This document shows positions 1-64,000 of a stretch of DNA of 64,000 nt, piece by piece. Position 1 is the stretch's first letter. Each line of letters opens with the position of its first letter. A program made the translations under genes and the position numbers. The stretch lies in the NCBI GenBank assembly GCA_038064835.1, contig JBBTSD010000006.1, positions 7,669 through 71,668 of the forward strand. The letters are read 5' to 3'. Origin of the DNA: Patescibacteria group bacterium. GTDB lineage: Bacteria > Patescibacteriota > Minisyncoccia > Phycocordibacterales > UBA2100. The notes below the pieces were generated by a model. That model worked only from the letters and a program-made list of their open reading frames with translations. It searched no databases and was not told the DNA's origin.

Positions 1-120
1 TTTGGCATCGCTGCGTTTTTGTTATTTGCGGCGGTAACACCGTCAGCGCATACCGTTATCGCTAATGGTCAGGCACAGATAGCAGCCGCTCAAGTAGCTG
101 CAGCTGGAATAACCTGGTAA
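1..120 (+). CDS. 3' end of an upstream gene that starts before the window. The in-frame tail ...AAQVAAAGITW runs to a stop at 118-120. Product unknown.
   Basis: Frame 1 is open from base 1 to TAA at 118-120 and encodes a hydrophobic Ala-rich tail. Confidence 0.3.
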   Translation, partial: FGIAAFLLFAAVTPSAHTVIANGQAQIAAAQVAAAGITW

Positions 121-172
121 TTTTTCTGTCAGATTTTACGACCTGGGGCCCAAGATATGTTACGGTTGGTAC

Positions 173-916
173 ATGAATGCTGTTGTTATTCTCGCGGCGG
201 GAAAAGGGTCGCGTATGGGGGGCGAGATTCCCAAGCCTTTGATCAAACTTCATGGCAAGGAGCTCGTCTTGCATGTGCTTGAGGCGGTACATGAATCAGG
301 AATTTCTACAGCAAAACCATGCGTCGTGGTGGGGAATGGCAAAGAAATGGTAACGCAACTTTTGGGGGAGTCATGTACCTATGTTACACAAGAAAAGCTT
401 TTGGGTACTGGGCATGCGGTTTTGTGTGCGTTGCCGTATATTCCTGCCCAAGCCGAAAGCATCTTGGTGCTTTATGCCGACCAGCCTTATGTCTCAGCCG
501 CAACTATGCAGGTGCTTGTAACGACGCGGGCGCTTGAGCACGCACCACTTGCGATGGCAACCGTGTCAGTGCCTGATTTTTTAGAATGGCGTTCAGCATT
601 TGAGCATTTCGGGCGCATACAGCGTCACAATGGAAAAGTGAGTGGTGTGGTGGAATGGAAAGATGCCACAGAAGCAGAACGGGCAACCACTGAAGTGAAC
701 CCAGCGTACTTTGTTTTTGATGCCCAGTGGCTTCGAGAAATACTTCCCAAGATTGGTAACAAAAATGCCCAAAGTGAATACTATTTGACGGATTGCGTGG
801 CGCGCGCCGCAAAGGAGGGGAAAGGGATACCCACGGTAGTTATTGATGCCAAAGAAGCATTAGGAATTAATACTCGAGCGCATCTTGATGTACTTGAGAG
901 AGAATTTGGAAACTGA
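173..916 (+). CDS. Sugar-phosphate nucleotidyltransferase (GlmU N-terminal / MobA-like NTP_transferase domain only)
   Basis: The N-terminal motif LAAGKGSRMGGEIPKPL matches the G-x-G-x-R-M NTP-transferase signature. At 247 aa it has no acetyltransferase hexapeptide domain. Confidence 0.6.
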   Translation: MNAVVILAAGKGSRMGGEIPKPLIKLHGKELVLHVLEAVHESGISTAKPCVVVGNGKEMVTQLLGESCTYVTQEKLLGTGHAVLCALPYIPAQAESILVLYADQPYVSAATMQVLVTTRALEHAPLAMATVSVPDFLEWRSAFEHFGRIQRHNGKVSGVVEWKDATEAERATTEVNPAYFVFDAQWLREILPKIGNKNAQSEYYLTDCVARAAKEGKGIPTVVIDAKEALGINTRAHLDVLEREFGN

Positions 917-923
917 AATAGGC

Positions 924-955
924 ATAAAAACCCCTGCATCAAAGATGCAGGGGTT
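924..955. terminator. Bidirectional intrinsic terminator between two convergent genes
   Basis: Hairpin aaaacccctgcatc/gatgcaggggttt with A/T runs on both sides. It lies between the stop at 916 (+) and the stop at 963 (-). Confidence 0.65.
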
Positions 956-962
956 TCGCTAG

Positions 963-2825
963 CTACGCGGCTTTGTTGCTGTGGTCGTCAGCAGTCAGAA
1001 TGCTTTCGACTTCGGTGCGATATCTGTCGACTTCGCTTCTGCCACGAAGATCGCGGAGCACCGTCCCGTGACCGAACACAAGGATGCGATCAAAATATGC
1101 AAGGCATGCAGGATCATGTGCAACAACGACGAGTGTTTTATTGCGGAGCTGTTTTAGCGCCTGGTAGAACCGTTGTCGTATCAGTGGGTCGCATTGCGAC
1201 ATCGGCTCGTCAAGGAACACATGATGGATTCGTGGATCTGTAGCACGATAGAGCGCGGCGGCTATTTTGATTCGCTGGCGCTGTCCGCCAGAGAGCCCGA
1301 CGCCACCTGGCCAGTCTTGGCCGATCTGTGTTTTGAGCCCCTGTGGGAAGATGTTGCAAAACTCCATAACCCCGACCATGTTTGCTGCTTCGGTAAGGCG
1401 AGCCTGATCGACAGTCTCGCCCAACTCTCCGGTGATTGCCTCTTCGACGGTAAAGTTTGGTACACCAGCATGCTGGGTCGACATGAGCGTGTGTCGCAAC
1501 CAGGATTCCTGGGTAACTGCGGATAGATCAATTCCGTCAGCGCAGACTTGTCCTTTGGACGGGAGATAAATGCGTGTCAGGAGAGAAAGAGCGGTAGTCT
1601 TTCCCGATCCATTCGCTCCGACAACAATGACCTGCTCGCCCGGACCGATGGCAAATGTACACCTGGTAAGTGCGGGGGTGCCATTTGGGTAGGAGAAATC
1701 TACGGCGCGCATTTCAATTCTGGCTGGCGAGAAAAAGACGCGATCACATGCGTCTGTCTCGGCAATCAGGGGTCTTGTTTCGAGGAACCGAGATAGATAC
1801 TGGAAGTCCCAGTAGCCGCTGTTGAACTCGGTCGAGACGCGTGAAATGCTCCAGAGCGCTGTTCCCAAAGACTGCATACTCCCGATAAATAGTAGGACAT
1901 GCGCAACTTCAATTTCCCCTCGCACTACACGCCATGCGAGATATGCAAAGGCGATGCTCACAAAGAAAAATTGAGTGCTACGGACTAGTATGTTCCACCG
2001 CGCAGTCAGCCAATCCAGAGATGCTTCTTCCTGCAAAAGAGTTTTGCTAAACTGCATGAATCGTTTATGCAGATAGGAGGTGAAGGAGAAGAGGCGGGTC
2101 TGCTCGACACGGTCTTCTGCGGTTAGCCAGTACTGATACTGTGCCCGTCGACGCCTCGTCATGAAAGTGCGCTCGCGCATCTCTCGACGGCGGGTGTCCA
2201 TGAGAAAGCTCTGCAGTGTTTGCGGGATAAGCGGCAGTATCGCCAAGAGCACCAAGACGGAGTCTAGAAATGCAAGGACACCAATCGCGGCGACAAGACC
2301 GGCAAGCGCCTGGACACTCGTATGTTGCGCGTGGGTCAGTTCACGAATCGAGTGTCGTCCGGATCGCTCGGCAAAGTCTTTTGTGTGAATGAACGCAGGG
2401 TCGTTGAGGCGACCCACATCGAGTGTGCGTATCTTCTCGACAAACAAAGAGTCGAGATGAAACTGTAGTCTGTCTGTTCTAAGAGAGTTTCGGTAATCTA
2501 GCCAGAGGGAAAATGCGCTTGTCGCCATAGTGTAGACGATGTAGATCCCCAAAAGGGGACCAATGAGACTCCAGCTTATGGAGTTTTTTGCGATCCCAGT
2601 GGCAAGAATATGTTGGAGCGTGAATCCGGCAACTGCAAAGGTTACTATTGATCTAAGACCGCCGAAGACTGATTCTGCCCATTGCGCTCGGAAGAGGGTG
2701 GAGTCGAGCGGACGCATGACCGCGTTTGCCTGTCGCACCGCGTGCGCGATTGCGCGTATTCGCCGAGGGATGAACTGTCGCGCGTAAAGTAAGTGCTTTA
2801 CACACTTATTATGCCAAAGAGACAT
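963..2825 (-). CDS. ABC exporter with fused permease and ATPase (MsbA-like)
   Basis: N-terminal TM region, then Walker A GANGSGKTT, signature LSGGQRQRIKIAAAL and Walker B HVFLDEP. Confidence 0.8.
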   Translation of the reverse strand: MSLWHNKCVKHLLYARQFIPRRIRAIAHAVRQANAVMRPLDSTLFRAQWAESVFGGLRSIVTFAVAGFTLQHILATGIAKNSISWSLIGPLLGIYIVYTMATSAFSLWLDYRNSLRTDRLQFHLDSLFVEKIRTLDVGRLNDPAFIHTKDFAERSGRHSIRELTHAQHTSVQALAGLVAAIGVLAFLDSVLVLLAILPLIPQTLQSFLMDTRRREMRERTFMTRRRRAQYQYWLTAEDRVEQTRLFSFTSYLHKRFMQFSKTLLQEEASLDWLTARWNILVRSTQFFFVSIAFAYLAWRVVRGEIEVAHVLLFIGSMQSLGTALWSISRVSTEFNSGYWDFQYLSRFLETRPLIAETDACDRVFFSPARIEMRAVDFSYPNGTPALTRCTFAIGPGEQVIVVGANGSGKTTALSLLTRIYLPSKGQVCADGIDLSAVTQESWLRHTLMSTQHAGVPNFTVEEAITGELGETVDQARLTEAANMVGVMEFCNIFPQGLKTQIGQDWPGGVGLSGGQRQRIKIAAALYRATDPRIHHVFLDEPMSQCDPLIRQRFYQALKQLRNKTLVVVAHDPACLAYFDRILVFGHGTVLRDLRGRSEVDRYRTEVESILTADDHSNKAA

Positions 2826-2934
2826 GTCGTTCCTCCGTGTCTGGAGCTCTGTTTCTCGGATATAACTATATCACACATATGTTTGCTGTCAATGAAATTC
2901 GTCCAATAATGCTTCCATGAGGTATACTTCTTAG

Positions 2935-3375
2935 ATGCGCAGTCAGGAAACTACATCTGGGTATTTGTTAGTGCTTGAGCGAGGAGAAGAACTCATAGAG
3001 GCACTCACTGGATTTTGTACAACGCAGGGTATACAACATGCAGTGTTCCAGGGAATCGGCGCGGTCGAACAAATCGAAATTGGCTACTACAATCGGGAGA
3101 GCCAGCACTACTCATTTCGAAAAGAGGAAGGTGTTTTTGAAGTGGCGTCGTTGCATGGCAATGTGGCACTCGTTGATGGTAAACCGTTTCTGCACGCACA
3201 TGCTGTTCTTTCGCGGTGCGACGAAACGCTCGAATGCATTGGTGCGCATATCCAGGCCGCGTCTGTTGCCGTCACGCTTGAAATACACATGACAGTATTC
3301 ACTACGCCAATCAGTCGAGAGCTCGACGAGTCCATTGGGCTAAAGCTTCTACGGGCAGATTCGTCGCACCTTTAA
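2935..3375 (+). CDS. PPC/DUF296-domain protein (AT-hook-associated DNA-binding fold family)
   Basis: 146 aa. The pattern GYLLVLERGEELIEALTGFCTTQGIQHAVFQGIGAV...NVALVDGKPFLHAHAVL is typical of the PPC domain. Confidence 0.45.
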   Translation: MRSQETTSGYLLVLERGEELIEALTGFCTTQGIQHAVFQGIGAVEQIEIGYYNRESQHYSFRKEEGVFEVASLHGNVALVDGKPFLHAHAVLSRCDETLECIGAHIQAASVAVTLEIHMTVFTTPISRELDESIGLKLLRADSSHL

Positions 3376-3404
3376 TTTTTACTCATTTTGTATATACTCC
3401 CCAC

Positions 3405-4220
3405 ATGGAGTTGGCCCCGCACGATATAATTGCGACAACCACCGCAGTGGGTGGTGAGGTTGCGCATACTGCACGCGAGGGGGGGATTCATGTTGCGCTA
3501 GCCGCTGAGCGGCTCGGCACTTTTATAGGGATCCCCATAACCAACACCCTGGTCACCAGCTGGGTGGTCATGGTGGTTCTTATTGGGCTCGCATTTTTTG
3601 TCCGTCGGTCTCTTTCAGTGCGGCCAGGAAATCTGCAACTTGTTTTTGAGGAACTAATTACTGCGGTACATACCTTCATCCGAGACACCCTTGAAAGTGA
3701 TTCACAGGCACGCAGATTCCTTCCACTTCTCCTTACGCTATTCTTGTTCATTTTTGTTTCGAATGCCCTCGAGTTTCTTCCAGGTATCGGTTCTTTAGGT
3801 TTTTATCGCGGAGAGGAATTCGTCCCGCTACTGCGCAGTGTCAACACTGATCTCAATGTGACGCTGGCACTGACGGTCATCGCTGTAGTGGTTATTGAAG
3901 TCTCTGGTGTCATGGCGCTTGGCTTTTTCAAATACACCAGCAAGTTTCTCAACTTCTCATCCCCGGTTAATTTTTTTGTAGGATTTGTCGAGCTGGTGAG
4001 TGAAGTTGCTCGGCTTGTTTCGTTTTCATTCCGTTTGTTTGGCAATATTTTTGCGGGTGAAGTCCTTATCGGAGTTGTTTCTTATTTTGTTCCCTATATC
4101 TTGCCTTCAGGCCTTATGGCATTCGAACTGTTTGTCGGATTTGTGCAGGCAGCAATATTTACACTTTTGACTTTGTTTTTTATAAAACTTGCAACAACCG
4201 ATGTAGAACACGCACATTAG
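3405..4220 (+). CDS. atpB: F0F1 ATP synthase subunit a
   Basis: Polytopic membrane protein with the conserved FRLFGNIFAGEVL motif (essential Arg region of subunit a). Confidence 0.85.
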   Translation: MELAPHDIIATTTAVGGEVAHTAREGGIHVALAAERLGTFIGIPITNTLVTSWVVMVVLIGLAFFVRRSLSVRPGNLQLVFEELITAVHTFIRDTLESDSQARRFLPLLLTLFLFIFVSNALEFLPGIGSLGFYRGEEFVPLLRSVNTDLNVTLALTVIAVVVIEVSGVMALGFFKYTSKFLNFSSPVNFFVGFVELVSEVARLVSFSFRLFGNIFAGEVLIGVVSYFVPYILPSGLMAFELFVGFVQAAIFTLLTLFFIKLATTDVEHAH

Positions 4221-4230
4221 TGAAAGGGAA

Positions 4231-4251
4231 AAGCCGGTCGAGGACCGGCTT
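4231..4251 (+). terminator. Hairpin immediately downstream of atpB; weak terminator candidate with no clean U-tract
   Basis: aagccggtc-gagg-accggctt stem-loop 10 nt after the atpB stop. Confidence 0.35.
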
Positions 4252-4753
4252 CACTAAGAGCTTTCTTTGAAGGATGCTTTTACTCGGTAAGCCCTGTGAC
4301 TGTGTGGGCGAGAGACATCTACTTTCTCTGGTTTTGGATGGTGCCGACATATGTCGGCTTTGTTATAGCCAGAAAGACGGGCTGTACATCCAGGAAAAGC
4401 ACAGTGCCGAACCGTAGTGTTGTGGCGAGGGCCACGGCCACTCATTTCACCAATCGAGAATACTTCCAGATAGATTCCTCGTTCCATGGTTGTCCTCTGT
4501 ATTGTTCTGTCGAAGACTGACAGTAATACAAAGTCTGCCAGAGGTCAATGGCTGTGGATGTAACTACTCACCCATTTCCAGTGGTTTACCGCGGATTCCC
4601 CGCATGCACGATGCGGCGGATCCCTGCGACGAAGTCGACTCCTTTGAGCGAAAGCGTTTGCATGATGGTCATATTGACTGCGTGAGTCGCAGCGCCATTG
4701 TCGCTTCATGGAGGGAACGGGGGACATTGTATTAAGCGTGCTACAATGGGCAG

Positions 4754-6586
4754 ATGAAAGAAGGCAGATCGAACCCGAAATTAGCCAAAGCATTAGCGGT
4801 GGCACTGGGAGCAGTGTCGGCGGCTGGTTGCGATGTGCCGCAAGGTGGTGTTGCTACCCCCCCCGCACAAGTAGCAGAAGCTCCGGGGAAGGGAGCAGCC
4901 GAGTCTTACACCGAGCTACTCTTGCTCAAGTTGGATACGGAACATGGCTGGGATCGATTTGACGCTGAGACGAAGGTCAAAGCGCAACTGACGAAGATCC
5001 TCAAAGGCGTTGCTAAAGAAGGGAGATTGGAGCTTGCGAGGCGTGTGGCGGAAGAGTTCCCGAAAAACAAGATCGGAGAGCTTGCGGCTGAAAGACTCTT
5101 GCAAGAATATAGTACATGGAAGGTCTCCGGCCAGGACTGGGGTGTCGTCGAGAAATTAGCCGAACGAGCGCCATTCTATTTCCTACTAATAGCTAATGAC
5201 GTGGCTGAGATGCCGAGCGCGCCGGCACTCGTAAGGAAGACACTTTCTCGATGGGCCGTTGCGATATCATACTTCGACAAATACAACAAAGTGCCGGGCG
5301 CGGTAGACATTCTGATTGAAAATACGCGTAAGCAGGCACTAACGGACTACAGCGAAGCCGACGCGCTACTGGCATCCAACATTCTTTCAGATGCTGAAAA
5401 ACAGAAAATACGTGAAGCCTTGCCGTCGCGCTCGCGGCAGTTATTCCTTACGCTACTATCGTTGCAAAACACGCGGGCGGTTGCGGTGAAAGAGACGCTG
5501 GTGGACAACCCCGCCTTCAATCAGATCGACGACAATGTACTTGCGACGGTCGCCAAGCATCTAAAGAAAGACGCCGTGCCGTTTGGCGATGCGGAGCTCG
5601 AGGAGTGGCGGAAGGAGATCATCCCCGGCTATTATTCCGTGAAAGATGGTCTGGAGAAGAAAAGCCGCGAGGCCAAGGTCGCCATGTTTCGCGAAGTCTA
5701 CGAAAAGTACGGTGTTCATCCGCTGCAGCTGATGTACCGCAGTGCACATGGTGCGCAATATCTTTTTAATAGGGGGCAGAAATTCAGCGACGAAACAGCT
5801 GCGAAGGCGCTCGCCGTGATCGAAGCACGGCGCGCAGAGAACGCTAACAAGCCGATACCAAAGCATGCGGTGGTGCTCACGCATAACGAAAAATACAAGG
5901 GGGTCTCCGCCATGGCGCAACCTGCGAAGCTCAAAGCCATCGAAGATCGCGTAAAGGGCGAGGGAGGCACCTACACCCACATACACGGCGATGAACCGGA
6001 TGTGGTGGAGCTTGCGACAAAAGCCATCATCAATGCGCCCGCAGGAATGGTGCTCTACGCATTTGCACACGGCTCTCCTGATGGCATCTTCCTTCGCGAC
6101 GGAGGGCAGGATTTAGGAGGTGGCAGTGTCGCAACAACACAAAAGAGCAGATACATTTCGCCGGCAGCTTTGGCAGAAGCACTTGCGGTTCGTTATCGAG
6201 ACAAGAGCAAAAAACCCGAAGACGATGTGATTCTTTCACATGCTTGTTATCAAAGCGATTATGTTGAGGGGTTTGCAATCGAGGCGGCGAAGCGAGGGGT
6301 GTATATTCCTTTGTTTGCTGCGCCGAGTGAGCAGGGCACTACCGCTACAGGGCACGCCTCAACTCCACTGGGGACGAAGATAGAGGAAAGCTGGATAAAG
6401 GCAAAAACACGCGGCGACCTCTTTAAGCAAGAATTTAAACCGGACACCGCATCACATCCATCAATCTTTGTTCCAGACAAGACCATGCCGTTCACCGGAG
6501 CTCGTAAGCACCCGGTGCGAGGTCACACTCCGGCTATGATGCAGATTTCTGGCATCTCGACATATCAAGGGGTTGCGATTGGGTAG
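4754..6586 (+). CDS. Predicted lipoprotein (610 aa) of unknown function; the C-terminal part carries a caspase-like His...Cys arrangement
   Basis: The signal peptide plus lipobox reads ...LGAVSAAGC. The C-terminal region has hydrophobic strand-HG (VLYAFAHGSPDG) and, about 60 aa later, hydrophobic strand-HAC (DDVILSHACYQS). A TGnTACAAT -10-like box lies 6 nt upstream of the ATG. Confidence 0.6.
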   Translation: MKEGRSNPKLAKALAVALGAVSAAGCDVPQGGVATPPAQVAEAPGKGAAESYTELLLLKLDTEHGWDRFDAETKVKAQLTKILKGVAKEGRLELARRVAEEFPKNKIGELAAERLLQEYSTWKVSGQDWGVVEKLAERAPFYFLLIANDVAEMPSAPALVRKTLSRWAVAISYFDKYNKVPGAVDILIENTRKQALTDYSEADALLASNILSDAEKQKIREALPSRSRQLFLTLLSLQNTRAVAVKETLVDNPAFNQIDDNVLATVAKHLKKDAVPFGDAELEEWRKEIIPGYYSVKDGLEKKSREAKVAMFREVYEKYGVHPLQLMYRSAHGAQYLFNRGQKFSDETAAKALAVIEARRAENANKPIPKHAVVLTHNEKYKGVSAMAQPAKLKAIEDRVKGEGGTYTHIHGDEPDVVELATKAIINAPAGMVLYAFAHGSPDGIFLRDGGQDLGGGSVATTQKSRYISPAALAEALAVRYRDKSKKPEDDVILSHACYQSDYVEGFAIEAAKRGVYIPLFAAPSEQGTTATGHASTPLGTKIEESWIKAKTRGDLFKQEFKPDTASHPSIFVPDKTMPFTGARKHPVRGHTPAMMQISGISTYQGVAIG

Positions 6587-6762
6587 GGGCGAGAAGTTCA
6601 AAAATCAATGCCTATCTATTTTGACAAGTCGGAAAACAAGCGCATTTTGTGGCATGAAAGCAGACCGCACTGCTAGATCCCGTGACAAAAGATCGTGTTA
6701 GTTTCAAAGCCCGTGTTTTTTCTGATTGCTGTGTTACAATCGCCGTACTTTAATCAGTTTAA

Positions 6763-6999
<237 letters not shown>

Positions 7000-7002
7000 T
7001 CG

Positions 7003-7458
7003 TTGAGTATGAGTGAGCTGTTTGCAACATTCGGCATCAATGGAAAATTGCTGCTTATGCAAGCGGTTAATTTCGGCGTGCTCCTTGGTGCGCTTTCTTA
7101 CTTTCTGTACACACCAGTGATGCGCGTGCTCGACGAGCGCAAACGAGTCGTCGAAAAAGGCGTCCGTGATGCCGAAGAGGCTGCCGCGCGCTTAGTACGC
7201 TCAGAAAGCGAGGGTACTCAAATCGTTCGTTCAGCAACCGTAGTAGGCGAGGGGATTGTCGCCACCGCACGAACACGAGCAGACGAAAAAGGTGCGCTGC
7301 TAGTCAAGGATGCAGAAGGGAAGGCAGAAGCCATCCTCAAAGAAGCCCACGAACGCGCCGCGGAAACCACGCGCAGGATGCGCCTCGAAGGTGAACAAGA
7401 GATTGCACGTGCAGCCATTTTGGCAGCCGAGAAAATTCTTATTAAAAAGTCTGTATGA
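7003..7458 (+). CDS. atpF: F0F1 ATP synthase subunit b
   Basis: Single N-terminal TM helix followed by a long charged coiled-coil helix. Position is between atpE and atpH. Confidence 0.75.
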   Translation: MSMSELFATFGINGKLLLMQAVNFGVLLGALSYFLYTPVMRVLDERKRVVEKGVRDAEEAAARLVRSESEGTQIVRSATVVGEGIVATARTRADEKGALLVKDAEGKAEAILKEAHERAAETTRRMRLEGEQEIARAAILAAEKILIKKSV

Positions 7459-7835
7459 AATCTTCCGATTACGCTCAGGCATTGTTGACGCTCGTTGAGC
7501 GAGGATCTACCCCCCGTGACGCAGTTCAAAAACTTGTGAACTATTGCGAGCGCAAAGGGATCCAGGCGGCACTTCCGCGGATTCGCGGACAAGTTGCTCG
7601 AGTCGCAACTAAAAGGACAACATCGCGTATTGAGATAGCACGCGAATCAGATGCGCCACTGGCGCGTAAGGCCGCTGAAGTCGCCTGCGCCGAACATCAC
7701 ATACCAATTACAGACCTACCGATTGTTATCGACGAGACATTGATCGGTGGATCGCGCGTTATTGCCCAAGATATGCTTATGGATACCAGCTACAAGCATC
7801 AGCTTTTGAAACTCTATCATTCACTCGCGCGTTAG
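7455..7835 (+). CDS. atpH: F0F1 ATP synthase subunit delta (OSCP), unusually short at 126 aa
   Basis: C-terminal LIGGSRVIAQDMLMDTSYKHQLLKL resembles the delta C-terminal domain. Position between atpF and atpA, with a 4-bp overlap with atpF. Confidence 0.65.
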   Translation: MKSSDYAQALLTLVERGSTPRDAVQKLVNYCERKGIQAALPRIRGQVARVATKRTTSRIEIARESDAPLARKAAEVACAEHHIPITDLPIVIDETLIGGSRVIAQDMLMDTSYKHQLLKLYHSLAR

Positions 7836-7844
7836 ATTTTATTT

Positions 7845-9407
7845 ATGACCCAAAACATAGTTGAAAAAATCATCAAGGAAATTGAAAACTTTGCGCCCAG
7901 CAAAGATGCCGAGCATATTGGGCAGGTGACTGCTGTCGGAGACGGAGTTGTTTCAATAGAAGGCTTGGGTAACGCAATCATGAGTGAGGTTTTGGTGTTT
8001 GAGCAGGCAAAAGGGAAAAAACTCGACGAAGCACTCAAGGATGCCGGCGAATTGTATGCGCTTGCATTGAACCTGGAGGAGGATGGAATCAAAGCGGTTG
8101 TTCTTGGAGATACGGCGCGTGTCACCGAAGGCACCATTGTAAAATCGACTGGGCGTGTGCTTTCAATCCCGGTCAACGACTCTATCGTTGGTCGTGTGGT
8201 GAATGCGTTGGGCGAACCTATCGACGGCAAGGGCACTCTTAAGGATCCTACATTTGTACCTATCGAGCGCGAGGCATACAGCGTTATTGAACGAAAGTCT
8301 GTAAATGTACCACTCCAGACCGGTATCAAATCGATTGATGCCATGATTCCAATCGGGCGTGGCCAGCGCGAACTTATTATCGGCGATCGCTTTACTGGCA
8401 AAACAACGGTTGCCATCGACACAATCATCGCCCAAAAAGCCGAAGCTAAGGAAACGCGCCCTATCTGTATCTATGTAGCAATCGGACAAAAAGAGTCCAA
8501 GACCGCGCGCATTGTTGAACAGCTTAAGGAGGCGGGTGCGATGGAATACACCATTGTTGTAGACGCCCCTGCTTCCGCTCCTGCCGCACTTCAATTCTTG
8601 GCGCCATTTGCAGGAGCGGCAATCGGTGAGTATTTTATGGACAAAGGCAAAGATGCGCTGGTCATCTACGACGACCTTTCAAAGCAAGCTGTTGCCTACC
8701 GTCAGCTTTCACTACTTTTGCGCAGGCCACCTGGTCGGGAAGCATACCCTGGTGACATTTTCTATCTCCATTCTCGCTTACTTGAACGCGCAGCAAAACT
8801 TTCCGATGCGAAAGGTGGTGGGTCACTTACCGCGCTTCCGATTATCGAAACACAAGAGGGGGATGTGTCCGCGTATATTCCTACAAATGTGATTTCCATT
8901 ACCGATGGCCAGATATTCCTTGACTCCAGTCTTTTCAATAAAGGAATCCGCCCGGCAATCGATGTGGGTATCTCAGTGTCTCGAGTAGGCTCGAGCGCGC
9001 AAACCAAGGCAATGAAAAGTGTTGCCGGTACTCTCCGTCTCTCACTTGCACAATTCCGAGAGCTTGAAGCCTTTGTCCAATTTGCACAGGATCTTGATCC
9101 AGAAACAGCCAAACGCATTGATAGTGGTCGCAGAATGGTTGAGGTGCTCAAACAGGGGCGTGGCGAGCCAATGCCTTTTGAAGCTCAAGTATCCGTACTC
9201 TATGCCGCAACCAATGGGCATTTCGACACTATCGCCATTCCTCGACTTCGGGAAGCCGAGAAAAGTTTCTTGTCGTATCTTGATGCACAACACAAAGCGG
9301 TTCTGAATGCGATTCGCACAGATAAGGCCATAAGCGATACCTCCAAAACAGGGTTAGAAAATGCACTGCAGATGTTTCTCAAAACACATACCGAATTGAC
9401 GAAATAA
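7845..9407 (+). CDS. atpA: F0F1 ATP synthase subunit alpha
   Basis: Walker A GDRFTGKT and [43 protein letters not shown], nearly identical to the alpha-subunit consensus. Confidence 0.95.
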
Positions 9408-9409
9408 CT

Positions 9410-9760
9410 ATGTCTGAAGGAAAAAAAAGCCCAGCCGGACAACCAGCGCACACAATGAATGTAACACCCGCCATTCTTGCTCAAGTGCAGCAACTAAAGG
9501 AAGAATATGGTGAACTGGCGCACATGGATGGCCCGCACACAAAAGCATTTCTTGCAGAGTGTAGCAGACTCCTCCCCAAGCTTGTGGCGCATCGTATCCT
9601 GCTCGAGCGAGACCTTGCGGCACACCCACATCAGCCAGCTATCGAGGATGCCTTGGCTGAAGTAGTGAGTGAAATACAGATGCTCAATGAAACGCGTATT
9701 GGGCTAGCCGGACAGGCCCTGGAAGAACGGGCCGAAATCCCACACAACAAACTTCACTAA
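9410..9760 (+). CDS. Hypothetical all-alpha 116-aa protein inserted between atpA and atpG
   Basis: The ORF is packed with 2-3 bp gaps between the atpA stop and the atpG start. No SD and no recognisable motif. The start could alternatively be M at 9455. Confidence 0.4.
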   Translation: MSEGKKSPAGQPAHTMNVTPAILAQVQQLKEEYGELAHMDGPHTKAFLAECSRLLPKLVAHRILLERDLAAHPHQPAIEDALAEVVSEIQMLNETRIGLAGQALEERAEIPHNKLH

Positions 9761-9763
9761 ATT

Positions 9764-10681
9764 ATGGCTGGTCTCAAAAACATAAAACTAAAAATTCAAT
9801 CAGTGGGGAAGACTCGCAAAGTCACTCGAGCGATGGAGGCTGTATCGGCAGTGAAAATGCGCAAGGCACAAGAGCGCGCACTGAATGCGCGTCCATACGC
9901 TGCTGCGGCACTTTCAATTCTTGAGCGCATTTCGCACGGGACTGATATCAAAGCACATTCTCTGATGCAGGCCCGTCCGGGGAAAACCGCGGTCGTTATT
10001 GTAACAAGTGACAAAGGTCTTGCGGGCGCACTCAACAGCGCGGCAATCAAACAGGCCGAGCGCGCGATATCAGATCGCAGGCTTACTCCCGCTAGTGCGG
10101 TTTTGTTTTGTATTGGCCGACGGGGTGCAGACTACTTTGCCACCCGAGGATTCGATGTGCGTGAACGGCGTGAAAATGTGAGTGATGCGGTTTCCGAAGC
10201 TGACATGCGCACTGTCACCGACGCTATTTTGGCTTTGCGCGAAGTTGGGGAAGTGGGCGATGCCGTTGTTATTTATACAAATTTTCTTTCCACCTTCGAG
10301 CAACGACCAGTCGTGCGACAGATACTACCAGTGACGAGTAATACTATTCGCGACATGGTTGAGGGTATTGCGCCTGTCAAAGGCAAATTCGCGCGAGTGC
10401 ATATCCCCATGATTGGCAGTAGTGTTGCCTACACTATCGAGCCATCGTCGCGAGAAATTTTAGATGCGGTGATGCCAAAAATTCTAGGCGTTGCCATTTT
10501 CCACGCACTTCTTGAGGCAAAGGCATCCGAACACAGTGCGCGCATGGTTGCCATGAAAAACGCGACCGATAAGGCGCGGGATGTAAGTAAAGAGCTAACG
10601 CTCAAGTACAACAAGGCGCGTCAAGCCGCTATTACCCGCGAAGTGTCAGAAATCACTAGTGGCATCGAAGCGATGCGCTAA
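9764..10681 (+). CDS. atpG: F0F1 ATP synthase subunit gamma
   Basis: N-terminal MAGLKNIKLKIQSVGKTRKVTRAMEAVSAVKMRKAQ and C-terminal ARMVAMKNATDKA...ITREVSEI are gamma-subunit hallmarks. Confidence 0.9.
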   Translation: MAGLKNIKLKIQSVGKTRKVTRAMEAVSAVKMRKAQERALNARPYAAAALSILERISHGTDIKAHSLMQARPGKTAVVIVTSDKGLAGALNSAAIKQAERAISDRRLTPASAVLFCIGRRGADYFATRGFDVRERRENVSDAVSEADMRTVTDAILALREVGEVGDAVVIYTNFLSTFEQRPVVRQILPVTSNTIRDMVEGIAPVKGKFARVHIPMIGSSVAYTIEPSSREILDAVMPKILGVAIFHALLEAKASEHSARMVAMKNATDKARDVSKELTLKYNKARQAAITREVSEITSGIEAMR

Positions 10682-10749
10682 CTTTCAGTAGTATATTATT
10701 CATGCATATACCCAACGAATCAATCTGAGCAAAAATTCGTGGTATATAA

Positions 10750-12195
<1,446 letters not shown>

Positions 12196-12197
12196 CT

Positions 12198-12446
12198 ATG
12201 AGCGCACAGACATTTCATCTCACTGTTGCTTCGGTGGGCGAGGCTGTATTCAACGATGATGCGATATCAGTGACACTCCCCGGAACAGAAGGTGTACTTA
12301 CTATACTCGCTCATCATGAGCCATTTGTGGCGGCCCTGAGAGATGGAAGTGCGCGCATTGTACAGGCAGACGGGGTGCACAAGGATATTGCTGTACATGG
12401 TGGAATTGTCGAGGTGTCAGATAACAAAGTTGCTATCTTGCTGTAA
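12198..12446 (+). CDS. atpC: F0F1 ATP synthase subunit epsilon, short 82-aa form (beta-sandwich domain only)
   Basis: Immediately follows atpD. The sequence ...LTVASVGEAVFNDDAISVTLPGTEGVLTILAHHEPFVAALRDG fits the epsilon N-terminal domain. The C-terminal helical hairpin is absent. Confidence 0.7.
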   Translation: MSAQTFHLTVASVGEAVFNDDAISVTLPGTEGVLTILAHHEPFVAALRDGSARIVQADGVHKDIAVHGGIVEVSDNKVAILL

Positions 12447-12478
12447 ATGACAATCGAAAACCTTGCTATACTTTCTGG

Positions 12479-14050
12479 ATGCTTTCGCGTGGCGGCGTGC
12501 TTTTGGTGATAACCACCTTTTTATTTCCTTTCTCAGTTACGGCTGTCGAGCCGATGCTTGAATGTATTCAAATTCAATCAAATGGCACTGTTCAGAAAAT
12601 TGAACGGGCGCTCACAGCAAATCCCGGACCACAGACATTTACCATAGAGTTGCGAGCTGGTGCAACCGAGCTCGTGAAAGCTTTGCAGATTAGCAGTTTG
12701 GTAACCAGCGAAGAGATACGCGTTCGAGGAGCCAGGCTTCAGATTGTATCGGAATGTGGCTTACAGGGAGGCTCGGTGGGATCGGTAACTATCTGTGTTG
12801 ATGTACCCGCAGGGCGAGGGCCGGTTTGTGGTGTAAAAATCCCTAAAGACAAAGCTGAGACACTTGCGACGGTCGCGGCTGCTGCGTCAGGACCGAATCC
12901 TGCAGATGCCATGCGGCGACTTTCCGGGGGGACGGCAAGTTCGTTGGCCGAACGAATCCGTACGATGGACCCACGGCTTCTTTCGACATTTCGATTTCCA
13001 CCTGAGATTCGGACTTTACTCGAACAATCCGGACTTCCAATAGAGCACATACCTACCCTTGAGCAAGAGCTTCGGCGGAATCCTCGCAAATTAAGCGACC
13101 TGCTTTCAGCGATTGCTGCGGGCAATACTACGGCTGTTCGTCGCGAAACTGATTCTTTGCGCGCAACGGTGAGTAATCGAAGTTGGGGGACGATCACGAT
13201 AAATTCCCGGGCTTTGGCTGAAGGTATGGTGCGTCTGTATGCGCCAGACCCAGGGAGACTTGAGAATGTACTACCACAAGTGGTGCGCACCGCTATCGCG
13301 GCACCTGTGGTGGACGCAGAAGTTAGTGGTTTTATATGCGGTGTCACTGCACCTTGTGCGGCTGATGTGGTTGGTAGAGTTACGGGGTTTGATCCACCAC
13401 CTTTACCAGATGATGCTGCGCGAAGGCTGCTTGCTCGTACTGGTGTGGCCTTGCCGGTCAATCCAGACGCCGTGCAGCCAGCGGCGCCTCCAAGTCTCGT
13501 CTCTGTATCGCCTCCGCCTTTGACGAGAGAATCTGCACCTACGGCAGGAGATATTGTAGGGCGCACTGCAGGTACGCCATCGTTTTCAGAAGCAAATCCG
13601 TTTCGCTCAATTTTTTCTGGACTGGGCTCGCTCACGCAAACAAATTATAGTGGTATTGGGTCTTCAGGACTCAGTGGTCTGTTTTCTTCGCTTTTTGCTC
13701 GGATAAACCCGGTGCCTCTCGTTGCATCAGCCCCTATGCCATCTGCAGTAATTTCACCACCACTTCCGCCGTCTATAGCCCTTTTTTCGCGACCAAGAGG
13801 AAGTGTTACGCGAGGTTCGCGCGTCGTAGTCACCTGGGCTGCGGCCGGGGTAAGTACCACAGAGCCTTGCGTCTTGTCTGAGGCGACTCGAGGTGACACG
13901 CTCCTTGCTCGTGGAAATTCTGGGTCATTCGCACTTGTTGTACCGCAAGACGCTATCACCGCGTTAGTCCCAGTCATCCGTTGCACTCCCGCGGACTCTC
14001 GCGTATCGTCTAAGGACGCTGAAAAATCAATAATCATCCGCATTCAATAA
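12479..14050 (+). CDS. Secreted hypothetical protein (523 aa), Pro/Ser/Ala-rich low complexity in the C-terminal half
   Basis: N-terminal signal-peptide-like LLVITTFLFPFSVTAVEP. Long open frame in a high-GC stretch, which lowers coding confidence. Confidence 0.45.
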   Translation: MLSRGGVLLVITTFLFPFSVTAVEPMLECIQIQSNGTVQKIERALTANPGPQTFTIELRAGATELVKALQISSLVTSEEIRVRGARLQIVSECGLQGGSVGSVTICVDVPAGRGPVCGVKIPKDKAETLATVAAAASGPNPADAMRRLSGGTASSLAERIRTMDPRLLSTFRFPPEIRTLLEQSGLPIEHIPTLEQELRRNPRKLSDLLSAIAAGNTTAVRRETDSLRATVSNRSWGTITINSRALAEGMVRLYAPDPGRLENVLPQVVRTAIAAPVVDAEVSGFICGVTAPCAADVVGRVTGFDPPPLPDDAARRLLARTGVALPVNPDAVQPAAPPSLVSVSPPPLTRESAPTAGDIVGRTAGTPSFSEANPFRSIFSGLGSLTQTNYSGIGSSGLSGLFSSLFARINPVPLVASAPMPSAVISPPLPPSIALFSRPRGSVTRGSRVVVTWAAAGVSTTEPCVLSEATRGDTLLARGNSGSFALVVPQDAITALVPVIRCTPADSRVSSKDAEKSIIIRIQ

Positions 14051-14052
14051 CT

Positions 14053-14334
14053 ATGAGTTTCACACGGACAATTGAAGACTTCACCTGTGCGCAGTGTGGT
14101 CTGCTAGTGCTTGGCGACGGCTACACGAATCACTGCACTGCATGTTTATGGAGCAAGCATGTAGATGTCGAACCTGGAGACCGAGCTGCGACATGTGGCG
14201 GCATGATGAAGCCGATTGCGGGCATCCGAAAAGGAGATTTGTGGGTAGTTCGCCAGAAATGTGAGCAATGCGGCCATGAACGAGAGAACCGCCTTTCCGC
14301 GCGGGATAGTTTTGGAGTGCTCGTGATGTTGTAG
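14053..14334 (+). CDS. Small zinc-ribbon protein, probable RNHCP-domain family
   Basis: CAQCG...YTNHCTACLWSKHVD...CEQCG gives two CxxC pairs plus an NHC motif resembling the RNHCP signature. Confidence 0.45.
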   Translation: MSFTRTIEDFTCAQCGLLVLGDGYTNHCTACLWSKHVDVEPGDRAATCGGMMKPIAGIRKGDLWVVRQKCEQCGHERENRLSARDSFGVLVML

Positions 14335-14389
14335 GATATTGCAAACCAGTGCGACCGTGGTATAATTTTTTTAGAAAAAGGAAAGGGAG

Positions 14390-14848
14390 ATGCCAATGTT
14401 GGATTTGGCTCGCATCGACTACATCGTGCTTACGAAATATGTTGAACCAACCGTTTGGCTAGTGGAAAAACAACGAGGGATCACACGATTTGGATTGGCC
14501 CGCGCCGCCCTGGCTGCCGCCACACTTTCAATTCTGATGTCCTTGTATGTGTCGGAAAATCACTCGTTCCTCTCGCTACTCTTGCTTGCGGCACTATGGT
14601 ACTTTAATGACCTCAGTCTTGATGCGCAAGAAATTGCCGATGCGGCAAAAGGGCATCCATACAACGAGTGGCGAGAACGCTGGGGTGTGCGTATCCTCGG
14701 CGCCGTTTTGATGCCAGGTGCGATTATCGCGCTTTCAGTGATTCGACCAGTCCCCGTGGGTGCAATCGAAGCGCTCTTTCTCATAGGAGCGCTCGTAATT
14801 TTCATGGGGTATCAATACATCATTTCATGTAACCCTCCGCCCTACTGA
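14390..14848 (+). CDS. Small integral membrane protein (paralog of the convergent gene 14901-15455)
   Basis: Four predicted TM segments. The C-terminal motif GYQYIISCNPPPY is shared with the paralog (SQYLMACNRMPPRY). Confidence 0.5.
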   Translation: MPMLDLARIDYIVLTKYVEPTVWLVEKQRGITRFGLARAALAAATLSILMSLYVSENHSFLSLLLLAALWYFNDLSLDAQEIADAAKGHPYNEWRERWGVRILGAVLMPGAIIALSVIRPVPVGAIEALFLIGALVIFMGYQYIISCNPPPY

Positions 14849-14855
14849 TATGAGA

Positions 14856-14886
14856 AGACCCTGCAATGCAGGGTCTTGTTTTTTTA
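14856..14886 (+). terminator. Intrinsic terminator between convergent paralogous membrane-protein genes
   Basis: agaccctgca-at-tgcagggtct followed by tgttttttt. Confidence 0.7.
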
Positions 14887-14900
14887 CGACAGTCCAATCT

Positions 14901-15455
14901 TCATCGGGGAACGCGAATTGGCATTTGCGTGAGCGATTCGCGGGGACTCGGGTGGTATCGTGGCGGCATCCGATTGCACGCCATGAGATACTGCGATGCC
15001 ACAAAGAACGCGAGCATTAGGCTTATCACTACCAAATTGAAAACACGATCAGGGTCGGCACTTGAGACCAACCACAACAGTCGGACCACTGTACCCATAG
15101 CAATAATCGCTGTTGTAGAGCGGATAACTGCCGGCTTTGGTTCTTGGAGTGGATTGACCGTGCCAGTTTTGCCAAGTGATTGCTCAACTACCCGCAGAAA
15201 ACGGTCTTCCAAAAATCCTACGAACGGACAAAATGCGACCCCAATCCATGCAATAGGCATAGCCAGCAAGGCGGTTTTCCCCAAAAGAACAGTAGCGCAT
15301 AGCCACACAAGGCTTGTGCACAAGCGCCCAAGAGCATACGAGTTCCAACCGCTATGGTACTCGAGGCGCCAGGCAAGTGGCTCTACTTTGCCAAGTATCC
15401 ATCGGTCGAGTGCAACGACACTTTCCATGAGAGGCTCCCACGCACTGTACTGCAA
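14901..15455 (-). CDS. Integral membrane protein (paralog of 14390-14848)
   Basis: TM-rich with the shared C-terminal QY(I/L)xxCNxxPP(R)Y motif. Preferred over the overlapping + strand ORF 14866-16134, whose first ~230 aa have no coding features. Confidence 0.5.
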   Translation of the reverse strand: MQYSAWEPLMESVVALDRWILGKVEPLAWRLEYHSGWNSYALGRLCTSLVWLCATVLLGKTALLAMPIAWIGVAFCPFVGFLEDRFLRVVEQSLGKTGTVNPLQEPKPAVIRSTTAIIAMGTVVRLLWLVSSADPDRVFNLVVISLMLAFFVASQYLMACNRMPPRYHPSPRESLTQMPIRVPR

Positions 15456-15552
15456 CTATAATACAACAAATATTCTGATTGTAAATAGTTTCGGAGTCTG
15501 TCACACCTGGGGATTTTGCATCGCGTCGATTTTTCTCGTGTATCATGGGTAT

Positions 15553-16134
15553 ATGGAAAAGCGAAAAATTTTCGTTCTGTTGGGAAACCCTGACAAAGAG
15601 TCTTTTACTGCATCACTCGCTCAAACATACGAAGATGCCGCTAAGGGCGCAGGGCACGAAATTAGGCGTATGAATATTGGTGACATGCAATTCGATCCCG
15701 TTTTGCAAAAAGGGTACAAAGAAATCCAAGAGCTTGAAGGACATTTAAAGGAGATGCAGGAGAATATCCGGTGGGCCGAGCACTTCGTAGTGGTATATCC
15801 AAATTGGTGGTGTTCCATGCCGGCAAAACTCAAGGGAATGTTTGACCGCGCATGGCTTCCTGGATTTGCCTTTAATTTCGACAAAGAGACACATGAGGTC
15901 ATTCAGCGTCTCAAAGGAAAGACGGCTCGAGTTATTGTGGTTGCTGGCACACAGAGTCCTTTTATGACCTGGTGGAAGTATGGCGACTTCACTAATGAGA
16001 TTTCACGAGGCATCCTCGGTTTTGCCGGATTCGATGTTGCTGTAACGACTTTTGGGCCTGCAGATTGCTGTCAGCCGTGCGACCGTGATGGCTGGGTAGC
16101 TTGCACCAAGTCACTTGGCGCGGCAGCTTCCTAA
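15553..16134 (+). CDS. Flavodoxin-like fold NAD(P)H:quinone oxidoreductase family protein (Flavodoxin_2; KefF/MdaB/YwrO-like)
   Basis: MEKRKIFVLLGNPDKESFTASLAQTYEDAAKGAGHEIRRMNIGDMQFDPVL and HFVVVYPNWWCSMPAKLKGMFDRAW match the family. Start chosen at the in-frame ATG 15553 inside the long ORF-track frame. Confidence 0.7.
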   Translation: MEKRKIFVLLGNPDKESFTASLAQTYEDAAKGAGHEIRRMNIGDMQFDPVLQKGYKEIQELEGHLKEMQENIRWAEHFVVVYPNWWCSMPAKLKGMFDRAWLPGFAFNFDKETHEVIQRLKGKTARVIVVAGTQSPFMTWWKYGDFTNEISRGILGFAGFDVAVTTFGPADCCQPCDRDGWVACTKSLGAAAS

Positions 16135-16211
16135 GCAAGTTGAATACGCTATACTTCTGACAGCTACCGGCATCTGAAAGGGTGCTTTGTTCGCTACAAA
16201 CGGAGAAGAGA

Positions 16212-17765
16212 ATGTCCGTGCCAGAAGTGGTCATAATCGAGCTTGGTTCCCAGTACACGCTACTTATCCAGCGCTCCTTGCGCGAACTTGGTGTTCGTTC
16301 GGTCGTTTTTGACCCTGTGGGTGCCCAAAAATGGCTGGGTAAGCATATACCCAGTGCCGTAATTCTTTCTGGGGGGGCCGCAAGTGTTTGTGATAAGGAC
16401 GCACCGCAACCTCCTAAAAGCATCTTGTCGCTCAAGCGGATTGATGGTAGGCCAGTGCCAATCCTCGGCATTTGCTACGGAATGCAGTGGTTGGCGCAAA
16501 AGCTTGGTGGGGAAGTACACTCATCGTTGGGGCATAAGGAATATGGCAGTGCCAAAATTCAATTCATTGGACCATCCAACGATCCGGTGTTTGCGGGCCC
16601 ACTTGTGCAAGAAGTATGGATGAGTCATGGCGACACGGTCACGAAAGTACCACCTGGCTTTCAAGTACTTGCCGTTGGCAGGTGGTCCTCAAAAGAACGG
16701 CTATGTCCGCCTGTCATGATGACCGACGGTAGCAGGTGGGGCGTACAGTTTCATCCCGAGGTCACCCACACAGTGCACGGCAAGGAAATGTTAGAAAACT
16801 TCTTGCATAGTGCAGGGTGTAAGAAGGATTGGGTCCCTAGGTCGCTCATTGCTCAAATCCAAGACCATGCGCAGCGAGAAATTGGGAATCGTCGTGCAAT
16901 CTTCGGGTTCAGTGGCGGTGTTGATTCGACAACAATGTTGGCGATACTCGCACCCATCCTCAAAGATCGGCTACTTGCGCTCACTGTTGATGCAGGGCAA
17001 TTGCGCGAGGGTGAAGTTGAAGAGATTCGTGTCCATGCACAAGCGGTTGGCGCGACATTACGCGTCATGGATGTGCGACAAGAATTCCAAGAGGCTCTTT
17101 CTGGGGCTGTAGATGCTGAAGAAAAGCGCAATCTTTTCAAGCAGGCCTACTCACATTGCTTTGTGCGCGCTGCGAAAGAATTTGGAGCTGCAGTGGTGTT
17201 ACAAGGCACACTTGCGCCAGACCGCATTGAATCAGGTGTGACCGGTGGGGTTCTCATAAAATCACACCATAACATTGGCTTGGATATGGGGGACTTGACA
17301 CAAATTCACCCGATAGATCACTTGTTCAAATACGAGATCCGCGCACTTGCACAAGAAATTGGGCTACCGGAAAGTGTGTCGAAGCGACAGCCATTTCCGG
17401 GGCCAGGTTTGTTTGTGCGCATCATCGGAGTTCCCGCGACTCTTGAAAAACTTGCCGTGGTGCGCTGGGCAGATGCTCGCGTCCGCGAGATACTCATCCG
17501 GCACGGAAAGTATAATCAGTTGTCGCAGCTGGTGGTTGCCTATGTTGGGGTAAACACCGTTGGCGTAAAGGGGGATGCCCGAGTTTACGGGGGTGCTATC
17601 GTTGTGAGGGCTGTTGATACGGTCGACTTTATGACCGCAGAGGGGGTCCATTTCTCAGATGAGGTTGAGAAGGATATTTCCAGCGAACTCACTCGCCATC
17701 CAGATATTGTCCGTGTGTGGTACGACCCAACAAAAAAGCCACCGGCGACAACTGAGCTGGAGTGA
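16212..17765 (+). CDS. guaA: GMP synthase (glutamine-hydrolysing)
   Basis: N-terminal class I glutamine amidotransferase (ICYGMQWL...H) then ATP-pyrophosphatase P-loop FSGGVDSTT and a C-terminal dimerisation domain. Confidence 0.9.
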   Translation: MSVPEVVIIELGSQYTLLIQRSLRELGVRSVVFDPVGAQKWLGKHIPSAVILSGGAASVCDKDAPQPPKSILSLKRIDGRPVPILGICYGMQWLAQKLGGEVHSSLGHKEYGSAKIQFIGPSNDPVFAGPLVQEVWMSHGDTVTKVPPGFQVLAVGRWSSKERLCPPVMMTDGSRWGVQFHPEVTHTVHGKEMLENFLHSAGCKKDWVPRSLIAQIQDHAQREIGNRRAIFGFSGGVDSTTMLAILAPILKDRLLALTVDAGQLREGEVEEIRVHAQAVGATLRVMDVRQEFQEALSGAVDAEEKRNLFKQAYSHCFVRAAKEFGAAVVLQGTLAPDRIESGVTGGVLIKSHHNIGLDMGDLTQIHPIDHLFKYEIRALAQEIGLPESVSKRQPFPGPGLFVRIIGVPATLEKLAVVRWADARVREILIRHGKYNQLSQLVVAYVGVNTVGVKGDARVYGGAIVVRAVDTVDFMTAEGVHFSDEVEKDISSELTRHPDIVRVWYDPTKKPPATTELE

Positions 17766-17775
17766 CTAACGATTT

Positions 17776-17810
17776 TCGCGCCTTGTGTCTTAACACGAGG
17801 CGCGTTTTCT
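17776..17810 (+). terminator. Probable terminator after guaA
   Basis: cgcgcc...ggcgcg stem followed by ttttcttgttt. Confidence 0.45.
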
Positions 17811-17870
17811 TGTTTGCCAAGGTCCTCGCGTTTTTAGCAAAGTGTGTGAGATAATCTGCAGGCTACATCT

Positions 17871-19067
17871 ATGCTGGATTCTCAGGGACATCTTGTGACT
17901 GGAGCAACAGGCTTTATTGGGAGGCATCTTGTCAGAGAGCTGTTGGCGCGCAATGAGCGCGTGTGGATTTTGGTGCGCTCCACCACAACCCAGACGGCAC
18001 ATGATCGGGCACGCGCTGTTTTTAGCACAGCGTTAGATTCTGGATTTTTGATTGTTTTGGAAGGTGATATTGTCAAACCTGACATGGGTCTTGATGGAAA
18101 AAGTCTTGCCGAGCTTTCCAAAGAAAAAATCACACTGTGGCACTTGGCTGCAGATCTATCGTTTTCACCAAAAAAAAGTGCCGTGGCGGAGCGCACGAAT
18201 CGAGAGGGAACCGCGCAAGTTGTTACTTTTGCCAATCGTTACGCCACTCGTCTTATACACATGAGTACGGCCTATGTCTGCGGGGATACGACAAGGCTTT
18301 TTACAGAAAGCGATTTTGATGTGGGCCAGCGATTTCGTAATCACTACGAGCGGTCAAAATTTGCCGCAGAGAAAATAGTGCAGGATCAGTGCGTTGTGCC
18401 TCATCTCATTTTCCGCCCCTCTATCGTGATTGGCGATGCCTACGAGGGTAAAGCAGAGGGGTGTACATTTGGATATTATCGCTTCGCGTTCATGTTACAT
18501 GTCTTTCAGGTATGGCTTTTGACAACACTAAACCGAGGCTCCGTAGGTGCGTTGGTTTTGCGTACACTCGGTACGCGTACTTCATCCAAAGACGATGTGG
18601 TACGAGCACCTTGGCTTCTGGTGCCCTATCCTACAGACGGTTTTGTCGATATGGTGCCGATCGATTATGTGGTCCAGTCTCTTATCCAGACGATGTTGCG
18701 GGCAGAGGCATGGCGCCTAAAAACATTTCATTTGACACAAAGGACTCCTCTTGAATCGCGCGTGGTGATGGATCAAACGATGCAAGACATGGGCATTACG
18801 GGAGTGCATTATCTACAGGTGCCCTCGTGGGTTTTTTTCTCTCTGGTACAGATTCTCTATACAATTTTATGGCCACTACGACCTTACACAAAATCGGTTC
18901 TCTGGTATTTGCCCTATGTTGCGCGACCGTATCATTTTGACCATGCACATATGGACGCACTGGGATTACCTGCTCCTTCTCAGCTATCTCGCGGGTTTCT
19001 ACAACGAATTAATCGTCATGCGAAAGATACGGTTTTCTCAACAATCAGTCTCGATAAGCTTTTTTGA
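17871..19067 (+). CDS. NAD(P)-binding thioester-reductase / fatty-acyl-CoA-reductase-like SDR (NAD_binding_4 family)
   Basis: VTGATGFIGRHLVRELL Rossmann motif, then GDIVKPDMGLDGKSLAELSKEKITLWHLAADLSF, typical of the male-sterility / thioester-reductase family. Extended C-terminus. Confidence 0.6.
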   Translation: MLDSQGHLVTGATGFIGRHLVRELLARNERVWILVRSTTTQTAHDRARAVFSTALDSGFLIVLEGDIVKPDMGLDGKSLAELSKEKITLWHLAADLSFSPKKSAVAERTNREGTAQVVTFANRYATRLIHMSTAYVCGDTTRLFTESDFDVGQRFRNHYERSKFAAEKIVQDQCVVPHLIFRPSIVIGDAYEGKAEGCTFGYYRFAFMLHVFQVWLLTTLNRGSVGALVLRTLGTRTSSKDDVVRAPWLLVPYPTDGFVDMVPIDYVVQSLIQTMLRAEAWRLKTFHLTQRTPLESRVVMDQTMQDMGITGVHYLQVPSWVFFSLVQILYTILWPLRPYTKSVLWYLPYVARPYHFDHAHMDALGLPAPSQLSRGFLQRINRHAKDTVFSTISLDKLF

Positions 19068-19070
19068 TGT

Positions 19071-19838
19071 ATGTATACCATCTCATTAGACAAAATGCGA
19101 AGCAGTAACAAAGATCGTGCGGGAGCCAAAGGAGCGACACTGGGCGAAATAATATCTCTCGGGCTACCTGTTCCGCCGGGATTTGTGGTGACTACCGAAG
19201 TGTGGGAAGAATGGCGTGAAGGTGGTGTCAGTGCTGAAGTGGCGCACGCTATCGAAACAGCAAGCGATCTTCTCAAAACCGAGCGATTTGCCGTGCGATC
19301 GAGCGCGACCGTTGAAGACGGATCTGACTCTGCATGGGCAGGACAATTTCGTACATTTCTTGATGTCGATCAGGAACATCTTGTTGCAAAAGTTTGTGAG
19401 TGCATGGCATCCGCACTACTACCTGGTGCGCGTGCCTATGGAGAGCAGAAGAGTGTTCGTGCCGAGAATGTCCCGGTCGCAGTAGTGGTGCAAGCCATGA
19501 TTCACCCCGCAACGGCAGGAGTCGCATTTTCGATGAATCCGGTCACCGGCAATCGTGACCAAGCACTTATCGAAGCGGTGAGCGGGTTGGGTCTAGGTGT
19601 CGTTGATGGGACACAGACACCGGATACATATATTTTTTCCAAACTAGATAGGTCGGTAGTGTCTATCCAATCGGGTGTGGACTCTTCACCGGGGGTTCTA
19701 CAAGGAGCACACGCGCAAGATATTTTGCAACATGTGCTTACACTCGAAGCGCATTTTGGTTGTCCGCAAGATATGGAATGGGCGTATGCGCACGAAGTGT
19801 GTTGGGTACTTCAAAGTCGACCTGTAACAACTCTTTAG
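19071..19838 (+). CDS. PEP-synthase/PPDK N-terminal nucleotide-binding (PPDK_N) domain protein; N-terminal half of a split PEP-utilising phosphotransferase
   Basis: DRAGAKGATLGEIISLGLPVPPGFVVTTEVWEEW matches the start of the PEP synthase/PPDK and rifampin-phosphotransferase ATP-grasp-like domain. The protein is only 255 aa. Confidence 0.65.
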   Translation: MYTISLDKMRSSNKDRAGAKGATLGEIISLGLPVPPGFVVTTEVWEEWREGGVSAEVAHAIETASDLLKTERFAVRSSATVEDGSDSAWAGQFRTFLDVDQEHLVAKVCECMASALLPGARAYGEQKSVRAENVPVAVVVQAMIHPATAGVAFSMNPVTGNRDQALIEAVSGLGLGVVDGTQTPDTYIFSKLDRSVVSIQSGVDSSPGVLQGAHAQDILQHVLTLEAHFGCPQDMEWAYAHEVCWVLQSRPVTTL

Positions 19839-19841
19839 TCT

Positions 19842-20735
19842 ATGCAAAGATTTCTTTTGTACATCAACGAACGCTTCTCTCCTGTCCAGCTTGTACCCCT
19901 CGCGGTGTTGTTTGGTTGTGCGATTGGTACTCTAGGGCCTACCCTTGCGGGGGTACCAATTGAGAGTTATAGGATCGTCGCGATTATTAGTGCGCTTTTT
20001 CTTTTTTTATTTCGGCTACGAGTCTTGGACGACATTAAAGATCATGGACACGACAGTGTGCACCATCGTGACCGCCCGGGCGCGCGCGGTATTATCGGGC
20101 AACGCGAGCTTGCTTGGACGGCAGGTGCGACAATCGTGCTCGAGGCCGTCATTGCCTATTTGTTTGGCCTCGTGCCTTTTATCGCCTTCCTTGTGATGAG
20201 TGTGTATGCTGGTGTTTTGTTTATAGAAGCTCTTGCTCGTGACCGAATACGGGATTTTTTTACACCGTACATTGTCCTTCATGAACTTTTGCTAGTACCT
20301 TTACTTGTCTATCTGTGTCTACTGGCGGCCGTGCCGATTGTTGCACTCGCCACATTTCCCCTTCTAGCGCTACTCGCTTTTCTCGGCGCCCTCTTTTTTG
20401 CGATCGAGGTTGCGCGTAAACTACGCGCACCGCAAGAAGAGGGGACTGGGAAGGATACTTACACGGCGCAGTACGGGGTACGAGGTGCCACGCTACTATT
20501 GTGTAGTACGGTCTTTGTTGCCTATGGTGCAATGGCCATAATTGCCTCTCAAACTACGCAAAAATCTGTAATTGCGTACCTACTGGGATTTCTTGTCTTT
20601 TTTGCGCTTTGTTATAACGCATTTTATTTTGCCTCTGTTCCAGTGCCAAGAAATGCCCGAGTATTGTTTGTAACTACTGTCGGATCTGTCGCCTTCTTTC
20701 TTGCGCTGTTACCCGGTATGCTATGGCTCTTATGA
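19842..20735 (+). CDS. UbiA-family polyprenyltransferase-like integral membrane protein
   Basis: About 8 TM segments and an Asp-rich motif LDDIKDHGHD (DxxDxxxD) after TM2, as in UbiA-superfamily prenyltransferases. Confidence 0.55.
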   Translation: MQRFLLYINERFSPVQLVPLAVLFGCAIGTLGPTLAGVPIESYRIVAIISALFLFLFRLRVLDDIKDHGHDSVHHRDRPGARGIIGQRELAWTAGATIVLEAVIAYLFGLVPFIAFLVMSVYAGVLFIEALARDRIRDFFTPYIVLHELLLVPLLVYLCLLAAVPIVALATFPLLALLAFLGALFFAIEVARKLRAPQEEGTGKDTYTAQYGVRGATLLLCSTVFVAYGAMAIIASQTTQKSVIAYLLGFLVFFALCYNAFYFASVPVPRNARVLFVTTVGSVAFFLALLPGMLWLL

Positions 20736-22486
20736 TCGAGTCTAAGACTGCAGTGCGCATATACGATAATTCAAATCTCGCTGAAAGTTATGCTGGGGCG
20801 GTCGCACCACTCACGACCTCGTTTGCCAACAGCCTGTATGAAGGAGTGTATCGCCACTTTACAAGTTTTATGGGCGTCAGCACTGCAGATCAGCATCGGC
20901 ATGAAGCTATGTTTTCTCAGATGGTTGTGAGTATTGGTTATCATTTGTACTACGATCTACAAAACTGGTATACCCTGGTTTCATTGCTCCCTGGATACGC
21001 ATACAACAAATCCTTTTTTGAACATATGTTGGGAATTCCTCCAGGAGCAGGCGTAGTCGTTCCAAGTCACGCAAAAAGAAAGAAAGTGCGGAAAGCGCTT
21101 TCCTCGACGCGACTGGTAGTGCAACTTGCAAAAATTGCCCTTGTTTTTTGTGCCATGCCGATTCTCGTCGCGCGCTTTAATCGGCGCTTCGATCAAGTTT
21201 TTAAACAATTGAGTGGAATGAAATTAGCTGAATTGGATTATAAAGAACTATGCAACCACTACCAGAACATGCGCAGAGATTTAGTGCGCCTGTGGCGTGT
21301 ACCCATCGCAAATGACTTTGCAGTAATGGTGAGTACAGGGATCGCTCGTTCGCTTTACAAAAAATGGGCGCTCGATGATGAGTTTGTAACGCGACTGACT
21401 CTCCTGTCGCGGGCCAGTCTCTCAACTCTTGATCCAGGTCGTCTTTTGGTCAAGATGAAAAAACAAAGCGCGACTGATGCGACTATTTCGGCGCTCTTGG
21501 AGAGTCAGACAACAGCGAAAGAAGTCTATAAACGCTTGTGTCGTGAACATGCGGATACGGTGTGTGTAAAAAGTATCATTGCATACATAGCCCAATACGG
21601 TAGCCGTGTTCCAAACGAACTGAAGCTTGAAGCTGCCACATTACACGAGGAGCCAGAGCATATTGTCACCATGCTTCGCGCAATAGGAAATACCGACAGT
21701 GATCTTTTTCAAAACCGGGTTGCGGGTGGGGTTGGGTATGTGCCGTTGCGCATACCTGTGCAAGGGTTTTGGAAACAAAAGTTGCTGGCGTGGATGCTTG
21801 GTTGGGCTAGAGCCTCTATCCGTCGTCGAGAAGAAACACGATTACGGCGCACACAAATTTTTGGACATGCGCGTCAGGTTTTTCTAGCAACGGGGCAGCA
21901 TTTAATGAATGAGGGGATCATTGCATCAACAGCAGATGTGATGTTCCTTACGGCTCAAGAATTGTGCGCCGCGGACGCCACTTTCTTGTGGCGCACCCGT
22001 ATCGACGAGCGAAAAAAGAACATGTCTCGATGGGAGCAAATTTCGATGCCGACACGCATAGAGTCTGCAGATTCAATTCAGGAAATTGAGAAGAAAATTT
22101 TCTCGACTAGTGTCGCATCTGTATCAGCAACAACACCGCACCTCCTTCGTGGCGTTGTTGCTTCGCGGGCAGGGCGTACGACTGTTAGCGGTAAGGTGCT
22201 GGTTCTGCGCGAATTCGATCATAACGCAGACTTTCGCGATCGGATTTTGGTAACACGACATACCGATCCTGGGTGGACAGTGGTGTTTCCTTTGGTACGC
22301 GCCATCGTTGTCGAACGCGGAGGTATTCTTTCACACGCCTCCATTGTGGCGCGTGAGATGGGCATTCCGTGCCTCATAGGTGTGTCTACAGCAACCACGG
22401 ATATTCCGCAGAATGCAGAGATTGATATTAACCTTATCGATGGCCTTCTTTCTATTAGGGATGCTTCAAGGGTAACCATCACATAA
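20723..22486 (+). CDS. PEP-utilising enzyme mobile (His swivel) domain protein with a large alpha-helical central domain; C-terminal half of the split phosphotransferase, with rifampin-phosphotransferase-like architecture
   Basis: The C-terminus ...TDPGWTVVFPLVRAIVVERGGILSHASIVAREMGIPCLIGV is the PEP-utilizers swivel domain with the catalytic His. Confidence 0.65.
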   Translation: MALMIESKTAVRIYDNSNLAESYAGAVAPLTTSFANSLYEGVYRHFTSFMGVSTADQHRHEAMFSQMVVSIGYHLYYDLQNWYTLVSLLPGYAYNKSFFEHMLGIPPGAGVVVPSHAKRKKVRKALSSTRLVVQLAKIALVFCAMPILVARFNRRFDQVFKQLSGMKLAELDYKELCNHYQNMRRDLVRLWRVPIANDFAVMVSTGIARSLYKKWALDDEFVTRLTLLSRASLSTLDPGRLLVKMKKQSATDATISALLESQTTAKEVYKRLCREHADTVCVKSIIAYIAQYGSRVPNELKLEAATLHEEPEHIVTMLRAIGNTDSDLFQNRVAGGVGYVPLRIPVQGFWKQKLLAWMLGWARASIRRREETRLRRTQIFGHARQVFLATGQHLMNEGIIASTADVMFLTAQELCAADATFLWRTRIDERKKNMSRWEQISMPTRIESADSIQEIEKKIFSTSVASVSATTPHLLRGVVASRAGRTTVSGKVLVLREFDHNADFRDRILVTRHTDPGWTVVFPLVRAIVVERGGILSHASIVAREMGIPCLIGVSTATTDIPQNAEIDINLIDGLLSIRDASRVTIT

Positions 22487-22488
22487 CT

Positions 22489-23088
22489 ATGAGAATTCCC
22501 TTACTGGTGTATCCACTTGCTTTGACCGGCTTAGCCTTCAGCCTTTCAGTGACGGCAATTTTTACTGTGGTGCGTGGTCATTTTTTTCTTTCATTTGGGT
22601 TTTTGCTTCTGGCATTTACCTGCGATGTATTGGATGGTTTTCTCGCACGGAGACTTACTGTCGTATCGGTGTTTGGCCGCGTGGCAGACAGTGTCGCAGA
22701 TGTTCCATTATATTTGATTTACCCCGTGTGCGTGATACTGACTATGTACGGCTTTAGCGCAGTCGCATTAGTCGGGTCGGTTATTTTTGTATGTGCAGGG
22801 ATATTTCGGCTCATTAGATTTTCTTACAAAGGATTTATAGGTCATGACGGCACATTTATGTACCAAGGGCTTCCCGTATTCGCCTCACTGCCGTGCATGG
22901 GCATGCTCTTGGCGAGCTATGGATACGCACTGCAGCCGTCTGGTTTTGTAGTTCAATTTGTCGGCGTGTGCGTAAGTCTTCTGATGGTAAGTACTATTCC
23001 TGTACCAAAACCCACCCATCCAACCCAGATTGCGGTGATTGTTAGTGTAGCCTTCAGTGGAGGTCTGATACTCTTATGGATTGGTTAG
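22489..23088 (+). CDS. CDP-alcohol phosphatidyltransferase family protein
   Basis: The signature D-x2-DG-x2-AR-x8-G-x3-D-x3-D appears as CDVLDGFLARRLTVVSVFGRVADSVAD. Multi-TM. Confidence 0.8.
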   Translation: MRIPLLVYPLALTGLAFSLSVTAIFTVVRGHFFLSFGFLLLAFTCDVLDGFLARRLTVVSVFGRVADSVADVPLYLIYPVCVILTMYGFSAVALVGSVIFVCAGIFRLIRFSYKGFIGHDGTFMYQGLPVFASLPCMGMLLASYGYALQPSGFVVQFVGVCVSLLMVSTIPVPKPTHPTQIAVIVSVAFSGGLILLWIG

Positions 23089-24074
23089 CGTATCTTGACG
23101 AGCAACGCCACACCGCTCAGTACGAAAGTCTGTTGTTACGCACTTACAATGATCACCCTGCGTTTGGTCATGCGCGGCTATCCTCTTTCCGACGCTTTCT
23201 TTCTTTGGAAAACCCTGCGCGAGAGTTTGTTAGGTGGAAAAATGTACTGGTAGTGCGCGCAGACGCAATTCACGCTCACGCCTGCATTTCTGTCGATTCG
23301 CGAGACACCGGCGTTGCTCATGTGGGTTTTGTAGACTTTGATTCCGGGCAATCGTGCGAGCGTCTCTTTGAAGCAATTGACATTGCTGCTCGCGACTTAG
23401 GAGCCCACACACTTCGCGGACCAATCAACTTCAATTCCTGGCAAGAATTTCGGTGTATTACACGCGACTCTGGAGCCCCGCCTTTTTTCCTTGAACCGGC
23501 TTTACATGAAAGAAGCGAAATTTGGCGCGGGCATGGATTCATGCCAAAAGTTTCCTACCTTTCTCTTGGGCAAAGTGTTCAGCAGGCGCCTTTTGGAGAC
23601 AGGGAGACACCGGGTATAACCATCGAGCGACTTACCCCAAGCATGGCATTTCAAGCTGTTCCTGGGCTTCATTCGGTGGCGCTGGACGCGTTCGGAAGTA
23701 CCTGGGATTTTATCCCCATCTCGTTGGCAGAATTTTCGTATCTCTACCAACCTGCTCTTGCGCAGAGTGGTACCTTTCTGATTCTTGTTGCTCGAGACGA
23801 GCAACAGAAGATTGTGGGTTTTTTTGTCGGAGCGCCTGATGTATACGACAAGGGACAAAAAACACTGGTACTGAAATCAGTAGCAGTTCTTCGTAGTCAC
23901 AAACGGCAAGGAGTCGGCACCGCACTTTTCTTGGCTGTGCACCGCTTTGCTCTCGCACAAGGGTTTGATCGCTATATTTACTCTACAATGCAGGATGAAA
24001 ATATGGCTATACAGAATCTGGTGGGAGCTGGTGAATTTATACGCGCGTACGAAGTGGGTGAGAAAGCACTATGA
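23076..24074 (+). CDS. GNAT-fold acyltransferase family protein (possibly double GNAT)
   Basis: C-terminal LVLKSVAVLRSHKRQGVGTALFLAVHRFALAQGFDRYIY matches the acetyl-CoA-binding motif (Q/R-x-x-G-x-G/A). Confidence 0.5.
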   Translation: MDWLAYLDEQRHTAQYESLLLRTYNDHPAFGHARLSSFRRFLSLENPAREFVRWKNVLVVRADAIHAHACISVDSRDTGVAHVGFVDFDSGQSCERLFEAIDIAARDLGAHTLRGPINFNSWQEFRCITRDSGAPPFFLEPALHERSEIWRGHGFMPKVSYLSLGQSVQQAPFGDRETPGITIERLTPSMAFQAVPGLHSVALDAFGSTWDFIPISLAEFSYLYQPALAQSGTFLILVARDEQQKIVGFFVGAPDVYDKGQKTLVLKSVAVLRSHKRQGVGTALFLAVHRFALAQGFDRYIYSTMQDENMAIQNLVGAGEFIRAYEVGEKAL

Positions 24075-24739
24075 TTTTTGACATAGCGATTATCCTGGCA
24101 GTGTATGGCGGTATTGTCTGTGTTACCGAGATTTTAGGGCGACATGGTGTACTCATACTACTTACCCGAAAGTATGCGCACGCACTTTCCGGCGTTGCGG
24201 CGGCGCTTCTCCCGTTTGCAGTCGAAAAAAATAGTGCGCTGGCATGTGGCATTGTTGGTGCAATTATCTTAGGATTTCTTGTACTGAAAGGATATCTGCC
24301 AGCAATTGGATCTCACGGCGTCTTTGATGTGGGCGTTGTTATGTTTCCGTTAGGGTTATCGCTCTGCGCCTTCTTGTTTTGGAGCGACACCAATTTTCTT
24401 GCCTATCAGTATGCCGCTCTCATGCTGGGATTACCCGATGCGGTAGCTGGTATCGTGGGAACGCGGTATGGGGGGAACTTTTTCAAACGCTACAGTACGA
24501 AATCATTTGAAGGAAGCGCCGCTTTTTTTGCCACGGCTTTTTTTCTCTCCATCTTCTTTCTTACTACCGGAGTGGGAATTTCTTTAGGCATTGCGGTCGC
24601 TTATGCGGCGCTTGCAGGGCTAATTCTTGCTGTCATTGAGGGGGTGTCCCGATGGGGGACAGACAACCTCACTGTGCCGCTTGCCGCAGGTACTCTCGTC
24701 TTTTCATTGTTAAAAACTTTTGTAACCGTAGTGTTGTAG
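24071..24739 (+). CDS. CTP-dependent lipid cytidylyltransferase/kinase family membrane protein (CdsA / dolichol-kinase / phytol-kinase-like)
   Basis: 222 aa, TM-rich. The C-terminal DAVAGIVGTRYGGNFFKRYSTKSFEGSAAFF resembles the CdsA signature (K-R-x4-K-[DS]-x-G). Confidence 0.5.
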   Translation: MIFDIAIILAVYGGIVCVTEILGRHGVLILLTRKYAHALSGVAAALLPFAVEKNSALACGIVGAIILGFLVLKGYLPAIGSHGVFDVGVVMFPLGLSLCAFLFWSDTNFLAYQYAALMLGLPDAVAGIVGTRYGGNFFKRYSTKSFEGSAAFFATAFFLSIFFLTTGVGISLGIAVAYAALAGLILAVIEGVSRWGTDNLTVPLAAGTLVFSLLKTFVTVVL

Positions 24740-25258
24740 AAAAATATTGACCGCACTATGCGCTAAAATTCCGGCGCAAAAAAACAGGAGCAATTGCTGG
24801 ACAGGTGGGTGCTCAATAAAATAAATTGCAACAGTTGCCACAAGCACGGAATCAATGTGATCTACACCCAAGAAAAAGAAGCCCAAAAGCCCGCTACCTC
24901 GCCCGCTTTCGGGAATTCCGATTCGTCGTTTCAGAAAACTGTTTGGGAGCTCCCCAAGCATATATACTGCGCCAACAAGAAACCCAGTTAAAACAAAATA
25001 AATTCCTGGGCCAGTGGCAAAAAGTGCACAGAAAGGCGTGAAAACTGCAGATAAGAAAGCAACTGACAGTACGCCGCGAATAGTTTTGCGAGATCCAAAA
25101 ATTGAACTAGACCCAATTTTCCACCCAGCATCAATAGGTATTGTAAATGTAGAAAAAAGGTTGTTGGGTATAATTAGGACTTGATGTACTAGGTTAGCTA
25201 AAAAAAGAGGAATGCCATACACGACAAGTATTTCCATAGGCGTAGTATATATCCACAA
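24710..25258 (-). CDS. CarS-like / DUF46 family protein (CDP-archaeol synthase-like CTP transferase)
   Basis: IPLFLANLVHQVLI...PIDAGWKIGSSSIFGSRKTIRGVLSVAF...LGELPNSFLKRRIGIP...HSAVNIFLQHYGY aligns block by block with archaeal CarS as recalled from memory (PIDGG...GDGKTIRG...SFIKRR). Confidence 0.55.
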   Translation of the reverse strand: MWIYTTPMEILVVYGIPLFLANLVHQVLIIPNNLFSTFTIPIDAGWKIGSSSIFGSRKTIRGVLSVAFLSAVFTPFCALFATGPGIYFVLTGFLVGAVYMLGELPNSFLKRRIGIPESGRGSGLLGFFFLGVDHIDSVLVATVAIYFIEHPPVQQLLLFFCAGILAHSAVNIFLQHYGYKSF

Positions 25259-25308
25259 CTCAAGCGTTTTACTGTTGCAACTTAATCGCTCGGGTCCATA
25301 CTACACTT

Positions 25309-26358
25309 ATGGACCGTATCATGGAGATTTTGCGTGCGGGGCCACCTATTTTAGCCGACAAAACTCTCACTGGTGGCGGGCTCCTTATGGTAGCAATCGT
25401 GGTTTTGGCGACCGCTATTTTTTTACTGATTTTTGCGCATCACGAAAAAAATTGGTTCAAGCATTACTTGGCGATCGCTGTTGGAGTGTTTATTTTTGAA
25501 ATTTTCACCTCACCTATGTGGATAAATAACCATTTAGGAGAGTTTGGCTACGCCTACCAAGATGTCAGCTGGGTACTTACCCTTGGTTGGTCTACGCTTA
25601 TGCTCAGTATTGTATTTGCCGTCGATTATGTCTGGGGTCACCTGCATGCCTGGAAGAGGTTCCTTGGCTACATCGCAGGCATGAGCGTATTTGGCTTTTT
25701 GGCTGAAATGTTGGTGATGAATCTTGGACTGCGTAGCTATTCACCTGAAATAGCACAGGCAATTTCCGGTCTGTATTTTGTAAACACTCCCGTCGATGCG
25801 CTCTATTACATTCCCGTCTTTAGCGCACTTGTCCTCGGCCTGTACAAGTACTGGACGCTCATCATAGACAATCGCGCTGTTGTGCCGATGCGTGGCGGTT
25901 GGGGACGGAGGTTTGCGCTCACTGCCATCGCAGTGTTTCTTTTCGAATTTATGATTGAACCCATGGTAATAAATACGAATTTTCCTGCGTGGTCATACAT
26001 TTTCCACGACATTTCAATCCTACTCACTTTTGGCTGGACTGCCCTGGTGTGGTTCTCAATCTATGTCGTCGAAGCGCTGTGGCCCAATTTTGACCTTAAG
26101 GAGAAATTTTTTCTGTATCTTGGCGTTATAGGTATTTTTGCACTGCCATTCGAAACTTACCTTCTTACGGCAGGGTATCGCATTTACGAAGGTACCTCAG
26201 CCGGTGATGCCTTTAGTGGCATCTTTTTACCATTACTACACACGCCGATTGAAGTCGCGATGGCGATACCACTTTACTTTGCGCTGGTACTGGGATTCAT
26301 TGGTGCTTGGGACATCATGCTGGTCAACCCGCTTATAAGGAGACAAAAAACCCTCTAG
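25309..26358 (+). CDS. Integral membrane protein built from two homologous halves (internal tandem duplication)
   Basis: FEIFTSPMWINNHLGEFGYAYQDVSWVLTLGWSTLMLSIVFAVDYVWGHL in the first half parallels FEFMIEPMVINTNFPAWSYIFHDISILLTFGWTALVWFSIYVVEALWPNF in the second. Confidence 0.5.
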   Translation: MDRIMEILRAGPPILADKTLTGGGLLMVAIVVLATAIFLLIFAHHEKNWFKHYLAIAVGVFIFEIFTSPMWINNHLGEFGYAYQDVSWVLTLGWSTLMLSIVFAVDYVWGHLHAWKRFLGYIAGMSVFGFLAEMLVMNLGLRSYSPEIAQAISGLYFVNTPVDALYYIPVFSALVLGLYKYWTLIIDNRAVVPMRGGWGRRFALTAIAVFLFEFMIEPMVINTNFPAWSYIFHDISILLTFGWTALVWFSIYVVEALWPNFDLKEKFFLYLGVIGIFALPFETYLLTAGYRIYEGTSAGDAFSGIFLPLLHTPIEVAMAIPLYFALVLGFIGAWDIMLVNPLIRRQKTL

Positions 26359-26361
26359 TAT

Positions 26362-26775
26362 ATGCACAGAGCACTAAAATGGCTGGTAATTTTAGGACTT
26401 GTTGCTGCTGGACTTGCGATGGCTATGCCATTTATAGCTGGCTTTTTGATGGAAATTTTATGCGGTGGTGTAGTCGCAATTGTTGGGCCCGCAGCGTACA
26501 TCGGTAATTTTCTGGGCCCTGTTGCTGGCGGAGGTACTGTTGCATTTCTGGTTGGTCTAGTAATCTGGATCGGCTATCTAGTGATTAGGTATGTGCGGAA
26601 GCGCAAAAAAGATGCGACGATTATTAACACTGTTGAAAACGCGCTACACAAGAATATTGCCTATGTTAAATCTGCGCGCGCAGAGGGTATGTCTGATGTC
26701 CAGATACGCACTGTTTTCCATAATGGCGGTTGGAGTGCTGAAGAAACCGATAAGGTTTTCGCACTAGCCGCCTGA
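26362..26775 (+). CDS. Small membrane protein, hypothetical
   Basis: Three hydrophobic helices and a soluble C-terminal tail. Abuts the previous gene. Confidence 0.4.
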   Translation: MHRALKWLVILGLVAAGLAMAMPFIAGFLMEILCGGVVAIVGPAAYIGNFLGPVAGGGTVAFLVGLVIWIGYLVIRYVRKRKKDATIINTVENALHKNIAYVKSARAEGMSDVQIRTVFHNGGWSAEETDKVFALAA

Positions 26776-26782
26776 TAATCCT

Positions 26783-28123
26783 ATGTCGCCCCGTACACAG
26801 ATTCTCTGTTTCGGGGCATTATTTGCTTTTCCTGCACTCGGCTTTTTTTTTCTGAATCTCGTCGATGATAAGCCTCTGCCAAATAGCGACGGTAGTGCTG
26901 TCGTACAGGAGTGGCTTGGAATGTTTACTCTTCTTACGCAAAAAACTTTTGGCTTCACTCCGCCCGTTGCCGCGCGTGCTTTTGGCTATGCCGGAATCAG
27001 TCTGTATGAAAGCGTGCGCTTCGCCACGCCCGGTTCAAAAAGTCTGGCAGGACAGCTGAATGGGCTCGATGCAACTTTTCTTACGGATCTTGATAGTTCA
27101 AAAACATATAACTGGAATATTGTTGCGAACGCAAATTTGGCAACCATGGCACGAGCATTATACCCAAATGCAACCCCTGTGTACCAGAAAAAAGTTGCGA
27201 AGCTTGAGAGAGATTTGCTTGCGATCTATGCGCGCGGGGTTGATTTTCATGTTGCCGCCGACTCCATCGCGCTCGGGGTTACAATTGCAAATGCGGTGAT
27301 CGTATACGCAGAAACTGACGGACAAAGTCTGGCGTACATGAAAAATTTTCCTACAACCTATACGCTGCCAGTGGGCGATGGTATGTGGGTGCCAACTCCG
27401 CGTGCACACAAAGGCGCGCTTCAGCCCAAATGGGGAGATGTCAGGCCATTTTTGCTAAAAAATGTCTCAGAAACCATGCCTCCACCTCCACCTACATACT
27501 CCACAAACCCACTATCTCCATTCTTTCTTGAAGTACAAGAAGTTTATGATGTTGGAAAAAATCTGACCATTGAACAGCGTGCCATTGCTGAATTTTGGAA
27601 CGATGAACCCATGAAAACACCAACACCACCTGGTCACTCAGTTGCGCTATTGCGGCAAGTGCTTGATGAACAGGATGCGACACTTCACACTGCGGCGATT
27701 GCGTTTGCAAAAATAGGTATTGGTCTGCATGACTCTTTCGTCGCTTGCTGGCGGGCAAAATATACCTACAACCTAATCAGACCCATTACTGTCATTCGGG
27801 AGCACATTGATTCGTCGTTCGATATCCCTTTGGACACGCCACCGTTTCCGGAATATCCATCGGGGCACTCTGTGCAATCCGCCGCATCGGCTCGGATTCT
27901 CTCTAATCTTTTCGGCGAGAAGTATCATTTTGTCGACAGAACGCATAATGGGCGCACGGATATGCATGCGGACACTCGCACATTCGCTTCCTTTGACGCC
28001 TTCGCTCGTGAAGCAGCTGAAAGCCGGCTTTATGGCGGTATTCATTTCCGTTCGGCCATAGAACGCGGCTTGGAACAAGGAAGGCTCATAGGAGAAAATG
28101 TGAACAAGTTGGTATTCCAATAG
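26783..28123 (+). CDS. Secreted PAP2-superfamily protein, vanadium-haloperoxidase / acid-phosphatase-like
   Basis: Signal peptide. PAP2 motifs KYTYNLIRP (K-x6-RP), YPSGHS (PSGH) and SRLYGGIHFRSA (SR-x5-H). Confidence 0.65.
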   Translation: MSPRTQILCFGALFAFPALGFFFLNLVDDKPLPNSDGSAVVQEWLGMFTLLTQKTFGFTPPVAARAFGYAGISLYESVRFATPGSKSLAGQLNGLDATFLTDLDSSKTYNWNIVANANLATMARALYPNATPVYQKKVAKLERDLLAIYARGVDFHVAADSIALGVTIANAVIVYAETDGQSLAYMKNFPTTYTLPVGDGMWVPTPRAHKGALQPKWGDVRPFLLKNVSETMPPPPPTYSTNPLSPFFLEVQEVYDVGKNLTIEQRAIAEFWNDEPMKTPTPPGHSVALLRQVLDEQDATLHTAAIAFAKIGIGLHDSFVACWRAKYTYNLIRPITVIREHIDSSFDIPLDTPPFPEYPSGHSVQSAASARILSNLFGEKYHFVDRTHNGRTDMHADTRTFASFDAFAREAAESRLYGGIHFRSAIERGLEQGRLIGENVNKLVFQ

Positions 28124-28184
28124 GCGACTAGTCTAGCCGATCTAGTCCATTGTAAAAAACAAGAAACCATGGCATGATTTCGCG

Positions 28185-29288
28185 ATGTCACTTTCTATTG
28201 GCATTGTCGGTCTGCCGAATGTCGGAAAATCCACCTTGTTTACTGCGCTCACCAAAAAGAGTGTTTTGATTGCAAATTATCCTTTTGCGACCATCGACCC
28301 TTCAGTGGGAGTTGTCGCGGTTCCAGATGAACGATTACAAAATCTCAGTCGCATGAGTAATTCAACAAAAATAGTTCCTGCGGCCGTCGAGTTTGTTGAT
28401 ATTGCCGGATTGGTGCGTGGTGCATCCGAAGGCGAAGGGCTCGGCAATCAATTCCTTTCGAATATCCGCGAAGTGGACGCCATTGCCGAAGTGGTACGCC
28501 TTTTCGATGATCCAGACATTACCCATGTGCACGGCAGTATCGATCCACTTCACGATGTTGAAGTTATTAATCTCGAGTTGGTCTTGGCAGATTTGCAGGC
28601 AGTCAGCAAACGCCTTGATCGTGTGGTGCGCGAGGCGCGCTCAGGCGACAAAGAGGCACAACTCGAGGCTGATGCACTCAAAAAACTGAGCGATGTGCTA
28701 GAAAAAGGAAAGTTGGCGAGTACAGCGGTGTTGACCGAGATGGAAGCAAAATTAGTACCTTCTTTTCATTTGCTTTCAAACAAGCCGATTTTGTATGTGC
28801 TGAATAAAAAGAGCGGAGCGATTAATGTTGATGCTGAAAATGCAGAGCGCTGGCGAGTGCTCCAGCGATTCTTTGAGGAAAGCGGGGGCAAGTTTGTCAC
28901 TGTGGATGCAGCCTCGGAACATGAATTGAGTGAGGTGCATGATGACGAGCGTGCGCAATTCCGTCGCGATTTGGGCATACACGACGGGGGAGTAGACGGG
29001 CTTATTCGCGCAGGATACGAACTTCTCGATCTTATTTCATACTTCACAACTGGGGAAAAAGAAACCCGCGCATGGACCATTCGTCGCGGGATGACCGCGC
29101 CGGAGGCCGCGGGGGTAATCCATACTGATTTCAAAGACAAATTTATCCGTGCGGATGTCATTCGGTGGGATGATCTGGTACGCGAAGGTTCGTGGGCTGC
29201 TGCGCGCGAAAAGGGGATGGTGCGCACCGAAGGCAAGGACTATGTCGTGCAAGACGGAGATGTTATGGAGTTTCGGCACGGAGCATAG
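28185..29288 (+). CDS. ychF: Ribosome-binding ATPase YchF (Obg-family GTPase)
   Basis: GIVGLPNVGKSTLFTALT P-loop and the YchF C-terminal TGS domain (DFIRADVIRWDDL...). Confidence 0.9.
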   Translation: MSLSIGIVGLPNVGKSTLFTALTKKSVLIANYPFATIDPSVGVVAVPDERLQNLSRMSNSTKIVPAAVEFVDIAGLVRGASEGEGLGNQFLSNIREVDAIAEVVRLFDDPDITHVHGSIDPLHDVEVINLELVLADLQAVSKRLDRVVREARSGDKEAQLEADALKKLSDVLEKGKLASTAVLTEMEAKLVPSFHLLSNKPILYVLNKKSGAINVDAENAERWRVLQRFFEESGGKFVTVDAASEHELSEVHDDERAQFRRDLGIHDGGVDGLIRAGYELLDLISYFTTGEKETRAWTIRRGMTAPEAAGVIHTDFKDKFIRADVIRWDDLVREGSWAAAREKGMVRTEGKDYVVQDGDVMEFRHGA

Positions 29289-29360
29289 CCAGCCTGCCTG
29301 CAACCTTGCGGAAAAGTGGCGTGGCGTCTAGGATGTGATTAGAACACGAAAGGACGGATT

Positions 29361-30176
29361 GTGGCATACACGCGCGGACGGAAAGAGTACGAGGGAAAGA
29401 CGCAAATTGTGTGGGAGGTCGTTGAAGACCCTGCGCTTGTCATTCTCGAGCAAAAAGATGTTGTCACCGCACACAATATCCATTCAGAAGAGGCGCTCCA
29501 CAAAGGAATCTTTGTTGCGACTATCGCCGAAAGCTGTGCGCGTTTCCTCGGTATCTATAATGTGCCGACGGCATTTCTGCGGCGGCACGACGAGCGCTCG
29601 CTGGTCATGTTTCGGTGCAAAATGCTCGACCTGGAGATTGTCATTCGCAAGCGCGCATTTGGGCAGATTCTCAAACGCATGCCGGTTCTCACAAAAGGCG
29701 AAAAGTTTGAGGTACCTCTTACTGAGTTGTATCTCAAGACCACAGGTGGACGATGGCGCGATCGCAAGTTTCCGGTCGAAGACCCGTTACTGGTTTTGCC
29801 TGAAGAGGGCGATGCGACAGTACATCTGCCCAATGCCGAACTAAACGGCCGCAGTCTGGACAAGATCTCCTTCACTGCTCACGAGCGCCAAGCAATCGAC
29901 GAAGCAGTGGTACTTTCTCAAATCGCGTTCTCACTTTTGACTGACGCCTGGAAGGGTCTGGGACTTGATTTGGTTGATGCCAAAATGGAATGTGGCTGGA
30001 CCTCACACGGTACGCTGATGGTCGCTGATGTGATCGGCCCTGACTCGTGGCGGATGCTCAGTCGTACCGGCAGGCATTTCGACAAACAGCCCTATCGAGA
30101 TGGAGGCACCAAGGCGCTGCCGGATATGATGCGCCAATATCGAGCGCTCGCAGACCTTTCTCAGCGTCTGGTCTGA
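29361..30176 (+). CDS. purC: Phosphoribosylaminoimidazole-succinocarboxamide synthase (SAICAR synthetase)
   Basis: EYEGKTQIVWEV...VVTAHNIHSEEALHKGIF is the PurC family N-terminus. GTG start with an AGGA SD. Confidence 0.75.
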   Translation: MAYTRGRKEYEGKTQIVWEVVEDPALVILEQKDVVTAHNIHSEEALHKGIFVATIAESCARFLGIYNVPTAFLRRHDERSLVMFRCKMLDLEIVIRKRAFGQILKRMPVLTKGEKFEVPLTELYLKTTGGRWRDRKFPVEDPLLVLPEEGDATVHLPNAELNGRSLDKISFTAHERQAIDEAVVLSQIAFSLLTDAWKGLGLDLVDAKMECGWTSHGTLMVADVIGPDSWRMLSRTGRHFDKQPYRDGGTKALPDMMRQYRALADLSQRLV

Positions 30177-30182
30177 ACAAAG

Positions 30183-30207
30183 CCCCTATCTTAGGGGCTT
30201 TTTCTAT
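30183..30207 (+). terminator. Intrinsic terminator after purC
   Basis: aaagcccctatcttaggggcttttt. Confidence 0.7.
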
Positions 30208-30221
30208 GGTATACTCACAAT

Positions 30222-31202
30222 ATGGCTGATAAAATTGCAGTAACACCGAAAGACTTCTTTTTATGGGTTGGTGCGACCATCGCTCTGTATGTAAGCACAG
30301 TGAGCTTGCTCGCGCTCTGGTTTGCATATATAGACCGACTCCTCGGTGCGGTGCCGCGCTATGCCGACCCGTTTTCGACAGGTATTCGCATTGCCGTGGC
30401 TTCGCTTGTGGTTATCTTCCCTTTGTTTATCCTACTTACGCGCATGGTGCACACCGACATCCGTAAGCACGCGGCCAAAAGTGAACTGTGGATTCGGAAG
30501 TGGCTTTTGATGCTTACTATTTTTGGAGCCGGCATCACAATGGTCATCGATCTTATCGTTCTGCTCAATACATTCCTTGGGGGCGAGGAACTCACCCCAG
30601 CGTTCCTGACAAAGGTCTTCGCGGTACTACTCGTGATTGGTGGCGCTTTTCTTTACTACCTATATGAAGTCCGTGGAGAATGGGAAAAGAACGAAATGGT
30701 GTCAAAGATAATCGCGGGTATTGTATCTGTAATTGTGCTCACATCGGTTGTTTCAGCGTTCTTTGTTATTGGCACTCCGCGCGAACTGCGCCTACTGCGC
30801 TACGACCAAGAGAAAGTGAATGCTTTGGAAAATATGCAATGGCAGATTATCAACCACTGGCAACAGAAAGCGCGGTTGCCAGAAAATCTCGACGCACTAC
30901 AAGACCCAATCAGTGGGTTTTCAGTGCCCGTAGACCCACAGACTACTGAGGGGATGGCTGGGTATGCCTATCGCATTCTTGCTCCGTTATCGTTCGAGCT
31001 TTGTGCCACATTTAACCACGCAAGTCTGGGCACTACTGGTGGTATATCAGAACCTTACGCCGTGCGCCCGCAAAAATACTCAGGTGCAGAAAAAGCTTTT
31101 TGGGAGCATTCCGCGGGAGAAGTTTGTTTTGCACGCGCTATCGATCCTGAAGCATACCCGCCGCTCCAAAAAGCCCCGACACCAACAAGGGTATTGCCAT
31201 AA
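30222..31202 (+). CDS. Membrane protein with four N-terminal TM helices and a soluble C-terminal domain (DUF5671-like, common in CPR)
   Basis: TM-rich N-terminal half. No catalytic motifs. Confidence 0.45.
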   Translation: MADKIAVTPKDFFLWVGATIALYVSTVSLLALWFAYIDRLLGAVPRYADPFSTGIRIAVASLVVIFPLFILLTRMVHTDIRKHAAKSELWIRKWLLMLTIFGAGITMVIDLIVLLNTFLGGEELTPAFLTKVFAVLLVIGGAFLYYLYEVRGEWEKNEMVSKIIAGIVSVIVLTSVVSAFFVIGTPRELRLLRYDQEKVNALENMQWQIINHWQQKARLPENLDALQDPISGFSVPVDPQTTEGMAGYAYRILAPLSFELCATFNHASLGTTGGISEPYAVRPQKYSGAEKAFWEHSAGEVCFARAIDPEAYPPLQKAPTPTRVLP

Positions 31203-31242
31203 CAAGACACTTGTTGTATATTGTTGTTTGATAGGAGGACCA

Positions 31243-31476
31243 ATGAGCAACAAAGAAACTGTAGATCTCGAGCGAGATGTGTTCCACCTGTTGGGAGAAA
31301 GGATTCGCACCGAGGCGTCGACACTTCCATCCAGATGCTTTCCAGAGCTCGTTGCAGTAATCGCGCCGCATTTCCGGCTGCCATACCGTTGTGTCGAAAG
31401 CCGACTGGCCGCAATGCTGCATGATGGTCAACTAGCCTACAACAGCGATTGCAAGATCGTGCTCGAGTCTTGCTAA
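31243..31476 (+). CDS. Small hypothetical protein (77 aa)
   Basis: Strong SD ataggaggacca before the ATG, followed by the terminator at 31482-31508. It is an internal start of ORF-track frame 30964-31476. Confidence 0.45.
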   Translation: MSNKETVDLERDVFHLLGERIRTEASTLPSRCFPELVAVIAPHFRLPYRCVESRLAAMLHDGQLAYNSDCKIVLESC

Positions 31477-31481
31477 CCTAA

Positions 31482-31508
31482 ACCGGTGGAATTTCCACCG
31501 GTTTTTGC
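31482..31508 (+). terminator. Intrinsic terminator upstream of leuS
   Basis: aaccggtgg-aattt-ccaccggtttttgc. Confidence 0.65.
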
Positions 31509-31520
31509 TACCCTACACAG

Positions 31521-34364
31521 ATGAAGTATGACCACAGGCGCATTGAAAAGAAATGGCAACGCGAATGGGACGCGCAGGGCCTGTATCGTACCCGAGAAGA
31601 CGCCTCGAAAAAGAAATGCTTCGTACTGGATATGTTTCCCTATCCGTCAGGCGACGGTTTGCATGTGGGACATCCCAAGGGCTATATCGCCACCGATATC
31701 TACTCACGCATGAAGCGAATGCAGGGGTATACCGTTCTTCACCCGATGGGATGGGATGCCTTTGGTTTACCGGCTGAAAATTTTGCCATAAAAAACAAAG
31801 TACACCCACGCAAGGCCGTCGAGCAAAACATTGCACGCTTTAAAGAGCAGCTTTCAAAAATTGGTTTTAATTACGACTGGGGCAGGGAAGTAAACACTAC
31901 TGACCCCGAGTACTACCGATGGACTCAGTGGATTTTTATTAAGTTGTTTGAGAAGGGGCTCGCGTATCAATCATACGAGCCAATCAACTGGTGTCCGTCT
32001 TGTCAGACGGGCCTTGCCAACGAAGATTTAGACGGCGGTGTCTGCGAACGGTGTGGCAGCATCGTTGAGAAACGCCCGATGCGTCAATGGGTGCTTAGAA
32101 TCACCGAGTATGCCGACCGGCTACTTGCTGACCTGCAAGACCTGCCCCAGTGGCCAGAACATATCAAAGAAAGCCAGCGCAATTGGATTGGCAGAAGTGA
32201 AGGTGCGCTTATAAAATTCCCACTTTTTGGAATTTCAGGACAGACTGATGGGAAGCATGCCGTAGAAGTCTTTACGACGCGACCCGATACGATGTTTGGT
32301 GCTACCTTCATCGCAATTTCTCCCGAGCTGGCACAGAAGTGGATTTCGATCGGCTGGAAGGCACCTTCTGGCGTAGCAACCCTTGCAACTCAAATGATAG
32401 AAGAGCGTAAAAAAGCAGGTGTCAAAGGCATTACCGAAAAGAAAGGTAGCGACACAGGGTTGTTTGCTGAGAACCCAATCAATCACGAAAAGATACCAGT
32501 GTGGCTTGCCAACTATGTACTTGGCGATATTGGTACAGGGGCAATCATGGCGGTGCCCGCGCACGACGAACGCGATTTTGAGTTTGCAAAAAAGTACAAT
32601 CTTCCCATGCGACGAGTTGTCGAGCCGAAATTCACTGCAACCAGCGGAGACTCGATGGTCAAAGAAGGTGAAGATTTTGTAAAGCGTGATGCGATTTGCG
32701 CCGTGGTGCGTAATCCCAAAGATGACACCTATCTGTGCGTCAGCTGGAAGCAGGCATCCATGAAAGGGCTGGTGACCGGCGGTGTCGAACCCGAAGAGGA
32801 TATAGTGCAAGCGGCGCGCAGAGAGATTCTTGAAGAAACAGGCTACAAAAATCTACGACTCGTACGCAATACAGGGTTCGCATTGCACAGCCTTTTCTAT
32901 CATCGTCTGAAAAAACAGAATCGATGGGCACGGTTCCAATATCTCTTCTTCGAATTAGAGGACGAGTCGCGCAATTCTATCGACGAGCACGAAGAAGCCC
33001 TGCATGACATAGTTTGGCAACCCGCGAGCAAATTAAAAGATTTTTTCTCGGTCATTGAAGGTACTTTTTCCGTACACCTGATTGAGAATCCGGACTACAT
33101 TTTCACCGGCGATGGCGTACTCCACGCTTCCAACGAATTTGACGACATGGACTCTGTCGTAGCGCGTCGTAAAATGACCGACGCTGTCGGTGGAACATGG
33201 ACCACCACCTATCGTCTCAAGGATTGGGTGTTTTCTCGGCAACGCTACTGGGGCGAGCCAATTCCTATTATTCACTGTGAACAGTGCGGGCCAGTGGCTG
33301 TTCCCGAAAAAGACTTACCTGTCTTATTGCCCGATGTTGAAAAATATGAGCCAACAGGGACTGGTGAGTCGCCACTTGCCGGTATCACTGACTGGGTGAA
33401 TACCACCTGTCCAGTCTGCAGTGGTCCCGGGAAACGAGAGACCAACACCATGCCACAGTGGGCTGGGTCGTGCTGGTACTATCTGCGCTACATGGATCCA
33501 CAGAATTCCGAATCGCTCGTTGCTTCTGAGAGAGAAAAATATTGGGCGCCAGTCGATGTGTATGTGGGGGGTGCCGAGCATGCCACGCGTCACTTAATCT
33601 ATGCGCGATTCTGGCATAAATTTCTGCTCGACCATGGCTTCGTGAGTACCGCAGAGCCATTCAGTCGGTTGATTTCTGTGGGCCTCATCATGGCCGAGGA
33701 TGGACGCAAAATGAGCAAACGCTATGGCAATGTCATAAACCCTGACGATGTGGTGGAAACATGGGGTGCTGACACGCTTCGTTTGTACGAGATGTTCATG
33801 GGTCCATTTACCGATGCAATTGCCTGGAGCACCGACAACATGATCGGAGTTCGTCGATTTCTTGAGCGAGTGTGGCGTCTTCAAGACAGTGTCTCTGATG
33901 CAACAACACCAAACGCAACTGCTGAATTGCACCGAACCATTAAGAAAGTCGGCGAGGATATCGAGCATTTCAAATTCAACACTGCCATTAGCCAAATGAT
34001 GATATTTCTCAATTGTGTTGAGAAAGAGTCCTTAAGTAGGGAAGACTACCTAACATTCATCCGCCTTTTAGCACCATTTGCACCGCATGTTTCTGAGGAG
34101 ATTTGGAGTATGCATGGGGGACAAGGCTCAATTCATATCAATCCCTGGCCAATCGCGGACGAAGGTAAAATTGTCATGGGTGATGTTGTGGTAGTCGTGC
34201 AGATTAATGGGAAAATCCGGGCACAGATACCTGTCGATCTGGGAATGACCGATACTGAGATAATTAAAAAAGCGCGACTTGCAGTCGAAAAGTGGTTGGA
34301 AGGCAAGGAAGTGATGCGCGAGGTCATTGTCCCTAAAAAATTGATCAACTTTGTCATCCGCTAA
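31521..34364 (+). CDS. leuS: Leucyl-tRNA synthetase carrying an inserted Nudix hydrolase domain
   Basis: The class I HIGH motif here reads PYPSGDGLHVGH and KMSKS reads KMSKR. The CP1 editing domain is present (TTRPDTMFGATFIAI...AVPAHDERDFEFAKKY). About 130 aa after it contain a perfect Nudix box GGVEPEEDIVQAARREILEETGY. Confidence 0.9.
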   Translation: MKYDHRRIEKKWQREWDAQGLYRTREDASKKKCFVLDMFPYPSGDGLHVGHPKGYIATDIYSRMKRMQGYTVLHPMGWDAFGLPAENFAIKNKVHPRKAVEQNIARFKEQLSKIGFNYDWGREVNTTDPEYYRWTQWIFIKLFEKGLAYQSYEPINWCPSCQTGLANEDLDGGVCERCGSIVEKRPMRQWVLRITEYADRLLADLQDLPQWPEHIKESQRNWIGRSEGALIKFPLFGISGQTDGKHAVEVFTTRPDTMFGATFIAISPELAQKWISIGWKAPSGVATLATQMIEERKKAGVKGITEKKGSDTGLFAENPINHEKIPVWLANYVLGDIGTGAIMAVPAHDERDFEFAKKYNLPMRRVVEPKFTATSGDSMVKEGEDFVKRDAICAVVRNPKDDTYLCVSWKQASMKGLVTGGVEPEEDIVQAARREILEETGYKNLRLVRNTGFALHSLFYHRLKKQNRWARFQYLFFELEDESRNSIDEHEEALHDIVWQPASKLKDFFSVIEGTFSVHLIENPDYIFTGDGVLHASNEFDDMDSVVARRKMTDAVGGTWTTTYRLKDWVFSRQRYWGEPIPIIHCEQCGPVAVPEKDLPVLLPDVEKYEPTGTGESPLAGITDWVNTTCPVCSGPGKRETNTMPQWAGSCWYYLRYMDPQNSESLVASEREKYWAPVDVYVGGAEHATRHLIYARFWHKFLLDHGFVSTAEPFSRLISVGLIMAEDGRKMSKRYGNVINPDDVVETWGADTLRLYEMFMGPFTDAIAWSTDNMIGVRRFLERVWRLQDSVSDATTPNATAELHRTIKKVGEDIEHFKFNTAISQMMIFLNCVEKESLSREDYLTFIRLLAPFAPHVSEEIWSMHGGQGSIHINPWPIADEGKIVMGDVVVVVQINGKIRAQIPVDLGMTDTEIIKKARLAVEKWLEGKEVMREVIVPKKLINFVIR

Positions 34365-34401
34365 ATTTGTGGTATTTTGTTGTTTGGCTGAGGAGTGACC
34401 A

Positions 34402-34704
34402 ATGCAACAACCTAAGGACCTGGATGTCCCACCATCCCCGGGTGGCGGGGGCAGGCTTCCGGGGATGATGATGCTAATTGCAGTTTGCATCACGCTCTAT
34501 ACTGCCCTACCTCTGTACACGCATACGCCTGCTCCGGCACGAAAAGTGTGGGTTGAGGGAAAACCGGCCTGGGTAGTCCCTGCCTACAACGATGCGGAAT
34601 TGTGCGTAGTATACAATCCGCCCACACGAAAGCCTGAAACGGGGCCTGGATTGCATAGCGGTCGTGGGATGATTTCCTGTGTACAAACCACTCCGCGCGA
34701 GTGA
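34402..34704 (+). CDS. Small hypothetical protein with one TM segment
   Basis: Good SD (gaggagtgaccaATG). Pro/Gly-rich. Confidence 0.35.
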   Translation: MQQPKDLDVPPSPGGGGRLPGMMMLIAVCITLYTALPLYTHTPAPARKVWVEGKPAWVVPAYNDAELCVVYNPPTRKPETGPGLHSGRGMISCVQTTPRE

Positions 34705-34732
34705 CAACTAGCGACCGACAGGGTCGCTTCTT

Positions 34733-36211
34733 TCATGGGTACTTCTTTTGTAATTTCGCACCGCTCGCTGTGTCCACGAGCAAGAATCCTTTTTCCTCAA
34801 TTTGCGCGCGAATTACATCGGCCTTTGTCCAATCCTTCGCAGACCGAGCAGCGTCTCTTTCATCAAGAAGCGTCTGGAGCTGGGCAGGAATGTTTGCTGC
34901 GTCAACTGCCGTAGGTACCGATTTTTTTACAAATGCCACTATTTCATCGGGAGGGGATTCGAGACCGATGCCAAGTACACGATCTGCATCGCACAGTAGG
35001 GCAGCTTTATCTGCATTACTGACCGCTGTGTCTTTAAGCATCTCCCACAGTAAAGCAATGGCCTTGGGGGTGTCGAGATTGTCGTTTATATACATTTGGA
35101 ACCGTTCCTTCCAGTGCAAAGGTACAGCCCCATCGTTGGTGCGATGCATTGCAACAAATTGGTGCAATTCGAAGAATGCTTTCGTTGCTCCATCAAGTGC
35201 CTCCCAGACAAAATTGGCCGGGGTGCTGTAGTGGCTGGTTAGGAACCAGTAGCGGAGGGCGAGTGGGTGGAAGTGGCGTGACACAATGTCCTCCAAGAAA
35301 ATAGAATTCCCTTCGGACTTTGCTATCTTGTGGCCGTCGATTTGGATATGTGCACGATGCATCCAATATTTGACAAACGGAGCGCGCCCAGTTGCCGCTT
35401 CCGATTGAGCGATTTCGTTGTTGTGGTGGATAGGCACATGTTCAATCCCACCAGTATGAATGTCTATCTGCTCACCGAGTGTTGCGCGGATCATGGCAGA
35501 GCATTCAATGTGCCAGCCAGGGAAACCCATACCCCACGGGCTCTGCCAGCCGCATAAAAGATCCTTTTTCCACAAAACAAAATCTGTGGAACTTCTTTTA
35601 CTTGTATTTGTTGCGACCCGGGCACCTTCTTGCAATTTTTGGGCACGCACATTCCCAAGGGCGCCATAGGAAGGGAAACGACTTGTTTCAAAATACAAAC
35701 CATCAGGTGTATCGTAGGTGTATCCTTTTTCAGTAAGTGTTTTTATGAGTGCGATCTGGGCACCTACATACTCGCTTGCACGAGGGAAAACGATGCGCTC
35801 AGTGTCAACGCCGAGCGCGCGAATATCCCCTAAGTACTGCTCGGTGTAACGGTCAGCAAGTATCTTCATATTTGCCATGGTGATAGGAAGTTTTTCGCGT
35901 CGCAGTGCTTTGGTCATTTTGTCTTCCCCCTCATCAGCATCAGACACAAGGTGTCCGAAGTCGGTAATGTTGATTGCTTGTTTCACCTTGAAGCCGTTGT
36001 AGATAAGCATGCGCCCGATGACATCTGCGAAAACAGCCGCCGAAAGATTGCCAATGTGCTGGCGGTCATACACAGTTGGCCCGCAGTTGTACATGCGCAC
36101 AGTGCGTCCCAAGGGCTTGAAAGCCTCCTTGGTGCCAGTCAAAGTGTTATACAGAAAAACGGGCTTTTCAAGAGAATGTTGCACCTGTGGTTTTTTGAAC
36201 CATCCAAACAT
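34733..36211 (-). CDS. cysS: Cysteinyl-tRNA synthetase
   Basis: CGPTVYDRQHIGN (HIGH region) and KIAKSEGN (KMSKS), plus the DALR anticodon-binding tail. Confidence 0.9.
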   Translation of the reverse strand: MFGWFKKPQVQHSLEKPVFLYNTLTGTKEAFKPLGRTVRMYNCGPTVYDRQHIGNLSAAVFADVIGRMLIYNGFKVKQAINITDFGHLVSDADEGEDKMTKALRREKLPITMANMKILADRYTEQYLGDIRALGVDTERIVFPRASEYVGAQIALIKTLTEKGYTYDTPDGLYFETSRFPSYGALGNVRAQKLQEGARVATNTSKRSSTDFVLWKKDLLCGWQSPWGMGFPGWHIECSAMIRATLGEQIDIHTGGIEHVPIHHNNEIAQSEAATGRAPFVKYWMHRAHIQIDGHKIAKSEGNSIFLEDIVSRHFHPLALRYWFLTSHYSTPANFVWEALDGATKAFFELHQFVAMHRTNDGAVPLHWKERFQMYINDNLDTPKAIALLWEMLKDTAVSNADKAALLCDADRVLGIGLESPPDEIVAFVKKSVPTAVDAANIPAQLQTLLDERDAARSAKDWTKADVIRAQIEEKGFLLVDTASGAKLQKKYP

Positions 36212-36264
36212 ACCACCATGCTAACAGGAAATAGGGGTTATACCACAAGAATCTAGTAGACCTT

Positions 36265-37239
36265 CTACCACCATTTTTGAGAGCGAAAATACGCAAACAT
36301 ACACACAGCAGCAACACCCATTATTGCAATGACTGCCCAGAAATCATAGGCGTGTCCAACAAGTGGCGTATGCGCGGTATTCATACCGAATAGCGTTGCA
36401 ATCAAAGAAAGTGGCAGGGTAGCAAATGCCATAATCGTCAGGGTTTTCATAATATCGTTCTGCTTGGCAGTAAGCAGAGAATTGTTTGTCTCGCGCAATT
36501 CGCGGAGCGTTTCCGTAAGGCGTGTAATATGGCTGTAAACACGGTGGTTTTCGTTTGTCAGGCCACGCAAAAACGGCGCAAATGCGTCTCCAAAAAAGAG
36601 TGACCCTTCTCGTTCGAGTTCGTGGAGGATGTCTCGATGTGGTTCGACTGCTTGGCGCAAGTCTACTAGATCTCGCCCGGCTCCTGAAAGAGCTGTCACC
36701 ATGGCCCGTTCATGTCCAGAAAATATCTGTTGCTCAATTTCGTCGAGTGCGCCGCGTACCACTACATGCTCATGCTCTGTGGCTTTGTACATGCGTTTCA
36801 TCATGTAGTAGAAAATAAATCCTGGATGGTCGCCCAAGCTTGCTTTGTCAGTGTGCGAATTTACCTCAAACACACGGGAAAATAGGTGTAGTGGATCGAC
36901 GATGTCGTAGCGAGTCGTAATTATGAAATCGCGCCCGACGACAAAATCGACTTCCTGGTCTTTTGTCTTGTGCGTGTGTCTTGTGGTTGGAAAATGGAGG
37001 ACAATGTACAGGTAGTGACTATGGCGCTCCAAACGAGGCTTTACCGTAGGAAATAAAAGCTCTTCCGCGATGAAACGGTCAAGACGGAATTCCTCCATCA
37101 CCAACATCGCTTCAGCGTGTGTCGGGGATTCGAGATCAACCCATGTAATACCTGCGTGGCTAAATCGCGTTAGCATGTATCTAGTATACCTGTCCCACGC
37201 ACAGCAGGGTATGTTTGTGTCAGAAGTGTGAATATACAC
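36265..37239 (-). CDS. corA: CorA-family Mg2+/Co2+ transporter
   Basis: C-terminal two TM helices with the GMN motif (LFGMNTAH). Confidence 0.8.
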   Translation of the reverse strand: MYIHTSDTNIPCCAWDRYTRYMLTRFSHAGITWVDLESPTHAEAMLVMEEFRLDRFIAEELLFPTVKPRLERHSHYLYIVLHFPTTRHTHKTKDQEVDFVVGRDFIITTRYDIVDPLHLFSRVFEVNSHTDKASLGDHPGFIFYYMMKRMYKATEHEHVVVRGALDEIEQQIFSGHERAMVTALSGAGRDLVDLRQAVEPHRDILHELEREGSLFFGDAFAPFLRGLTNENHRVYSHITRLTETLRELRETNNSLLTAKQNDIMKTLTIMAFATLPLSLIATLFGMNTAHTPLVGHAYDFWAVIAIMGVAAVCMFAYFRSQKWW

Positions 37240-37243
37240 AGTT

Positions 37244-38554
37244 GTGGGTGTTGTACGCCCATGCGATACTCACTCGATGCAACCTGAAAATACGAATTCA
37301 TTTCTTAGTGTGCGTACAGTTGCGGGATGGGCTGTTGTCCTCGTCACATTTTCTTTCAGTGTCGGTGCGGTTGTTGGCGCCTACAAGAACGCCCAAGTCG
37401 CAAGTGTGGCTTCAGCTATCGGGCTCGCGCAATTTTCTCCTCCACCTGGTGTTGATTTTTCTCCCGTTTGGAAAGCCTGGACGGTAATCGACGAACGATT
37501 TGTTCCCGCGAGGATCTCGACCAGTACCGCTACCAGCACCGAAGCTACAGGCGCTACTGATCCTCAGGAGCGTGTGTGGGGGATGATAGAAGGTCTCGCC
37601 TCCTCACTAGGAGATCCATACACACTCTTCCTGCCCCCAACCGATGCAAAGATTTTTGAAGAAGATATCAGCGGCAATTTCGAAGGGGTAGGTATGGAGA
37701 TTGCTATTCGTGAGAATATTCTCACCGTCGTTTCGCCGCTTAAAGATTCTCCCGCTGCCAAGGCTGGTCTCAAGGCAGCCGATAAAATTTTGAAGATCGA
37801 CGACGCTGATACACGCAGTATGTCTGTCGAGGCCGCAGTCAAGCGTATCCGAGGGACCAAAGGCACGACAGTAACCTTTAAAGTACTACGCGAGGGTGAG
37901 GCTGATTTCCTTACGATTCCTGTCGTTCGTGATGTCATCAATATTCCCACCATCAAGACCGAGCTCCGCAAGGACGGTGTCTTCCTGATCCAGCTGTATA
38001 ACTTCTCGGCGTTATCGGCGGGCCTTTTCCGCGATGCACTGCGCGAATTCAAAGATAGTGGATCACATAGGTTGATACTCGACCTCCGTGGGAACCCTGG
38101 CGGTTACCTTGAAGCGTCAGTAGATATGGCGAGCTGGTTTTTGCCACTCGGTAGTGTGGTTGTGACCGAGGACTACGGTGATCGTGGCGAGGATATTGTG
38201 CACCGTAGTCGTGGCTACAATATTTTTGACGACTCACTCGACATGGTAATCCTTGTTGATCGCGGTTCAGCCTCCGCTTCCGAGATACTTTCCGGTGCAT
38301 TGCAACATTATAAGATTGCCCAGCTAGTCGGAACCAATACCTTTGGCAAAGGATCGGTCCAAGAGCTTGTCCCGATTACCACTGGCACCTCGCTCAAGAT
38401 TACCGTTGCTCGCTGGCTGATGCCTTCCGGGTTCCAGATTCCAAACGATGGAATACCGCCAGACACCGAGGTAAAAATCGAAAAAAAGGATGTCGAGGCC
38501 GGCAAGGACCCGCAACTCGATAAGGCAGTTGAATTATTACTGAAAGGCGAGTAG
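37244..38554 (+). CDS. ctpA: Carboxyl-terminal processing peptidase (S41) with PDZ domain
   Basis: PDZ region GVGMEIAIRENILTVVSPLKDSPAAKAGLKAADKILKIDD and the S41 catalytic core (LILDLRGNPGG...SASASE). Start uncertain; it may be the downstream M at 37277. Confidence 0.8.
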   Translation: MGVVRPCDTHSMQPENTNSFLSVRTVAGWAVVLVTFSFSVGAVVGAYKNAQVASVASAIGLAQFSPPPGVDFSPVWKAWTVIDERFVPARISTSTATSTEATGATDPQERVWGMIEGLASSLGDPYTLFLPPTDAKIFEEDISGNFEGVGMEIAIRENILTVVSPLKDSPAAKAGLKAADKILKIDDADTRSMSVEAAVKRIRGTKGTTVTFKVLREGEADFLTIPVVRDVINIPTIKTELRKDGVFLIQLYNFSALSAGLFRDALREFKDSGSHRLILDLRGNPGGYLEASVDMASWFLPLGSVVVTEDYGDRGEDIVHRSRGYNIFDDSLDMVILVDRGSASASEILSGALQHYKIAQLVGTNTFGKGSVQELVPITTGTSLKITVARWLMPSGFQIPNDGIPPDTEVKIEKKDVEAGKDPQLDKAVELLLKGE

Positions 38555-38555
38555 A

Positions 38556-39017
38556 ATGCCCTCTACTCGTATGAAAGTCATATTACTTAAAGATGTACCC
38601 AAAGTAGGGCGTCAGTTTGATGTAAAGGTGGTGGCAGACGGCTATGCCCTCAACTTCCTTTTCCCCAAGCGTTTCGCCGAGCTTGCCACGAAGGAACGGT
38701 TGGCCACTATTGCAGCTCGACAGGGTGAAATAGACGCTACACGCGCTCGGAACGCAGTGAGCCTTGCAGATACCATCAAAAAACTTGATGGTGCACACAT
38801 TGTCATGCCAGTAGGCAAGGCGAATGCTCAGGGCAATCTTTACAAAAAGATCGATGCCAAAGACATCGCCCGTCACCTGAGTAAGGAGATTGAGCAAACT
38901 GTCACCGAGGACGCCATCGTGCTCGACGAGCCCATTCGCACGACTGGAGAACGCCCCATCACCATCTCGATGGGCGGTGCTGAGGCAACATTCTCATTGA
39001 TTATCGAGGCTGCGTAG
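38556..39017 (+). CDS. rplI: 50S ribosomal protein L9
   Basis: MKVILLKDVPKVGRQFDVKVVADGYALNFLFPKRFA matches the L9 N-domain consensus. Confidence 0.9.
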   Translation: MPSTRMKVILLKDVPKVGRQFDVKVVADGYALNFLFPKRFAELATKERLATIAARQGEIDATRARNAVSLADTIKKLDGAHIVMPVGKANAQGNLYKKIDAKDIARHLSKEIEQTVTEDAIVLDEPIRTTGERPITISMGGAEATFSLIIEAA

Positions 39018-39080
39018 TCTTGGGGTAGACGACAAAAAGCGAGGAATTTCCTCGCTTTTTTGTATGCGTCACACCATCTG

Positions 39081-39353
39081 CTAGACTACATGAACAATTG
39101 ATCGTGTCTTAGTTCGGCCATTGAAATTCCGCTTACGCATAGTGCGAAAACTTACAACGCCGTCCTTGAGTGCAAATATGGTGTGATCGCTACCGAGACC
39201 AACATTCTTTCCGGGGACAATACTGGTGCCTCGTTGACGCACGATAATCATGCCCGTACGGGCTGATTGGCCATCGCCAATTTTAACCCCCAAAAATTGT
39301 GGGCCTGAATCAGTCAGGTTTTTCGCGGTACCTGCGCCTTTTTTAGTTGCCAT
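39081..39353 (-). CDS. rpmA: 50S ribosomal protein L27
   Basis: [61 protein letters not shown] matches the L27 consensus. Confidence 0.9.
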
Positions 39354-39374
39354 ACGATATTATGCTATATTCCT

Positions 39375-39740
39375 GTGGTGACAACTATACGGCATTGGCT
39401 GGGTAAAATCAAGGGGGAGGGGGGTGCGCAATTTATAACACCCCTGCTCGTTATTTTGGTCGGTCTGGGAGGATACGCCATTGGGCGAATTCAAACAGTT
39501 CCCAATAATACTCTCTCTGCAACAGCCATCCAGGCATTATCCAGGGAACCCGTTGCCCCTCACCAGGCCCCGAAAACTAACGGGAAGGTAGTCGCCTCAA
39601 AAACAGGTAAAAAGTATCATCTACCTTGGTGCGGGGGCGCACGAACTATTGCAGAAGACAAGAAAGTGTGGTTTGAAACTTCCACGGAAGCGCGTGCGGC
39701 TGGCTACCTGCCTGCCCAGAACTGCCAAGGGATTGAGTGA
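39375..39740 (+). CDS. Membrane-anchored protein with a C-terminal Ada-N-terminal-like (Ada_Zn_binding-like) domain that lacks two of the four Zn Cys
   Basis: KKYHLPWCGGARTIAEDKKVWFETSTEARAAGYLPAQNC parallels the Ada N-terminal segment IFCRPSCRARHALRENVSFYANASEALAAGFRPCKRC. Confidence 0.45.
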   Translation: MVTTIRHWLGKIKGEGGAQFITPLLVILVGLGGYAIGRIQTVPNNTLSATAIQALSREPVAPHQAPKTNGKVVASKTGKKYHLPWCGGARTIAEDKKVWFETSTEARAAGYLPAQNCQGIE

Positions 39741-39814
39741 TTGATACGAAAGAGCCCCCGCAGAGATGCGGGGGCTAGATTGACTACGCTGTCACGATGG
39801 CAAAAACGGCGCCT

Positions 39815-40417
39815 TTATTTGACACCGCGAAGGTGTCGTTCCGCCTGCCAGTCCATAATATTGCCGACCAGATGATAGGTATAGTTGATGAGCTCGCGGA
39901 CCATGTCCGAGAACACAAAGACCATGCCGTCCCAGGGCCACAGGAACCACCAACGCTTGAATTGCTTCTCGTTGTAGGCGGCGCTGGGCCTGGGGCCGAT
40001 TCGAACTGTATAGACGCTCTTCCATTCTTTGACCTTATCTTCAGGAAGAACCGTCAGGGTACGCTCTTTCAAATAGATCACCTGGAGCGCATCGTGCTTG
40101 CGGCGCCACTCGGGGACATAGAGCTCCCAGCGCAACAGCGCGTAGAGCAGGCCGACCGAAACATAGATGGCAACAAGCACGAGTGCTCGCAACCATCGAC
40201 TCCGCAAATAGGCGATGAGGGTGACGCCAGGGATTATATGGAGCAGGAAGCCGCCTGCCACCATAATCGCGAGCGCACCGGCGCCGACATACCAGTCGGA
40301 ATCGAAGCTCAGGAGAGGGAAGAAGAGGGCGAACCCTCCTGCCAAGATGATCCAAACCCATGTCCCTTCGGAAAGACCGAAAGGGGTGTTGTGGGCTGGG
40401 CTGCGCGTCTGGGCCAT
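39815..40417 (-). CDS. Hypothetical membrane protein (200 aa)
   Basis: Two to three TM helices. SD aagagga 8 nt upstream of the ATG. Preferred over the overlapping + strand ORF 39797-40438, which is acidic, low-complexity and has no SD. Confidence 0.45.
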   Translation of the reverse strand: MAQTRSPAHNTPFGLSEGTWVWIILAGGFALFFPLLSFDSDWYVGAGALAIMVAGGFLLHIIPGVTLIAYLRSRWLRALVLVAIYVSVGLLYALLRWELYVPEWRRKHDALQVIYLKERTLTVLPEDKVKEWKSVYTVRIGPRPSAAYNEKQFKRWWFLWPWDGMVFVFSDMVRELINYTYHLVGNIMDWQAERHLRGVK

Positions 40418-40521
40418 GAGAAATCCTCTTTTGTTTAAAGCTGCCGGCGAACGAGCTGGGATGCATAGTATGCCACGCTTTTTATGTTGTCAAGTTCTAA
40501 AAGAGCGAGTACAATAATCCG

Positions 40522-41133
40522 ATGATTGTTATTGATGTCGAGGCCTCGGGAACTGAGTATCACCAGCATTCAATTGTGTCCCTAGGTGCGCTCGATTTAG
40601 ACAATCCCACCAATCAGTTTTATGACGAATGTCGCGTGTGGGATGGAGCGCATATCATGGAAGGGGCGCTTGCGGTAAATGGCTTTACTGAAGCAGAGAT
40701 CACTGATCCAAAACGAAAACCAGAGAGCGAGCTCATCACCGCATTTTTGGCCTGGAGTGAGGAAATTGCCGATCGTACATTCGTGGGGCAAAATGTTTCG
40801 TTTGACAGGGATTTTGTTCGTGCCGCATGTGCAAGGGCCCATCTGGATTACGACTTTGCATACCGCACTATCGATACACATACACTTGGATGGATGCATA
40901 TGACCTTACGCGGGTTGCCACGCCCCGTTGATAGCGTAAAACGGCGATCTGCACTCGACCTAGACGCAGTCTTAAACTATGTCGGTATACCAGCAGAACC
41001 AACACCACACAATGCACTTACCGGGGCACTCTCGCATGCTGAAGTCGCCTCCAGATTGTTGTACAATAAGCCCCTCCTTCCTGAATTTGCGGCATTTCCC
41101 ATTCCATGGACCGGTCACCTTGGTCCGATATGA
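40522..41133 (+). CDS. DEDDh 3'-5' exonuclease domain protein (DnaQ/RNase T-like)
   Basis: Exo I IVIDVEASG, Exo II GQNVSFDRDFV and Exo III DTHTL. Confidence 0.7.
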   Translation: MIVIDVEASGTEYHQHSIVSLGALDLDNPTNQFYDECRVWDGAHIMEGALAVNGFTEAEITDPKRKPESELITAFLAWSEEIADRTFVGQNVSFDRDFVRAACARAHLDYDFAYRTIDTHTLGWMHMTLRGLPRPVDSVKRRSALDLDAVLNYVGIPAEPTPHNALTGALSHAEVASRLLYNKPLLPEFAAFPIPWTGHLGPI

Positions 41134-41567
41134 ATAAGGCGGGAGAGGGAAGAGAAGTGAAGCGTGGTTTTACCGCCGGTAGCTTTGATCTCTGTCATGC
41201 CGGGCATATACGCATGTTTCGCGATTGCAAATCCGTGTGCGATTACTTGGTAGTCGCTGTACAAGAAGATCCAAGTATCGATCGCCCTGAAAAAAACAAG
41301 CCGGTCATGTCGCTTGCTGAGCGGCTTGAAATTGTGAGTGCGTTAAAGTATGTAGACGAAGTAATTACTTACCGCACTGAAAAAGACTTGTTCGAACTGT
41401 TGTCGCTCATTCCGTTTGATGTGCGTATCCTCGGGTCAGATTGGGAAGGTAAGCCGTTTACCGGACACGAACTACCGCACACTTTTTATTTTCATCGTCG
41501 CAACCATACATTCTCATCAAGTGAACTTCGCAAACGCATTTATGAAGCAGAAAAAAATAGCATCTAA
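41130..41567 (+). CDS. Cytidylyltransferase-like protein (TagD / RfaE domain II / nucleotidyl-transferase superfamily)
   Basis: GFTAGSFDLCHAGHIRMF matches the G-x-F-D-x-x-H-x-G-H signature. The ATG overlaps the upstream stop (ATGA). Confidence 0.65.
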   Translation: MNKAGEGREVKRGFTAGSFDLCHAGHIRMFRDCKSVCDYLVVAVQEDPSIDRPEKNKPVMSLAERLEIVSALKYVDEVITYRTEKDLFELLSLIPFDVRILGSDWEGKPFTGHELPHTFYFHRRNHTFSSSELRKRIYEAEKNSI

Positions 41568-42396
41568 AAAGTTTCCTAGCCGGCGCGTTAGCGCTCGGGT
41601 CACTTCGGCTGCACTTGCACGCACTACAACATCGTGGGATGCAGTTGCCGATTGGTATGATGCGCACCTCGCTACAGGCGATACTTATCACGATCGTGTT
41701 ATTTTGCCAAACATTGCTCGCTTACTTGCCCCAACTCGCGGTCGTCCTATTTTGGAAATCGGGTGCGGTGAAGGACGCATTGCACGATCGCTTGAAAAGG
41801 ATGGTCATCGTTTGGTCGCGTGTGATATTTCTGCCGAACTTATTAAAAAAGCACGAGCATATGAAGATGCCATTTCATATCATGTTGCGCCAGCTGAGAA
41901 ACTTACCTTTGCGGCAAATGGCATTTTTCATACTGCTCTTGCGGTGATGACTCTGCAAAACATGGAACGGCTGGAGCCGGTTTTTGCAGAGGTTGCGCGC
42001 GTCCTCTCTCCTCGTGGACGGTTAATCGCCGTCATTAATCATCCAGCTTTTCGGGTGCCGCGGAATTCATCATGGGGCTTTGACGCAAAAAACAACCTGC
42101 AATATCGCCGCATTGATAAATATCTCTCGGCACAAACAGTTTCAATCAACATGCATCCTGGTGGCAGACAGGGAATCGAGGCACAAACTACTAAATCGTA
42201 CCACCGTTCATTGCAGGATTATATTAAAGCATTACGCGCGCAAGGATTTGCGCTTCTCCGACTCGAAGAGTGGATATCGGATAAAGTAAGTGAACCCGGG
42301 AAGCGAGCTGATGCGGAAAATACGGCACGAAAGGAATTTCCGCTTTTCATGGCCTTCGAAGCTATTAAAATTGCACATCCCGGTTCGTTGCTCTAG
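41542..42396 (+). CDS. Class I SAM-dependent methyltransferase
   Basis: Motif I ILEIGCGEGRIA and motif II-III region. Start taken at ATG 41542 (MKQKKIAS...) inside the longer ORF-track frame. Confidence 0.65.
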   Translation: MKQKKIASKKFPSRRVSARVTSAALARTTTSWDAVADWYDAHLATGDTYHDRVILPNIARLLAPTRGRPILEIGCGEGRIARSLEKDGHRLVACDISAELIKKARAYEDAISYHVAPAEKLTFAANGIFHTALAVMTLQNMERLEPVFAEVARVLSPRGRLIAVINHPAFRVPRNSSWGFDAKNNLQYRRIDKYLSAQTVSINMHPGGRQGIEAQTTKSYHRSLQDYIKALRAQGFALLRLEEWISDKVSEPGKRADAENTARKEFPLFMAFEAIKIAHPGSLL

Positions 42397-42503
42397 TGCG
42401 CAGTTTTCTTATCCCCAACAAATCCGACTGTATCTTGACAGCACTAGTGGCAAGCAGACACTGAGTCTAGTACTGATGGCCTAGGCCAAAAAGGAAAGGA
42501 AAT

Positions 42504-42944
42504 GTGATGCAACGGAATACCGTGCGCCTTTCGATGTTGGCCTTCCTTGTCGGGGCCGGACTCTTTACACTGACTACAACTGCACGAAGCGCCGGAAGTC
42601 AGTGGCTCCCAGGCACAATTCTTGCAGAAGCTAGTGCAATGTTGTGCGACACACAGAGACAAATTGAGACCCTTTTGAGTCGCGTCTTGAACGGTGTCCC
42701 GGGCCCTCAAGCGCTTACCGAAATAAATCGAGAAGCGCTGAAAATGAACGCATGTGGGCATGCACCAAGAGTCAACCTAAAAATTGTTCGGGTTGTACGC
42801 ACAAAGGCATTCCAGAAAAAAAACGGCCTTTTCTATCACTTCGACATCCTTGAGGTCCAGGTCATCGACTTTGGGGGAGTGGTGCAGTTTCTCGCCGCGC
42901 ATGATCCTTCTGTACATCCATACTACGAAGTTCAGTACCGATGA
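42504..42944 (+). CDS. Secreted hypothetical protein with signal peptide
   Basis: SD aaaggaaaggaa. Signal peptide LSMLAFLVGAGLFTLTTTARSA. Confidence 0.45.
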   Translation: MMQRNTVRLSMLAFLVGAGLFTLTTTARSAGSQWLPGTILAEASAMLCDTQRQIETLLSRVLNGVPGPQALTEINREALKMNACGHAPRVNLKIVRVVRTKAFQKKNGLFYHFDILEVQVIDFGGVVQFLAAHDPSVHPYYEVQYR

Positions 42945-42997
42945 GAAGAGAACTGTATCGGCTCAAAAGAGCGTGCGTAAACTCTCTCGCGCACAGT

Positions 42998-43029
42998 AAA
43001 CGGTCGTCAGCATCTGACGACCGTTTTTG
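42998..43029 (+). terminator. Intrinsic terminator
   Basis: aaacggtcgtcag-cat-ctgacgaccgttttt. Confidence 0.75.
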
Positions 43030-43155
43030 AGTTAAAAAATCTACCTAGGGAGGGGAAGTAGCACAATCCTCAAGTGGGACAAACCTAGAATCTGGCGGCC
43101 TCCAAGCGTGTCGCACAATATATCTTTTGCGACATGGGATGGGGCAACCTGGTGG

Positions 43156-44430
43156 CTAAAGATACTCCAGAGGATCCAGATATGCATTGAGTGGTGCGAT
43201 TGGTATCACTGCATCCGCACAGTTTGTCTTACTCTTCGCATCGCCTAGGCGCTTAAGCTGTACAGCCTCGCTCGCGTATACGGTAAAATGCAAATGCGGA
43301 CCCGTCGAATATCCTGTGTTGCCGCTATATCCAATAATCTCTCGGGCATTCACTTTTTGACCCTCCCCTACTTGGATATCCGAGAGGTGGGCATAGAGAG
43401 TGGAGAGCCCATTTTCATGCTTGATAAGGACCCATTTTCCGTATGAGTAACATCCTTTGTAGACATCAGTATTTCCGACACCGATAATTTTTCCGTCGAG
43501 CGCACTTTTAATCGGCGTGCCTATCGACGCACGCAAATCAATTCCGTTATGGCCTTTACCTGCATAAGCACCTGATTTAGCGAAGGCTGTGTTGCCAAAT
43601 TTCTGTGTGACCTTTACCTGGTCCAGCGGCCATGAGAGCACGCCACTACCTGCAGACGGTAGGCGTGTTGGGTCGAGAGTAAATGCAAGCTGTGACTCGA
43701 GAGCGTTCATCTGTGCCTCGAATTCAACCTTCGCTGCTTTTTTTGCGGCGAGTATCTTTTGGTACTCTGACTCACGGGAGTTGGTATCAGAGAGAAGTTT
43801 TTTAGTCTCGCTACGAGTGACCTCAAGTGCTCGCTTTTGCGTTTCAAAGTCTTTCTTCTGTCCTAACAAAATCTTCTTTTGTTCAGATTCCTTTGTGCGA
43901 ACCTCTTCAGTACTTCGTTTATCCTTTTGTAGAGACTGTACGCGAGCTTGTATGGCCTCCCGAGCCTTCAAGGCAGAGTCAATTGTCGTCCACGCCTGGC
44001 TTGCAGAATCTGACCCAAGGAGGAGTTCCACGAGTGATTGATCTTCCTGTTCGTTGACTTGTCGAAAAAGAGACGCCAGCCCAGCAACACCGCGCTCAAT
44101 AGACGCTGTGGCAGTAGCAATCGAAGCCTCAAGCTCACTAATTTTTTGTTCCGTCCTGACGATCTTGCTTTGCTCGACAGTGATTTGACTAGTAATTTTC
44201 TTGCGAGACAGGTCAATAATGTTAACTGCCCCCTGGAGAGTCTGTTTTTCTTTGCCGACAGCATCCAATTGTTTTTCAAACTGCAGGATCTCCTTTTCAA
44301 TCTGCTCTATAGTACTGCTTTGTACCTCAATGCGCTGTTTCAGCTCTTCGGCCGTTTGAGCAAGTAGTAACGAGCTAGGTACAGTACCCATGAGGCCAAG
44401 CACCAAAAAAAGCAGTCTGCCTGAAATCAT
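43156..44430 (-). CDS. M23 peptidoglycan DD-metalloendopeptidase with N-terminal coiled-coil (EnvC-like)
   Basis: Signal peptide, about 250 aa of coiled-coil, then M23 motifs HNGIDL...YAHLSDIQVGEGQKV...GNTGYSTGPHLHF. Confidence 0.85.
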   Translation of the reverse strand: MISGRLLFLVLGLMGTVPSSLLLAQTAEELKQRIEVQSSTIEQIEKEILQFEKQLDAVGKEKQTLQGAVNIIDLSRKKITSQITVEQSKIVRTEQKISELEASIATATASIERGVAGLASLFRQVNEQEDQSLVELLLGSDSASQAWTTIDSALKAREAIQARVQSLQKDKRSTEEVRTKESEQKKILLGQKKDFETQKRALEVTRSETKKLLSDTNSRESEYQKILAAKKAAKVEFEAQMNALESQLAFTLDPTRLPSAGSGVLSWPLDQVKVTQKFGNTAFAKSGAYAGKGHNGIDLRASIGTPIKSALDGKIIGVGNTDVYKGCYSYGKWVLIKHENGLSTLYAHLSDIQVGEGQKVNAREIIGYSGNTGYSTGPHLHFTVYASEAVQLKRLGDAKSKTNCADAVIPIAPLNAYLDPLEYL

Positions 44431-44476
44431 GGCATTATTCTAACATCCTGGAGGAAAGTTCTTCCTGTAAACCTTC

Positions 44477-45808
44477 TTATTGTAGCGCTGTGATAGCGGT
44501 TTTAATGCGTGCCAAAGCCGTTGCTTTCCCAAGTAGAACCAGCACGGTAAAAGGATCCGGTGACCGCTCCTGTCCAGTCAGAGCGAAGCGCAGTGGCCAC
44601 AACACATTGCCGCGGCCATTCTCCTCAGCGTAAGGCATAATAAGAGCTTTTATAGCGTCAGTATCTGCAAATACTGGTACCGGGGCATCGTTAAGAATTG
44701 TTGCGAGGTGAGTCAGGTGTTGAGCCGCGATGCTTGGCGCATCCTTTTTCCAGGGGATTTGAACAGGGTTTGGGGCAGGATCGTGAATCAAAAAGTGAAG
44801 CTCTCCGCCTTCAGCAAACATCTGGTCAAGCTCACTCCAGGTGGCTATTCTCTCGCGAATCAGAGGAATAATTCGAGGCATCTCGGATACCGAGATAGCA
44901 TACCGAGATAGCCGAGAAGTGGCTTCTTTGTTGAATTCCTCAGCAGGAAGCCGCTGTATATATTCGCGGTTAAACCAATTAAGTTTTTGAACATCGAAGA
45001 TCGCTCCACTCTTCTGAATTTGAGACAAGTCGAAAATGGAAACCAGCTCGTCCATACTAAAAATCTCTTGCGGAGTCCCGGGATTCCAGCCAAGAAGCGC
45101 GAGGTAATTGATGATGGCTTGCGCAGAGTAGCCTTGCGCGCGGTAGTTCTCGATAGAGGCACCGTGCTTACGCTTGGAAAGCTTGGTTCTATCGGGTGCT
45201 AATATAAGAGGGAGATGCCCGTAAATCGGTCTCGGCAACCCGAGAGCCTCCTGGATAAGTATTTGACGCGGTGTGTTAGAGATATGTTCTTCGGCACGCA
45301 ACACATGCGTCACCTGGGCGTCACCATCATCCGCAACCACTGCAAAGTGATAGAGAGGATCATCAATTGACCGTGCAATAACAAAATCACCCAGTTCCTT
45401 TGTATCAAACGAGACTTCGCCGCGAATAGCGTCATCAAAAGTGACACGAGTGCCTGGATTCTTGAGGCGGACAACTTCAACTTTTCGGCCAGAACCATCC
45501 TTAGCTTCCTCTTTCGAAATATACGCTACTCCCCTGTCGACCAGTTTTTTGAGCAATTCGCGGTGCCTATCCAAATGCTGTGACTGAATAAAGCGCTCAT
45601 CGGTAGGGATGCCGCACCAACTGAAGTCATCCCAAATTGCAGTTACCCATTCATCTTTATTTCGCTCTTTGTCGGTATCCTCGACACGCACAAAAAAAGT
45701 TCCGCCATGACGCTTGGCAAAGAGATAGTTAAACAAAGCAGTCCGAACAGTCCCTATATGCATCCGGCCTGTAGGGCTTGGGGCAATTCGTGTGCGGGGT
45801 ATCATCAC
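44477..45808 (-). CDS. gltX: Glutamyl-tRNA synthetase
   Basis: RIAPSPTGRMHIGTVRTALFNYLFAKRHGGTFFVRVEDTD (HIGH region) and KLSKRKHG (KMSKS). Confidence 0.9.
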   Translation of the reverse strand: MMIPRTRIAPSPTGRMHIGTVRTALFNYLFAKRHGGTFFVRVEDTDKERNKDEWVTAIWDDFSWCGIPTDERFIQSQHLDRHRELLKKLVDRGVAYISKEEAKDGSGRKVEVVRLKNPGTRVTFDDAIRGEVSFDTKELGDFVIARSIDDPLYHFAVVADDGDAQVTHVLRAEEHISNTPRQILIQEALGLPRPIYGHLPLILAPDRTKLSKRKHGASIENYRAQGYSAQAIINYLALLGWNPGTPQEIFSMDELVSIFDLSQIQKSGAIFDVQKLNWFNREYIQRLPAEEFNKEATSRLSRYAISVSEMPRIIPLIRERIATWSELDQMFAEGGELHFLIHDPAPNPVQIPWKKDAPSIAAQHLTHLATILNDAPVPVFADTDAIKALIMPYAEENGRGNVLWPLRFALTGQERSPDPFTVLVLLGKATALARIKTAITALQ

Positions 45809-45814
45809 TACACT

Positions 45815-46270
45815 CTACCCTTTTGTATGAAATACGAAAGACCCCCGTGAGCTAGGCTCAACGGGGGTCTCGATAACCGAAAACAAAGTGACTCCAGAAG
45901 CCGTTTGGGTTCGGTCTTGCGGACCTACTTGGTTCCATTTTTGGAACCTGGAGGGCTGCTTGCCCTCCACCACGCGGTTTTCGCAAATCCCCTGTCCCTT
46001 CCTACTAGGACACAACTTGGGGCTTGCTATCTGGCATGCTGGTCGCGAGAACGGGTTGCAAGCCGCTCGCTCGCCTGGTGCTCGTATCTACGAACCCCAG
46101 ACTAAACTGAAAGGACAGTTCGCTACAGGAGGTTTTCCACATCTCCTGTCCCCTGGTTGTCAGGGGGATCCCCTCAAATTTTTGTCAGCACGGGTGGTCA
46201 CCCAAGAAGCCAAAAGGCTACTTTCGAACTCTTGGGTGACCACTCAATCTCTGTGTATATAATATCACCT
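45815..46270. ncRNA. About 450-bp non-coding stretch with multiple stable hairpins between murG and gltX. Candidate structured RNA or long gltX leader; identity unresolved.
   Basis: No credible ORF. The minus strand holds perfect stems such as ggtcacccaaga/tcttgggtgacc, ggagggc-aagca-gccctcc and ggttcca-aaaa-tggaacc. One segment, GGGGAUUUGCGAAAACC, resembles the tmRNA 5' region GGGAUUUGCGAAACC. Confidence 0.3.
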
Positions 46271-46296
46271 ACCTACAGTCTTGTCAAGTACTTTCG

Positions 46297-46326
46297 TAGA
46301 GAGTCCGAAAAAACCCTTGTTTTCCA
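46297..46326 (-). terminator. Probable terminator downstream of murG
   Basis: Imperfect hairpin aaaacccttg-tttt-ccagggttttt with U-runs on both strands, next to the murG stop. Confidence 0.4.
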
Positions 46327-46366
46327 GGGTTTTTAGTCCGTCTAAAATTCATGCATTTTCGTATCA

Positions 46367-47506
46367 CTACTCAACATGGCCGAGGGCAATCTGCACAACT
46401 GCGCTGGCAATTGTGCGGGCGGCATCCCGTTTCGCAAAAGTGAGCGCCGCTTTTTTCATAGTCTCTATACCAGCTGAATCGTTGATTATACGGTCGATTT
46501 CTGCCACGAGCAGATGAGGCGAGAGGTTTTCTTGTTCAATGACAATTGCGGCGCCGGTGCGCGCATAAGAAAATGCATTGCGCACCTGGTCATGAGAAAC
46601 ATCAATAGGTATAGGGATTAAAATAGCAGGAATACCCCACGATCCAACTTCAAAAATAGTTCCGGATCCAGCACGACAAATGACCAGATTTGAAACTCCC
46701 GCTGCCATGCGCAAGGCAAGTGTGTTTAGAAGGCCAAATGCGCGATAGCGGTTGTCATATCGCGTTTTTGCAATAATGGCTGAAGTCATTCCTTTGATTT
46801 CTTCAAGATGCTCACGCCCTGTTTGGTGGATGATGTTGTACCGTTCAATGAGTGTCGGAATTGTATCGAGGAGGGCGTTATTCACGGCCTGTGCTCCTTG
46901 CGAACCTCCTAACACAAAAATGGTAGGGACCGTAGGATCAATCTGCAAAAATTCGTGGCCACCTTCGGTGGCAGGGTGTTCTATTGCCCTGCGGATAGGG
47001 TGTCCAGTATTGGCAATCCTGTCGCGTGTTGCTTCTGGAAAATTACTTGCGGCATCTGGATGGGCGACAGCAATATATTCCGCAAATTTCGACGACCACA
47101 AGGAAACAATTCCTGGCTCGGCATCTGCGTCGTATATAACAACAGGGATGCGAAGTATCCGCGCCGCCACTAAGGTTGGAAACGCTGCGTAGCCTCCTGT
47201 ACTGACCACAACATCCGGATAGATTGAGTAAAGTTGCCCAATCGACTGGACAATCCCCCATGCAGTTTTGAAGAAGTCGAAGAGATTAAGTGCTGATGCA
47301 AATCGCCGCAACTTCCCTGCTGGCGCCCATCGGTGCTCGATATCAAGTTCGATCAGCGAATCACGGTCAAATGGATTTGGACCAAGATGAATGAGTTTTG
47401 GAGTAATGAGACGGCGTTCAGCGGCAATTTCATATATGCGCTCCGCAATCGCCATTAGCGGGTAAAAATGTCCACCACTCCCCCCACCAGTCAAAACGAT
47501 ACGCAT
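46367..47506 (-). CDS. murG: UDP-GlcNAc:undecaprenyl-PP-MurNAc-pentapeptide GlcNAc transferase
   Basis: MRIVLTGGGSGGHFYPLMAIAERI N-terminus plus the GT28 C-terminal domain. Confidence 0.9.
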   Translation of the reverse strand: MRIVLTGGGSGGHFYPLMAIAERIYEIAAERRLITPKLIHLGPNPFDRDSLIELDIEHRWAPAGKLRRFASALNLFDFFKTAWGIVQSIGQLYSIYPDVVVSTGGYAAFPTLVAARILRIPVVIYDADAEPGIVSLWSSKFAEYIAVAHPDAASNFPEATRDRIANTGHPIRRAIEHPATEGGHEFLQIDPTVPTIFVLGGSQGAQAVNNALLDTIPTLIERYNIIHQTGREHLEEIKGMTSAIIAKTRYDNRYRAFGLLNTLALRMAAGVSNLVICRAGSGTIFEVGSWGIPAILIPIPIDVSHDQVRNAFSYARTGAAIVIEQENLSPHLLVAEIDRIINDSAGIETMKKAALTFAKRDAARTIASAVVQIALGHVE

Positions 47507-47520
47507 AGATACAGTATAGC

Positions 47521-48642
47521 CTACCCAGAAAAATTAAAGCGCGCGTGGCGAGACACATTGAGCACTATCCCTGATGCCCCCAAAGCAACTAAAAGCGCAG
47601 TACCCCCTTGACTGACAAAAATAAGCGGGATTCCTGTGAGTGGCGCGACCCCTAGCAGTGCGGCAATGTTTAAAAAGGATTGGACAACAATATAGGTCAC
47701 AATCCCGACAACCAAAAGAGCGCCAAAACGGTCGGGAGCGTGAGCGGCAATCGAAAGACCGCGGACAAGGAAGAGCACAAAGGTGCTAATCAGTAGTAGC
47801 CCACCAATGAAACCAAACTCTTCCGCAATAATCGCAAAGATTGAGTCTCCGGCCGGCTCGGGCAAGTGCTCAAATTTTTGGAGACTATTTCCGTAACCAC
47901 GCCCGTACATACCGCCGGCACCAATTGCAATAAACGATTGCTCAATCTGATAGCCAGAGGTCTGATGATTTTCAACTGGATGAAACAAAAAAGTCATGAC
48001 GCGCTCTCGTGCGTAATCATGCACCACCAAAAGCATGGCAAAAAGACAGACACCCGCCAAAATAAGTGCACCAATGTGTTTCCCTGGCGCACCAGAAGCT
48101 AGGAACATCGCACCACCTGTTGCAGCCATAATCCCGAAAGTGCCATTGTCGGGCTGTAAGAGCACCACGACAGCAGCTGCAGAAAGTATCGCTAAAAACC
48201 CTCCCAGGCCATAACGGAGATCTTCAATTTTTTCTTTGATACTGCTCAGATAGGCAGCTAGAGCTATGATTAAAGCGACTTTAAGAGGTTCGCTCGGTTG
48301 TAGAGAAAAACCAAAGATATCTATCCATCGGTACGCTCCGCCATGCTTGAATCCGATTCCAGGGACGAACACAAGCCCCGTGAGGATGATTGCTCCCAAA
48401 AAAATGAATGGGGCTGCATTTCTCCAAAACTTGTAGGGTAACGAAGTGGTAATGAACAGAGCGACAAGTCCTAGGCCTAGGCCTAGGCCAATGTGCCCCG
48501 CAATAACACTTGCTACAGGTGTCCCCTCGCGAGCAACAAGGCCGAGTATAGCCGAGCTAAATACAAAAATTCCAAAAATGACAAGAGCACCAAGAATAAC
48601 GCTGAAAACTACATCGACTCGTTTTCCTTTGGTCGAATGCAT
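47521..48642 (-). CDS. ftsW: SEDS-family peptidoglycan glycosyltransferase (FtsW/RodA)
   Basis: 10-TM protein with the conserved loop MYGRGYGNSLQKFEHLPEPAGDSIFAIIAEEFGFIGG. Confidence 0.85.
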   Translation of the reverse strand: MHSTKGKRVDVVFSVILGALVIFGIFVFSSAILGLVAREGTPVASVIAGHIGLGLGLGLVALFITTSLPYKFWRNAAPFIFLGAIILTGLVFVPGIGFKHGGAYRWIDIFGFSLQPSEPLKVALIIALAAYLSSIKEKIEDLRYGLGGFLAILSAAAVVVLLQPDNGTFGIMAATGGAMFLASGAPGKHIGALILAGVCLFAMLLVVHDYARERVMTFLFHPVENHQTSGYQIEQSFIAIGAGGMYGRGYGNSLQKFEHLPEPAGDSIFAIIAEEFGFIGGLLLISTFVLFLVRGLSIAAHAPDRFGALLVVGIVTYIVVQSFLNIAALLGVAPLTGIPLIFVSQGGTALLVALGASGIVLNVSRHARFNFSG

Positions 48643-48646
48643 GGTT

Positions 48647-49708
48647 TCAAGAGCCGCTAAAAGCTATGATGACGCCGGCGAAGGCGAACATGACCGAGAG
48701 AACCCAGTAACGCATGGTGACTTTGTGACTTGGCCAGCCGAGAGCTTCGAAATGGTGGTGCAGCGGTGCGATGCGAAGCAATTTTCGCCCATACACTTTT
48801 TTCCAAAAAATTTGCAAAATATTCGAACTAACTGTCGCAACCAAGAGAAATCCGATGACGGGGAGTACGGCAATACCAACACCATCCCCGAGCTGGTCGG
48901 TGGTAAACGCGATCACTGCGATAGTAAGCGTAAGCGCCATGGTGCCTGTTTCGGTCATATAAAAACGCGCAGGCGGTATGTTGTACCAAAGAAATGCAAG
49001 TATCCCTCCGACAATGGCGGCGCAAAATGCTGCGAGGTTAATTTGGGCTTGAACGAACGCTATGATTGCATATGATGCGAATATCGACGCGAAAACGCCA
49101 CCTGAAAGACCATCGATACCGTCAATCACACCACTTGCGTAGAGTGAGAGTGATATAGCCACGAAAAGCGGAATTATGAGCCATCCAATATACACAGGAT
49201 CACCAAAAGGAATACCCACAGAGATAACTTCAAGCTTTGCCCAGAACCACCACCCGAGCACTGTTGCAAGGACAAGAATAATGGGTAGGCGTGTTCGGAG
49301 ACGCATACCCTGACCACTCCAGCGCACATCGAGAAGATCGCTCACAAAACCTACACCGGCGCCGATGACCAATGTGACGAGAGGAATCCAGGTCTGGTCG
49401 CGAGACAAAAAATCCAGCTTGATTGTTGCGGCACTAGGAACTAGTTTGGCAATTATGCCGATACTTACGATGGTAATAAGAACACTGGCCCATATAATTA
49501 TTCCTCCCATACGCGGCGTGTGTGTCTCGAGCGATCCATGCAGACGATTAAATTCAGTCGCTTCGGCACCGTCTAGTGTCTGCTTGCCTCCGCGAATTTT
49601 CCATACACGAAATCTGTATAAGTAGTGGGTTACCAGTGGTGTTATGCCAATACCAACTGAAAAAGCGGTAATGGCAGGGACAAGTACTTTTATGATGTCG
49701 GTCGGCAT
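48647..49708 (-). CDS. mraY: Phospho-N-acetylmuramoyl-pentapeptide transferase
   Basis: DGIDGLSGG motif and polytopic topology characteristic of MraY. Confidence 0.9.
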   Translation of the reverse strand: MPTDIIKVLVPAITAFSVGIGITPLVTHYLYRFRVWKIRGGKQTLDGAEATEFNRLHGSLETHTPRMGGIIIWASVLITIVSIGIIAKLVPSAATIKLDFLSRDQTWIPLVTLVIGAGVGFVSDLLDVRWSGQGMRLRTRLPIILVLATVLGWWFWAKLEVISVGIPFGDPVYIGWLIIPLFVAISLSLYASGVIDGIDGLSGGVFASIFASYAIIAFVQAQINLAAFCAAIVGGILAFLWYNIPPARFYMTETGTMALTLTIAVIAFTTDQLGDGVGIAVLPVIGFLLVATVSSNILQIFWKKVYGRKLLRIAPLHHHFEALGWPSHKVTMRYWVLSVMFAFAGVIIAFSGS

Positions 49709-49900
49709 AGGCGACGGTGCAACCAGTATACCCTACAATATACAAACGGTCTTGACAGAGTATTCTGGATTTATATAGTGGTTTTATGCACGGTCTGGAA
49801 CATAGTGGCACACAGCATTCCCACCACTGTTGGGGTATGCGTGGTATGTGTTTCTCCTCTCACGGGGGCGTTGCATAGTGTGCCTGTGGCCACTTGCAAA

Positions 49901-49923
49901 AAGCCCCTTTTTAGGGGCTTTTT
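49901..49923. terminator. Terminator-like hairpin inside the mraY/pepA divergent intergenic region
   Basis: aagcccct-tttt-aggggcttttt with T-runs on both strands. Confidence 0.4.
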
Positions 49924-50312
49924 GGGCTGTGCAGATGTCTGATCTTTAGTGGATAAAGGATAGCAGATGGCAAATGAGGCTGCGCGCGATCCCTGGCTAT
50001 TTCCTGGGCGAGCATCGAGACCACTCCCGTATAGGGAGACTTATGAAGTAGAAACGGGTGTGTCTGCAGGACCACAGCTTGAGACCTATGAGGCATCTGT
50101 GCCTCGTGATAGCACAATGGACAGTGCAGATGGTGCTGGATATGCGGGAATAGGCCCTGATCGTCTACCGAGAAGAGATCGGTCCGACAGTCAGGATACC
50201 TGAAAAAGAGGGGGCGCGCCGTATGGTGCGTCTCCCCCTTCTGTATGATATGGTCAAAAAACAAGGCCCCCTTCTGTATCACGACTTACCATAACAATGG
50301 AATTAAAAATAT

Positions 50313-51701
50313 ATGAAAATACAATTTGGAGAAAAAAATACCGGAGTTCGCGTTGTCTTTAATGAACACGCAGGTGTTCGCTTTGAAAAAAACGAGAATG
50401 TATCTCGGATTTCATTAGGCATCAGAAAACTGACACCACTCGGTAATCGCGAGTACACTGTGCTGATTCGCCGAGTAGTGCGCGAAGCTCGTAGTCATCG
50501 TATTGCTGCGTTACTAATTTCAGTAAATGACCTCCGCAAGCTTTCCCCTGCACTGTCTGACGAGCAAATTGTCGAACACGCAGTGCAGAATTGGATTCTT
50601 GCAGATTTTGAATTTAACCAGCACAAAACACCCCCGAAAGAGGGGTGGCCAACCATTGAGTCAATCTCATTTTCGGACTGTGCGCCAAACTCCTCCATGA
50701 AAAGCGCCGTGTCGCGTGGTGAAATTGTTGCGCAGGAAGTAAATCAGTGCCGAATTCTCGCCAATATGTCAGCAGGAGAAATTACACCACGCACACTTGC
50801 ACAATGGGCTAAAAATGCAGTCAAGGGAGTCTCTCGCACTACGGTAACTATTCACGACAAAAAAGCTTTGATTCGCATGAAAGCCGGCGCAATCCTCGGG
50901 GTTGCAAAGGGATCTGCTGAAGAGCCTCGGCTCATTGTTTTGGAGTACAAAGGTGGTGGAAAGGAGGCACCAATTGCTTTTGTAGGAAAAGGAGTCACCT
51001 TTGACTCTGGTGGGATAAATATAAAACCTTCCGCGGGAGGAAGCCTGGAAGAAATGCATCTTGACATGTCAGGTGGAGCAGCTGCAATCCATGCATTTGT
51101 CGCGCTCGCTCGGCTAAAAGTCAAAAAGAATATTGTGGCAATAATCCCTTCAGTTGAAAATATGGTTGACGGTGCGTCGTATCGTCCCGGAGACATTCTC
51201 ACCTCGATGTCAGGCAAGACGATTGAAGTCATCAATACTGACGCAGAAGGTAGATTGATTCTCGCGGACGCGCTTACCTATGTCCAAAAAGAATTTTCAC
51301 CCAGGCTTATTGTGGACATCGCTACCCTTACTGGTGCGGCTCTTGTCGCGCTTGGTCAAGGTGCATCGGCGATTATGACGAAAAATCCCGAGCTGCAAGC
51401 ACTGTTCGTAAAATTAGGCGAAGAATCTGGTGATTTTGTTTGGCCACTCCCCCTATGGGATGTGTACAAAGAAAATCTTGAAAGTCGGCGCGCGGATCTT
51501 GCAAACATACCCATATCACAGAGTCGCTATGGTGGTGCCATCAACGGCGGTATGTTTCTTTCAGCTTTTGTCGACCCAAAACAACTGTGGGTCCATATCG
51601 ATATGGCTCCACGCATGACGAGTATTCCCAGTGATCAACTTGCGCATGGTGCAACCGGCGAACCCGTGCGCCTTTTGATAGCACTCGCCCAGAATTACTA
51701 A
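50313..51701 (+). CDS. pepA: Leucyl aminopeptidase (M17)
   Basis: NTDAEGRLILADALTY is the M17 signature; metal ligands are present. Confidence 0.9.
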   Translation: MKIQFGEKNTGVRVVFNEHAGVRFEKNENVSRISLGIRKLTPLGNREYTVLIRRVVREARSHRIAALLISVNDLRKLSPALSDEQIVEHAVQNWILADFEFNQHKTPPKEGWPTIESISFSDCAPNSSMKSAVSRGEIVAQEVNQCRILANMSAGEITPRTLAQWAKNAVKGVSRTTVTIHDKKALIRMKAGAILGVAKGSAEEPRLIVLEYKGGGKEAPIAFVGKGVTFDSGGINIKPSAGGSLEEMHLDMSGGAAAIHAFVALARLKVKKNIVAIIPSVENMVDGASYRPGDILTSMSGKTIEVINTDAEGRLILADALTYVQKEFSPRLIVDIATLTGAALVALGQGASAIMTKNPELQALFVKLGEESGDFVWPLPLWDVYKENLESRRADLANIPISQSRYGGAINGGMFLSAFVDPKQLWVHIDMAPRMTSIPSDQLAHGATGEPVRLLIALAQNY

Positions 51702-51710
51702 GGACTACAC

Positions 51711-52631
51711 CTACAGGTTATCTCGCGCAAGCTGGACCAATCGTTCGACATCTTGAAACCTTCCTTCGTGTGTTGAGCCAAGCACAACAACAAAGATTGG
51801 CCGCCCAATACTTGCGTCGAACACAACTGCCAGGTTCCCTCCTGCCAAATCGGTAAAACCTGTTTTCCCCGCCAAAAGGCCAGGGATTTCAGGAATTGAC
51901 ACATTGGTGTTGTGTGTCACATGCTCAATACCACTGAGCGACATCAAGAGGGTGCCATCTCTTGCGGTCCCTTGGAGTGCTTCGGGGCGTTCTCTAATGG
52001 CGTAGTGAAGAAGAGCCGCTATATCACGGGCTGATCCATACGCACCCGCTGTAGTAAGACTTTCGTCGAGTCCTGTGGGATTAAGAAAGTATGTTTGTGC
52101 TAATCCAAGGGCGCGCGCTTTTCGATTCATTGCTTCAACGGTCTTTTTTACAGGGTCTTCATCTCCAGGCAAGCGATTCCCTGTCTCGTAGGCCAATGCT
52201 AAAGCACCATCGTTCGATGAGGGAACCAGCGTCGCATCAATAAGGTCTTGTAGTTGCCATTCTTCTCCGGCATGTAGGCCGGTGTCGCCTTCGGATCCAA
52301 GCGCAGTCGCACGAATATGCACAACTGCATCCAGAGGGATTGTCTCGTGCGCGACAAGCGCTAACATAACTTTGGTGATAGAGGCAAGCGGCAATTGTGC
52401 GTTAGCATTCTTTTCAAACAAAACGCGTCCAGTAGAGGCGTCATAGACATACGCTGCATGCGCGGTGACAGGAAAATCGGCAGTACTAGGGAGGGAAGTA
52501 GCTTGTGATACAGCGGCGGGTAATGCATTTTTCTGAAACGACATTGTCGCGGAAAATACCAGTACAAACAGCGCAGAAACGGCGCATGATGTGAGGAATG
52601 CTGTCCCCACATGCTTTCTAAAAGGGTTCAT
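51711..52631 (-). CDS. D-alanyl-D-alanine carboxypeptidase (S11, low-MW PBP)
   Basis: Signal peptide, SITKVM (SxxK), SSN and KTG motifs. Confidence 0.8.
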   Translation of the reverse strand: MNPFRKHVGTAFLTSCAVSALFVLVFSATMSFQKNALPAAVSQATSLPSTADFPVTAHAAYVYDASTGRVLFEKNANAQLPLASITKVMLALVAHETIPLDAVVHIRATALGSEGDTGLHAGEEWQLQDLIDATLVPSSNDGALALAYETGNRLPGDEDPVKKTVEAMNRKARALGLAQTYFLNPTGLDESLTTAGAYGSARDIAALLHYAIRERPEALQGTARDGTLLMSLSGIEHVTHNTNVSIPEIPGLLAGKTGFTDLAGGNLAVVFDASIGRPIFVVVLGSTHEGRFQDVERLVQLARDNL

Positions 52632-53194
52632 AGAGAGGTGGGGGTGACGGATTCTTGACGGTTGCTAAAAGCCGCAAGCTTGTCGCGTAGTACAGTGAAA
52701 TCGGGAAGCTGTTCCGGTTCTTGAGTTCCCAAATGGTACATGAGTTCGATGGTGGGACGATACACCATTTCCCGCCCACCCGATTCTGGTACGCGTTCAA
52801 TGAGTCCTCGCAACAAAAGTGTTTTAATCGACGATGTTGAATTAACTCCCCGAATATAATCAATGGTAGACCGGCTGGTAGGTCCTTGGTAAAGAAGAAT
52901 GGCAAGGACTTCTAGCCCTGCCTGACCAACTTCCCTGTCCTCAGGATCACCCAACAGCTTTGCCACTGTCTCCGCTGTGTCTGGGGGTGTTGCCAACGAC
53001 ACTTGTGTTCCATTGTGGACCAGAATAATACCCTGGTTTAGGTGGCTAGAAAGTAGCGAAAGTGATGCTTGCACCTCTTCGATGCGTACCGACAAAATTT
53101 CTGCGAGTCGCGCAAGTTGCACAGGCTCCCCTGTTGCAAACAAGAGAGCTTCAATATGTTTTGATAGTTCGCTTTGATTCATTAGCTCTGTCAT
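52628..53194 (-). CDS. scpB: Segregation and condensation protein B
   Basis: HIEALLFATGEPVQLARLAEIL matches the ScpB winged-helix consensus. Overlaps scpA by 4 bp. Confidence 0.85.
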   Translation of the reverse strand: MTELMNQSELSKHIEALLFATGEPVQLARLAEILSVRIEEVQASLSLLSSHLNQGIILVHNGTQVSLATPPDTAETVAKLLGDPEDREVGQAGLEVLAILLYQGPTSRSTIDYIRGVNSTSSIKTLLLRGLIERVPESGGREMVYRPTIELMYHLGTQEPEQLPDFTVLRDKLAAFSNRQESVTPTSL

Positions 53195-53916
53195 ACGCCA
53201 TAGCGGGGGGTTGACACCCCCTCTGTTTCAAAGAGTATATCATCAAACGGCATCTGTTGCTCGGCAACAACAAATCCTCCCTTCACCAACTCCAAAAGCG
53301 CTAAAAATTGGACGATAACCTCAATACGCTCAGAACTCTTAATTTCAGAGAAGCGTAGCCGCACTGAAGACAGTACGCGGTGTTTGAGGCGATCTATCAT
53401 CTCCTCAAGCGACACTAAGGGTGTTACTGTCGCAGTCTCTCGGAAAGATTCCGTCGGCAACAGGGTCACCAAGGCTCTCAAGGAGTCGACCAGTGCTTGC
53501 AGTTGGATTCCGTATGGGGTAAATACCGGAATACGAACGATGCGTGCTCGTGCAGGAAGCCGTAAGGGCTTTGTCCCCCACTGCCTTTCAAGTAGTCGAG
53601 CGCCTTGCTTTACTAATTGATACCGGCGCAAACGGTCTTCGAGTTCTTTGATAGCACCGGCTTCTTCCGGCGATATTTCAAGGGTTGGAAGAAGCGAGCG
53701 CGATTTAATAAGTAACAGCGTAGCGGCAACAAGCACAAATTGTGCTGTTTCCCCCAAGGGGACGACTTGTTCTTGTGAGGATATGTGTGTGAGGTAGGAG
53801 TCGGTTACGGAGCCAAGTGATATCTCGTTGATGTACAGCTTTCTCTCTTCAATCAAAGACAGTAACAAATCGAGAGGGCCATCAAATGTCCCTACACGCA
53901 CCATGAACTCGGGCAT
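53191..53916 (-). CDS. scpA: Segregation and condensation protein A
   Basis: FDGPLDLLLSLIEERKLYINEISLGSVTDSYL matches the ScpA N-terminal consensus. Confidence 0.85.
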   Translation of the reverse strand: MPEFMVRVGTFDGPLDLLLSLIEERKLYINEISLGSVTDSYLTHISSQEQVVPLGETAQFVLVAATLLLIKSRSLLPTLEISPEEAGAIKELEDRLRRYQLVKQGARLLERQWGTKPLRLPARARIVRIPVFTPYGIQLQALVDSLRALVTLLPTESFRETATVTPLVSLEEMIDRLKHRVLSSVRLRFSEIKSSERIEVIVQFLALLELVKGGFVVAEQQMPFDDILFETEGVSTPRYGV

Positions 53917-53970
53917 ACGAAGAGTATAGCAAGAAAGGTTGTCCCGAAAAGAGAAAGTTCTCTCTGTACT

Positions 53971-55326
53971 CTACTCTTCCTTGGTTAGGCGGTTATCAAT
54001 ACGGGTCATGTCTCGCGGGAACGATGAAGCTTCTTTTACATTTGCGAGATTGAGCATGCGCGCGGTGATTCGTTCGAGCCCGGTAGAACACCCTCCATGT
54101 GGAGGCATCCCGTATTTGAATGCTTGCAGGTAGAACGAAAACTTTTCTGGGTCCATGCCGCGTTCGGTCATTACCGCAACTAGTTCGTCGTAATCGTGGA
54201 TGCGTTGTGCGCCGCTGTTTATTTCCAGTCCCTTAAAAAGCAAATCGAAACTTCGCGAAAACCCAGGCATCGCTGGATCAGGGTGTGTGTAGAACGCTCG
54301 CTTGCGCGTTGGGAAATGTGTAATGAATACAAAATCTGAGCCATGCTCTTTCCGTGCCCATTCGCAAATCTGTCGTTCGTGCTCGGGTTCAAGATCAAGT
54401 TCACCCACTGCTTTTTCACCAAATTCGCGTTCGATAATTTCCTGTGCTTCAGTCAGTGTAAAGGCCGGGAATTTAACAGCTGGCAAAAGAGGAGCGGCGA
54501 CACCCAGGCGAACAAGGGCGCCTGAATGCTTCTCGATAACCCTCGTTGCAATGTGTCGCATTACATCTTCGAGGACCGACATAACCTCTCGATGATCATG
54601 CACAAATCCCATTTCAAACTCCATCTGCGTAATTTCACTCAAATGGCGTGTAGTTGCGCTCTTCTCTCCGCGAAAAGTTTTGGCGATAGTCATCACCCGC
54701 TCAAAAGGCCCGACCATAATTTGCTTGTATAGCTGACCGCTCGTTGCAAGGAACGCGGTCTTCCCGTAATAGTCGTCAATTTTAAAAGCTGCTGCGCCCC
54801 CTTCTGCATCGCCGCCAACAAGCACGGGCGCCTGAAACTCTACAAAATCCCAAGAAACAAGTGAGTCACGAAACGCTTGAAGAATGGTTGCTTGCACGCG
54901 AAAGATATCGCGAGTGCGCTCGCGTCGCAAAGTAAGTGGCAGGTAATCAAAGTGTGTATCGATGTTGAGATCAGCATCCTTCTCGAAAGGAAGTTCTTTC
55001 GCCTTGGAAAGAACAGAGATTGATTCAACGCCAAGCTCGATAGATCCATTAAACTCATCTTTTCGCATTTTCTCTGGTCGCTCTTTTACCTCACCAACTA
55101 CCTCCACGCACCATTCGGTCCGCAAATCAGGTGCAACTTGGAAAACACCTTCGTCTTTTCCGTTTGCGACAGCTTGCACAGTGCCACTTCCATCACGAAG
55201 TACCAAAAAGATAAGCTTTCCGTGATTACGGCGCACATCGACCCATCCAGACACAGAGACTTTCTGGCCAATTTTTCCTGTGAGGTCTTTAATGTGTGTA
55301 CGATCCATAAAATTATAATGTACCAA
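53971..55326 (-). CDS. aspS: Class IIb aminoacyl-tRNA synthetase, archaeal/eukaryotic-type AspRS (possibly non-discriminating) or AsnRS
   Basis: N-terminal OB-fold anticodon domain, motif 2 FRGEKSATTRHLSEITQMEFEMGF and motif 3 GMPPHGGCSTGLERITARML. AspRS and AsnRS cannot be separated by eye. Confidence 0.75.
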   Translation of the reverse strand: MVHYNFMDRTHIKDLTGKIGQKVSVSGWVDVRRNHGKLIFLVLRDGSGTVQAVANGKDEGVFQVAPDLRTEWCVEVVGEVKERPEKMRKDEFNGSIELGVESISVLSKAKELPFEKDADLNIDTHFDYLPLTLRRERTRDIFRVQATILQAFRDSLVSWDFVEFQAPVLVGGDAEGGAAAFKIDDYYGKTAFLATSGQLYKQIMVGPFERVMTIAKTFRGEKSATTRHLSEITQMEFEMGFVHDHREVMSVLEDVMRHIATRVIEKHSGALVRLGVAAPLLPAVKFPAFTLTEAQEIIEREFGEKAVGELDLEPEHERQICEWARKEHGSDFVFITHFPTRKRAFYTHPDPAMPGFSRSFDLLFKGLEINSGAQRIHDYDELVAVMTERGMDPEKFSFYLQAFKYGMPPHGGCSTGLERITARMLNLANVKEASSFPRDMTRIDNRLTKEE

Positions 55327-55329
55327 CGA

Positions 55330-56265
55330 TTACAGTACTACGCCAATTCGTTCACGCACGGTGGCCATTTTGATAGAAGCAACGGCGCGCGCCTTGTCGC
55401 TCCCCTCTCTCAGAATCGCACGCACCTCGTCATCTGTTATTTCCGAACGGCGCTCGCGCATGGGCGCAACCACCGATTCGATGTCTTGAATCAAAGCCTC
55501 TTTCAATGCCTTGTAGTTGTTTTGATTGGCATCATACAGCATCTCAAGAGAGGCACTGTCTTTGAAATGCGAGTGAATGGCGTATACATGTTCAGGACGC
55601 CCCCCAGCAGAATCAGTTACAATCGACATAACCGCCTTGGCGATCTCGTCCTTGGTTCCAAAAAGCGGAATTGTGTTCCCGTAACTTTTGCTCATCTTTT
55701 TGCCATCCGTCCCAGGTAAAATCGCTGTCGCTTCTTGGATAAATTCCTTAGGTTCTTTGAAAGTGTCTCCGTACGCTTTGTTAAATTTTGCCGCCGCCTC
55801 GCGCGCATATTCGATATGCTGGCGCTGGTCGGCGCCCACAGGCACGACATCCGTATCGTAAAGCAAGATATCTGCCGCCATAAGCATGGGGTAGTTAAAA
55901 AGACCGGCGTTTGCCTCGAGTCCTTTCGCAATTTTATCTTTGTAGGCGTGCGAGAGCTCTAAAAACGGCACAGTGACCAGGCATTCAAAAATCCAGGCCA
56001 ACTCGGTATGTTCTTGCACTTGTGATTGCTGAAAAATAACTGCCTTCTGTGGATCAATGCCCGCAGCAACATAATCTCGCACAACACTTGCAATATTCTG
56101 AGAAAGCAACTTTGAGTCTTTGAGCGAAGTGAGTGCGTGGTAGTCGACGACCATGAGAAAACTCTCGTACTGGCTATACATGTCAGCAAAGGGCTTCAGG
56201 GCACCCAGATAGTTCCCAATATGAAGGTTGCCTGATGGCTGAAGACCCGTGAGTAATCTCTTCAT
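55330..56265 (-). CDS. trpS: Tryptophanyl-tRNA synthetase
   Basis: LTGLQPSGNLHIGNYLGAL (HIGH) and KMSKS. Confidence 0.9.
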   Translation of the reverse strand: MKRLLTGLQPSGNLHIGNYLGALKPFADMYSQYESFLMVVDYHALTSLKDSKLLSQNIASVVRDYVAAGIDPQKAVIFQQSQVQEHTELAWIFECLVTVPFLELSHAYKDKIAKGLEANAGLFNYPMLMAADILLYDTDVVPVGADQRQHIEYAREAAAKFNKAYGDTFKEPKEFIQEATAILPGTDGKKMSKSYGNTIPLFGTKDEIAKAVMSIVTDSAGGRPEHVYAIHSHFKDSASLEMLYDANQNNYKALKEALIQDIESVVAPMRERRSEITDDEVRAILREGSDKARAVASIKMATVRERIGVVL

Positions 56266-56289
56266 CTCGTCATGGTAGCAGAAAACTCT

Positions 56290-57945
56290 TTAATTTCCAG
56301 CGCGAGTTTCCGGAGAAGACGCCTGGTCAAAGTCTATAAGGTAGAGTCTGGGCACTCGTGTGAAATCTGGCTCTCCATTTTCTTTTCGAAAAAACCGAAG
56401 GACAAAATTATGACGGTGGGCGTGACCGTGATTTATGGTCTGCGATCTCAGGACTTTCAATATTTTATCCTCCTGTTCGTAAAGGTCAGCTCGAAAAGTT
56501 CCGTTCATGTCGAGCCATTGCTGGAGGTTTATATCCAGAACCCCCGCATACACATCCACCAAACCTTTGCGATTGAGGCGGTATGACTGGATTGGCTCGA
56601 TTGGAACATAGTCAAAGCCCGCCGCACGCCATAAAATATGTCCTTCAAAAAGTTTTTTCCATGCCAAGAACGCGTCCGCCGGAATGTGTCGCACAATCAA
56701 GTGATTTTTGAGTGGGCCTCCGACAAGAGTTGTTTCAGAGCCAGTTTTTGCAAACGGTCTCCGAGCAATCTGTTTTGAATTTAGTGTTGTGTCTTTGTCG
56801 TACAGTGGTGGTTCTACCAGCTCGGTGGCACAGTGTTTCATCGCTAAGGCTAACAATGCATTCTTGGAATTTTCAGGGGCATGCGCAATGAGGCGAAGGG
56901 CCGCGCGCCGCTCTAACTCATTGGTACCCATAATAGAGGCTTCTATTCGCTTGGCCGCGATTGGTGAAAGTGTCTCGCGCTCTTTAGTCGATCCCAAGCT
57001 GAGTAGTGCCAAAAGTACTGGTCGCATTACTTCGGGCGATACACGTTCGAGAGCCACCCGAATGAGATCTAGCACTTCTGAAGCGCGGGCGTACTTAATG
57101 AGGTCGACCGCCACTTTCTGCTGTCCTCTATCATTACTCAATAACCGCGTTTTGATACCCTGCTCAAAAAGTGCTTGTATTTTTCTATTGTTTGCATGAT
57201 CAGGAATCAGTCTGCCGACAATTGCAAAAGTGCCTGGAGTAGGAAGTGCCAAAGCTATGCGAAGCAGAGTTGGCGCCACTTTCGAAGAGGTGAATCTGAT
57301 TAGTTTGGTTGCGTCCTCTTGTCTTGCATTGTCCGAGACATCACTTAGATTTTCCTGAATTTTTTGAGTTAATAGTTTCTCCAGCCGTACCAGCTTATCA
57401 CCTATAAAAAAATTCATATTCTTAGCCGCTAGCAGTCTTTGTTCAGGAGTCCCTGTCGTAATCCACTGTTCCAGGCGGTCAGCTAGCGGTGTGTATAGAT
57501 TCTTTAAATGAGGACCTTGCACCAACATTGTCAGAATACTTAGCGCGGCAGTAATAACCGTATGATCGGTGTCGTTGAGCCCAATTTCCAGGAACACTGC
57601 TACTTCACTTTCCGGAACTCGGGTGAGCATTTTCACAGCCCGTACTCGTACTGTTGGGTCGGGACTTGCAAGCATTTCCCGCACGAGCCGCGTGACGGTC
57701 TCGCCATCCATGGTGGACAAGGAGCGCTCGATAATTTCGTGCGGGCTGAGGAGAGGCACTCCACCCGCGTTTTGGCGCATGGCGAGCTCCCGAATGGCCT
57801 GGTCTTGGGTTCGGTCGCGTTCGTACCGTGCTATGTCACTGGCAGTAATTTTCGCATGACCCGAAATTTCATACATGGAAAGTGGCGCATTCCCCAAACC
57901 TTCAGCAGGTCTCCTGTTTGTCTGGGACGGCTGATTTTCAGGCAT
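56290..57945 (-). CDS. HEAT/ARM-like alpha-solenoid protein with a C-terminal atypical protein-kinase-like domain
   Basis: Repetitive helical N-terminus. The C-terminus has a catalytic-loop-like INHGHAHRHNFVL (HGD-x-H-x-x-N with Asp replaced by His) and a DFG-like LIDFDQAS. Confidence 0.5.
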   Translation of the reverse strand: MPENQPSQTNRRPAEGLGNAPLSMYEISGHAKITASDIARYERDRTQDQAIRELAMRQNAGGVPLLSPHEIIERSLSTMDGETVTRLVREMLASPDPTVRVRAVKMLTRVPESEVAVFLEIGLNDTDHTVITAALSILTMLVQGPHLKNLYTPLADRLEQWITTGTPEQRLLAAKNMNFFIGDKLVRLEKLLTQKIQENLSDVSDNARQEDATKLIRFTSSKVAPTLLRIALALPTPGTFAIVGRLIPDHANNRKIQALFEQGIKTRLLSNDRGQQKVAVDLIKYARASEVLDLIRVALERVSPEVMRPVLLALLSLGSTKERETLSPIAAKRIEASIMGTNELERRAALRLIAHAPENSKNALLALAMKHCATELVEPPLYDKDTTLNSKQIARRPFAKTGSETTLVGGPLKNHLIVRHIPADAFLAWKKLFEGHILWRAAGFDYVPIEPIQSYRLNRKGLVDVYAGVLDINLQQWLDMNGTFRADLYEQEDKILKVLRSQTINHGHAHRHNFVLRFFRKENGEPDFTRVPRLYLIDFDQASSPETRAGN

Positions 57946-57959
57946 GGCACAGTATAGCC

Positions 57960-59597
57960 CTAAATAGTTGGCAGAGAAATCACGAATGTTGAGCCCTTCC
58001 CTTCTCCGTCTGAAAATACACTAATTACTCCACGATGAGCCTGGATCATTTCTTTGGCGACATACAAACCCAGGCCGCTACCGGTAACATTTATATCTTT
58101 CGCATTGCGGGCTCGCACAAACTTATCAAAAAGCTTATTGAGCGATTCTTTTGGTATGCCAATGCCAGTGTCCTTGATTTGTATGCTCGCAGTTTTTCGT
58201 TTTACATCACAGGAAAGACCGACGGTAATCGATCCTTGTGCAGTGTATTTTATTGAATTGTCGACTAAATTACTGATAACATGCTGTAATTTACCAGCGT
58301 CTGCTTGCACCATACATTGCGCTGTCATTTGTGGGACATACGAGAGATCGAGGCCTTTGTTTCTGGCGCTCATCGTGAGCTCGGTAATAGAAGCTTGCAC
58401 CAATTTCTGCAGGTCGGTTGGCGTCAGTCGGTACTCCAGCCGACCCTGCTCTATTTTCGAGACATTCAAGAAATCTTCAACAATCTGGGCCATACGCGAG
58501 CTCGAAGTGAAAATATTTTCGACTACTTCTTTTGGTTCAGGATTTAAGATCCCGTACGACCCTTCAATGAGAAGTGAAGCGTATCCACGAATTGCGGCCA
58601 GTGGCGTACGCAACTGATGGGAGGCAATGGATAAAAACTCTGATTTCTGGCGATCCAGTTCGCGCAGTCGCCCGTTCGCCTTGGTGAGCTGTGTGGCAAG
58701 TGCCTGGACCTGCTCGCGCAAACGCACTTCACGAATGACGCTTTGAATCAATAGAAAGCCAAATCCTAGTACCGACACAAAAACAGCTGTGCGGAAAATC
58801 ATTTCAGAAAGATCCGATGCCGCGACCAACTCGACGAGCGCGATACCTGCAAGCACACTGGCAAATATTTCTGTAGAAAGAATGCGAACATTCAACAGGT
58901 GGTGCTTGATAATCGCATAGGTCGTCAGCACTATGTATGGAAATGTAAAGAGACCGGCGTACGGAGCATAGGTTGCATTGCCTAGAATGGCAGGCCCGAC
59001 AAAATTAAACAGGATGATAAGGAGATAAGTAATACTCGCACCAAGAAGAACTAGCCAAAATTGTGGACGCTTCTGGCGGTCCTGCTTCAGTGCGTGTAAG
59101 AATAGAAATAGTAATCCTGCCCCATGGAATCCAACCGTTGCTAGGCCAAAGAGCGGTATTGCCGGACCGTTCGTTACATTTGCAACACCCGCTGTAAATC
59201 CTGAAACACTTTCGAATATTAGTGGCGTTAGTGTTAGGAACGAAACAATGCCAGCAAATGGCAAAACACCAGCATAAAACCATAAGGGGAGCCTCACCTT
59301 TTCTTGAGGAAAAACGAAAAAGAGCAAGAATGAAAAAAAAGCGTGCCAGACTGCCAAAAACACAGCCCCGCGCAGGGTCCATAATGCGACTTCCGTATTC
59401 TCCAATCGAAACACTGCCAGGTTAAAGACACCCCAACCGATGACCGAAAAGGCCGCGGCAAGAAATGCCTGGTTAGTGATACTCCGTGTATCGCTAAAGT
59501 AAGCCACTATACCAAGTGTGCCGATTCCGATTGCCATAAGGCCAATCAAAAGAATGTCGATGTTGCCTCCCGATGTAATCGAGCTAAGTATATTCAT
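57960..59597 (-). CDS. Sensor histidine kinase with a polytopic (about 10 TM) N-terminal sensor region
   Basis: HisKA H-box SIASHQLRTPLAAIRGYASLL and HATPase_c GSGLGLYVAKEMIQAHRGVISVFSDGEGKGSTFVISLP. No response regulator gene adjacent. Confidence 0.85.
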   Translation of the reverse strand: MNILSSITSGGNIDILLIGLMAIGIGTLGIVAYFSDTRSITNQAFLAAAFSVIGWGVFNLAVFRLENTEVALWTLRGAVFLAVWHAFFSFLLFFVFPQEKVRLPLWFYAGVLPFAGIVSFLTLTPLIFESVSGFTAGVANVTNGPAIPLFGLATVGFHGAGLLFLFLHALKQDRQKRPQFWLVLLGASITYLLIILFNFVGPAILGNATYAPYAGLFTFPYIVLTTYAIIKHHLLNVRILSTEIFASVLAGIALVELVAASDLSEMIFRTAVFVSVLGFGFLLIQSVIREVRLREQVQALATQLTKANGRLRELDRQKSEFLSIASHQLRTPLAAIRGYASLLIEGSYGILNPEPKEVVENIFTSSSRMAQIVEDFLNVSKIEQGRLEYRLTPTDLQKLVQASITELTMSARNKGLDLSYVPQMTAQCMVQADAGKLQHVISNLVDNSIKYTAQGSITVGLSCDVKRKTASIQIKDTGIGIPKESLNKLFDKFVRARNAKDINVTGSGLGLYVAKEMIQAHRGVISVFSDGEGKGSTFVISLPTI

Positions 59598-60682
59598 GAT
59601 AAGGTGCCACGCTTTGCATATTCGACAATTGGGGATTTTTTGGACGACCGGGCACTCGGTGCATCGGCGTAGCCACAGCGGAACAGCAAACCGGGGCGCA
59701 TGCCGTCGGGAATTTTAAATAAGGCCCCAAGTGAGTCATCTGCAACAATGAAGCTCTGGGCGATCTTTTGTGAAAAAAGAGACGGGACTTCCTCGCGTGC
59801 TCTCGCAGCAAGGAAAATAACACCGCCGATTGGTTGTAGTGCAAGACCATGTTCAGTGGCAGTTATCCATACCCGTAAAAGAGAACGACCAAGTTCGAAG
59901 AGTGTTCTCTCGGTCATATCTGAGATGGCAATAAGACCGCACGCACCCGCCGATGCGTAGCGCATTGCGTTTTCTGCCGCTATACGCGAGCCCATACCTA
60001 AAAAACCAGCAAGTGTGGCCACGAACGGCATGTGCGTGAACGCTTTAAAGGCGGCAAACGCAGGCGGTGTCAATTCAAGAGTTTTGACAAACATACCTTC
60101 TCGAACACGCGCCTCCTCTGCATCGTCCCATACCACATGGGTAAACATAGCTTCTCGCAACGCAGGCACCTTTAGCATGAAAGTTTCCATTTGCGTACTG
60201 GCCCGCGCGACAAGTTTCATCTGCACAGGACTGTCAATAAAGACCAGTTCAGTATGCCCTGCAAAAAGTGCAGCCTGTTGCAAATGATCTTTTATATCTT
60301 CAGCTACTTCTTTTTTTGCGTACTGCTTTCTATTGGTAGTACGCGCGAAGAGAGCATCCACGCGCGCGGAATTTTTTTCAGGCGTAGTTGGTGAGAATGT
60401 GATTTCGGCAATAGTAGGTCCTCGACGGGGATCATACACATAGCGCACCGATGATTTGAATCCAATTGTGGGCGCAAAGATACCAATCGACTCGACAACT
60501 CCTCCAACCGCAAGAACCGTTCCTCGTTCAAGGTAGTTAAAAACACTGCGGTCCTTGCCATATACAGCGCGCACAAACAGTGTCATTCCATCCCATCCAA
60601 AATCCCACGGCTGTGCATTGTGCCCTGACGGTGCTTGCACCGCCGCGTGTAGAATTTGAGCGAGCTCTTCATTGCTCAGCAT
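59594..60682 (-). CDS. Tandem nitroreductase-fold protein (Acg / SagB-type dehydrogenase-like)
   Basis: First domain SGHNAQPW; a second nitroreductase-like repeat begins near RTTNRKQY. 4-bp overlap with the histidine kinase gene. Confidence 0.6.
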   Translation of the reverse strand: MLSNEELAQILHAAVQAPSGHNAQPWDFGWDGMTLFVRAVYGKDRSVFNYLERGTVLAVGGVVESIGIFAPTIGFKSSVRYVYDPRRGPTIAEITFSPTTPEKNSARVDALFARTTNRKQYAKKEVAEDIKDHLQQAALFAGHTELVFIDSPVQMKLVARASTQMETFMLKVPALREAMFTHVVWDDAEEARVREGMFVKTLELTPPAFAAFKAFTHMPFVATLAGFLGMGSRIAAENAMRYASAGACGLIAISDMTERTLFELGRSLLRVWITATEHGLALQPIGGVIFLAARAREEVPSLFSQKIAQSFIVADDSLGALFKIPDGMRPGLLFRCGYADAPSARSSKKSPIVEYAKRGTLS

Positions 60683-60705
60683 CAGTACAGTATAACAGGA
60701 TGAAA

Positions 60706-62103
60706 TTAGGCAAAAACAATTCGAGGTTTTTTCCCGTGAATACAGAGCAATGCCCGGTCTTTCCCCTTTTGGGGCAACTCACCGTATGGAAATAGTTCTA
60801 TCGCCGGCTCAGATATAGTGCCAAGGTCGCCGTGCAGTTTTCGGTACTCGCTGTTGTGTAGTAATAAGCGAGCGACGACAGCTTCTCGGATTCCTTCCGT
60901 ATCGTACGTGCTGGGAGTCGCTCCTTGTTTTAATTCAACAGCGAATACCAGGCGTTCGGATACAGGCCCTGGTTCTGTCCGAGTAAAAGCAAGATACGAG
61001 CCCGTGAAGTGCTCGGGGAGTGTTATCGCAAGATGCTCGGGGTACATATTCAGCGCATAAAGCGTCAGTGCCACATCAGTACGGCCGCTTACGGCAACTA
61101 GCGGAAGTTGTTCCCAGGAAAATCGACCCTTTTTTCGTTTAAAGTCTTCCCCAACATGCAAAACGCCGCGATCGTGAGTATTGTAGCGAACAAGGGGAAC
61201 GGGCATTACTTTAGTAATCAGCAACTCCTCTCCGGCACACTCAAAGTAAACTTGCTTCGGGAGGTAGTTAAAAAGGCCACCGAGCCCACCCTGACCGGCA
61301 AAGATCTGCTCGCGCACCGATGCATCGCGCAATGCTTTTCGACGTAAGGAAATTGTTTTCGGCGTCTCAAATGCCATGGGGCCCGCTTCCGCAGATCCGT
61401 ACAGGTTAATTACACGGTTATCTGCGCCAGGTCGCCCAATAAGCGTTTGCATCTCGGCACGCCACTCTTCTGAATGTTTGTCTCCTGCGGTAAGTATAAA
61501 AAGCGAGGGGTGCGTAATCACATCGTCCGTGTCCATAGTAAACCGACGCACAATGTCCAACAGAAAAGGCGGGTAACCTGCTATGACTATGTGCCTGTAT
61601 GCTGGCCCTAGTGTACGCAAAACAGAGCGAATATCTTTTTCTTCAATACCGGGCGTTGCAACACTCACCACAAAACCTACTCGGCGAAGTGCACGGCATA
61701 CATCGGCAGTAAAAGATCCTGCAATCCAAAGACCCATACCGAAAGTGACAATGACCAACGTTGGTTCTCCTCGCTTAATACCAAAAACCTGTTCAAACAA
61801 AAATCGGTGAAGGTCTGCACCATCTTGAACAGTTTTTTCGTCGCGAAACCAGAAGGTAGAGCTTCCTGATGATCCTGAGCTCGCGTATACCACCTCAGGA
61901 TTACTGAAAGCGACAATTTTTTTAAGAGAAAGGGGTTTTATATAGCTTTCCTTACTTGTGACGGGTAGCGACTCAAACCACGCCTGCGAGGGCGCGCGCG
62001 GAACCTTGATTTTGGCGCGGGCAAGTAATTGCGCGTACGGGCTAAAGCTTTTTGCGACACTATGCGCATATTTCAAAATGAAACGGGGTACCTGTTTCTT
62101 CAT
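60706..62103 (-). CDS. ANL-superfamily adenylate-forming enzyme, PaaK / coenzyme-F390-synthetase / LuxE-like
   Basis: Core motifs YASSGSSGSSTFW (S/T-S-G-T-T-G-x-P-like) and NLYGSAEAG (YG[ST]TE). Confidence 0.6.
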   Translation of the reverse strand: MKKQVPRFILKYAHSVAKSFSPYAQLLARAKIKVPRAPSQAWFESLPVTSKESYIKPLSLKKIVAFSNPEVVYASSGSSGSSTFWFRDEKTVQDGADLHRFLFEQVFGIKRGEPTLVIVTFGMGLWIAGSFTADVCRALRRVGFVVSVATPGIEEKDIRSVLRTLGPAYRHIVIAGYPPFLLDIVRRFTMDTDDVITHPSLFILTAGDKHSEEWRAEMQTLIGRPGADNRVINLYGSAEAGPMAFETPKTISLRRKALRDASVREQIFAGQGGLGGLFNYLPKQVYFECAGEELLITKVMPVPLVRYNTHDRGVLHVGEDFKRKKGRFSWEQLPLVAVSGRTDVALTLYALNMYPEHLAITLPEHFTGSYLAFTRTEPGPVSERLVFAVELKQGATPSTYDTEGIREAVVARLLLHNSEYRKLHGDLGTISEPAIELFPYGELPQKGKDRALLCIHGKKPRIVFA

Positions 62104-63203
62104 AGTGATGGCGGGTTGCGAAGCGCCTTTAAGAACTGTTGAGAGGATGCCAATCGTTCCTTTTCGTGTTCAGGAGAACGGTATGAGGCGTCAAACATTT
62201 CCTCGAGTGTGAAGTGATAGCGACCGGACGGCATAGGTACTTTTGTCAAAATATGCCGGACGGCATAGGTGACGGCTGCTCCCGCAAACGCCGCTGAGGC
62301 ACCCAGTTGAGGCACTGAAGGTATTGTTTTGCCAATGCGTAGTAGTGAATTGCGCATGCGTTCACCAAGGTATTCTGGGCCAACAACACGCGTCGCTAGC
62401 TCGAGCCACTCGCGATAAGAAATTTTTTCAAGGTCTCCAGGACGGATGTCGTCAATTAGCCCATGGAATAACGGACGATTACGATCTTCGTCAAATCGCT
62501 CAATGTCGAGGATAATGCCATTCCCGTTGTCGGTGGCCATTACCACCGGAATTCTTTCCCGCCGGGCAACCTCGCGAAGACGAATTTTAAATGGGATGGA
62601 CTCTATTTCGTCAACACATACTGACAAGCGAGGCTTGCATAGAAAAGTTTCTATGTTGGCCATAGTAATTCCCTCAGGGAAAATTTCAATGTGCGCAAAT
62701 GGGTCTATCTCCCAAGTAGCACGTGCTGCAACTTCAACTTTCTCCGAACCGACATCCAGCACTGTCGCTCGCAGACGATTGAGATTCGTGATTTCAACCA
62801 CATCGAGGTCTGCGATTTTTAACTCTTTCGGTCCGCCACTCATGACGAGTGTCTGGAGCACTGCAGAGCCGACTGATAACCCCGCAATGCCCACTCTTCC
62901 CTTTCTAAATTCCTGCTGCTCAGTGGCAAGGATAACTTCTCGATTTCGTGCCGTACGAAGTGTAAAGTAATCTTGTTCATTCAGGGTGTGCACTACTGTG
63001 TTGCGCCACGGGAAGTAGATATAGACACCCCGGTCAGCATAAGTGCCCATGAACTTTTCTTCTTGCTGAGCCCTTTCCGGGCCTTGCTTAGGTAGTGTCG
63101 GATTTACCACGGCGCACAATTCGAGTACTGCCGATGTGTATGCGTCAACAATACACACTTGTGCTGGTAGTGCATCTCTATCGATAATGCGAGGGCGCTC
63201 CAT
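62100..63203 (-). CDS. ThiF/MoeB/HesA-family E1-like adenylyltransferase with an extra N-terminal region of about 100 aa
   Basis: Rossmann motif IAGLSVGSAVLQTLVMSGG and downstream E1-like core. 4-bp overlap with the ANL gene. Confidence 0.6.
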   Translation of the reverse strand: MERPRIIDRDALPAQVCIVDAYTSAVLELCAVVNPTLPKQGPERAQQEEKFMGTYADRGVYIYFPWRNTVVHTLNEQDYFTLRTARNREVILATEQQEFRKGRVGIAGLSVGSAVLQTLVMSGGPKELKIADLDVVEITNLNRLRATVLDVGSEKVEVAARATWEIDPFAHIEIFPEGITMANIETFLCKPRLSVCVDEIESIPFKIRLREVARRERIPVVMATDNGNGIILDIERFDEDRNRPLFHGLIDDIRPGDLEKISYREWLELATRVVGPEYLGERMRNSLLRIGKTIPSVPQLGASAAFAGAAVTYAVRHILTKVPMPSGRYHFTLEEMFDASYRSPEHEKERLASSQQFLKALRNPPSL

Positions 63204-63208
63204 AGTAC

Positions 63209-64000
63209 TTAAAGAGGTCGCAAAGAATCAGCGAGGTTGTTGAGTTCGGTAGTCAGCGTGCGGTCGGCAATCACAGCTTTTATTTGTGCTCGCGTATCAC
63301 GATAGAGCTCTCGACCACTGGTTGACAACATTTTTTCTATACCAAGCAAATCAACCGCCTGCGCAAGCGTTACCATTTCTATTGCAAGTACGGTATAGGC
63401 GTTTTCAGTGACCTTGGCCGTAATGAGCGCGGCGTCAGTGCCCATGCTCACTACATCTTGATTGTCCCCATTAGTAGGAATGGAGTGGAGAGAATGCGGA
63501 TATCCGAGTGACTGATTCAGTGCGGTTGTTGAAGTCGCAACAAACTGAAGACCTTGCAAGCCCATAGAAAGGCCGGGTGTCTGCATATTTAAAAATGGCG
63601 CAAATGAATGATTCACATTTTTGTTAAGGAAGTAGTTCACGCGTCTTTCGGACAACATTGTTATCTTGGCCAGACCAACTTTCATGTGATCAACTGCGGT
63701 GGCAACATAATCGCCATGGAAATTTCCTCCATGCAAAAATCGTGTCGTTTTTTTGTCGAGAATCGGGTTATCGGTCACTGAGTTCATTTCAATCTCAACA
63801 ACTCGTTTTGCATTCTGTATCGTCTCATACGCAGGCCCAAGAATTTGCGGAATACAGCGCATTGAATATACCTCTTGCAACACTATGTCAGTCGCGTAGG
63901 TTTCTTTTTGAATTTGCACATACTTCTTCATGTGCTCGCGAGCCCGCATTCGTTTTGAATCTGCTGTTGCTTTGCGCATCAATTCTGCGATGTATATTTG
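63209..64000 (-). CDS. Aromatic amino acid ammonia-lyase (HAL/PAL/TAL family); C-terminal half only, gene continues past the window edge
   Basis: YSMRCIPQILGP, GGNFHGD, SERR, HPHSLHSIPTNGDNQDVVSMG and LAIEMV blocks match histidine/phenylalanine ammonia-lyases. The frame stays open upstream to base 64000, so the MIO-forming N-terminus is outside the window. Confidence 0.75.
   Translation of the reverse strand, partial: QIYIAELMRKATADSKRMRAREHMKKYVQIQKETYATDIVLQEVYSMRCIPQILGPAYETIQNAKRVVEIEMNSVTDNPILDKKTTRFLHGGNFHGDYVATAVDHMKVGLAKITMLSERRVNYFLNKNVNHSFAPFLNMQTPGLSMGLQGLQFVATSTTALNQSLGYPHSLHSIPTNGDNQDVVSMGTDAALITAKVTENAYTVLAIEMVTLAQAVDLLGIEKMLSTSGRELYRDTRAQIKAVIADRTLTTELNNLADSLRPL

Follow-up and report, generated by a model that had tools for sequence, protein, structure and literature searches.

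A candidate oxazolone-type pathway with its own membrane sensor kinase in Patescibacteria

What might an amino-acid lyase, two adenylating enzymes, a flavin-dependent oxidase and a histidine kinase accomplish together in an ultrasmall groundwater bacterium? The question is raised by five tightly packed genes, all on the minus strand, at one end of the 64-kb stretch of Patescibacteria DNA analysed here (the window). The reading we favor, with a probability of roughly 0.55, is that the operon specifies a variant of the oxazolone or N-acyl-dehydroamino-acid pathway and also a membrane sensor kinase devoted to it.

Gene order and enzyme families

Transcription proceeds from the lyase through a ThiF-like protein, an ANL enzyme and a double nitroreductase to the kinase. 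The MIO-type lyase is represented by its 3′ part (63209..64000, 263 C-terminal codons), which runs past the window end and is separated by 5 bp from the gene for a stand-alone ThiF-like adenylating cyclase (62100..63203, 367 aa). The latter overlaps by 4 bp the gene for a PaaK-fold ligase of the ANL superfamily (60706..62103, 465 aa), and a 23-bp spacer leads to the flavin-dependent oxidase of double nitroreductase fold (FDO/Acg-like; 59594..60682, 362 aa). The start codon of the sensor histidine kinase (57960..59597, 545 aa) lies on the oxidase stop codon in a 4-bp overlap (ATGA). The original prediction named the four enzyme families correctly, as judged by Pfam, NCBIfam, profile and AlphaFold/Foldseek comparisons, and rightly placed the kinase directly after them; its description of 4-6 bp packing holds for the first two junctions but not for the 23-bp spacer. 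It had also called for the window to be extended, and four independent contigs that carry the same DNA and reach beyond it supply the full lyase gene (523-549 aa; 2701/2779-4350 in locus L001). Upstream of this gene lie dnaJ and a gene for a membrane protein of 170-189 aa; hutU and hutI, which would have meant histidine catabolism, are absent.

The lyase matches Pfam Lyase_aromatic (E 7e-68), and at full length it scores best with the FlxA tyrosine ammonia-lyase model (564 bits, cutoff 700) and reaches 421 bits with hutH (cutoff 539). Its closest solved relative is the tyrosine aminomutase SgTAM (2ohy, 303 bits), with which it shares the C-terminal motif NGDNQDVVSMG; the MIO triad is Thr-Ser-Gly and the substrate-selectivity position is His (NLVRGHAVG). 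These features point to an MIO-type aromatic amino-acid ammonia-lyase or aminomutase, with uncertain specificity for Tyr or His.

More telling are the ThiF and nitroreductase proteins. The former matches Pfam ThiF (E 4e-18) and aligns with positions 35-351 of the 722 in the NCBIfam 'Rv1355c family' model NF005901 at 302 bits, compared with 69 bits for the second-best ThiF model, and its N-terminal extension falls within this profile. The nitroreductase aligns with positions 373-713 of the same model at 162 bits; it scores 153 bits with PRK14851, another ThiF-nitroreductase fusion family, 115 bits with the NCBIfam Acg model, and E 1.7e-5 with Acg itself in the PDB (2ymv). Rv1355c is TrzS, an oxazolone synthetase with ThiF and flavin-oxidase parts that was characterised in 2025, when biochemical work showed that it cyclises and desaturates N-acyl-Trp (PMC12856293). 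On the basis of these alignments, the two window proteins are the predicted split halves of a Rv1355c/TrzS-OxzB-type oxazolone synthetase, an identity that the original prediction missed even though it had the families right. Because both halves fall under the 476-bit cutoff for the fusion (302 + 162 = 464 bits together), they are best regarded as relatives of TrzS, not equivalogs. Among 32 ThiF homologs, the GLSVGS loop, D132/D134, NLNR, K155 and D198 are invariant, and residues for ATP binding and adenylation are conserved. Counting against the assignment, Glu201 of the window protein aligns with MoeB Asp130, a position filled by Asp in at least 90% of homologs. The AlphaFold model of ThiF (pLDDT 92) finds AclA (9egb), ThiF and MoeB as its top PDB folds.

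Single-sequence searches of Pfam, NCBIfam and the PDB gave no match for the ANL protein, and the curated PaaK and FlxY models did not pick it up. Nevertheless, a profile built from 40 homologs matches PaaK (4r1l, E 3.5e-14), and the AlphaFold model (pLDDT 85) has PaaK1 (2y27, E 2.5e-19) as its best Foldseek match. Together, profile and model confirm the protein as a PaaK-fold, adenylate-forming ligase of the ANL superfamily; its motifs include SSGSSGxPTFW, YGSADAG, RYNIHD, GRTD and a C-terminal GKKP. It belongs to a family of its own with about 950 representatives at E <= 1e-30, some of which match the FlxY model weakly, and its nearest solved structures are the CoA ligases PaaK, BT_0428 and 2-hydroxyisobutyryl-CoA ligase.

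A conserved module with an exchangeable lyase

The arrangement is not due to chance: dozens of distantly related genomes have it as well, with genes in permuted order and proteins that are 30-50% identical. In 80 loci found by seeding with the ANL family, ThiF adjoins the ANL gene in 71, the nitroreductase is adjacent in 44-52, and four permutations of gene order occur. Some genes are even joined, as in ThiF-ANL (P0268), ANL-ThiF (P0325) and ELFV dehydrogenase-ANL-ThiF (P0338, on two MAG contigs) fusions, and locus L071 holds ThiF and FDO domains in a single open reading frame directly after the ANL gene. The trio is not obligatory, since some loci (L059, L084, L100) have no ThiF and Nocardia has ANL and ThiF only, with no oxidase or kinase. 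An acyltransferase of the OxzA/TyzA/TrzA/NasY type was found neither among the in-cluster genes nor among 148 flanking ORFs. Occasional extras include SAM methyltransferases and hydrolases, as in stieleriacine clusters; alpha/beta-hydrolase or M19 dipeptidase-like genes appear sporadically within clusters, and prephenate dehydratase and pterin-4a-carbinolamine dehydratase are occasional neighbours.

As the original prediction expected, related genomes carry the E1-like and ANL genes together with the lyase. The lyase is nevertheless exchangeable, an accessory that only about one-third of loci have. The slot beside the ANL gene is occupied by an MIO lyase of either of two types (type-2 lyases score best with HAL models), by a HisC-like aminotransferase or by a ScyB-like (tryptophan-dehydrogenase-like) ELFV dehydrogenase, and two of these enzymes were never found together in one of the loci examined. 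Each converts an amino acid to an acid, which we count in favor of the pathway proposed below; the earlier suggestion that the lyase supplies an acid to the ANL enzyme is likewise plausible.

The kinase carries HisKA and HATPase_c domains and a weak HisKA_7TM match in Pfam. Hydropathy analysis gives 8-9 membrane-spanning segments with no sizeable extracytoplasmic domain, leaving a wholly membrane-embedded sensor part with a mean column identity of 41-55%. Of the 80 loci, 54 have it downstream of the enzymes; when the membrane domain alone was used as seed, at least two of the three enzymes were directly upstream in 31 of 40 evaluable loci. The original prediction treated this gene as a mere neighbour, but its association with the enzymes in both search directions makes it a conserved member of the module. 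No response regulator is encoded in the 64-kb window; in related loci, single-domain receivers outnumber every other flanking family (15 of 148 flanking ORFs).

A proposed pathway and its alternatives

We propose that the lyase would act first, releasing ammonia from an aromatic amino acid that is most likely tyrosine and leaving an aryl-acrylic acid (p-coumarate, for example). The ANL enzyme would then adenylate this acid and join it, directly or through a thioester, to the α-amino group of a second amino acid, yielding an N-aroyl amino acid and thereby substituting for the acyl-CoA-dependent N-acyltransferase of known systems; gene context, gene fusions and the absent acyltransferase suggest this role. 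By homology to TrzS, TyzB and OxzB, the ThiF-like protein would carry out an ATP-dependent cyclisation, and by homology to the TrzS oxidase domain, TyzC and OxzB, the flavin enzyme would use O2 to introduce a Cα=Cβ double bond. The expected product is a conjugated 2-substituted 4-ylidene-oxazolone or the ring-opened N-acyl-dehydroamino acid. To become an oxazolone, two free acids need two carboxylate activations, no more and no fewer, and this equals the number of adenylating enzymes in the cluster. The most plausible ligand of the translationally coupled, multi-pass kinase is this hydrophobic product, made by the cell itself or by its neighbours, much as in an autoinducer-receptor pair; of all the steps, this pairing, which gene linkage alone suggests, is the one of which we are least sure. 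The O2 requirement of the known oxidase step counts against the proposal, many Patescibacteria being regarded as anaerobic fermenters.

Alternatively, the chemistry could be of the same type with the ANL enzyme acting only as an acyl-CoA or acyl-carrier ligase, while an unlinked OxzA/NasY-type enzyme elsewhere in the genome performs the N-acylation. The nearest solved relatives are true CoA ligases, every characterised oxazolone system relies on an acyl-CoA-dependent acyltransferase, and flexirubin biosynthesis pairs a tyrosine ammonia-lyase with a PaaK-like ligase to whose FlxY model some family members show weak matches. We nevertheless consider this unlikely, given that no acyltransferase lies in or beside the examined loci, that direct ANL-ThiF fusion argues for ThiF taking the ANL product with no intervening step, and that CoA-free PaaK-family ligases (NatL2, AjiA1) are among the PDB matches. 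Azlactones, as oxazolones are also called, are chemically reactive acylating agents. The oxazolone might accordingly be an intermediate instead of the end product, serving as an activated donor that places an N-acyl-dehydroamino-acid group on a protein, lipid or cell-wall amine; the kinase itself might even acquire its chromophore or ligand in this way. Compatible with this are the co-encoded kinase, the alpha/beta-hydrolase or M19 dipeptidase-like genes of some clusters, and producers of stieleriacine-type N-acyl dehydrotyrosines in which no oxazolones were detected and the ThiF role was termed enigmatic (PMC12479983). However, the loci show no conserved gene for an acceptor or a transferase, the hydrolases are sporadic and characterised homologs release free oxazolones, making this quite improbable.

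The original prediction also entertained RiPP-like peptide modification or Ubl-type conjugation, in which ThiF would activate a peptide or protein C-terminus, a SagB-like nitroreductase dehydrogenate it and the ANL enzyme acylate it. E1-like proteins do work together with nitroreductase-fold dehydrogenases in RiPP pathways, those for TOMMs included (PMC12596934), and Foldseek alignments of ThiF to MccB/PaaA span about 340-355 columns and take in the N-terminal peptide-clamp regions, at low TM-scores (0.44-0.50). Neither form held up, and we judge both very unlikely: the 4-23-bp junctions leave no space for a precursor gene, and YcaO, beta-grasp, E2 and JAB genes are absent from the conserved neighbourhood. 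Moreover, the 32-homolog comparison reveals neither a conserved Cys nor a conserved Zn motif in ThiF, whose N-terminal extension is part of the profile of a small-molecule enzyme, and fusion to an amino-acid dehydrogenase indicates small-molecule substrates. Least credible, to the point of being nearly discountable, is a catabolic or salvage route for aromatic amino acids (say, from Tyr through coumarate to coumaroyl-CoA) in which the kinase would simply regulate uptake or degradation. A lyase and a PaaK-like ligase do form the opening two steps of some aryl-acid degradation routes, and the two dehydratase genes sometimes lie nearby. Yet hydratase, thiolase, ring-cleavage and hut genes were not found around the loci, such routes have no role for ThiF and FDO, and most loci do not have the lyase while ThiF, ANL, FDO and kinase persist. 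The earlier choice of a small biosynthetic pathway over catabolism thus stands.

Relation to known systems

The oxazolone-type pathway that we favor resembles TrzAS (Rv1356c/Rv1355c) of Mycobacterium tuberculosis, M. smegmatis and Rhodococcus, which synthesizes N-acyl tryptazolones and adjoins c-di-GMP genes, leading its authors to suspect a signalling role (PMC12856293). In the Rv1355c-family model, the window ThiF corresponds to the N-terminal half, its extension included, and the FDO to the C-terminal half, and the same ATP-dependent cyclisation and O2-dependent desaturation of an N-acyl amino acid would be expected. The window operon differs from TrzAS in encoding the two domains individually, on either side of the ANL gene; in having no TrzA-type acyl-CoA N-acyltransferase; in its additional genes, for a PaaK-fold ligase, an amino-acid ammonia-lyase and a multi-pass histidine kinase; and in its host, which belongs to Patescibacteria rather than Actinomycetota.

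OxzAB of Pseudoalteromonas rubra, the first oxazolone synthetase, and TyzACB of M. tuberculosis also combine ThiF with a nitroreductase-superfamily oxidase, fused in OxzB and encoded by adjacent genes in TyzB/TyzC, and convert N-acyl-Tyr or N-acyl-Phe to 4-arylidene-oxazol-5-ones (bioRxiv 10.1101/2020.06.11.147165; PMC10404671). We liken OxzB, TyzB and TyzC to the window proteins by description, the sequence match being to the Rv1355c-family model. Whereas OxzA and TyzA use fatty acyl-CoA donors, the predicted donor here is a deaminated amino acid activated by the ANL enzyme. NasY-ThiF-nitroreductase clusters, which have the operon-like gene pair and an optional methyltransferase in common with the module but no kinase, make ring-open N-acyl-dehydroamino acids, the N-acyl dehydrotyrosines stieleriacines, thalassotalic acids and kyonggic acids, with ecological effects on biofilm communities; the producers named are only Pseudomonadota, Actinomycetota and Planctomycetota (PMC12479983).

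The ANL enzyme shares its fold and core motifs with PaaK1/2, BT_0428, NatL2 and AjiA1, of which NatL2 and AjiA1 are CoA-independent and show that members of the subfamily are able to couple activated aryl acids to nucleophiles besides CoA. Flexirubin FlxA-FlxY is a precedent for pairing a tyrosine ammonia-lyase with a PaaK-like ligase, although the window enzyme differs from PaaK and FlxY in forming its own family linked or fused to ThiF. By functional analogy rather than homology, the operon resembles agrBDCA and comCDE, in which one transcript covers the signal-biosynthesis genes and the gene for a polytopic membrane histidine kinase lacking any large extracellular domain; sequence relationship is absent, however, the window operon contains no response regulator and ligand sensing by its kinase is putative. 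Conservation of the gene set across many Patescibacteria lineages suggests that the operon encodes a small-molecule signal and its receptor. The oxazolone chemistry predicted for ThiF and oxidase has known precedents; distinctive here is a PaaK-fold ligase in the place of the acyltransferase, beside an amino-acid-deaminating enzyme.

Organization and surroundings of the operon

Five consecutive minus-strand genes occupy window positions 57960-64000, encoding an aromatic amino-acid lyase, present as its 3′ part (63209 to beyond 64000), a 367-aa ThiF-family protein (62100-63203), a 465-aa adenylate-forming ligase of the PaaK fold (ANL; 60706-62103), a 362-aa nitroreductase-like flavin-dependent oxidase (59594-60682) and a 545-aa histidine kinase with Pfam HisKA and HATPase_c domains (57960-59597). 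The four enzyme families named in the original prediction were called correctly, as judged by Pfam for the lyase (Lyase_aromatic), the ThiF protein and the oxidase (a short nitroreductase match), and by profile and AlphaFold/Foldseek comparisons for the PaaK-like ligase. The same prediction had the genes packed to within 4-6 bp, which is true of the lyase-ThiF junction (5-bp spacer), the ThiF-ANL junction (4-bp overlap) and the oxidase-kinase junction (4-bp ATGA overlap), but not of the 23-bp spacer between the ANL and oxidase genes. A sensor kinase does directly follow the four genes, as had been proposed, with its start codon overlapping the oxidase stop codon. Consensus scans for promoters and terminators gave chance-level results and are uninformative about the transcription unit. 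The window contains no tRNA genes, and no response regulator, PilB/PilC, aminotransferase or ELFV dehydrogenase is encoded within its 64 kb.

Four public contigs assembled from Hainich groundwater metagenomes encode a ThiF protein identical to that of the window, and NCBI lists their proteins under Patescibacteria group bacterium. One related contig (L001) carries the locus past the window end and reveals a complete lyase of 523-549 aa, upstream of which lie a multi-pass membrane protein of 170-189 aa and dnaJ. This small protein (L001 2178/2235-2747, just past the window end) has several hydrophobic segments and no family match; its gene is immediately 5′ of the lyase gene and may overlap the lyase start. 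Proteins of similar size follow dnaJ at the same position in L019 and L082, although these do not cluster by BLAST. On the other side of the operon, positions 56290-57945 (minus strand) encode a 551-aa HEAT-repeat protein whose C-terminal stretch, HGHAHRHNFVL ... LYLIDFDQA, resembles a protein-kinase catalytic loop and DFD motif, with His replacing the catalytic Asp. We left this protein out of the module because it is not conserved beside the cluster in other genomes.

Distribution of the cluster and its exchangeable enzyme

Scanning species-representative genomes with the ANL alignment yielded 398 confirmed relatives. In the 80 loci that were retrieved, neighbors were called by tblastn with the window proteins. 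A ThiF gene lies no more than 7 kb from the ANL gene in 71 of the 80 loci, the kinase is present in 54, the oxidase in 44 (52 by clustering) and a lyase in 27, with some loci lacking ThiF or the oxidase. The hosts range over Doudna-, Wildermuth-, Kaiser-, Jorgensen-, Yanofsky-, Niyogi-, Nomura- and Andersenbacteria, Paceibacterota and Saccharimonadales, with outliers in Armatimonadota, Saprospiraceae and Nocardia. Gene order is permuted among these loci (ThiF-ANL-oxidase-kinase, oxidase-ThiF-ANL-kinase, ANL-ThiF-oxidase-kinase and ANL-oxidase-ThiF-kinase), and thus the linkage appears to be under selection rather than a product of inherited synteny alone.

The reverse test was a metagenome scan seeded with the membrane domain of the kinase alone, for which a 12-sequence subset was used because the 41-sequence alignment of this domain was too divergent for search patterns. 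In the 40 loci whose sequence extends 4 kb or more past the kinase on its upstream side, two or more of the ThiF, ANL and oxidase genes lie directly upstream in 31, all three in 27, and none in seven. The association is therefore found from either seed, linking the kinase family and the enzymes in both directions.

In several lineages (L001, L016, L019, L028, L032, L077 and L082), the cluster lies between dnaK-dnaJ and trpS/aspS-scpA-scpB, with aspS/trpS at 53971-56265 in the window. This placement is constant although the accessory deaminating gene varies among a lyase, an aminotransferase and a dehydrogenase, which suggests that the cluster has been inherited vertically while the accessory gene was swapped in place. 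At least seven loci (including L035, L038, L076, L079, L098 and L123) carry a conserved protein of about 305-316 aa (cluster c13) between the oxidase and the kinase; it belongs to no Pfam family and has a weak SAM-methyltransferase-like glycine motif. Nocardia loci (L040, L042, L045, L046, L048 and others) have an ANL gene of this family followed directly by a stand-alone Rv1355c-like ThiF gene and lack an oxidase, lyase or 7TM kinase in the vicinity, and so a fusion of the type found in the oxazolone synthetase TrzS was rejected for this genus. A large NACHT/WD40-like or CHAT-domain protein is often encoded alongside.

The lyase of the window is not a canonical HutH, as it scores 421 bits against a hutH cutoff of 539 and has no hut context. 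Its best curated model is the tyrosine ammonia-lyase FlxA of the flexirubin pathway (564 bits, below the cutoff of 700), it scores 398 bits with the Tyr_2_3_mutase model (cutoff 501), and among solved structures the tyrosine aminomutase SgTAM is the best match. The protein carries the Thr-Ser-Gly triad that forms the MIO cofactor, a His corresponding to SgTAM His93, at the phenol-binding selectivity position, and the SgTAM-like motif NGDNQDVVSMG, where HALs typically carry NQEDH. On these sequence features, the substrate is most likely tyrosine, with histidine or an aminomutase activity as alternatives.

Four kinds of enzyme occupy the slot beside ANL. Two are MIO lyases, one orthologous to that of the window (about 50% identity) and placed upstream of ThiF, the other of a different type (about 30% identity) and placed between ANL and the oxidase. 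The third is a class I/II aminotransferase of the HisC family, and the fourth an ELFV dehydrogenase that scores best with the model for the tryptophan dehydrogenase ScyB (293-329 bits versus 72-79 bits for glutamate dehydrogenases). No two of them occur together in any of the 80 ANL-seeded loci. Every one of these enzymes converts an amino acid to a carboxylic acid lacking the α-amino group, either an aryl-acrylate or a 2-oxo acid, the enol form of the latter being a 2-hydroxy-acrylate. We therefore infer that this deaminated acid is the substrate of ANL.

A candidate oxazolone pathway

The ThiF protein matches positions 35-351 of the 722-position NCBIfam model NF005901 ("Rv1355c family protein") with 302 bits, versus 69 bits for the next ThiF-type model, and its N-terminal domain of about 90 residues falls within this profile. 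The score is below the cutoff of 476 set for the full fusion. The oxidase, encoded one gene away in the same operon, matches positions 373-713 of the same model (162 bits, versus 115 bits for the Acg family). Since the two proteins cover the N- and C-terminal parts of NF005901, they correspond to the two halves of an Rv1355c-type fusion, here split apart by the ANL gene. In one related locus, L071, a single ORF directly after the ANL gene holds both domains, which is the architecture of OxzB and TrzS. By profile rather than by tree, the pair is thus placed with the oxazolone synthetases of the Rv1355c/TyzB/OxzB type. Rv1355c is TrzS, a characterized oxazolone synthetase (PMC12856293); in the M. 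smegmatis enzyme, oxidase residues Arg540 and Gln651 are needed for FMN binding and desaturation. The same enzyme pair yields tyrazolones in Pseudoalteromonas (OxzB; bioRxiv 10.1101/2020.06.11.147165) and in M. tuberculosis (TyzB/TyzC; PMC10404671).

Across 32 ThiF homologs, the nucleotide loop GLSVGS, the motifs ADxD and NLNR, and residues Lys155 and Asp198 are invariant. No Cys column is invariant in these sequences (the richest is 69% Cys, with Ala in the window protein), and the Zn-binding CxxC pair is absent from the alignment. Conserved ATP-binding and adenylation motifs without a conserved Cys or CxxC fit a cyclodehydratase of the TcdA/OxzB kind rather than an E1 or sulfur-carrier activator. 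The best superpositions of the AlphaFold model (pLDDT 92) are with AclA (9egb), ThiF and MoeB, and these general comparisons brought up no resemblance to an E2 or RHH domain. AclA of Tenacibaculum discolor (9egb/9egc, "in complex with substrate") is the closest solved structure, with a Foldseek E value of 3e-13 and a TM score of 0.8 on the target. One caveat is residue 201 of the window protein, which is Glu, as it also is in P0122, although Asp occupies this position in at least 90% of homologs; it is the second acidic position of a DEMD motif that we aligned by eye to DCTD of MoeB.

For the ANL protein, searches of Pfam, NCBIfam (E ≤ 0.1) and PDB with the single sequence returned no match, whereas a 40-homolog profile matches phenylacetate-CoA ligases (E 3.5e-14) and PaaK1 ranks first (E 2.5e-19) in a Foldseek comparison of the AlphaFold model (pLDDT 85). 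The family retains the ANL fold with the P-loop and core adenylation motifs as in PaaK (TIGR02155), including SSGSSGxPTFW, YGSADAG, RYNIHD, GRTD and a C-terminal GKKP. Equivalence to PaaK itself was rejected, as the window protein is unscored by TIGR02155 and its fused relatives reach 30-48 bits against a cutoff of 646; no paa genes lie nearby. Searching 1.84 billion representative proteins with a profile recovered 951 family members at E ≤ 1e-30, among which are natural fusions. An Rv1355c-type ThiF domain precedes ANL in P0268, ANL precedes ThiF in P0325, and P0338 joins an ELFV-type amino-acid dehydrogenase to ANL and then ThiF. The last of these occurs on two independent MAG contigs, each with the order oxidase, triple fusion, alpha/beta hydrolase and HisKA_7TM kinase. 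These fusions, together with the L071 reading frame, are the strongest evidence that ANL and ThiF act on consecutive intermediates. In a low-coverage contig from a sister sample (L004 1710-2815), the ANL gene is frameshifted near residues 206-213 while flanking genes are 100% identical; because coverage is about 3x, this split probably arose in assembly rather than marking a pseudogene.

These observations can be assembled into a putative pathway. An amino acid would be deaminated to an acid, which ANL might adenylate and join in an amide to a second amino acid. By homology, the ThiF protein would then adenylate the N-acyl amino acid so that the oxazolone ring closes, and the oxidase would desaturate the Cα-Cβ bond. 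An oxazolone made from two free acids would require carboxylate activation twice, and two of the enzymes in the cluster are of the adenylating kind. The known oxidase chemistry requires O2, which counts among the uncertainties of this reading.

Alternative explanations can be weighed against this oxazolone or N-acyl-dehydroamino-acid pathway. ANL might be a plain CoA ligase whose partner acyltransferase is unlinked. Although the resemblance to phenylacetate-CoA ligases would accommodate this arrangement, NatL2 and AjiA1, PaaK-family ligases that work without CoA, are also among the profile matches, and we consider the idea unlikely. Acyltransferase families are absent from the 10 in-cluster extra genes of related loci and from the Pfam families with at least two members in their 148 flanking ORFs. 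A rather improbable variant retains the oxazolone but makes it a reactive acyl donor for covalent modification of other molecules.

The original prediction also entertained RiPP-like peptide modification and ubiquitin-like conjugation. Neither survived. The operon has no YcaO and no precursor peptide gene, with intergenic gaps of only -4 to 23 bp, and a TOMM/RiPP system pairing an E1-like protein with a SagB-type dehydrogenase was rejected on these grounds. A protein-adenylating or sulfur-transferring enzyme of the E1, MoeB or ThiF kind was likewise rejected, given the missing Cys/CxxC and the lack of a partner β-grasp gene; small β-grasp, E2 and JAB genes are all absent from the conserved neighborhood. 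We regard such modification as highly improbable. Catabolism has the least to recommend it. In line with the preference of the original prediction for biosynthesis over catabolism, the hut reading was rejected, since the L001 extension places the membrane protein and dnaJ upstream rather than hutU or hutI.

Sensor kinase, possible signaling and known oxazolone systems

Hydropathy analysis places 8-9 hydrophobic segments, joined by loops of at most 36 aa, within residues 1-290 of the kinase, and an intact H-box and ATP-binding boxes can be read directly from the kinase sequence. Mean column identity in the membrane domain is 41-55%. The protein scores 21.5 bits with HisKA_7TM (PF16927), versus a gathering cutoff of 28.6, and the counterpart kinase in L148 and L149 has an unmarked precomputed match to this family. 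By analogy, a membrane-embedded sensor translationally coupled to enzymes for a hydrophobic metabolite would resemble the layout of an autoinducer circuit, although the pairing of kinase with pathway product, as read from the genes, is uncertain. Response_reg is the commonest Pfam family among the 148 ORFs flanking related clusters, with 15 single-domain response regulators. Bactofilin (8) and DAGK_cat (5) also recur among these ORFs. In L008, L013, L014 and L018 (also L005 and L061), a gene for a single-domain response regulator of about 135 aa comes after that of the kinase and precedes pilB and pilC.

Patescibacteria episymbionts use type IV pili to find and hold their hosts. It is possible, if doubtful on present evidence, that the cluster forms a Patescibacteria-native autoinducer-receptor circuit, in which two amino acids are converted to a conjugated oxazolone or N-aroyl-dehydroamino acid that a dedicated 7TM-type kinase senses, with single-domain response regulators passing the signal on to type IV pili and other surface functions. 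Such a circuit would provide the first physiological role for oxazolones, and would constitute ancient, vertically inherited signaling in a phylum thought to be nearly devoid of secondary metabolism. With a putative oxazolone synthetase hard-wired to a membrane sensor kinase, a signaling role becomes directly testable. Moreover, Patescibacteria genomes are minimal. Because this four-to-five-gene metabolite pathway and its putative receptor have nevertheless been kept between dnaK-dnaJ and aspS-scpAB across many lineages, they are probably important for the lifestyle of these organisms.

Oxazolone synthetases combining ThiF and nitroreductase domains were recognized between 2020 and 2025, and the literature we found describes them in Pseudomonadota, Actinomycetota and Planctomycetota only. 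Their physiological role is considered a major unresolved question by the authors of these studies (PMC12856293, PMC12479983). The experimental oxazolone papers, a ThiF review (PMC12596934) and the stieleriacine paper make no mention of a ligase, lyase, kinase or Patescibacteria in an oxazolone context, and a literature search on the gene combination or on oxazolones in Patescibacteria returned nothing relevant. The cyclase/oxidase core is already known. What is new is the proposed route leading to the N-acyl amino acid, the link with a sensor kinase, and the phylum.

If a PaaK-fold ligase and a deaminating enzyme replace the acyltransferase, a new product class is predicted, namely two-amino-acid oxazolones made without a fatty acyl-CoA pool. 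The uncharacterized ANL family, with its roughly 950 sequence clusters, would then have an amide-forming activity that is new. The natural ThiF-ANL and dehydrogenase-ANL-ThiF fusions offer ready-made constructs for biochemistry. Some related clusters include SAM methyltransferases, an M19 dipeptidase-like protein and alpha/beta hydrolases, which look like tailoring enzymes, and tailoring genes also occur in stieleriacine clusters (PMC12479983). All described clusters for oxazolones or N-acyl-dehydrotyrosines have an acyl-CoA-dependent N-acyltransferase, OxzA, TyzA, TrzA or NasY (PMC12856293, bioRxiv 10.1101/2020.06.11.147165, PMC12479983). The operon has no such N-acyl amino acid synthase and carries the PaaK-fold ligase in that position; and whereas the ThiF and oxidase domains are fused in TrzS, here they are encoded by separate genes with the ligase gene between them.
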